A stretch of DNA of 32,000 bases, taken from contig JASBSB010000003.1 of assembly GCA_030149205.1 (NCBI GenBank), positions 360,001-392,000 of the forward strand, in the 5' to 3' direction. This DNA is from Candidatus Heimdallarchaeota archaeon. GTDB taxonomy: Archaea; Asgardarchaeota; Heimdallarchaeia; Heimdallarchaeales; Kariarchaeaceae. This document shows positions 1-32,000 of this stretch, in pieces (positions within the stretch are counted from its first letter, which is position 1; each line of letters starts with the position of its first letter). The notes under the pieces are model-generated. The model saw nothing but the letters and a program-made list of their open reading frames with translations. It searched no databases and had not been told where the DNA came from. The position numbers and the translations under genes were made by a program.

Positions 1-147
1 GTACCCTCTAGCAAAACATATATCTTACAATCTCTAATAAAGGTTATTTAACAACTTAAGAATAAGCTCAGAAAACATTTAATATAATTTCTCAACTATA
101 ATTAAATTTAACTAATATTTCGAGAGTTTAACTTAGTTAGAGAGTAA

Positions 148-804
148 ATGAATCAAAGTGAAATACACCCAGAATTTAAAGTAGAGCGTTATATACAACC
201 TACTGACTATAGTGCAATGTTAGAAAAGCAGTTATTGATTTGGGAAAGAGTTAAGAGAACTTCAGATACCTCAGTGATTATCAATACCCATAAACCAACA
301 ATCACTCTCGGTAGAAGAACCGATCCCTCTCATATACTATTAACTAAAGATGAATTGAAAAAGAAAGGAATAGATTTGGTTAAAGTTCAAAGAGGGGGAT
401 CAGTGACTTACCATGGTCCAGGTCAGCTTGTAATATATATTATAGCAAAAGTTTCAAGATATGGAGGGACAAGAAAATTTGTAGAAAAGAGTATCGGATT
501 AATGCAGAAAATAGCATCAAACTATTCTGTGGATACAGTAGTAAACACTGAGATGCCTGGATTATGGACGACAGATGAGAATCCAAGAAAATTGGGTGCA
601 ATTGGGTTTCAAATAAAAGGGGGGGTCTCATTACATGGCATTGCTTTAAACATTGATAACTCTTTGATACCTTTCCAATATATTGTTCCATGTGGATTGA
701 CTCTTCCAGTCACATCATTACAGATAGAATCTCCTGTTAACCCTAGTTATGAGATAGTGGCAAATTGGGTATATGAGAATTTTTCTTCAATCTTTTCCCA
801 TTAG
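148..804 (+). CDS. lipB: Lipoyl(octanoyl) transferase LipB
   Basis: Motifs HKPTITLGRR, RGGSVTYHGPGQL, RKLGAIG, SLHGIALN and IVPCGL (catalytic Lys and Cys) match LipB; 218 aa. Confidence 0.92.
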   Translation: MNQSEIHPEFKVERYIQPTDYSAMLEKQLLIWERVKRTSDTSVIINTHKPTITLGRRTDPSHILLTKDELKKKGIDLVKVQRGGSVTYHGPGQLVIYIIAKVSRYGGTRKFVEKSIGLMQKIASNYSVDTVVNTEMPGLWTTDENPRKLGAIGFQIKGGVSLHGIALNIDNSLIPFQYIVPCGLTLPVTSLQIESPVNPSYEIVANWVYENFSSIFSH

Positions 805-1689
805 GTGCATTATAGATTTTTCATCCATAATTTGATCTTGAAAACTCTCTGAGGAATTTAATAAGTAAAATTCTACTATATCAAAAATTAAATCTGGTCT
901 TTCGGATACAATAGTATGTCTTGTGTCTTTCAAAATTATTAAACCAGAATTGGGGAGATGTTCAAATAATTCGATTGAATCTTCAATGGGAATAACTTTA
1001 TCTTGATCCGCAGAAATTATTAAAACAGGAGTTGAAATTGATTTTGGATCTACAGAAAAGGTTGATAGTGTCTCCTCAACTATTTTTCTTTGTATTTCAA
1101 TGGGGCTTGAGTTTATTGTATCTACAAATCTTTGAATAAGTCTAGAGAGATTATAATCAAAAATAAAACGACTTGAATGGTTTAACAAGTTAAGAACACC
1201 TCTTAGTAAGGTATCATTTGATATCTTAGACATGCCTTTAAACCAAAGCGGTAGATTAAATCTAGAAGTTGGTGAGACTAATACAGCACAGTCCACATGG
1301 TTTTTATAAATTTCAAGAAATTTCAACCCAATTGCAGATGAAAGTGAGCTAGTTACCAAGATTATTTTGTATGCTGACCCAAAATAATTTAAAAATATTT
1401 GATGAATATCGTTTGCAAAGTTGCTACTATTCCAATTTGTGTCTAACGGTGCGTCGGAACTTCCATGACCTCTTAAATTGATTGCAAATACATTATAAGC
1501 ATCAGAAAACCTCTTAAATGCATCAACATACTCTTCAGTTGATCCCAGCCACCCATGTAAAAAAACGATGTTTTCTTTCTTTAGGTCTATCTCAGTTCTC
1601 GAAAGGTTCAGTAAAAAATAATTTCCAGTATCATACTCCTGTAAATCATTTGAGGACTTGAGAATTGGAACTAAACTATTTATCAGCAA
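787..1689 (-). CDS. Alpha/beta-hydrolase fold protein with atypical nucleophile elbow
   Basis: VFLHGW, NLRGHGSS, ADQDKVIP (Asp) and TRH (His) motifs; elbow reads TSSLS instead of GxSxG. TTG start 6 nt after a GGTGA SD. Confidence 0.85.
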   Translation of the reverse strand: MLINSLVPILKSSNDLQEYDTGNYFLLNLSRTEIDLKKENIVFLHGWLGSTEEYVDAFKRFSDAYNVFAINLRGHGSSDAPLDTNWNSSNFANDIHQIFLNYFGSAYKIILVTSSLSSAIGLKFLEIYKNHVDCAVLVSPTSRFNLPLWFKGMSKISNDTLLRGVLNLLNHSSRFIFDYNLSRLIQRFVDTINSSPIEIQRKIVEETLSTFSVDPKSISTPVLIISADQDKVIPIEDSIELFEHLPNSGLIILKDTRHTIVSERPDLIFDIVEFYLLNSSESFQDQIMDEKSIMHLMGKD

Positions 1690-1889
1690 TTTTTGTCACC
1701 AGATTCCATTGATCTTTAACCATATTATTCTATGGTGAAAGAATAATGTAATATAATATTAGTAAATCTCATTAATAAACCATTTCTTTTGAAAAGAGTG
1801 TTGAGAATAGATAGGTCTCAAAGTAATACTGTGAGGAAGATACGCTTAGGCTTAAATCCTCTTATTTCCGCTGTATCTAACCAAATAAC

Positions 1890-1897
1890 TTTAAATA
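1890..1897 (+). promoter_or_regulatory. Candidate TATA box for the CBS/Nudix pair
   Basis: TTTAAATA about 40 bp upstream of ATG 1936; a GAGG SD precedes the ATG. Confidence 0.4.
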
Positions 1898-1935
1898 TAG
1901 TTCATAGAGAAAGTTCGTAGGAAAGAGGAAATTTA

Positions 1936-2736
1936 ATGGTAGATGTATTTGCAATAGCGACACAAAGGCCAGTTACCTGTAAACCAACTGAGACCCTTGG
2001 GCACGCTGTTAATTTGATGGTAGAAAGGAAATTTCGAAGAATCCCAATCACTATGGAAGAGCAACTTATCGGAATCATTACAGCTTCCGATGTATTAAAA
2101 TTACTTGATCAAGAGGGGATTAAAACCTTTAATAAAAAATTAGGTGATGTAATGACCTCTAACCCCTTTTTCGTTTCTCAAGACACAGAGTTGGGAGAAG
2201 CAACAAGAATAATGGCAGAAAGAGGGTTTGGAGGGTTACCTATAGTCTCTGATGAGTTTGGAACCTTATCTGGTATCATAACCGAAAGAGACCTAGTAAA
2301 AGAATTTGCGGAATCCTTAGTTGACGCATCCCTTCACGAATTTATTGCAGAACCTATAACTCTACCTTACTCAACAGTTAAAATAGGAAATGTTGTAGAA
2401 ACACTCTACAAGAAAAACACAAGTAGAATCATTCTAACAAATAAAAAAAGCCAAATAAAAGGTATTATAAGTTCTACAGATATTCTTAGGCTCTATTCCG
2501 ATAAATTTCTAAGAGGGGTTGAAGACGATAAATCTATAAGATCAATTAAAGCAAGTGAAATCGCTTCAACTAAAGTGATCTCTGTTAACGAAAATAGCTC
2601 TGTGAAGGAAATCGCAGATTTATTAATGAAACATAATCTTGGTGGTGTCCCTGTAGTCTCAGATACTGGAGAACTAATGGGGATGTTCACAGAAAGAGAT
2701 ATATTGAGAATAGTTGGAACTTATATGCTGTTCTAA
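1936..2736 (+). CDS. CBS-domain protein (four CBS repeats)
   Basis: Repeated CBS signatures (RRIPI...LIGIITASDV; GGLPIV...GIITERDL; GIISSTDI; GGVPVV...GMFTERDI). Confidence 0.92.
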   Translation: MVDVFAIATQRPVTCKPTETLGHAVNLMVERKFRRIPITMEEQLIGIITASDVLKLLDQEGIKTFNKKLGDVMTSNPFFVSQDTELGEATRIMAERGFGGLPIVSDEFGTLSGIITERDLVKEFAESLVDASLHEFIAEPITLPYSTVKIGNVVETLYKKNTSRIILTNKKSQIKGIISSTDILRLYSDKFLRGVEDDKSIRSIKASEIASTKVISVNENSSVKEIADLLMKHNLGGVPVVSDTGELMGMFTERDILRIVGTYMLF

Positions 2737-2739
2737 GTA

Positions 2740-3471
2740 ATGAAAACAAAGGTAAAATTAACTGAGCATCTTAAATTATCTGAACTCTATACACTCTTCC
2801 AAAATGTCCTTAGTGAACGTGACCAAAGATTGGTAAACGCTACCACCATTACTAACCATATCAGGGAGAGTTCTGTGTTATTTCTATTAATAACTTCAAG
2901 GGATCACTTTGATGATAGCTCTCAACAAGTTCAGTATTGGTTAGATAATATGTATACCATCCTGACCAAAAGATCTCTTGAAATGAAACATAACCCAGGA
3001 GATATGGCATTTCCTGGCGGGTCAAGAGAAGATCATGATAAATCAATTTATGAGACAGCTCAAAGGGAGACTATGGAAGAGGTAGGAATAGAGTCAGAGA
3101 AATACTCATTACTTGGATACTTAGATGAATTTAATTCATTGAACAAATATATTGTAAAGGTTTGCTTGGCAAAAATGATGGTTGACGTCCCTAAAGATAA
3201 TTTGAGAGATTTTTTGGAAAAAAATTATCAACCAAAATCAAATGAAAATATTTTTACATTAGCTTTACCAATAAGTTATTTTCTAAACCCTGAACACTAC
3301 TCAAATAGCCAATATAAGCTCGAAGGAGGAAGAATTGGTTATATTCGATATTTTGACCTATCTGAATATAAATCCGGGGAAACTGTATGGGGGTTAACCG
3401 CTTCAATGATTCGTAGGTTTATTGATACCTTCATTGAAGATCATCAGTTACCTATAGAACCAAATTCTTAA
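2740..3471 (+). CDS. Nudix hydrolase, CoA pyrophosphatase (NudL/PCD1-like)
   Basis: Nudix box GGSREDHDKSIYETAQRETMEEVGI preceded by LTKRS..MKHNPGDMAFPG; C-terminal VWGLTA. Confidence 0.88.
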   Translation: MKTKVKLTEHLKLSELYTLFQNVLSERDQRLVNATTITNHIRESSVLFLLITSRDHFDDSSQQVQYWLDNMYTILTKRSLEMKHNPGDMAFPGGSREDHDKSIYETAQRETMEEVGIESEKYSLLGYLDEFNSLNKYIVKVCLAKMMVDVPKDNLRDFLEKNYQPKSNENIFTLALPISYFLNPEHYSNSQYKLEGGRIGYIRYFDLSEYKSGETVWGLTASMIRRFIDTFIEDHQLPIEPNS

Positions 3472-4388
3472 GGTAACCAGTCATAAATCAGTTTTTCACC
3501 TGTTGACTTATACTCTTTAATAACATCTCTTATTTTTATTAAAATCAAATTTTGTTGCTCTGGAGTAAGAAGTTCATTCAATAGCTTTGTACCATCAACT
3601 ATTGATGCAACACCAGCACTTGATAAATTATACAGATCCTTTGTATCAAAGCTTTTAAGAGGATTGACAATCATTAACCGATTATAATTTTCGTCATGAG
3701 CAGACAAAATTTGGAAGCCTTCACGAACGTTGAAACTCTCTGGGGCTTTAATTAATTTTGTAAACGCATCAATTGCAGCTTTGTTTGGATGGAATACGTT
3801 TCGTGAGATAATTCCACGAATTAACGCTTGAATTGTATAGGCCTCTTCTATCAGTGAGAAGGGGATGATTGTAATTAATTCGTTGATTGTACTTCCATGA
3901 AGCTCCCCCCGAGTTATGGGAGGTGCATTTAAGAGCCGTTCAAGGTGATCCAGTGGTAAGAGAATAAGATTTATACTTCTTTGATTTGTGATATATTTTC
4001 CTGGATCCAAGCTGAATTCAGTGAAAAGAACCCCTGGTCCAGATATCAAGGCGAACTCTTTTCCTAGCTTATCAGAGACAATTTCTATATCATTATTCAA
4101 CATAACAATAGTATCTCTTGAAATATCAATAACTGGCCGATTTAAGTAAAATCCCATTGTCTGCTTCTCTAAGATTTTAGACCATGATGGGATGATTAAC
4201 AATGAGTTCAAATTCTTTTTTTCTATTTCTGCAAGCCTGACCTTTTTCAAATCAGAAGTAATATTCTTTATCTCCATATGGATCTGTTCAAGTAACTTTT
4301 CCTTATCTTGTACAAATTGTCTTTTGGGGAATTCATGGTCACTCATAAACATAAGTAGATCTCTTATTTTGAATTCTCCCAACTCCAT
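3468..4388 (-). CDS. Hypothetical protein (open frame extends upstream to 4496)
   Basis: 306-aa ORF with no recognised motif; 36 further in-frame sense codons upstream of the ATG. Confidence 0.75.
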   Translation of the reverse strand: MELGEFKIRDLLMFMSDHEFPKRQFVQDKEKLLEQIHMEIKNITSDLKKVRLAEIEKKNLNSLLIIPSWSKILEKQTMGFYLNRPVIDISRDTIVMLNNDIEIVSDKLGKEFALISGPGVLFTEFSLDPGKYITNQRSINLILLPLDHLERLLNAPPITRGELHGSTINELITIIPFSLIEEAYTIQALIRGIISRNVFHPNKAAIDAFTKLIKAPESFNVREGFQILSAHDENYNRLMIVNPLKSFDTKDLYNLSSAGVASIVDGTKLLNELLTPEQQNLILIKIRDVIKEYKSTGEKLIYDWLP

Positions 4389-4615
4389 TTCATCAAATCT
4401 TTCTGTAGAGTTGTAATAAACAAGTAATAACTCAAGAAGCTTCTTAGTTTTCTCGGCTTCTTGATATTCTTTTGATTGTTCGACATCTAAGGGAATTTAT
4501 TGCACCAACCTGTTTATTTACCAATTTAAAATTAGTTTTTTTTAATAAAAGCATTCCTTTAGAGTGGACTTAAATTGATAATCTTACAGTCTTTAGATGC
4601 AGAATTCATTCACCG

Positions 4616-5740
4616 GTGATAAAATTTAAGTCAGCCGAAATAGAACAAAGAAATGTGACAACTAATCTATTCATTCAGGCAGTATTATTATTTCCCTTCC
4701 TGTTAATGATAGTTAGTTTGGGATTAGCGTACCTCACTTATTACAAGATGCAATCTAAATTAAAATACCTTATATTAATTAGCAACTTGTTTTTTCTAAT
4801 TTGGGTTTTAATGCAATATTTACACTCAAATTTTTCTTATAACATGAATGTACAGTTGTTTCTGTTAAGGTCTCGTCTAATTTTCTTAGCATTTGCACTT
4901 TTTTTTATAACCATCTTTTATACTACAATTAATTCTGAAGATTCAATATCAAATCTCAACTTGCTCAGTAGTTTAATTCTGGGGATAAATGTGGGAGGAG
5001 CCTTAACAAATATTATTTATAGGGTTGACAATGGGACTCTGACTACCATTTTCTATTATGACCTTACATTGCTTCCCCAGGCAATTATATTTTTCATTTC
5101 TTTAAATCAATACTTAAGTTCCAGATACCAATTAGCGAAGGAGTTGAAATTTTCAAGTAAAATAACCCCAAAACTTCTGTTTCAACTAAAAATTGGGACA
5201 ATACTTTTTCTTCTATTAAGCCTGCTACTAATCCCCTTTGGTAGAGAATTCTTTATAACCCCATTTTATCTTTTAATTCCAAGTGTACTCGTTGTCTTAT
5301 CATATCTAACCTATATCGATCCATTAACAGCCACTCCAATTAAAAACCCATTAAACTTCATTGCACTATTTAATAGTAGAGAATTGATCTTATACCACGT
5401 CTTTAGCCAAGACCATGATATTGCAAAATTTGATTTTGGGGCTGTGATTATGGATATAACAAAGTTAATGCGAGAGATGGTGGCTACAGACAGTAATTTG
5501 ACTCACATTGCCACAATGAAAGAAGACATCTTTTTTGAATATTCTGGGTCAAAAACCCTGATATTGATCTGTCAAAAAAATTCACCCATACTTCACGAAA
5601 TTTTCCATAATTTTGCTGATGATGTTTTCTTATCTGACACAGAAACATATCCATTGTTTCTCCAAAAAATGAGCTATTATTTTAAATTCCCTTTAATCCC
5701 TACACCTCAAAATTTTTTTGGGTTAACTGAAACTGTTTAA
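4616..5740 (+). CDS. 7-TM membrane protein with C-terminal longin-like domain
   Basis: Seven hydrophobic segments in aa 18-234, then about 110 soluble aa with a beta-beta-alpha-beta-beta-beta-alpha-alpha pattern judged by eye. Confidence 0.6.
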   Translation: MIKFKSAEIEQRNVTTNLFIQAVLLFPFLLMIVSLGLAYLTYYKMQSKLKYLILISNLFFLIWVLMQYLHSNFSYNMNVQLFLLRSRLIFLAFALFFITIFYTTINSEDSISNLNLLSSLILGINVGGALTNIIYRVDNGTLTTIFYYDLTLLPQAIIFFISLNQYLSSRYQLAKELKFSSKITPKLLFQLKIGTILFLLLSLLLIPFGREFFITPFYLLIPSVLVVLSYLTYIDPLTATPIKNPLNFIALFNSRELILYHVFSQDHDIAKFDFGAVIMDITKLMREMVATDSNLTHIATMKEDIFFEYSGSKTLILICQKNSPILHEIFHNFADDVFLSDTETYPLFLQKMSYYFKFPLIPTPQNFFGLTETV

Positions 5741-7113
5741 AAATCATAACCAATGATTTTGTTCCTTTCCTTCACCCAATCCATCAAGTCTGTTGTGGAA
5801 CCTGGATAAGAACTATATTGTGTACGCAGTTTATTTGCAGTCTGAATTGCAGACCGGATTGGAAGTATGAGGTCATACCTTGGGAAAAGCTTGATTCCCT
5901 TAGATAGTAGGTCTAAAAGACCGAAATTTAGAGGATCTCCTCTAATCAATGTGTCTAGATCCTCATTAGTAAGAACTTCCCTCTTAAAGAGAAATTCAAC
6001 ACCAGATGCATGCACATCTTCTAAAAATTTTCTAAGAATGTATGCGGTTGCATGTTTTTCTCCAATTCCTTTATGGATTAGTTCATTATATCTCCAGAGC
6101 TTATCAGAGGTTCGACCTCCCTCCTTTAAAGCGTTAGATAAAGTTCTTCCTGCATACAATCCACCGTAAAGTGCTGGTCCATGACCCTCAGCTGAAGAGG
6201 GGTGAACAAGGCATGCTGCATCACCGACAAGTAAACCTCCATTAAAAACCAAGTTGTTGAAGGGAAGTCGAATAGGTATCTGCCCTCCTCCTGATTTGAG
6301 TACTTCATATGAACCTGGAGACACATATTTTGAAAGTGTTTCTTTATAAGCCTCTTTAAGCGAAGGCATATTTTGTTCTGATTTAAGCCACCCAATTCCG
6401 ACATTTAACTCTCCTTGACCTTTTGAGAAAATCCAAAAATACCCAGGAATTGGAATCTCATCATCATAAATTAGAACTATTTCGTTATGAAAATCATGAT
6501 CCTCTCCATCGTTCAATTTTATAATTTCTCGGTAAGTTGGCCAGATCATATCGTTCTCCAATTTGTACCATTCTTTTTGCCCAAAAAGGAAGTCGGTGGG
6601 AAGCAATTTTTTTATAGTTGCATATGCCCCAGATGCATCTACAACAAATTTTGCTCTAAACATTACTTCCTGACCCTTTACAAAAGCCGTTACTCCTGAA
6701 ACTGTGGACTCTTCAATAATCAATTTTCTTACTGGATGTTGCGGAAAAATTTGCACCCCCAATTCTTCACATTCATCCAATAATCTTTGACCATAAATTA
6801 ATCTATCTACCACATATCCAGGTGCAGTAAGGGTTGCCTTAGTTTCCAGACCCTGAGACGCAATACTCATTTTTTTAATAATATCTGAAACTTCGTCTCC
6901 TTCAGGTTCATTTATCCCTAGCTCTCTTTTAATTTCAAGTACTGAAGCTTTATCAAGAGCATCTCCACAAGTTTTATCACCGATTTGATTTCTTTTTTTC
7001 TTGTCTAAAATTGCAACCTTATACCCGGATTTAGCCACCGTATACGCAGTAATAGCTCCTGCTGGACCGCCTCCAACAACAATAACATCAAAATCAAAGT
7101 GATCTGCATTCAT
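5737..7113 (-). CDS. Geranylgeranyl reductase family flavoprotein (paralog B)
   Basis: VVGGGPAG FAD motif, GDKTCGDAL, DRLIYGQRL, VVDASG, PGYFWIF, LLVGDAA. Confidence 0.9.
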   Translation of the reverse strand: MNADHFDFDVIVVGGGPAGAITAYTVAKSGYKVAILDKKKRNQIGDKTCGDALDKASVLEIKRELGINEPEGDEVSDIIKKMSIASQGLETKATLTAPGYVVDRLIYGQRLLDECEELGVQIFPQHPVRKLIIEESTVSGVTAFVKGQEVMFRAKFVVDASGAYATIKKLLPTDFLFGQKEWYKLENDMIWPTYREIIKLNDGEDHDFHNEIVLIYDDEIPIPGYFWIFSKGQGELNVGIGWLKSEQNMPSLKEAYKETLSKYVSPGSYEVLKSGGGQIPIRLPFNNLVFNGGLLVGDAACLVHPSSAEGHGPALYGGLYAGRTLSNALKEGGRTSDKLWRYNELIHKGIGEKHATAYILRKFLEDVHASGVEFLFKREVLTNEDLDTLIRGDPLNFGLLDLLSKGIKLFPRYDLILPIRSAIQTANKLRTQYSSYPGSTTDLMDWVKERNKIIGYDF

Positions 7114-7225
7114 TCTCTTATCTTCACTCGTAGACTGATGCTTAAAACTATTCCTTCAGTTTCAAATCTCAGTTTCTAATTTCATTTTCTTCTTATTTAG
7201 TTCTCACTTCATTCAAAACTTAGGG

Positions 7226-7948
7226 TTATTTAACAAATCTTGATAACAAAATTGCAGAAATTGCTGTGGCTGTGATTAGAATTATTACCCTATTTCCAGT
7301 TATCTGTTTACTCACCTTTTCGATTAATTCCTGGGCTTTGTCAAGCTTAGTATCCAATACATCAACCTTTTGATCAATGTTGGTTAAGACAACTCCCTGT
7401 TCCTCAAGTTGTCCAGCCATATTATCTAAGGAGCTCTTGATTAAACTTATAGATGCTGACATATCACTGATAGAGTTGGCAAAATTTTCCTCCATCCGTT
7501 TCAACCTCTCTTCAAACGTGGAGATGGCCTTTTCATCACTTAATCCGGGTTGTTCCTGCTTCAGAAGGTCGATATAAGCCTCTTCCATTGAAAGCAAATC
7601 TACATTATTCCCAGATGTTGCAAGTTCAATTTTAGATAATGAATCTTCTAATTTTGTCAAAGCAAACTTGTTAGACTCTATTTTCTTCCGTTGTCTTTCT
7701 TGATTTTGGACATCTGGAGCTTGTAGAAACTTGGGTAACTTGGATTGAACTTTTTCAAGGATTGACCTATCTTGCTCTAACTTCTCGTCATATTTGTCGT
7801 CAAATTCATCGAACATGTCCTTCATTCCTGAGACAAGGTCTTTTAACTCTGACACAGCCTCTTTTAGCAAAGCATCATTTGGCTCGTTTTTACCGAATTT
7901 CGTGGAAAGCTTTTCAAGCAGACTTTTCTTTTTAGTTTTTGAAGACAC
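7226..7948 (-). CDS. Tail-anchored Q-SNARE-like protein (helical N-terminus, SNARE motif, C-terminal TM)
   Basis: Hydrophobic layers at aa 160,163,167,170,174,177,181,[Q184],188,191,195,198,202,205,209,212; TM aa 221-235; GTG start with a TATA-like box 26 bp upstream. Confidence 0.8.
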   Translation of the reverse strand: MSSKTKKKSLLEKLSTKFGKNEPNDALLKEAVSELKDLVSGMKDMFDEFDDKYDEKLEQDRSILEKVQSKLPKFLQAPDVQNQERQRKKIESNKFALTKLEDSLSKIELATSGNNVDLLSMEEAYIDLLKQEQPGLSDEKAISTFEERLKRMEENFANSISDMSASISLIKSSLDNMAGQLEEQGVVLTNIDQKVDVLDTKLDKAQELIEKVSKQITGNRVIILITATAISAILLSRFVK

Positions 7949-7970
7949 AATTTAAATTTACTCAAAATGA

Positions 7971-7978
7971 AATATTAA
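7971..7978 (-). promoter_or_regulatory. Candidate TATA box for the SNARE-like gene (leaderless)
   Basis: Minus strand reads GGTTAATATT, with the box centred about 26 bp upstream of GTG 7948. Confidence 0.45.
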
Positions 7979-7994
7979 CCTATTCAAATCTGGA

Positions 7995-8324
7995 CTAACC
8001 CTTGACTAATTTTTCAACCTCACTGATTAATTTATCCGATTTAGCTCCAGTCCATCTTGTAAGTAGCTTACCATCTTGGAAAACCAAAAAGGTTGGAATT
8101 GACATCACCCTAAGGCTTTGAGCAGCAGATAAATTTTCATCTGTGTTGAGTTTTGCAAAGGTTATTTTATCTCCGTATTTTCCTGCGAGTTGTAGAAACA
8201 ATGGTTCAATTGCCTTGCAAGGAGAACACCATTCAGCCCAGGTGTCAATTAATACCAACTTATGATTTTTTAATTCATCTTCAAAATTTTCATCATTCAA
8301 AATTAGTAGTTTGTCACTAGCCAT
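7995..8324 (-). CDS. trxA: Thioredoxin (WCSPC)
   Basis: IDTWAEWCSPCK, FAKLNTDEN, VMSIPTFLVF; 109 aa. Confidence 0.93.
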   Translation of the reverse strand: MASDKLLILNDENFEDELKNHKLVLIDTWAEWCSPCKAIEPLFLQLAGKYGDKITFAKLNTDENLSAAQSLRVMSIPTFLVFQDGKLLTRWTGAKSDKLISEVEKLVKG

Positions 8325-8345
8325 AAATTAGTATAAGCACAATAG

Positions 8346-8353
8346 AATATAAG
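8346..8353 (-). promoter_or_regulatory. Candidate TATA box for thioredoxin 7995-8324 (leaderless)
   Basis: CTTATATT on the minus strand, about 25 bp upstream of ATG 8324. Confidence 0.4.
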
Positions 8354-8401
8354 AACTTAGTTTGAAATTTCAATCTGAGTTACATGTGGTGACAATCTTA
8401 A

Positions 8402-8764
8402 TTATTGATTTTCAACTTCATTTGGGTCTATTTTAAGTAATTTTTCAAAAACATCTACAAATGCAGGTTTAGGGTATGCTCCGACAAACCTTCCGACAGG
8501 TTTACCTTCCTTAAATGCCCAAAAAGTTGGGATACTTGTTGCGCCATATTTTGCGGCGATTTGCGGGTTTTCATCAACATTTAATTTTCCAACCCAGATC
8601 TGTCCTTTGTATTTTTCCGCAAGTTCTTCCAAGATTGGGGCAACCATTTGACATGGACGACACCATACTGCCCAGAAATCAACTAATAAGATAGGAGCAT
8701 CTTTGAGTACCTGATCAAAATTTTCGTCTGATAAAACCACTGGTTTGCTTGTCTCTTCTAACAT
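8402..8764 (-). CDS. trxA: Thioredoxin (WCRPC)
   Basis: VDFWAVWCRPCQ, KLNVDENP, TSIPTF; GAGGAG SD upstream. Confidence 0.93.
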   Translation of the reverse strand: MLEETSKPVVLSDENFDQVLKDAPILLVDFWAVWCRPCQMVAPILEELAEKYKGQIWVGKLNVDENPQIAAKYGATSIPTFWAFKEGKPVGRFVGAYPKPAFVDVFEKLLKIDPNEVENQ

Positions 8765-8879
8765 GATTTTCGACTCCTCAACGAATTATCGTTATCCTTT
8801 AATTGACAAACATTCTTTATTAATACTAGGTTTCGAATTACATACTTAACTTAATTTTGTGCGTAAGTTTTGCACAGGG

Positions 8880-10235
8880 TTAATCAAATGGAACAAGTCG
8901 TTTACGCTTATTTAACCATCCAATGAAATTATCAGGGGAATCTGGATACTCTCTATAATGTTTGTCCGTTTCCTCAATTAAGGCAATTGTTTTTCTAAGG
9001 TTTAGCAGGATCGAAACTCGTGGAAGGGTTTTTAGGACTTTTAAAATTTTGTTCCAAAAGGTTAGAGTAAAATCTCTGGTTTGAAAAATTTCAATTAGTT
9101 CTTCTTCTGAAATAATCTTCCTCCTAAAAAGAAAGCTAAATCCCGATGGCCCTAACCATTTAATAAATTGAAGTGCCTGATAACTCATTGCATGGGTACT
9201 TCCTGGATATTTCATCACTTCTTTATTGTAACTCCATAGGTCTGCCTTTCTGAAACTTTGTTTTTTCATCGCGTCTAAAACCGCCTTACCAGCAAGATAT
9301 CCAGAAATTAAAGACGGGCCATGACCTTCAGCAGTTGTTGGATCAACCATACAACCCGCCTCCCCAACCAGTAATGCCCCATTAAATACGAGAGAGTCAA
9401 ACGGTGGTCGAATAGGGATCTGCCCTCCACCTGAGTCTAATACCTCATACGTCTTTGGGTCTACCAAAGGATCAAGAACCTCGTGATATATTTGTTTTAG
9501 ACTTTTGTTGTCAGGGTAAGGAATGTTTTTAGGCCAGGTAACCCCAATGTTCAGTTGTTTTGAACCATCTGTGAATATCCAAGCGTATCCTGGAATTGGA
9601 ATAGAATCATGGTACAAAAGAAGAATCTCATTTTTATAGCTATGCTCTTGATCTAACCTTACAATCTCTCTATAAGTTGCAACTGTATTATCATTTGAGA
9701 CCGAATAGTCAACTCCCTGTTTCAATTCACCTCTGATCAATTTCCTTACAGTGCCAACATACCCAGATGCATCTATAACCACATTAGATTTAAGTTCCTG
9801 TAGTTCTCCATCTTTATGAAATTTGACACCAACAATCTGATCACCCTCCCATATGAGGTCTCTTACTTTGGCACCTCCAATAATCTCTGTTCCTTTAGAT
9901 TCAGCAACTTTTAGAAGGCGTTGACCATAATTTAATCGGTGTACAATGTATCCTGGAGCGTTTGCTGTCATTTTATTCTGTAGGGACTGTGAAGCAAACG
10001 TGATATATTCGATAGGAGATGGGAGCTCTGAACCTGAGGGATATTCAATACCAAATTTCTCCTTCAGTAGGTCTGGAGCGATATGGTCTAAAGCATCGCC
10101 ACAACTCTTGTTTCCAATTTTTTCTCTTGATTTTTTGTCTAGGATTACTACCCTGTAACCAGCATCAGCAATTGTTATTGCACTAATCACACCCGATGGG
10201 CCCCCACCGACTACGATTGCATCTGCCCTGTCCAT
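8880..10235 (-). CDS. Geranylgeranyl reductase family flavoprotein (paralog A)
   Basis: VVGGGPSG, GNKSCGDAL, RLNYGQRL, VIDASG, PGYAWIF, LLVGEAG; colinear with 5737-7113. Confidence 0.9.
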   Translation of the reverse strand: MDRADAIVVGGGPSGVISAITIADAGYRVVILDKKSREKIGNKSCGDALDHIAPDLLKEKFGIEYPSGSELPSPIEYITFASQSLQNKMTANAPGYIVHRLNYGQRLLKVAESKGTEIIGGAKVRDLIWEGDQIVGVKFHKDGELQELKSNVVIDASGYVGTVRKLIRGELKQGVDYSVSNDNTVATYREIVRLDQEHSYKNEILLLYHDSIPIPGYAWIFTDGSKQLNIGVTWPKNIPYPDNKSLKQIYHEVLDPLVDPKTYEVLDSGGGQIPIRPPFDSLVFNGALLVGEAGCMVDPTTAEGHGPSLISGYLAGKAVLDAMKKQSFRKADLWSYNKEVMKYPGSTHAMSYQALQFIKWLGPSGFSFLFRRKIISEEELIEIFQTRDFTLTFWNKILKVLKTLPRVSILLNLRKTIALIEETDKHYREYPDSPDNFIGWLNKRKRLVPFD

Positions 10236-10359
10236 AATCTCTTCTAAAAAGCTTATTAGATAATACTTTTTTGGATTTGATTAAGGTGAAAATTAAATTT
10301 CACAAGAAAAACTGAAACATCTTATAAAAATGTCATTTAGATTTTTGTTTCTCAATCTC

Positions 10360-10367
10360 TTTAAAAA
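10360..10367 (+). promoter_or_regulatory. Candidate TATA box for the Grx-TrxR fusion
   Basis: TTTAAAAA centred about 25 bp upstream of ATG 10388; no SD visible. Confidence 0.35.
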
Positions 10368-10387
10368 CTGGAATCAGATACTATTTC

Positions 10388-11578
10388 ATGGAAGAAATTA
10401 AAATAACGAAATTTTATGGGACTAACTGGTGTTCAGATTGTAAAAGAGCTAAAACATTCCTAGGAGAGCAAAGAATCCCATATAATTGGGTTAATATCGA
10501 AGAAGACGAAGAAGCTGCACAGTTTGTTATGAAAGTAAATGATGGAAAGAAAAAAATCCCTACAATTGTATTTTCTGATGGTTCAGTATTAGTTGAGCCT
10601 TCAAATGCAGAGTTGGCTGAAAAACTAGGGATTTCCTCTGATTTAGGTCATGATTTTCATGATATCATTATTGTGGGAGGCGGCCCTGCAGGATTAACAG
10701 CTGGTTTATATGCAGCAAGAGATGGGTATGATGTTGTAATAATTGAAAAAGGGGCATTAGGAGGGCAGGCTGGATTTACCGAGCGATTAGACAATTACCC
10801 TGGTTTTCCAGATGGGATCTCAGGAAGTGATCTTGTCTCAAGAATCATAAGTCAAGTTGAAAGATACAATGTTGAGTTTCTTAGAGCCACTGAGATTAAA
10901 AACGTTAAAAAGGAAAACAATTATTTCATATTGACGACAAACTCTGGAACTGAAATATCTTCCACTGTGGTTCTCATTGCCACTGGATCCAAGTATAAAA
11001 AATTAGGTATTCCAGGTGAATCAGAATTAATTGGCTACAAGATCCATTTTTGTGCAACATGTGATTTCATCTGGTACAAAGGCAAGGAAGTCATCGTGAT
11101 TGGAGGGGGAAATTCTGCTTTCGAAGAATCACTTTTTCTCTCAAGACACCTCAAGAAAGTCACAATTCTGGTAAGAGGTGAGACCCCAAAAGCTTCTCCT
11201 ATACTCCAAGACAAAGTTAAAAAAACATCAAATATTGAAGTGCTCACTAACACAGTAGCAACTGAATTTCTTGTTGGGGAGAAAAAAGAGTTAAGCGGTG
11301 TTAAAATAAAGACTGTCGACACAAATGAGGAAGCAGTTCTGAACCCTGATGGTGTCTTTCTTTTTATTGGGTTATCTCCCAACTCTGAAATTGTCAAAGA
11401 CATAGTTGAAACTAAGGAAGGTGGGTTCATTTATACTGAGTCAAACCTTGAATCAAAAACATCAGGCTTGTTCGCTGCTGGTGATGTGCGTTATACTTCA
11501 ACCAAGCAAGCGGTGTCTGCTATGGGTGAGGGTGCAGCAGCAGCCCTTCACATTAGAGAATATCTCAGAGAACAATAA
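10388..11578 (+). CDS. trxB: Glutaredoxin/NrdH-like domain fused to thioredoxin-disulfide reductase
   Basis: N-terminal YGTNWCSDCKRAK...IPTIVF; then IVGGGPAG, CATCD, VIGGGNSA, FAAGDV. Confidence 0.9.
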   Translation: MEEIKITKFYGTNWCSDCKRAKTFLGEQRIPYNWVNIEEDEEAAQFVMKVNDGKKKIPTIVFSDGSVLVEPSNAELAEKLGISSDLGHDFHDIIIVGGGPAGLTAGLYAARDGYDVVIIEKGALGGQAGFTERLDNYPGFPDGISGSDLVSRIISQVERYNVEFLRATEIKNVKKENNYFILTTNSGTEISSTVVLIATGSKYKKLGIPGESELIGYKIHFCATCDFIWYKGKEVIVIGGGNSAFEESLFLSRHLKKVTILVRGETPKASPILQDKVKKTSNIEVLTNTVATEFLVGEKKELSGVKIKTVDTNEEAVLNPDGVFLFIGLSPNSEIVKDIVETKEGGFIYTESNLESKTSGLFAAGDVRYTSTKQAVSAMGEGAAAALHIREYLREQ

Positions 11579-11598
11579 GTTAACTCAAGTTATTAACA

Positions 11599-12690
11599 TT
11601 AATCCCATGAAATAGGAACCTTGAAAACTAGTTCTGATTCATTTTGCGTGAACTGAATTGTAGCGCCTACAGCTTTTGATTGATTTCCAGTTATTTGTGC
11701 TACTCCATGAGCTAATTCACCTGGATTAATGGATTTGGGGTGAATTTGTACTAAATTTGAGAATTGTTTGATTGAGTCTTCTGAATAAGTTAGAGAACAT
11801 CCTTCTAATTGTATTGAGTAAGGTTTTGTGTACACTACAAATCTAATATTGGAAATACCATCATCAGGTAAATACTGGACTGCTCCCAACTCATTTGGGC
11901 GTATTCCAACAATTGAATACGGGTTGTGTATCAAGTAAATTAACACAAATGCAAATAACCCATAACCAAGCCACAATATAGAGAAAACCCAAATGAGATT
12001 AGTATATCCGAAGAACAACCCCATAACTAAGTACAATGCAAGAAAATAATAGGTGACCTCGCTGAAGTTGTCAACCCAAATAGTAAAGATTCGCTTGAAT
12101 CTTCCATCCCAAGCCCTGTCTACTTGATTTATGAGTCGTTGATTTAAGGTTGCAGGTACCTCTTTTCTCTTGTTCATTATGCGTTGTAGTTCATCAAAAA
12201 AGCGGTCAAATTCTTCCTTATCATATTCTGTTCTGGATATAAATAGATTTGGCGCTTGAAGACCAGTTTTGTTTATCAATAACCAAGGGGTATCAAGAAT
12301 TATACGAATTCCTTCGATCTCACCACGTTCATCTGTTACCTCTGAATCAATGTATAAATCCACAAATTCCCCCCAACTGATTAACCTCTGTGAAAACCAG
12401 AAATCAGACACTAGGAGTCCCTTGTCAATAATTTCATAGCGATGATAGGCTTTATCACGTAAAATTGTAAAAATAGTTAAAATCACTAATAAAGAGATGG
12501 GGATAAATAACTGATCCTTCATTGAAACAAAATCGAATATTAGTTTTAGAGCAAAGGAAAGTATTGTTATCAAAAGGATTAAGTCAAATAATCTTAATTT
12601 TACAAAGTTTACATGTACTGGCTTAAGACTCGTTTGTGGCTTAACTATTGGGGGTAATACATCGTCTACAGGACCACCTTGGATACTCAT
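11599..12690 (-). CDS. Membrane protein: two TM pairs, bacterial PH-like domain, C-terminal beta-rich domain
   Basis: TM hairpin, then RYEIIDKGLLV...RLISWGEFVDL (bPH-like), a second TM pair and a beta-rich C-terminus. Confidence 0.6.
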   Translation of the reverse strand: MSIQGGPVDDVLPPIVKPQTSLKPVHVNFVKLRLFDLILLITILSFALKLIFDFVSMKDQLFIPISLLVILTIFTILRDKAYHRYEIIDKGLLVSDFWFSQRLISWGEFVDLYIDSEVTDERGEIEGIRIILDTPWLLINKTGLQAPNLFISRTEYDKEEFDRFFDELQRIMNKRKEVPATLNQRLINQVDRAWDGRFKRIFTIWVDNFSEVTYYFLALYLVMGLFFGYTNLIWVFSILWLGYGLFAFVLIYLIHNPYSIVGIRPNELGAVQYLPDDGISNIRFVVYTKPYSIQLEGCSLTYSEDSIKQFSNLVQIHPKSINPGELAHGVAQITGNQSKAVGATIQFTQNESELVFKVPISWD

Positions 12691-12766
12691 TTTGTTGAAC
12701 TAGCCCATATATCTTTTAATGAGTATGATTTAGAACGAAATATTCATGATGTTTGCAATAAATTGA

Positions 12767-13702
12767 TTATAATCTTATTCCAAATGACATTGCTTCTGGG
12801 CATTCATCAATACAGGCACCACAGCTTATACAGTTCATATCCGAAATACCTTCAACACCAAACTCGGTAATTTTAACATTCATTGGACATGCTCTTTCAC
12901 ATGACGTACAACCATCCTCACATTTTAGAGGATTTCTTCTTACATGAAGGATACTTTGTTTTGAACAATATCCAAGTAAAGCACCTGTTGGACAAATGTA
13001 TCTACAATAAAACCGGGGAATTTTTACTGAGAGGAGGGAAACTGCAACCAAAAGTAATGATTTTACCAAAATAAAATTAAGATCTCCGCCTACATTACTG
13101 AAAAAGCCTGAAGTTCCAGGAATAACCTCCCAATGAATCATATAAAACCATGTGACAAAAAGTGTTCCCGCTGGATCAAACGCATCCCAAAAAATTCTTG
13201 AGAAGGGATTATCTATTGTCAACACTCCACTTAATCTGGAAAATCCGATAAATGCAGCAAAAACAATTGTTCCAAATAGAATAAATTTTGCGATATTTCT
13301 CAAGAATTGATCGTCCGCCTTATTGATTATCCATCGAGGGTTAGCTGGGATCCAAGCAAGGATATCCTGCCAAAATCCAACTGGACAAACCCATCCACAA
13401 AACATCCTGCCAAGAAGAGCACCAGTTAAGAAGAAAACACCAAGTGCTAAAAATGGAAAATGTCCCTGAGCAAGCAAATATTGAATCTCACTAAACCCAC
13501 CCCAGACAGTTGTAAATGGTGCGCCTGGTGGAGCTACAATAGGAGCTGGAAAGGGGATTCTGGAAAAGCCAATGAACGTGCCATTTATGACGACAAAGAA
13601 AAATATCTGAGACAGTAGTCTAATAAATCTGATTCGTTTTTTGGTTAGTGATTTAAAAAAATCTGCGATCTGTGATGATTCTGGGTTAGTAACTGTTGCC
13701 AT
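12767..13702 (-). CDS. Membrane-bound 4Fe-4S protein (NapH/MauN-like)
   Basis: GRMFCGWVCP, RFYCRYICP, CEDGCTSCERACP and CISCGACIDECP; several TM segments; AGGAG SD. Confidence 0.9.
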   Translation of the reverse strand: MATVTNPESSQIADFFKSLTKKRIRFIRLLSQIFFFVVINGTFIGFSRIPFPAPIVAPPGAPFTTVWGGFSEIQYLLAQGHFPFLALGVFFLTGALLGRMFCGWVCPVGFWQDILAWIPANPRWIINKADDQFLRNIAKFILFGTIVFAAFIGFSRLSGVLTIDNPFSRIFWDAFDPAGTLFVTWFYMIHWEVIPGTSGFFSNVGGDLNFILVKSLLLVAVSLLSVKIPRFYCRYICPTGALLGYCSKQSILHVRRNPLKCEDGCTSCERACPMNVKITEFGVEGISDMNCISCGACIDECPEAMSFGIRL

Positions 13703-13714
13703 ATGATAAACTCC

Positions 13715-13900
13715 TTATTTTGGTGGTGCCATGTTTATCAACCAAGTTTGAAGAAACTCCTTCCAAGCTTTAAGGTTGGTTTGTCTGGTCAGATCCACTG
13801 CTTTAATCAAGTCCTGTTCATTGAGTGCAAAGCCAAGTAACATAAACCCAATACCGATGGCGATTACAGAGTATAGATATATACGAGCATTTACCTGCAC
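13715..13900 (-). CDS. Small single-TM protein upstream of the 4Fe-4S gene
   Basis: 61 aa with an N-terminal hydrophobic helix; ends 12 bp before the 4Fe-4S gene on the same strand; GTG start. Confidence 0.65.
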   Translation of the reverse strand: MQVNARIYLYSVIAIGIGFMLLGFALNEQDLIKAVDLTRQTNLKAWKEFLQTWLINMAPPK

Positions 13901-13991
13901 TAAAATTCTCCAAACTGTTAATTTTTCTAGCTATTAAAGACTTATCGATATTCTTCTACGTCGATGATAAATTGAATAGTTTCAGTGTCTA

Positions 13992-14240
13992 TTAACCACC
14001 ATTAGTTATAAGAAGCTTAATAGTTCGACGATTAACTTCATCCCCACTTACATGGATCAACCCCTGAGTCTCCATACTCATCAATATTTTATTTAACTCC
14101 CTTTGAGAAAATTCGTTATAACTTCGTTTTAATGAGTTTTTTAGGGTAGACTCAACCATTACATCGTGATGTTGTTTAAGAAGTCTGATAATATGTGATA
14201 TCACGTCGACTCTAGTGTAATTTTCAGACATAAGAAACAT
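13992..14240 (-). CDS. Small winged-helix (ArsR-like) protein; true start may be Met4
   Basis: Helix-helix-recognition helix (ELNKILMSMETQGLIHV) followed by a beta wing (RRTIKL). Confidence 0.7.
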   Translation of the reverse strand: MFLMSENYTRVDVISHIIRLLKQHHDVMVESTLKNSLKRSYNEFSQRELNKILMSMETQGLIHVSGDEVNRRTIKLLITNGG

Positions 14241-14373
14241 ATTGTAATAGCAAATTAAAGCTGTTCGCTATCATTTCAGCCTACATCAATAAATAATAGA
14301 AATTAATAATCAAAATTGAACTAATCTAACCAAGGGAAACAATAAGAGATTTAAAGCTTATAAAATACTGTTT

Positions 14374-17028
14374 TTGTTGCAACTTCTAGTTCGTTCATCT
14401 GATAAAGTAAGTCCTCTAAGTTTGGTTGGTGGAAAGGGTTACAATCTCTTAAAACTTATCAATGCAGATATTCCAGTTCCAGATTTTTTCATTTTAACTA
14501 CAGATTCCTATGACTTATTCACTAAAACATATCAATTAGATAAGTTTCTTGATGAGATTAATTTCAATAGCTCACAAATTGATATTAGTCAGACTTCTAA
14601 GCGAATTAGATCTGAATTTGAAAAATATGAACTCCCAGAAGAATTGAAAAACTTAATTCAAGAGGCTTATGAAGAAATTAACTCTCCTCTTTCAGTTAGA
14701 TCATCAGCCACTGTAGAAGATCTACCAAATCTCTCCTTTGCTGGACAGCATGACACTTTTCTGAACGTAACAAATATTGAGGAGCTCTTTGTCTCAATTG
14801 TCAAATGTTTTAGTTCTCTATGGACTGAAAGAGCTATCAGTTATAGAGTGAAAAATAAGGTGAATAACAACAACATAAAACTTGCTACTGTAGTTCAAAA
14901 GATGATCCTCTCTGAAGCTTCTGGAGTAATGTTCACAGCAAACCCAATCACAGGGAATAGAAACCAAACAATTATTGAGGCAGTTTTAGGTTTTGGAGAA
15001 GCTTTAGTTTCAGGAATTGTAGAACCAGATACATATACATTTACCCATTCTGGCGAAATTGTAGAAAAGAAAATTAGAACACAGAAATTAAAGATATCAG
15101 GTGATGAAACTGGAACAAAAACCGAGAAAATAAACGCAAGTGAACAAAAAGTCTCAGATAAGACTGCGATTAGATTGATCGAGTTTGGAAATAACATATC
15201 TAAATTGTACGACAATGATCCGCAAGATGTTGAATGGGTTGTAATCAACCTGAACTCTAATCCAAAGATCTATATTGTTCAGTCTAGAGCTATAACCAGT
15301 TTATATCCACTCCCTAATCATTTACTGAACAAACAAGGTCTAATGTACATCTCAATAAACGCGGTACAGGGAGTTCTTGATCCCTTCACGAACTTAGGTG
15401 CAGATGTATTTTCTGGGTTTATCTTGCATATTGGTGAGGCAATTATGCATAGAAAAATTTCCGAAAAACAAACCGTCATAGTATCAATAGGATATAGAAT
15501 TTGGGCAAATGTATTTCCTGCAATAAAAACTAAACCTTTTGATAGTTTAATCAAAAAATTTGCAACTGTTGCCGAACCTGAAACCCTAAAAATCATAAAT
15601 GAAATAGAAATTGAAGATCCCGACCTTAAACAGAAAAACAAAGTCAGTATCAATAGTTTTCTAATTACTTTTAGAACATTTCTTAACATATTACATAAAA
15701 TTATTCGACTGCAAAGAAATCCTCGAAAAGAAATGATCCGAATAATGAAAAAAATTGACCTCCTAGAAGTAGATATAAGAGAATCCTCACAACAAGTTAC
15801 TGATCTTTCATCATTACATGAATTTCTTACGAATGCTGAGAAAAAAACTGCACAAGGGTTATTTCTATCTCTCATACCAGTCGTTGCAACAGGATTTATG
15901 GATGTGACAATATATTCAAAACTAGTTAAAAGAGTAAACCCAGAAATAGAGCCTTCAAAATTATTGGTGGCACTTCCTAACAACCCAACAACTCAGATGA
16001 ACCTAAGGTTGTGGTATGTACACCTGGAAATTGTTAGCGATAGAGATTCTCAAAACTACTTGGAAAATAAATCTGTTTCAAAACTAAAAGAATTATATGA
16101 AACAAAAGCCCTTCCACCCGTATTTCAATCCGTTCTTGAGAATTTTCTTGATGGTTATGGTTTCAGAGGAAATTTTGAAATTGATATTGGACAGGAACGT
16201 TGGTCAGAGAACCCAGAAATTATCTTTCATATCTTAAAAACATACCTTACCATTGATAGAGATATGGATCCCCAAGATAAATTTAATTCTGATAGGCTTA
16301 AGGTTCAAAATAACATAAAGAATGATATACAAATGCTTCAAAAAAGGAAAGGTGGAAGTGTGTTAGCTTCCCTTTCTCTTGCATTAGTGAAGAGATTTAG
16401 GTTCTTGGCTGGATTGAGGGAGTACCCTAAATTTAGAATCGTGGGAATCCTTACAATAGTGCGTCAAACAGTTCTGAGGATTGGTGAAGACTTAGTAAAA
16501 CAGAAGCTACTAGAGACAAAGAACGACCTGTTTTTCCTTTCAAAGAAAGAGCTGAAACATTTTGCTGGTGATCTTGAAAACATCATGGAACGTATTAAGA
16601 AAAATAAAATTGATTATGAGATAGAAAAACATAGAACAGTAATTCCTCGTATTCTCATGGGAAATGGAGAAGCTTTACAATTTGCAAAACAAAATGTAAC
16701 TAGCGATTCTAAAACTTTAATTGGCTCCCCAGCAGCAGCAGGAAAATATACAGGAGAAGTTAAAGTAATGCTAAAACCAAATGACGGAGGATTAAAAAAT
16801 GGTCAAATTCTTGTTTGTCCAGCAACAGACCCAGCTTGGACTCCTTTGTTTCAGGTTGCGAAGGGACTGATTATGGAGGTTGGCGGAATGATGACTCATG
16901 GGTCAGTAGTTGCAAGAGAAACTGGAATTCCAGCCGTTGTTGGAGTTCCAAACGCAACAATAAAACTAAAGGATGGCATGAAAGTTGAGGTAAATGGTTC
17001 TAATGGGATTATTAGAATTTTAGATTAA
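14374..17028 (+). CDS. PEP-synthase-like ATP-grasp plus swivel phosphohistidine enzyme (rifampin phosphotransferase-like)
   Basis: VGGKG, SVRSSATVEDLPNLSFAGQH, VQSRAIT; central EIDI...RWSENP and REYPK; C-terminal GGMMTHGSVVARE; no PEP-binding barrel; 884 aa. Confidence 0.85.
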   Translation: MLQLLVRSSDKVSPLSLVGGKGYNLLKLINADIPVPDFFILTTDSYDLFTKTYQLDKFLDEINFNSSQIDISQTSKRIRSEFEKYELPEELKNLIQEAYEEINSPLSVRSSATVEDLPNLSFAGQHDTFLNVTNIEELFVSIVKCFSSLWTERAISYRVKNKVNNNNIKLATVVQKMILSEASGVMFTANPITGNRNQTIIEAVLGFGEALVSGIVEPDTYTFTHSGEIVEKKIRTQKLKISGDETGTKTEKINASEQKVSDKTAIRLIEFGNNISKLYDNDPQDVEWVVINLNSNPKIYIVQSRAITSLYPLPNHLLNKQGLMYISINAVQGVLDPFTNLGADVFSGFILHIGEAIMHRKISEKQTVIVSIGYRIWANVFPAIKTKPFDSLIKKFATVAEPETLKIINEIEIEDPDLKQKNKVSINSFLITFRTFLNILHKIIRLQRNPRKEMIRIMKKIDLLEVDIRESSQQVTDLSSLHEFLTNAEKKTAQGLFLSLIPVVATGFMDVTIYSKLVKRVNPEIEPSKLLVALPNNPTTQMNLRLWYVHLEIVSDRDSQNYLENKSVSKLKELYETKALPPVFQSVLENFLDGYGFRGNFEIDIGQERWSENPEIIFHILKTYLTIDRDMDPQDKFNSDRLKVQNNIKNDIQMLQKRKGGSVLASLSLALVKRFRFLAGLREYPKFRIVGILTIVRQTVLRIGEDLVKQKLLETKNDLFFLSKKELKHFAGDLENIMERIKKNKIDYEIEKHRTVIPRILMGNGEALQFAKQNVTSDSKTLIGSPAAAGKYTGEVKVMLKPNDGGLKNGQILVCPATDPAWTPLFQVAKGLIMEVGGMMTHGSVVARETGIPAVVGVPNATIKLKDGMKVEVNGSNGIIRILD

Positions 17029-17064
17029 TTAATTTAATTTTAGAAATCTTGAGCTCGTGACCTC

Positions 17065-19137
17065 TTAATACTTCTTCTTTCTTATATAGACAAAAACTGT
17101 TATAGCAATACCAAGACTGAAAGTAATTTCAAAACCTGGTAATGGGTTGCTAAAGGTTGGAGCTGCGGAGGATGTCCCGTTTGTTGGTGTTGTTGGAGTT
17201 GTTGTTGTAGCATTGTAACCTGCTGGGACACTGGTTTGACTTGATTTAAAGAGCTTTGGATGAACACTTAATGAGGCCACCATATTAGATTCTGCATTGT
17301 AGCTAGCTTTTAAATCATTTACTGCACCTGGACTAGTTGAACCAGGTAAAGCAAGATTTGCAGTGGCTGTAACTTGTTGATGCTCAATCCTCATTACCAA
17401 GGCACCTGTTGCTTTGTCATAAAGGGTTTCAATATACCCACTAAGAGTTGCGTCAATTTTGATCTTTCCATCTGGACCAGGGATTGAGGTTGAAAATATC
17501 AGTTTGTAACTGTTTCTTACAACCTTAGCATCAATGATATAATCAAAACCATTTACCTTTACTTTTACAAAGCGAGAAGATGTTGAATTACTATCTGCGG
17601 GGATGTTAAATGGTAATGACCCAAATATCATTTGAGCAGGATTATTAGACGGCATCGGACCACTAGATGGTGAGTTTTGATGGTCCATAAAAGGTAAGGT
17701 CATCTGCATTTTGTTATCGTAGGGTGGAGTAACTTCTTGACCTGTGCTTGAAATTGCACGAAATAGACTTACCTGTGAATCATTTACAGGATGAGACATT
17801 AGAGGTTGAGTGTTATTATGCCAGATGCCACTTGGATCTCTGTAAGAATCTGAGGACTTATCTGAGTTCTGACCTATAACTTGAGTATATGCAATTCCCT
17901 CAAGAAATTGATTGTTGTTTCTGAACAATTCTAAACTGAAAGTACCTGAGCCTGAAAATTTGCTAGTTCCCTGCTGTACATTCATCTCTAATCCTGCAGG
18001 TGAGCCAGGAGGACTATTCCTCATCTCAGTGTAAGAGTAGTTCCCATTGTTTGATGAGCTAATCGAATATTCAAGCTTGTCGCCAGCTGTGAGAGGTGCA
18101 GTACCTACAGAAGTTGGGGGCCTTGTGTTCCCATATTGACTGTTGATGAAAGATAAAGTTTGTTGATCATAGTTACTTTCTGTATGATTAGACACCCATG
18201 TTGCTGTAACATTCTTAGTGATCCATGTGTTTGAATACTGATCATACAACTTTACTACTTGAGGTGCCACTGTTGCTTGTCCAGAGAATATGACATTTTC
18301 AGTTGACATAATTTTCACTGGGAGACCTGTTGCAACGTCAACGTAAACATATCTGTAGGAGCTCATGCCAATTGTGTAGGAATAGCTTGCGTTTACAAAA
18401 GGTGCGTTTGGATCGTATTTATCGCCATATTTCACATTTGTATACCCAGTTTGTGTTAAGTTGATGCTCAAATGGGAGGTGATAAGCTTATAGTTGATGT
18501 TCTGAGATGCACCATTAATAACGAAGTTTTGTGAACCAGTAGAAATAGATGTGCTAATATTTCCAATTATGAATGGAGGGAGAGGAAAGACATCTGATGT
18601 GGGTATTGATCTGTTAAAGGTCTTTTGGATCAATTCTGGAAAGATAACTGCATACGAAGCATTTGAAGCATAATGTTCAACTGATGAACTCCCCGTACCC
18701 TGGTTTCCCATTGGGTAAGTATTAGTGTAGTTGTTCCATTGAGGTGTTCTTCCTAAATTGAACTCCTTACTGCTATCTGAGCTGGAACTGTTAGCCGAAG
18801 ACATCATGTTTGAGTGTACCAACAACAAGGTATCGATACCTCTCCAATGCCTAATCACACCTACACCGGTATCACCAGTCATATACTGCAAAGAGTTAAA
18901 GTTGTTGAACTGTTCATGCACTCGATCAAAAACTCCAGTTGTAGCATTTTTTTCTTTTGCTAATACGTGATTGTAATCACTTGAGGAATAATTCCCCCAT
19001 GAATTGAAACTCATGTGATCACCTGTGGCGAGTGTTGTTGTTGCATCGGCTTGAACTACTAATTGCTGTGTCGCAAAGCTAGAGATTAGTAGTAAGCCAA
19101 TTGCAAATAAAACCATGTTTATTTTACGATTATTCAT
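17065..19137 (-). CDS. Secreted surface glycoprotein with PGF-CTERM-like anchor
   Basis: N-terminal signal peptide, many N-x-S/T sequons, Thr/Pro linker, then LPGFE, a TM and RKKKY; AGGTGA SD. Confidence 0.8.
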   Translation of the reverse strand: MNNRKINMVLFAIGLLLISSFATQQLVVQADATTTLATGDHMSFNSWGNYSSSDYNHVLAKEKNATTGVFDRVHEQFNNFNSLQYMTGDTGVGVIRHWRGIDTLLLVHSNMMSSANSSSSDSSKEFNLGRTPQWNNYTNTYPMGNQGTGSSSVEHYASNASYAVIFPELIQKTFNRSIPTSDVFPLPPFIIGNISTSISTGSQNFVINGASQNINYKLITSHLSINLTQTGYTNVKYGDKYDPNAPFVNASYSYTIGMSSYRYVYVDVATGLPVKIMSTENVIFSGQATVAPQVVKLYDQYSNTWITKNVTATWVSNHTESNYDQQTLSFINSQYGNTRPPTSVGTAPLTAGDKLEYSISSSNNGNYSYTEMRNSPPGSPAGLEMNVQQGTSKFSGSGTFSLELFRNNNQFLEGIAYTQVIGQNSDKSSDSYRDPSGIWHNNTQPLMSHPVNDSQVSLFRAISSTGQEVTPPYDNKMQMTLPFMDHQNSPSSGPMPSNNPAQMIFGSLPFNIPADSNSTSSRFVKVKVNGFDYIIDAKVVRNSYKLIFSTSIPGPDGKIKIDATLSGYIETLYDKATGALVMRIEHQQVTATANLALPGSTSPGAVNDLKASYNAESNMVASLSVHPKLFKSSQTSVPAGYNATTTTPTTPTNGTSSAAPTFSNPLPGFEITFSLGIAITVFVYIRKKKY

Positions 19138-19440
19138 TGATTCACCTAGTGATAATAAGTTAATTTCCTTCTAATTAAATCTTACCTAATTTATCATCAT
19201 GCTATTAAATTATCACAATCAAAAATAACAGACCAAAAAACTATATTTCATCACAGATATATTATAAATTGTAGTGGAAATAATCACCTTCAATATAACT
19301 TTTCAATTATAACGAGAACAAGGAAGTCTATGAGAGTTGTCCTTAAAATTTTTAAATTTCGAGATTGTTTTTCTTATGACAGATTGTTAAAATCATGATA
19401 TCATCCATAAATTATTATATATTGTGCTTTAAATTAAATT

Positions 19441-20136
19441 GTGCGATCGGTTGCTGAGATTACCAGAGACATTATTGAGAGAAAACCATTTTTGGAAGAT
19501 GCATTGGTCAGAGGGATAATTAACTTTAATTCACTTGCAGAAGAAATTTTTCCTGAAGTTAAAGAGAAAACTAGAAATTCAGATGTCAAACTGACAACAA
19601 TTGCTATGGCATTGAGAAGGCTCTCAGAAAATTTACAACAAAGAAATATACTTACAATAGAAAAAAAACTCCAAGAATTTGTAGATAGTCAAACAACTCT
19701 AAGATATGACCTATCCGAGACAACATTTGAAATAGATAAAAAATCTTCAGAATTTGGCAATAAAATTGGTCAGATTTACTCTCTTGTTCCGATTGAAAAG
19801 GGTTCCTACCTTTCGATTACAATGGGAACAAACGAGATCACAGTAATTTCTAGATCTAAATATGAAAAGGAGATTTCGAATATACTTAGGGGAGCAAAAA
19901 TAAAATCTAAAGTGAAAAATTTGGCAGCAGTCTCAATTACGATTCCAGAGGATTCATTAGATAACCCTGGATTGTTTTATTATTTTACAAAAGCCCTGAC
20001 GATGGATGGGATAAACATAGTTGAGCTAATTTCTACATTCTCAGAAATGCATTTCATTGTTTATGAGGATGATGTTAGCGAGGCAAGCAAGACACTCCGT
20101 AAAATACTAAGAAAAGTTGAAATTGAAAACTTATAA
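19441..20136 (+). CDS. Archaeal helical/HTH plus ACT-domain regulatory protein
   Basis: N-terminal KPFLEDALVRGIINFNSLAE and C-terminal ACT-like PGLFYYFTKALTMDGINIVELISTFSEMHFIV. Confidence 0.75.
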   Translation: MRSVAEITRDIIERKPFLEDALVRGIINFNSLAEEIFPEVKEKTRNSDVKLTTIAMALRRLSENLQQRNILTIEKKLQEFVDSQTTLRYDLSETTFEIDKKSSEFGNKIGQIYSLVPIEKGSYLSITMGTNEITVISRSKYEKEISNILRGAKIKSKVKNLAAVSITIPEDSLDNPGLFYYFTKALTMDGINIVELISTFSEMHFIVYEDDVSEASKTLRKILRKVEIENL

Positions 20137-20166
20137 AACATGAAAGATTGTGGTCGCACTTATGAT

Positions 20167-21051
20167 TTATAGACTCGATTGTATGATATTCTTGATATAA
20201 TATTCACCAGCCTTATAAGATGACCGGACTAGAGGTCCGGATGCAACATATTTGAAGCCCATTTCAAGCCCAAATTTCTCATATTCTAGAAATTTCTCTG
20301 GAGCCACATATGCTTTCACACTCAAATTTCTAAGGGATGGTCTCATATATTGCCCTATAGTTAAAAAATCGACATCTACATTTCGTAAATCCCTCATTGT
20401 CTCATAAATTTCAGCATCACTCTCTCCTAAACCCACCATGATACTGCTTTTGGTGTAGATTTTTGGATTAAGCTTTTTGATACTCTCCAATACAAACAAG
20501 GACTGTTTATAACCAGCTCTCTTGTCTCTTACCTTCAACTGCAATCGTTGTACTGTCTCTATATTATGTGCTAACACTGCAGGTTGTGAGTCAACTATAG
20601 TTCTTAAAGCTGCAATATCCCCCTCAAAATCTGGAATTAAAATTTCAATCATTATTTCTGGATGCCTAGTATGAACTTCCTTAATGCTTTGGGCTAGGTG
20701 ACCAGCACCACCATCTTTTAGATCATCTCTATCCACAGATGTAAGAACGATATAATCAAGATCCCAATCATCCAAAGCAACTGCTAGATTTCTGGGTTCA
20801 AATGGGTTTAATGGTTTAGGATTCTCTGAGGTTTTAACAGCACAAAATCTACAACCCCTGGTACATGTATCACCCATTAACATAAAGGTTGCTGTTCCTC
20901 CAGACCAACATTCAGTTCTGTTTGGACATTTTGCCTCCTCACAAACAGTGGCGATCTGTGAATTCTTTACAGTCTTGTTAACGACACTGAGTGTTTTTGT
21001 AAAGGTGTGACCACGGTTGGTTAACCAATTCGGGACTTCTAAATTGCCCAT
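20167..21051 (-). CDS. lipA: Lipoyl synthase LipA
   Basis: CEEAKCPNRTEC (auxiliary cluster), CTRGCRFC (radical SAM) and C-terminal RSSY. Confidence 0.96.
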   Translation of the reverse strand: MGNLEVPNWLTNRGHTFTKTLSVVNKTVKNSQIATVCEEAKCPNRTECWSGGTATFMLMGDTCTRGCRFCAVKTSENPKPLNPFEPRNLAVALDDWDLDYIVLTSVDRDDLKDGGAGHLAQSIKEVHTRHPEIMIEILIPDFEGDIAALRTIVDSQPAVLAHNIETVQRLQLKVRDKRAGYKQSLFVLESIKKLNPKIYTKSSIMVGLGESDAEIYETMRDLRNVDVDFLTIGQYMRPSLRNLSVKAYVAPEKFLEYEKFGLEMGFKYVASGPLVRSSYKAGEYYIKNIIQSSL

Positions 21052-21151
21052 TGACCTAGAACCTAATTTATCATTTTTAATTTCATGGGTTGAGTTATAC
21101 CTTACTTATAAAGTTCTGGAGAAAATCATCCACATAAAAAAATTGTTATGA

Positions 21152-22867
21152 TTGATTGAGAGATGTTTCAATATAATTTATAAGGTACAAGGTCAAAATA
21201 TAAATGTGAACCAAGCCCTTGAAGAATTGTTAAGGTCAATAAATAATTTTATACCTAAATTAAACGAGGGATTCCCTGCACTATCTGCAACTACAGTTTT
21301 GAAAAACAGGATGAATGAGGTAAATCAGGAACTTAAAGAACAGTTTGAAGATCCAGACGTAGACAAACCATCAAAGATGGAGGCATTGATCACTTACTAC
21401 AAATCAATTGCCAATGCAACAAACAACATTTCAAAGGTAGGAGTTAAAAAGGAGGCTGTCTTTAGTCTCTTCCTTAAACAAGTACAAGAGTTGCTGACAG
21501 ACAATGATATTTTGGAACATGGAACTCGTTCTCGATTTCTTGATGAGGTGTTTACAGAATCTTATTATCTTGAATTTGACCTCCATAACCTTGAAATATC
21601 CAAGTATACAACAAACCCTCAGGAATGGATAAAAGAATTTCAAACCAAATTAAATAACATAAAATTTTTAACAACAACGCTAGAACAAACTCCATTTATT
21701 GAATTTGATAATTTTGTTGCAATATTTGGAAATGTGATTTTAGCACTCAAAACTACTCTTACGTTAATTGAAGAAATAGATTTTGACGATAGTGATAAAC
21801 TTCAAGAAACTACTAAAGAACGTAATTTTCTGCTGATTGAAGCAATACTCACTTTCTTAAAACATATATTAATTATTTCTGAGAGGGTTAACTTTGAATT
21901 ATTTGAGAATATGTTGTCCTTCATCACAGATAATCTTGAAAATCGAGAATTCATTAAACACATGCTTTCAATTACAAATGAATTCCTAGCTAAATTTCCT
22001 AGCGAATTTATTTCTGAATTCTCATCTCAAAAGTTTGGTGGACCTGACCAGGTTAAAGGTTTTCTAAACTCTGCAAAGATTATTTCTACCTTCTATGAGC
22101 AGTCTGACAAGCTCAAACTACTGCCATATGGTAGTCAGCTCATTAGTGACGAACTACTCCAGATTGCAACAAACATTGAACTCTATTTTAGAGAATTTTC
22201 ATGTAAATCCATCTTTCTTAATAAGATAAATGAAGCTCTGATTAGGTATTACCGGTCAATATACATTATACTTGTTGTCGAATTAGATCACCCAGTTGAA
22301 CGATTCGTCAACCAGATGCAATGGGCAAGTACAATATTTGAAAATGAAGCCTCTACAAATCATGCGATTTTATCATTGTTTGGTACACAACTTGGTTTGA
22401 TTAAATTTGCAACTGATAAAGGAAATATTGAACTATTAAAAGAACAATTAAAGGATTTAGAGAGGTTGTTACAGTCTCACAAAAATCTTGCCCCTTATCC
22501 TAATGTTACAATGAGTTTCTTAACCGATATACTATCATTTGTCCTGAACCATAAATCTGGTGATGAAGTAGAGGGTAACCTTCAGATGACCCTCCTCTCA
22601 GAAACAATCTTCATCCCCAACCACGACCTGATTGAACAGTTTAGAACTTACCTTGCTTACTTCTCTCAGTTTAACTCAGCTATTAAGGATAATCTTCAAA
22701 AACCTAGGTTAGAACTGGAACTGGAGGTATTAAATTCTCAACTTCAATTTTTTGACCCATTCAAAATTTTAGCAACTTTAGACTTTTACACCATCAAAGG
22801 CAATTTTATGGAACTAAAATATCCGATATTTGGATCGCTAGATTTCTCAATATACCAGACGGAATAA
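21152..22867 (+). CDS. Hypothetical all-helical protein (start uncertain)
   Basis: 571-aa ORF with amphipathic helical composition, no recognised motif, TTG start. Confidence 0.75.
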   Translation: MIERCFNIIYKVQGQNINVNQALEELLRSINNFIPKLNEGFPALSATTVLKNRMNEVNQELKEQFEDPDVDKPSKMEALITYYKSIANATNNISKVGVKKEAVFSLFLKQVQELLTDNDILEHGTRSRFLDEVFTESYYLEFDLHNLEISKYTTNPQEWIKEFQTKLNNIKFLTTTLEQTPFIEFDNFVAIFGNVILALKTTLTLIEEIDFDDSDKLQETTKERNFLLIEAILTFLKHILIISERVNFELFENMLSFITDNLENREFIKHMLSITNEFLAKFPSEFISEFSSQKFGGPDQVKGFLNSAKIISTFYEQSDKLKLLPYGSQLISDELLQIATNIELYFREFSCKSIFLNKINEALIRYYRSIYIILVVELDHPVERFVNQMQWASTIFENEASTNHAILSLFGTQLGLIKFATDKGNIELLKEQLKDLERLLQSHKNLAPYPNVTMSFLTDILSFVLNHKSGDEVEGNLQMTLLSETIFIPNHDLIEQFRTYLAYFSQFNSAIKDNLQKPRLELELEVLNSQLQFFDPFKILATLDFYTIKGNFMELKYPIFGSLDFSIYQTE

Positions 22868-22941
22868 TTCTTTTTATTTCTAAATCAACTCAAGGTTGAT
22901 AGAAAACAAAGTTTTTTGAAGCAAAGCTAAGTAACTAGAGT

Positions 22942-23316
22942 ATGGTATACCCATCAAATGAGATAAGAAAGTTTTATATCCCCTTTTACGTCCTATGGAT
23001 GTTTATGATACCCATACTCATACTTTCAACAAATGGGTTTTTTGGATTGTTTAATGGGTTTACAACGCATATATTTGAGAGGATAATTTCCTTTTTCTTA
23101 ATATATGGACTTATATGGCCGGTATCATGGATAACACTATCAGGATTTTATTACAGTATTTATGACAACAATTTTCTCTCGTTATTCGCAATTAGTGTGG
23201 CAATAGCTGGTCCAATCTTGCACCTGGTATGGATATTATTCACCCACAAAAAACTTAGAGAAAAATTAGATGCAAAACATCTCTCATGGGGTGACTTTTT
23301 ATTAAATTATATCTAG
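22942..23316 (+). CDS. Small membrane protein (about 3 TM)
   Basis: Three aromatic-rich hydrophobic stretches in 124 aa. Confidence 0.7.
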   Translation: MVYPSNEIRKFYIPFYVLWMFMIPILILSTNGFFGLFNGFTTHIFERIISFFLIYGLIWPVSWITLSGFYYSIYDNNFLSLFAISVAIAGPILHLVWILFTHKKLREKLDAKHLSWGDFLLNYI

Positions 23317-23329
23317 GGTATTACGAAGA

Positions 23330-24154
23330 ATGAGTGCACCGTTCCTTGCCTCTCTGAAGGTATTGAAGTTTTCCCCTAAAGGTACAGTCATCAGAATTGA
23401 GTACCTTTCAGATATATCAAATAAAAAGACAGTACTTCTGTTTAAAGAGGATCCAAAAAGTGATGATGCTACTGAGATACAAATGGAATCAACTACAGAG
23501 AAGATTCAGAACATGCAGTTCATGAAAGTAGAAATAATTATGGATCAGTTCTTCTACTTCAAAGGGAAAAGTCTAGGTTTAGAGGGATCTGAGGAGATAG
23601 AACCAGGAGAATTCCATAAGATACAGAAGTTTAAGTCTGGTAGAGTTGCATTGGAGGCGGAAGAGGAATATCTTAATTCAATAGAATATGTCCCTTATAT
23701 CCCACTTAACTGGAACCCAGACCTTGAGATGGTCTCAAAAAATTTTATCAAGGAAGATTATTCATCAGATTTTAGACAATTCACTATCAATGTTTTGTTA
23801 TTCGTGATAAAATGGATATATGAGCCTAATCTCCTCTTAATGAGGTTAGACACCCTTATTTCAGAGTTTAACACAAGGTTAAGAGCGGAGGACAGTTTTG
23901 AGCTTGATAAAATATTGAGACCAGCAGGAAAGTTAATGTTCGAAATACTTTATGAAATATTAACATTTGATCGAACTGAAGATGAAAGATTACTTACTGG
24001 AAAGATAGAAAAAGCACAATACAAGGAAAAATTAAAGGGAATCCTGGAAAATTGTGAAAAATCTAAATTCTTTAACCCTGAGCTTGAAATAACTGAACTA
24101 GAGGAAGAACAAGATTCACTCAATAGGCTCGCTGAACTCCTAAAATACCAGTGA
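23330..24154 (+). CDS. Hypothetical acidic protein (beta-rich N-half, helical C-half)
   Basis: 274-aa ORF with 13-bp and 5-bp gaps to same-strand neighbours. Confidence 0.75.
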   Translation: MSAPFLASLKVLKFSPKGTVIRIEYLSDISNKKTVLLFKEDPKSDDATEIQMESTTEKIQNMQFMKVEIIMDQFFYFKGKSLGLEGSEEIEPGEFHKIQKFKSGRVALEAEEEYLNSIEYVPYIPLNWNPDLEMVSKNFIKEDYSSDFRQFTINVLLFVIKWIYEPNLLLMRLDTLISEFNTRLRAEDSFELDKILRPAGKLMFEILYEILTFDRTEDERLLTGKIEKAQYKEKLKGILENCEKSKFFNPELEITELEEEQDSLNRLAELLKYQ

Positions 24155-24159
24155 TTTAG

Positions 24160-24897
24160 ATGCCTAGCCAATATATAATTAAAGCCAAAAAAATCATTGA
24201 TCAAGAAAGAATTGATCGAATCAAGGAGTTCTATAAAAATGAATATAGGCCTGATGCCACTATTCCTTTGAAATTCCGTTTCATCAAATCCTTCATGTTT
24301 GATGAAAATTCAGGACTTTTTATTTGGAGATCACTTCACACATTACTAAACAAAAGGAGATTTAATGAGAATAAGTTAAGAGAAGACATTATCAAAGCAA
24401 TTGACTTAGGCTTTACCCCAATCCGAATCTTTCATTCTGTTTCTAATTGGCTGGCACCAAACGAGATAAGATACACAAAGAGCCAAAATGGCCGACTACT
24501 AAATTCAGGACTTTTTGTTTTAGAATCTGATAAAAATCTTAAGACTTCGATTGAAGTGGCTGCCAAAATTTCTCAAATTTATTCTAACCATAAATTATAC
24601 CTGGTTTTTAGTGGGAATAGATCTATTCATGTTTGGTTTTCAGATTTCGATTTCACACAAATCATAAAAAACCCCACTTTATTAGATAACGAGAAAGATG
24701 ATTTAAAAGCAAGAAGAAAGTTCTTCTATAAACTCCCCACAGATCTGCCTGCTAGACTTGATCCCCAGACATCCATTGATTCTAGGAGGGTCGTCCCAAT
24801 TATTGGAACACTAAATGGATTCACCATGAAAAGGGTGACACTTCTTAAGGAACTTATGGATGAAGAACAAATTCAAATCCAGTCAAAGGTAAATTAA
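24160..24897 (+). CDS. Divergent archaeo-eukaryotic primase small-subunit-like protein
   Basis: FHSVSNW, FVLESD (motif I variant), VFSGNRSIHVW (motif II) and LDPQTSIDSRRVVPIIGTLN (motif III). Confidence 0.7.
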   Translation: MPSQYIIKAKKIIDQERIDRIKEFYKNEYRPDATIPLKFRFIKSFMFDENSGLFIWRSLHTLLNKRRFNENKLREDIIKAIDLGFTPIRIFHSVSNWLAPNEIRYTKSQNGRLLNSGLFVLESDKNLKTSIEVAAKISQIYSNHKLYLVFSGNRSIHVWFSDFDFTQIIKNPTLLDNEKDDLKARRKFFYKLPTDLPARLDPQTSIDSRRVVPIIGTLNGFTMKRVTLLKELMDEEQIQIQSKVN

Positions 24898-24927
24898 TTA
24901 AATTACTAAGATGTAGACGCTATTCCT

Positions 24928-25383
24928 TCACTCGCGAACGTTTCCACCTATTACTAATGCAGCACTGATCAAGACCAAGTTCTTGATTATGTACTGTCCT
25001 TCTAAAGTAGGTACTAGAGGATATACTGAAAAAGTGACTGTTGGTAGCAATACAAGTGGAAGGAAGGTACCACCCATTTGTAAAAACAGTAAGAATATTG
25101 CAATCCTATTGAGAGGTTTGTAAATTAGGCCAATACCTATAATGACTTCCCATATACCAAGAATTGGTATAAAAACATCTGCTGGAATAAAATAGACTGT
25201 TTTTTCTAATAGACTGTTTGCAGAGCTCAACCCAAGGGGCTTTAGCGCTCCAAACCAGATAAAGATAATCCCCATTGACGCTCTCAAAGCGGGAAGACTG
25301 TATTTTTTCATCAGTGAACTAATAAAAATATCAATTTCTGTGTATTTGATTTTGAATTCATCAAGTTTTGTACCCAATGACAC
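24928..25383 (-). CDS. DoxX/YkgB-like membrane protein
   Basis: LRASMGIIFIWFGALK and TLEGQYIIKNLVL; 4 TM. Confidence 0.82.
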   Translation of the reverse strand: MSLGTKLDEFKIKYTEIDIFISSLMKKYSLPALRASMGIIFIWFGALKPLGLSSANSLLEKTVYFIPADVFIPILGIWEVIIGIGLIYKPLNRIAIFLLFLQMGGTFLPLVLLPTVTFSVYPLVPTLEGQYIIKNLVLISAALVIGGNVRE

Positions 25384-25609
25384 ATTATTACTATACTCGC
25401 ATATATTAAAAATTTATTAGATAATTTTGACTATAGTCCGAAGATATCTGAACTTTTTTAGTTGATCTCCAATCAGTTTTTACTTAATTTATCATCATTG
25501 AATTTTTCGAATTATTTAATTTTTTTGTGGGTATTGTTATACATTTCATTCCCTAGAAAAGGTTTTTAATTTTGATACACTATAACAATTTAACTAAGAG
25601 GAAATCCAA

Positions 25610-28600
25610 ATGGGGATAAGCGAGGAAGACAGAAAAATTCAAGATTCTTTACAAGACAATGATTTGGTTGAAGTAGTTCAAGTCGATAGCTTTGTAGGTG
25701 ATGATTCTTCTATAGAGCAAGAGGACCTACCCGATACGACTGATAATCTTATACTCCCTAGAAAAAAAGAGAAATATCCAATACTAATTGAAGAAGGGTT
25801 GGATTCAAGAATAAAAAATTTCTCTAAAATTGATAGAAAGAGACTAAATAAAGCGATCAGTGATTTATCAAGCGGATATTGGGAACTAGGCATTCGAGTC
25901 AAAAAGCTTAAGGGACATAAGGAGACCGTATTTGAAGCAAGGTTAGACAGATCAAAACGAATTTTATTTCAATTCAGATCAGTTCCACTAGAAGGACAAC
26001 GAAAAAGGGTTGCCACAATTCTTCTGATGGACATTGTGAGACATAAGAAGGTAAATTCAGCATCGTCAAAACAAACCATTGAAAGATTGAACCTACAGAA
26101 GTATAACACGTACCTAACTGATAAGTCAATTGTTGAAATCGAAATCAAATCCCTCGATGAGATTCCTTATAAATACTACCCAATCCTTGATGAGATATTT
26201 AACCAAGAAAATGAATTACAACCAATTGAATCTTACGATGAAACCGGACTCCCCAACGGAATTAAATTTTACAGATTTGATAAAAAGATTCGTGAAATAT
26301 GGGTAAAGGATAATTTCCTACAAAAAACTCTTGCTTTAAGCCAAAATCAGCAGATTATAGTGTATAAAGATCCACCAGTTTTCATAAATGGTGGAGCAGG
26401 TACAGGTAAAACAACAGTACTCGCCCATATATACAAGGAAAATTGGGAAAACAAAAAGCGACAGACAATTTATGTGACCTTAACTCCTCAGTTAAGAGAT
26501 TTTATAAGGGAAATATTAAATGAGATGTTTGAGGAGGGACCCCTCCGAACAGAAACTCAAAAAAGAGTGATAACTTTTAACCAACTTTGCAAATTGATAC
26601 TCAGAAATGATTCTGAAAAGTTCGATGAAGATGATGAGGTAACTCTAGACAATTTCATCAAATGGATAGGGATGAGACAAAGTATAAAAAGAGATTTTGA
26701 CACTTTAAAGCTTTGGCAGGAATATTTTGGTGTAATTAAAGGCCAGTGTTCAGACCCCGAATTAGGTATTATTTCAAAAAAGGAATACCTTAAAAAACCA
26801 CGAGGTGTTTCGCTGTTTAATGAGGAGAAAAGAGAGAGAATTTATGAACTCTTAAGTGAATACTATAAAGAACAAAAATTCAAAAATAAATGGGACACAT
26901 TAGATCTTGCACAAACTACCTATGATAAACTTCTGAATTTAGATGAGAAAGAAGTTGATAATTTAAAAATAGAAGCCATAGTTTGTGATGAAATTCAAGA
27001 CCTGGTAATGATACAATACAGAGTGTTAAACATCATTTTAAGTTCTAAAATGACCATCCCAAACTTATATTTTGGTGGAGACACACAGCAGACTATAAAC
27101 TCCAGCAATTTTAGATGGGATGATCTCAGGTCGTTTATCTATCAGGAATACAAGGATTTTGAAATTAAGGTTCCTAAGTTGATCTATATGACCCGTAATT
27201 TTAGAAGTACCTCGGTCATCGTACAAACAGCGAATAAGTTTCTGGAATTTAAGAAAACCCTGGGATTAGCAAAGGCAGAAGACAAATTACAGGAGGGAAT
27301 AGAAAAATTTGACCAACACTACTACCCTGTTTTACTAATTAAGGGATCATTAGAAGATTTTATGACACATAAAGAGGAATTAGTGGAAAATACTGGGAGA
27401 TTAATTATCTCATACAATGAGCACAGACATTCTCAGTACAAGCAGTTTTTTGCTGAAGGCTATATAATGAAGGTAATGGAAGTTAAAGGTCTTGAATTTA
27501 TCTCTACTCTTCTCTATAATGTTGTTACAGATACAGAACTGGAATGGAGAAACATTCTTAATAAGGATTTACGAGAAAAATATATCAAGGAGCATGAGCT
27601 TGATGTTACCTACAGTCTGAGCAGGATCTATGTCGCTTTAACTAGAGCCAGAAGGAGCATTTTTATCTTTGAGGAGGATCCATATGCGGTTCAATTCTGG
27701 AGAGGGTTAATGTCGGATGGTTTCAAAGAAATTGAGTTTAGCGAGATGCTTAAGCTCTGGAAAGTGAAAATTTCAAAGGATGAAGCCCTAAGAGAAGCTG
27801 AATACTTTTATCGCGAAAGGAGATTTAGAATTGCCGCTGATTTTTACAAAAATGTAGGGGCACACCTTCTGGCCGAGAAGGCACTAGCAATGGATTATAT
27901 GCAGAACAAAAAATATAAAAAAGCTTTAAAAATCTTTCTTGACCAAAGCGAGGACAAATTAGCTGCAGAATGTTATGAAAAGCTTGAAGTTTTCCAAGAG
28001 GCTCAGAAGCATTACAAGATCGCGGGGGAAACAAAGCATAAAGTAAGGTGTCAGGCGCTATATGAAGTCTCCTTGGGTAATTTAGAAAAAGGAGCAAGAC
28101 TTTTTGAAAAGAACCAACAATATAGTAAAGCAGCACAATTATTTGAGGAATTGGGAAACAAAAGGGAAAGTTACAGATTAAAAGCCCTTAACTATGAATT
28201 TTACAAGGAATTTAACCTTGCTGCTAAGGAATGGAACAAGTATGGAGATAAAAATGAAGAATATAGATGCCTAACCAGATACCATGTAGAGAGAGAAGAA
28301 TTTGATCAAGCTGCTAAGATCGCAGAAAATAAGGAGAATTGGAATGACGCAATTGAATTCTGGAAAAAACATGGGGATAATAAAAATACATCCAGAGCAC
28401 AAGCATATCAATTATGGAAGGAGAGTCAATACTCTGATGCTGAAAATTTGTTAAGAAAATATGACCTCTGGGATGACCGCTTAAAATTATGGAAGAAGGA
28501 TAGGATTAAAACCGCAGAAATTTACAAAGAGAGGGGAAAAAAAGAAAAGAGGGATAGAGATCTTATACGAGCAATAGACCTCTACTTTGAACAAAATAAT

Positions 28601-30604
28601 ATTGAACAGGTTGAAGAAATAATCGAATTCATTATTGATAATCAAACAAAGATTCCAGTTTTAGAAAGGTTAGGAAAATTATTTGAAGCTGCGGAGCTTG
28701 CAGAGGAAAACAGATTATACAACAAAGCAGGTTCGTTATGGATCCAATTGCAAGAATTTGAACGAGCAATTAATAACTTTGAACTTGCAAAGAGTTGGAA
28801 CGAGCTTGGAGAAGTACTGGAACTTGTTGGGAGAAATGAAGAAGCTATACCGTACTTTGAAAGAACAGAGAACTGGTTAAAAGTGGCTGAAAATCAGGCG
28901 GTTATTGGTAAACACGCGGAATCTGCATTGACATTTGAAGAAAATGACTTCATAAAAGAGGCTATTATTCAATATAAGTTAGCCTTAAATTTTGAGAAGG
29001 TTATTGAACTTAGCAGATTGATCAATGACTATACTACAGTTATAGAGTATGCCAAAGAAATAGATGATAATAAGACCTTAGAGGAGATTTACAATAAGCA
29101 AGGAATGCATAAAGAACTGGCAGATCTTTACGTACAATTGAAAAAATATGAGAGAGCAACAAAATACTACGAGATTGCACTCGATTCAATCAAATATGAC
29201 CCTAAGGTCAGAGATGAGATTATAAATCAGTTAATCATGGTATATGGATCAAAATTGAAAAATTATAAGTCTGCAGCCGACTTAGCATTTAAGATCAAAT
29301 TATACGATGAAGCTATAAAATATTACAAAAAGTTGGAGGACTGGGAATCAGTTGCAAAAAGCTTCAAATTTAAGAAAAATCTCAGAAAGGCAGCTGAATA
29401 CTATGAAAAGGCTGAGAATTTTCTGGATGCGGGATATAATTATGAACGATCTGGTAAATTCGAAAAAGCTCTTGAGATGTTCAAATTAGCTGAAAATTAT
29501 GAAAGAGTTGTCAGACTCGCTGAAAAAAGAAACTGGAATGAAGAGGCAGCGATAGCTTATGAAAAATTAGAGGAATTCGAGAAAGCAGCTAAAAATTGGA
29601 AGCTAGCGGGAAACAACCTTAAATCGGATGTAAATTACATAAAAGCTAATCGACTTGATATTGTCATTACATCTAGAATCAACGATCAGAAATATGAAGA
29701 AAGTTGTATTTTTGCTGAACTTGCTGGTAATCAAAATGAAATTGTCCTACGATCACTTTTGAAACTGGAAGACAACTTTAGATTAGGAGAGTATTACGAA
29801 AATTTAGCGTTAACAGTAGATGAGGAAAAACATAACATAAGCAATTCTGAATCAATGAAAAATGATAAAGAGCAATCAAGTGAATCACTTTTCAAAATAG
29901 CATCAGAGTATTTTCAAAAGTCATATTCTGAATTGATGAATAATGAGAACGAGAAAAATACGGAGATTCGTAAAACACAAATATTGAGTTGTGTATATCA
30001 TCTTCTTTTCTGTGTGCATAGAAGTTCTGAAGAGAAGAAATATGAATATTTAAAATTATTGCCAACCACCTTCTTGGATCAATTTCCGGGTTCATTTCTT
30101 AACATATATTTCCTCCTTCTATCTGAATCTAAAGATGAAAAGGAAAAAGCAGCTATGAATTTAGTAATCTATAATTTCTCTATCCTTGATTTAGCTAGTT
30201 TAAACAGAGAAGACTTCAACATTTTAACAAAAATAATGACGGAGATGAAAAGAGAAGATGAACTACTTCAAGAATTCGAACGAAGAGGGATCGATGAGAG
30301 GCTTATCAATTATTGGGAGAAAAAGACTCACAGCGAAAAATCTAAATTTATTGACCTGGTCAAAGCGTCAGCATTCTTTAGAAGAGGAAAACATACAAAG
30401 GAATTGATATTTGCGTTGGAAAGGATTTTAGAAATAACAGAAAAGAAATCAAGAGCAAAGTATAAAGACTATTACGAATTAATTAGCCTTTATCGTGAAA
30501 TTGGAGATAAGGAAAAAGAAGCAGAAACTGAAGAGAGATTTACTAAACTGAAATCTAAGCGAAAACATCGTAAGAGTGGAAAGCGAAAATCTAAGAAATA
30601 CTGA
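25610..30604 (+). CDS. RelE-like domain, UvrD-family SF1 helicase and TPR-like alpha-solenoid fusion
   Basis: Walker A GGAGTGKTT (26390-26416), VCDEIQD (26981), GDTQQTI, NFRS, VKGLEF and YVALTRAR (27629); repeats such as KAAEYYEKAENF; N-terminal RelE-like segment; Lys/Arg-rich tail. Confidence 0.85.
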   Translation: MGISEEDRKIQDSLQDNDLVEVVQVDSFVGDDSSIEQEDLPDTTDNLILPRKKEKYPILIEEGLDSRIKNFSKIDRKRLNKAISDLSSGYWELGIRVKKLKGHKETVFEARLDRSKRILFQFRSVPLEGQRKRVATILLMDIVRHKKVNSASSKQTIERLNLQKYNTYLTDKSIVEIEIKSLDEIPYKYYPILDEIFNQENELQPIESYDETGLPNGIKFYRFDKKIREIWVKDNFLQKTLALSQNQQIIVYKDPPVFINGGAGTGKTTVLAHIYKENWENKKRQTIYVTLTPQLRDFIREILNEMFEEGPLRTETQKRVITFNQLCKLILRNDSEKFDEDDEVTLDNFIKWIGMRQSIKRDFDTLKLWQEYFGVIKGQCSDPELGIISKKEYLKKPRGVSLFNEEKRERIYELLSEYYKEQKFKNKWDTLDLAQTTYDKLLNLDEKEVDNLKIEAIVCDEIQDLVMIQYRVLNIILSSKMTIPNLYFGGDTQQTINSSNFRWDDLRSFIYQEYKDFEIKVPKLIYMTRNFRSTSVIVQTANKFLEFKKTLGLAKAEDKLQEGIEKFDQHYYPVLLIKGSLEDFMTHKEELVENTGRLIISYNEHRHSQYKQFFAEGYIMKVMEVKGLEFISTLLYNVVTDTELEWRNILNKDLREKYIKEHELDVTYSLSRIYVALTRARRSIFIFEEDPYAVQFWRGLMSDGFKEIEFSEMLKLWKVKISKDEALREAEYFYRERRFRIAADFYKNVGAHLLAEKALAMDYMQNKKYKKALKIFLDQSEDKLAAECYEKLEVFQEAQKHYKIAGETKHKVRCQALYEVSLGNLEKGARLFEKNQQYSKAAQLFEELGNKRESYRLKALNYEFYKEFNLAAKEWNKYGDKNEEYRCLTRYHVEREEFDQAAKIAENKENWNDAIEFWKKHGDNKNTSRAQAYQLWKESQYSDAENLLRKYDLWDDRLKLWKKDRIKTAEIYKERGKKEKRDRDLIRAIDLYFEQNNIEQVEEIIEFIIDNQTKIPVLERLGKLFEAAELAEENRLYNKAGSLWIQLQEFERAINNFELAKSWNELGEVLELVGRNEEAIPYFERTENWLKVAENQAVIGKHAESALTFEENDFIKEAIIQYKLALNFEKVIELSRLINDYTTVIEYAKEIDDNKTLEEIYNKQGMHKELADLYVQLKKYERATKYYEIALDSIKYDPKVRDEIINQLIMVYGSKLKNYKSAADLAFKIKLYDEAIKYYKKLEDWESVAKSFKFKKNLRKAAEYYEKAENFLDAGYNYERSGKFEKALEMFKLAENYERVVRLAEKRNWNEEAAIAYEKLEEFEKAAKNWKLAGNNLKSDVNYIKANRLDIVITSRINDQKYEESCIFAELAGNQNEIVLRSLLKLEDNFRLGEYYENLALTVDEEKHNISNSESMKNDKEQSSESLFKIASEYFQKSYSELMNNENEKNTEIRKTQILSCVYHLLFCVHRSSEEKKYEYLKLLPTTFLDQFPGSFLNIYFLLLSESKDEKEKAAMNLVIYNFSILDLASLNREDFNILTKIMTEMKREDELLQEFERRGIDERLINYWEKKTHSEKSKFIDLVKASAFFRRGKHTKELIFALERILEITEKKSRAKYKDYYELISLYREIGDKEKEAETEERFTKLKSKRKHRKSGKRKSKKY

Positions 30605-30674
30605 AGATAGCCCTTGAAACTATAACATACAAGCTTTGAAATTCTCTCCAACACTAAAAAATTTAAATATCTTC

Positions 30675-32000
30675 CTACTCTCTCCTCCAGATTGTACCAC
30701 TCTTATTGTCTTCAAGTATAATCCCCCGCTCTTTTAACTCATCCCGAATCTTATCTGATAGTGACCAATCTTTTTCTGAACGGGCCTGATTACGAATCGC
30801 TATCTGCTCTTCTATCCACTCAACTTCCTTATCAACTGTGTTGTCTTCGGATTGCAAGATTCCAAATACAAATAACATTTGTTGAAACTCATGCAGAGGG
30901 TTGAGAAATAGATGTCCACTAACCTTTGGAGCTACTCGAATAAACGAGTTAATTTCTTTTATCACCTTTTGAAATACAACAATGGCATCGGGTGAATTAA
31001 AATCATTCAATAGCTTACTCTGCAACTCAGTAAGTAAGGCTGATATTTTCAATGAAAATTCAACCACCTCTGGTGGTGATTTGAACTCTCCATTTTGCCT
31101 AGTCAATGCTTTGAATGCTGTATAAGTTGATCGAAACTTCTCAATCTGGGTCTTCGAATCTCTTAAATATTCTTCAGAATACTCTAGTGGCTTTCTGTAT
31201 TGAGCTTGCAAATAAAACCATCTTAGTGTATCTCCGTCATAGGTTTCAAACACTTCCTCTAGGTTCTTGAAATTGCCTGTGCTCTTACTCATCTTATCCT
31301 TGTTTATGGTAAGGAACCCATTATGAACGAAGAAATTGGAAAATTTTTTACCAGTGAACGATTCTGATTGAGCAATCTCATTTGTGTGATGAGGAAAGGC
31401 CAAATCTCTACCGCCACCATGGATATCAATGGTCTCTCCTAAAAGAGAGTGAATCATTGCAGAACATTCAATATGCCAACCGGGCCTCATTTTTCCCCAA
31501 GGTGTTTCCCAAAATGGTTCTTTAGGTTTAGAAAGTTTCATCAGAGCAAAATCCTCCCTACTTTCCTTGTCATATATATTTTCATCTGCCTCAGCAGATT
31601 GGGATTCCTCCAATTTAAAGTTTACAAGTTTTCCATAGTTCTTGAATTTCTTAACTCTAAAATAAACACCTGACTCTCTAGAATAAGCAAACCCTTTTTG
31701 AATTAGAACTCTGGTAATTTCCTCCATCTTAGGAATATATTCCGTTGCAAGAGGTCTGAGATTGGGCTCCAGAATGTTAAGAGCTAAATAATCGTGCTCA
31801 ATTGCTGGGATTATTTTCTGAGCTAATTCAGCTACAGAGATTCCATCCTTCTCTGCCTGAACAATCATCTTATCATCAATATCTGTGTAATTTGAGACAA
31901 ATTTTACACGATACCCTAAAAACATTAGCACCCGTCGTATGAAATCGAAAACCACCATTGACCTTCCATGTCCATGATGTGCCTTTGCATAAACTGTTGG
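30675..32000 (-). CDS. cysS: Cysteinyl-tRNA synthetase (5' end lies beyond the window)
   Basis: The frame stays open to the window end (PTVYAKAHHGHGRS precedes the ORF-track Met); NYTDIDDK, GRPGWH-like MRPGWHIECSAM, HGGGRDLAFPHH, KMSKS (31281-31295). Confidence 0.97.
   Translation of the reverse strand, partial: PTVYAKAHHGHGRSMVVFDFIRRVLMFLGYRVKFVSNYTDIDDKMIVQAEKDGISVAELAQKIIPAIEHDYLALNILEPNLRPLATEYIPKMEEITRVLIQKGFAYSRESGVYFRVKKFKNYGKLVNFKLEESQSAEADENIYDKESREDFALMKLSKPKEPFWETPWGKMRPGWHIECSAMIHSLLGETIDIHGGGRDLAFPHHTNEIAQSESFTGKKFSNFFVHNGFLTINKDKMSKSTGNFKNLEEVFETYDGDTLRWFYLQAQYRKPLEYSEEYLRDSKTQIEKFRSTYTAFKALTRQNGEFKSPPEVVEFSLKISALLTELQSKLLNDFNSPDAIVVFQKVIKEINSFIRVAPKVSGHLFLNPLHEFQQMLFVFGILQSEDNTVDKEVEWIEEQIAIRNQARSEKDWSLSDKIRDELKERGIILEDNKSGTIWRRE

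Follow-up and report, generated by a model that had tools for sequence, protein, structure and literature searches.

The window analysed here, by which we mean the whole stretch of 32,000 nucleotides, carries a gene for a SNARE-like protein in which an N-terminal helical domain is followed by a SNARE motif, a short linker and a single transmembrane segment (Table 1). The gene is flanked by a thioredoxin gene and a geranylgeranyl-reductase-like gene. Further along the window lie another thioredoxin, another reductase and a glutaredoxin-thioredoxin-reductase fusion.

Table 1. Features of the SNARE-like gene and of its surroundings, in positions of the window
Feature	Position	Strand	Remarks
SNARE-like gene, HPS-family orthologue, 240 aa	7226..7948	minus	GTG start 7946-7948, stop TAA 7226-7228
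N-terminal helical domain, aa 22-157	7478..7885	minus	predicted, AlphaFold2 model
SNARE motif, aa 160-212, layers -7 to +8	7313..7471	minus	residues verified; homologue alignment
Layer-0 glutamine Q184, within DNMAGQL-x-EQG	7397..7399	minus	alignment and modelled tetramer
Short linker, aa 213-220 (SKQITGNR)	7289..7312	minus	alignment of close homologues
Single C-terminal transmembrane segment, aa 221-239, then one Lys	7232..7288	minus	hydropathy scan
TATA-box-like TTAATATT	7971..7978	minus	in the 46-nt spacer after the thioredoxin gene; centre ~26 nt before the GTG
Thioredoxin gene	7995-8324		adjoins the SNARE-like gene
Geranylgeranyl-reductase-like gene	5737-7113		adjoins the SNARE-like gene on the other side
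Gene for a ~345-aa protein of no known family	3468-4388	minus	homology runs past the TAA to ~4505

A script check of the translated gene returned I160, M163, I167, I170, L174, M177 and L181 at layers -7 to -1 and L188, I191, V195, L198, L202, A205, I209 and V212 at layers +1 to +8, with Q184, inside LEEQG, as layer 0. The preliminary description of this DNA had given the same open reading frame, the same layer residues and the same central glutamine, and every one of its residue names and nucleotide positions was confirmed. A perfect 16-layer pattern centred on Q or R appeared in none of 20,000 shuffles of residues 1-220 and in one of the 4,622 six-frame ORFs of at least 70 aa in the whole genome, this one being the window gene; the pattern is therefore more than chance. 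Seven of the same ORFs miss one layer, and all seven are parts of polytopic membrane proteins. In a Kyte-Doolittle scan of the 240 residues the best 19-residue hydrophobic window (221-239, mean 2.26) is the sole segment of its kind and ends one residue short of the C-terminus, while the N-terminus is Lys-rich and hydrophilic. Because the only hydrophobic segment is C-terminal and there is none at the N-terminus, we assign the protein a tail-anchored topology without a signal peptide. The single transmembrane segment, the short basic linker after the motif and the lack of a signal peptide had all been read correctly beforehand, the segment itself being longer than the 221-235 first given for it.

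Three conserved residues, K8, K17 and D25, support the GTG start, since a protein begun at the next possible codons, 27, 32 or 42, would lack them. The TATA-like TTAATATT suggests that the gene may have a promoter of its own and a leaderless mRNA; as AT-rich motifs are common at 35% GC, it is weak evidence. A sigma-70 promoter scan gave counts at chance level, and the sigma-70 model is not applicable to archaea. No RNA data set is listed as covering this DNA; the only set that covers it in full is a sediment metagenome, which may have been the origin of the assembly.

In our analysis the window protein is a divergent further member of a family published in 2019/2020. A word-indexed search of 5.8 billion proteins found 21 full-length homologues of 239-271 aa with 41-52% identity, the named ones among them being from Candidatus Heimdallarchaeota, and when 1.84 billion cluster representatives were searched exhaustively with HMMER, further distant members came to light, down to ~20% identity. 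By exact look-up, OLS22354.1 was identified as HeimC2_29900 of archaeon LC_2, which is HPS2, and RMG36020.1 as the fourth protein of Neveu et al. (10.1101/810531). Both are 'Heimdallarchaeota prototypic SNAREs' (HPS) in the sense of Neveu, Khalifeh, Salamin & Fasshauer (bioRxiv 10.1101/810531; Curr Biol 2020). HPS2 and the window protein align over 231 residues with 45% identity (E 3e-73), and identity to the cluster holding RMG36020.1 is ~50%. In the database of 5.8 billion sequences the full-length match to a published HPS member has an E of 7.7e-57. The earlier reading of a tail-anchored archaeal SNARE-like Q-protein is supported, the archaeon being an Asgard of the Heimdall group. A maximum-likelihood tree built from 36 family members places the protein inside a clade with 99/99 support that contains HPS2, and the RMG36020.1 group is its sister (support 91/89). 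The branch is fairly long, the protein being at most 52% identical to any public one. HPS2 and RMG36020.1 share its architecture from end to end, at a length of 241-242 aa compared with 240 here, and are identical to it in DNMAGQL-x-EQG, in the layer-0 Gln, in the TGNR of the linker and in having a tail anchor; each is present in one copy per genome. We consider it highly probable that the gene is an HPS-family orthologue, and that its product is a cytoplasm-facing helical protein which is held in the membrane by its C-terminal tail anchor and may act by the mechanism proposed below.

The homologues show which parts of the protein are kept. None of the 21 close homologues departs from DNMAGQL-x-EQG, Q184, A205 (layer +6), S213, T217 or R220, and G218 and N219 of the linker are nearly invariant among them. 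The N-terminal domain has (nearly) invariant positions of its own in L35, P72 and E146. The short linker and the single C-terminal transmembrane segment are conserved throughout the homologue alignment. Across 38 homologues, down to ~20% identity, all 16 layers remain hydrophobic. Conservation of Q184, on which the preliminary description had made its reading depend, is thus complete among the close homologues, and in the wider set layer 0 is Gln in 35 of the 38 and His in the other three.

The gene is single-copy in its own genome (3.31 Mb in 12 contigs, 93.5% complete) when searched with the family profile. An HMM of the motif alone found no second SNARE-motif ORF there, the next best match having an E of 0.21, and none of the 83 raw tail-anchored-like ORFs of this genome matches the SNARE-motif HMM. 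Besides its own genome, the family profile matches 37 of 400 genomes of the phylum, all of them in the class to which the window belongs. Counted by family, the gene was found in 10 of 11 genomes of f1, 1 of 1 of f2, 3 of 3 of f4, 20 of 22 of f5 and 2 of 2 of f6, which makes 36 of 39 genomes in five families, and matching genomes have one gene each save for one tandem pair. The source names of the homologues are Heimdallarchaeota, Kariarchaeaceae and Hodarchaeales, with a few in one cluster labelled Promethearchaeota and Thorarchaeota. In one sister family of the same order the first family profile matched none of 31 genomes, two single-contig genomes among them, and a wider profile of 33 sequences gave only weak matches there, to the C-terminal coiled coils of small GTPases. 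This copy number and this restriction to one class agree with the report of ~50 HPS members, from Heimdallarchaeia only, usually one per genome and with two duplications (Bentahar et al., 10.64898/2026.10.19.760048).

Likeness to eukaryotic SNAREs is weak but coherent and in register. The Pfam SNARE family (PF05739) aligns residues 187-234, and so extends into the transmembrane segment, with model positions 2-49 of 53 at 15.6 bits (E 0.016). The Pfam signal looked for in the preliminary description is therefore present, but it stays well below the gathering cut-off of 26.8 bits. Sub-threshold matches recur in the family, to SNARE in 16, to V-SNARE_C in 14 and to Sec20 in 10 of the 21 members, and the best member reaches an E of 1.6e-5 against Pfam SNARE. 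Among solved structures the SNARE motif of the Qc SNARE syntaxin-6 (2NPS_D) gives the best match, over 59 ungapped residues that are ~27% identical and with Q184 on the Gln of EEQ; E is 1.5e-3 when the single sequence is the query and 3e-4 with the family profile. The PDB copy that was searched did not contain the HPS1 crystal structure. Syntaxin-6 is one of several different SNAREs in a QabcR bundle whose layer 0 includes an Arg, whereas the archaeal protein, as the product of the sole SNARE-like gene found in its genome, is expected to be homomeric; the STX6 N-domain has no Pfam match in the window protein. Syntaxin-6 is also the human SNARE closest to the archaeal proteins, at 20-28% (Neveu et al., 10.1101/810531), and the syntaxin-6 chain of 2NPS was used for the molecular replacement of HPS1 (Bentahar et al., 10.64898/2026.10.19.760048). 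With residues 150-240, a language-model comparison gave a score of 0.91 with 190 shared features, and all named nearest clusters carry SNARE, V-SNARE, V-SNARE_C, STX6_10_61_N, Sec20 or Use1. These neighbours point to SNARE families as leads, not as proof.

One alternative is that the protein is a generic tail-anchored coiled coil that has come to resemble SNAREs by convergence and has another membrane-associated role, in scaffolding or tethering. The resemblance to eukaryotic SNAREs is indeed marginal (E 1e-3 to 1e-5) with every Pfam match below its cut-off, and generic coiled-coil families such as DUF7201, TolA_bind_tri, DUF1664 and SMC score in the same range as SNARE. In NCBIfam the only matches are to coiled coils such as SMC and Rad50, far below threshold. 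Structure searches give the same impression. Against the PDB, Foldseek gave no match at E<=0.001 for the model of the whole protein (pLDDT 65), and its first rows, which are not significant, are designed helical bundles, spectrin, BAR domains and Vipp1. Among the AlphaFold-DB Swiss-Prot entries the top rows include syntaxin-7, -12 and -1A, GOS11 and NPSN13; the syntaxin rows, with an E of 0.45-1.8 and a TM of ~0.2, are not significant and are not counted as evidence here. The preliminary description had proposed to tell a SNARE from a generic coiled coil by its structural matches; fold searches with the monomer retrieve nothing significant, and the sequence match to the PDB is best for the SNARE motif of syntaxin-6. 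To our knowledge fusion activity has, in addition, so far been demonstrated for no member of the family and in no archaeon. Against convergence, the matches to SNAREs are in register and place Gln on Gln, the spacing from motif to transmembrane segment is the same as in the matched SNAREs, and independent methods have SNARE families as their common theme. The exact length of 16 layers, the central polar layer and the short linker are kept across the family, and an orthologue has a SNARE-like crystal structure and neuronal SNAREs are bound (10.1101/810531; 10.64898/2026.10.19.760048). We therefore regard convergence as improbable.

The preliminary description had gone further and called the protein a Qa or syntaxin-like SNARE with an Habc N-terminal bundle. 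As a rival to the HPS reading this would make it a genuine Qa SNARE and one member of a heteromeric QabcR set. With Qa SNAREs, syntaxin-1A included, it does share the heptad spacing, a layer-0 Gln followed by Gly, the tail anchor and a helical N-terminal region, in the order of helical region, SNARE motif and transmembrane segment, as well as the Ala at +6 that is invariant among the close homologues. Three syntaxins fill many of the top Swiss-Prot rows, at the E values given above. It differs from Qa SNAREs in that there is no long linker between N-domain and motif and no SM gene was found. Moreover, the list of 20 Pfam families with E<=10 includes neither of the N-terminal families Syntaxin and Syntaxin_2, a Qc SNARE gives the best match among solved structures, the nearest named language-model clusters are of Qb and Qc type, and in published trees the Heimdall SNAREs fall outside all four types, Qa, Qb, Qc and R (10.1101/810531; 10.64898/2026.10.19.760048). 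For these reasons the Qa label is not supported. A genome in which, at 93.5% completeness, one SNARE-motif gene was found would also offer no Qb, Qc or R partners. A true syntaxin of this kind is already disfavoured and very unlikely.

In the N-terminal domain, only a helical hairpin is confidently modelled. In the AlphaFold2 model (33-sequence alignment, mean pLDDT 78.7, above 90 for aa 30-100) helices 22-60 and 78-112 form a confident antiparallel hairpin, while 118-132 and 138-157 are less confident and would make up a broken third helix that runs towards the SNARE motif. Of the three-helix bundle that had been proposed, two helices are modelled with confidence and the third with less. Foldseek found nothing significant for this domain in the PDB, and the matches of a wide VIA-align search are all to helical hairpins of a generic kind (SMC, CHMP4B, designed proteins) at a Z of ~10, which is below the level meaningful for helical proteins. 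An Habc-like N-terminal bundle has been suggested by the authors of the HPS family, and such a bundle is possible in the modelled N-domain of the window protein.

The remaining alternative, a eukaryotic or viral SNARE gene brought in by contamination or recent horizontal transfer, is already disfavoured and of negligible probability, for although virus-labelled SNARE-like proteins are among the nearest language-model clusters and Legionellales have acquired eukaryotic SNAREs (10.1101/810531), the gene has archaeal-type genes around it, well inside a contig of ~474 kb, shares the local GC of 0.32-0.37, occurs once per genome across five families of one archaeal class in a tree that follows these groups, and is only ~27% identical to any eukaryotic SNARE over the motif.

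Our results also suggest how an HPS protein of this kind may be assembled. For residues 150-218 the homotetramer model scored 0.77 compared with 0.51 for the best control, against a mark that 21 of 30 one-chain-pair proteins and none of 23 single-chain proteins reach in a calibration that is only rough for four copies. The three runs share 100% of their contacts, with a partner pLDDT of at least 83. Contacts between the same residues of different chains (170-170, 184-184, 195-195 and 202-202) indicate a predicted bundle that is parallel and in register, and all 16 named layer residues lie within the modelled interface. The tetramer proposed for modelling in the preliminary description is thus predicted as a parallel four-helix bundle, and for an orthologue it has been shown by experiment, though the pass in our model may owe something to the likeness of the protein to solved SNARE bundles. 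The orthologue is HPS1 (PWI47941.1, archaeon B3-JM-08), which was found by SEC-MALS to be a homotetramer and unfolds above 90 C (10.64898/2026.10.19.760048). Its structure, reported by Bentahar, Yadav, Hacisuleyman & Fasshauer (bioRxiv, October 2026, 10.64898/2026.10.19.760048), was solved at 2.4 A and has 16 layers, of which layer 0 is made up of four Gln183; in structure and in core volume it is similar to eukaryotic SNARE bundles. HPS1 was not recognised among the homologues retrieved here. The layers run from -7 to +8 and the bundle is parallel and in register, as is predicted here, where Q184 takes the place of Q183. HPS1 goes to the ER in human cells, and the HPS complex is not disassembled by murine NSF (10.64898/2026.10.19.760048). 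HPS1 and HPS2 bind neuronal SNAREs in vitro (10.1101/810531).

The sequence comparisons show that the protein belongs to the family and shares its conserved anatomy; from the model and from these experiments on orthologues we infer that the window copy, too, would form a homotetramer. Four SNARE motifs would zip together, parallel and in register, to give a highly stable four-helix bundle with the four Gln184 side chains as its central polar layer. The tail anchor would be inserted after translation, plausibly by the Get3/ArsA homologue that is encoded elsewhere on the same contig (E 3.9e-80). If the helices come from two apposed membranes, bundling would draw these membranes together, and the outcome may be a primitive device for homotypic fusion or membrane remodelling. 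Assembly could be under the control of the N-terminal helical domain, and the complex could be recycled by an AAA ATPase of the Cdc48 type. A point against the fusion reading is that a homotetramer has no built-in preference for assembly in trans over assembly in cis. We know of no fusion activity, native localisation or partner for any HPS member. The search for cognate machinery that the preliminary description had proposed was successful for Get3/ArsA but not for an R-SNARE, an SM protein or SNAP. In the window's own genome, at its 93.5% completeness, Synaptobrevin (R-SNARE) and SNAP gave only sub-threshold noise, as they did in control genomes, and Sec1 (SM) gave no match. Since the Sec1 control also matched nowhere, the missing SM gene is weak evidence.

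The surroundings of the gene were compared with those of related loci. A link of the neighbouring reductase, thioredoxin and 7-TM genes to the SNARE gene was considered and rejected, as a reductase fragment was present in one of 11 related loci and the thioredoxin and 7-TM genes were present in none. The 7-TM protein has no Pfam or NCBIfam match and in particular none to a longin family. The gene for the ~345-aa protein, for which Pfam, NCBIfam, PDB and Atlas gave no signal, behaves differently. In families f1 and f4 it is the immediate neighbour of the SNARE gene at 10 of 12 loci, in three orientations, whereas here the reductase and the 7-TM gene stand between the two. One could speculate that its product works together with the archaeal SNARE or regulates it, perhaps as an assembly chaperone with an SM-like role, and that the pair has been split here by an insertion of 2.8 kb. 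At 12 Hod-type loci of family f5, however, no copy lies within 6 kb of the SNARE gene. The ~345-aa gene is Asgard-only, and the 195 genomes that have it, out of 400 of the phylum, include other classes and 30 of 31 genomes of the SNARE-less family, so that its distribution does not track that of the SNARE gene. As evidence of a functional link it is therefore only a low-probability lead, and we think such a partnership improbable.

The observation with which this analysis began was right, but the protein is neither new nor Qa, since it is an orthologue of published prototypic SNAREs. Its novelty had been overrated, given a family of which some 50 members are catalogued and a crystal structure is reported. 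What is added here is one divergent sequence from a fairly contiguous genome, assembled from a sediment metagenome. The window copy opens no new question. Two observations made along the way are noteworthy, namely the recurrent ~345-aa neighbour gene and the apparent lack of a SNARE-like gene in an entire sister family of the same order. In eukaryotes SNAREs drive almost all intracellular membrane fusion, and the origin of SNAREs is part of the question of eukaryogenesis. At present the best candidate for the ancestor of the QabcR machinery is a homomeric SNARE-like protein encoded by one gene in the archaea that form the sister group of eukaryotes; earlier biochemical and structural work on orthologues of the window protein has made this point already. 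The window copy confirms the rules by which the family is conserved, with 16 layers, a Gln or His at the centre, a tail anchor and one gene per genome.

The SNARE gene of the window is flanked by both geranylgeranyl-reductase-like paralogues and both thioredoxin paralogues. Together with the glutaredoxin-thioredoxin-reductase fusion gene, these appear to form a local cluster of redox and lipid-saturation genes marked by old duplications; in relatives this cluster is not kept beside the SNARE gene. The 374-aa multi-TM protein encoded nearby has no match in Pfam or NCBIfam, and a longin-like C-terminal domain, considered for this protein, is therefore without profile support in either collection.

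The neighbour shared with other genomes is the gene of a ~345-aa Asgard protein, found in 195 of the 400 genomes of the phylum, for which the window copy gave no match in Pfam, NCBIfam, PDB or Atlas. Of 12 loci from two related families, 10 have it immediately next to the SNARE gene, and three orientations occur among these paired loci. In the window two genes lie between them, and an in-frame TAA has apparently cost the ~345-aa protein its N-terminal ~35 residues. In another class the homology lies inside frames of 630-690 aa.

Coordinates of the genes discussed, in the window unless another stretch or genome is named
Feature	Position	Strand	Remark
~345-aa Asgard protein	3468-4388	-	homology runs on to ~4505 across one TAA
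374-aa multi-TM protein	4616-5740	+	convergent with reductase gene
Geranylgeranyl-reductase-like paralogue	5737-7113	-	41% identical to the other copy
Geranylgeranyl-reductase-like paralogue	8880-10235	-	41% identical to the other copy
Thioredoxin paralogue	7995-8324	-	42% identical to the other copy
Thioredoxin paralogue	8402-8764	-	42% identical to the other copy
Glutaredoxin-thioredoxin-reductase fusion	10388-11578	+	divergent transcription
Tandem HPS gene, one genome	G078:C473:2996-3688	-	
Tandem HPS gene, same genome	G078:C473:3760-4449	-	
Small GTPase with coiled coil, family f3	L042 859-1599	+	weak profile match
Small GTPase with coiled coil, family f3	L043 1498-2259	-	weak profile match

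The Heimdallarchaeota prototypic SNARE (HPS) gene is otherwise single-copy, the tandem pair being one of its few duplications. Layer 0, the central polar layer, is His rather than Gln in three of the 38 HPS members (P0027, P0032 and P0037, with L-x-x-H-G). The SNARE proteins of G053-G055, genomes filed in the window genome's genus, are only 47-52% identical to that of the window, which has a long terminal branch (0.6) in the tree. These figures mean either that the SNARE gene is fast-evolving here or that the genus is very broad.

With narrow and wide family profiles alike, no HPS or SNARE-like gene was found in the 31 genomes of family f3 (G011-G041), a sample from the same order as the window's genome that includes two single-contig genomes. 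The only, weak, HPS-profile matches in this family are small GTPases of ~250 aa with a Rab/Arf-like N-terminus and a C-terminal coiled coil but no membrane anchor. A zinc-ribbon multi-TM protein adjoins each of the two listed. Wherever else the HPS gene occurs among the families sampled from the class, nearly every genome of the family carries it, and its apparent absence from family f3 is likely to reflect lineage-specific loss or extreme divergence.
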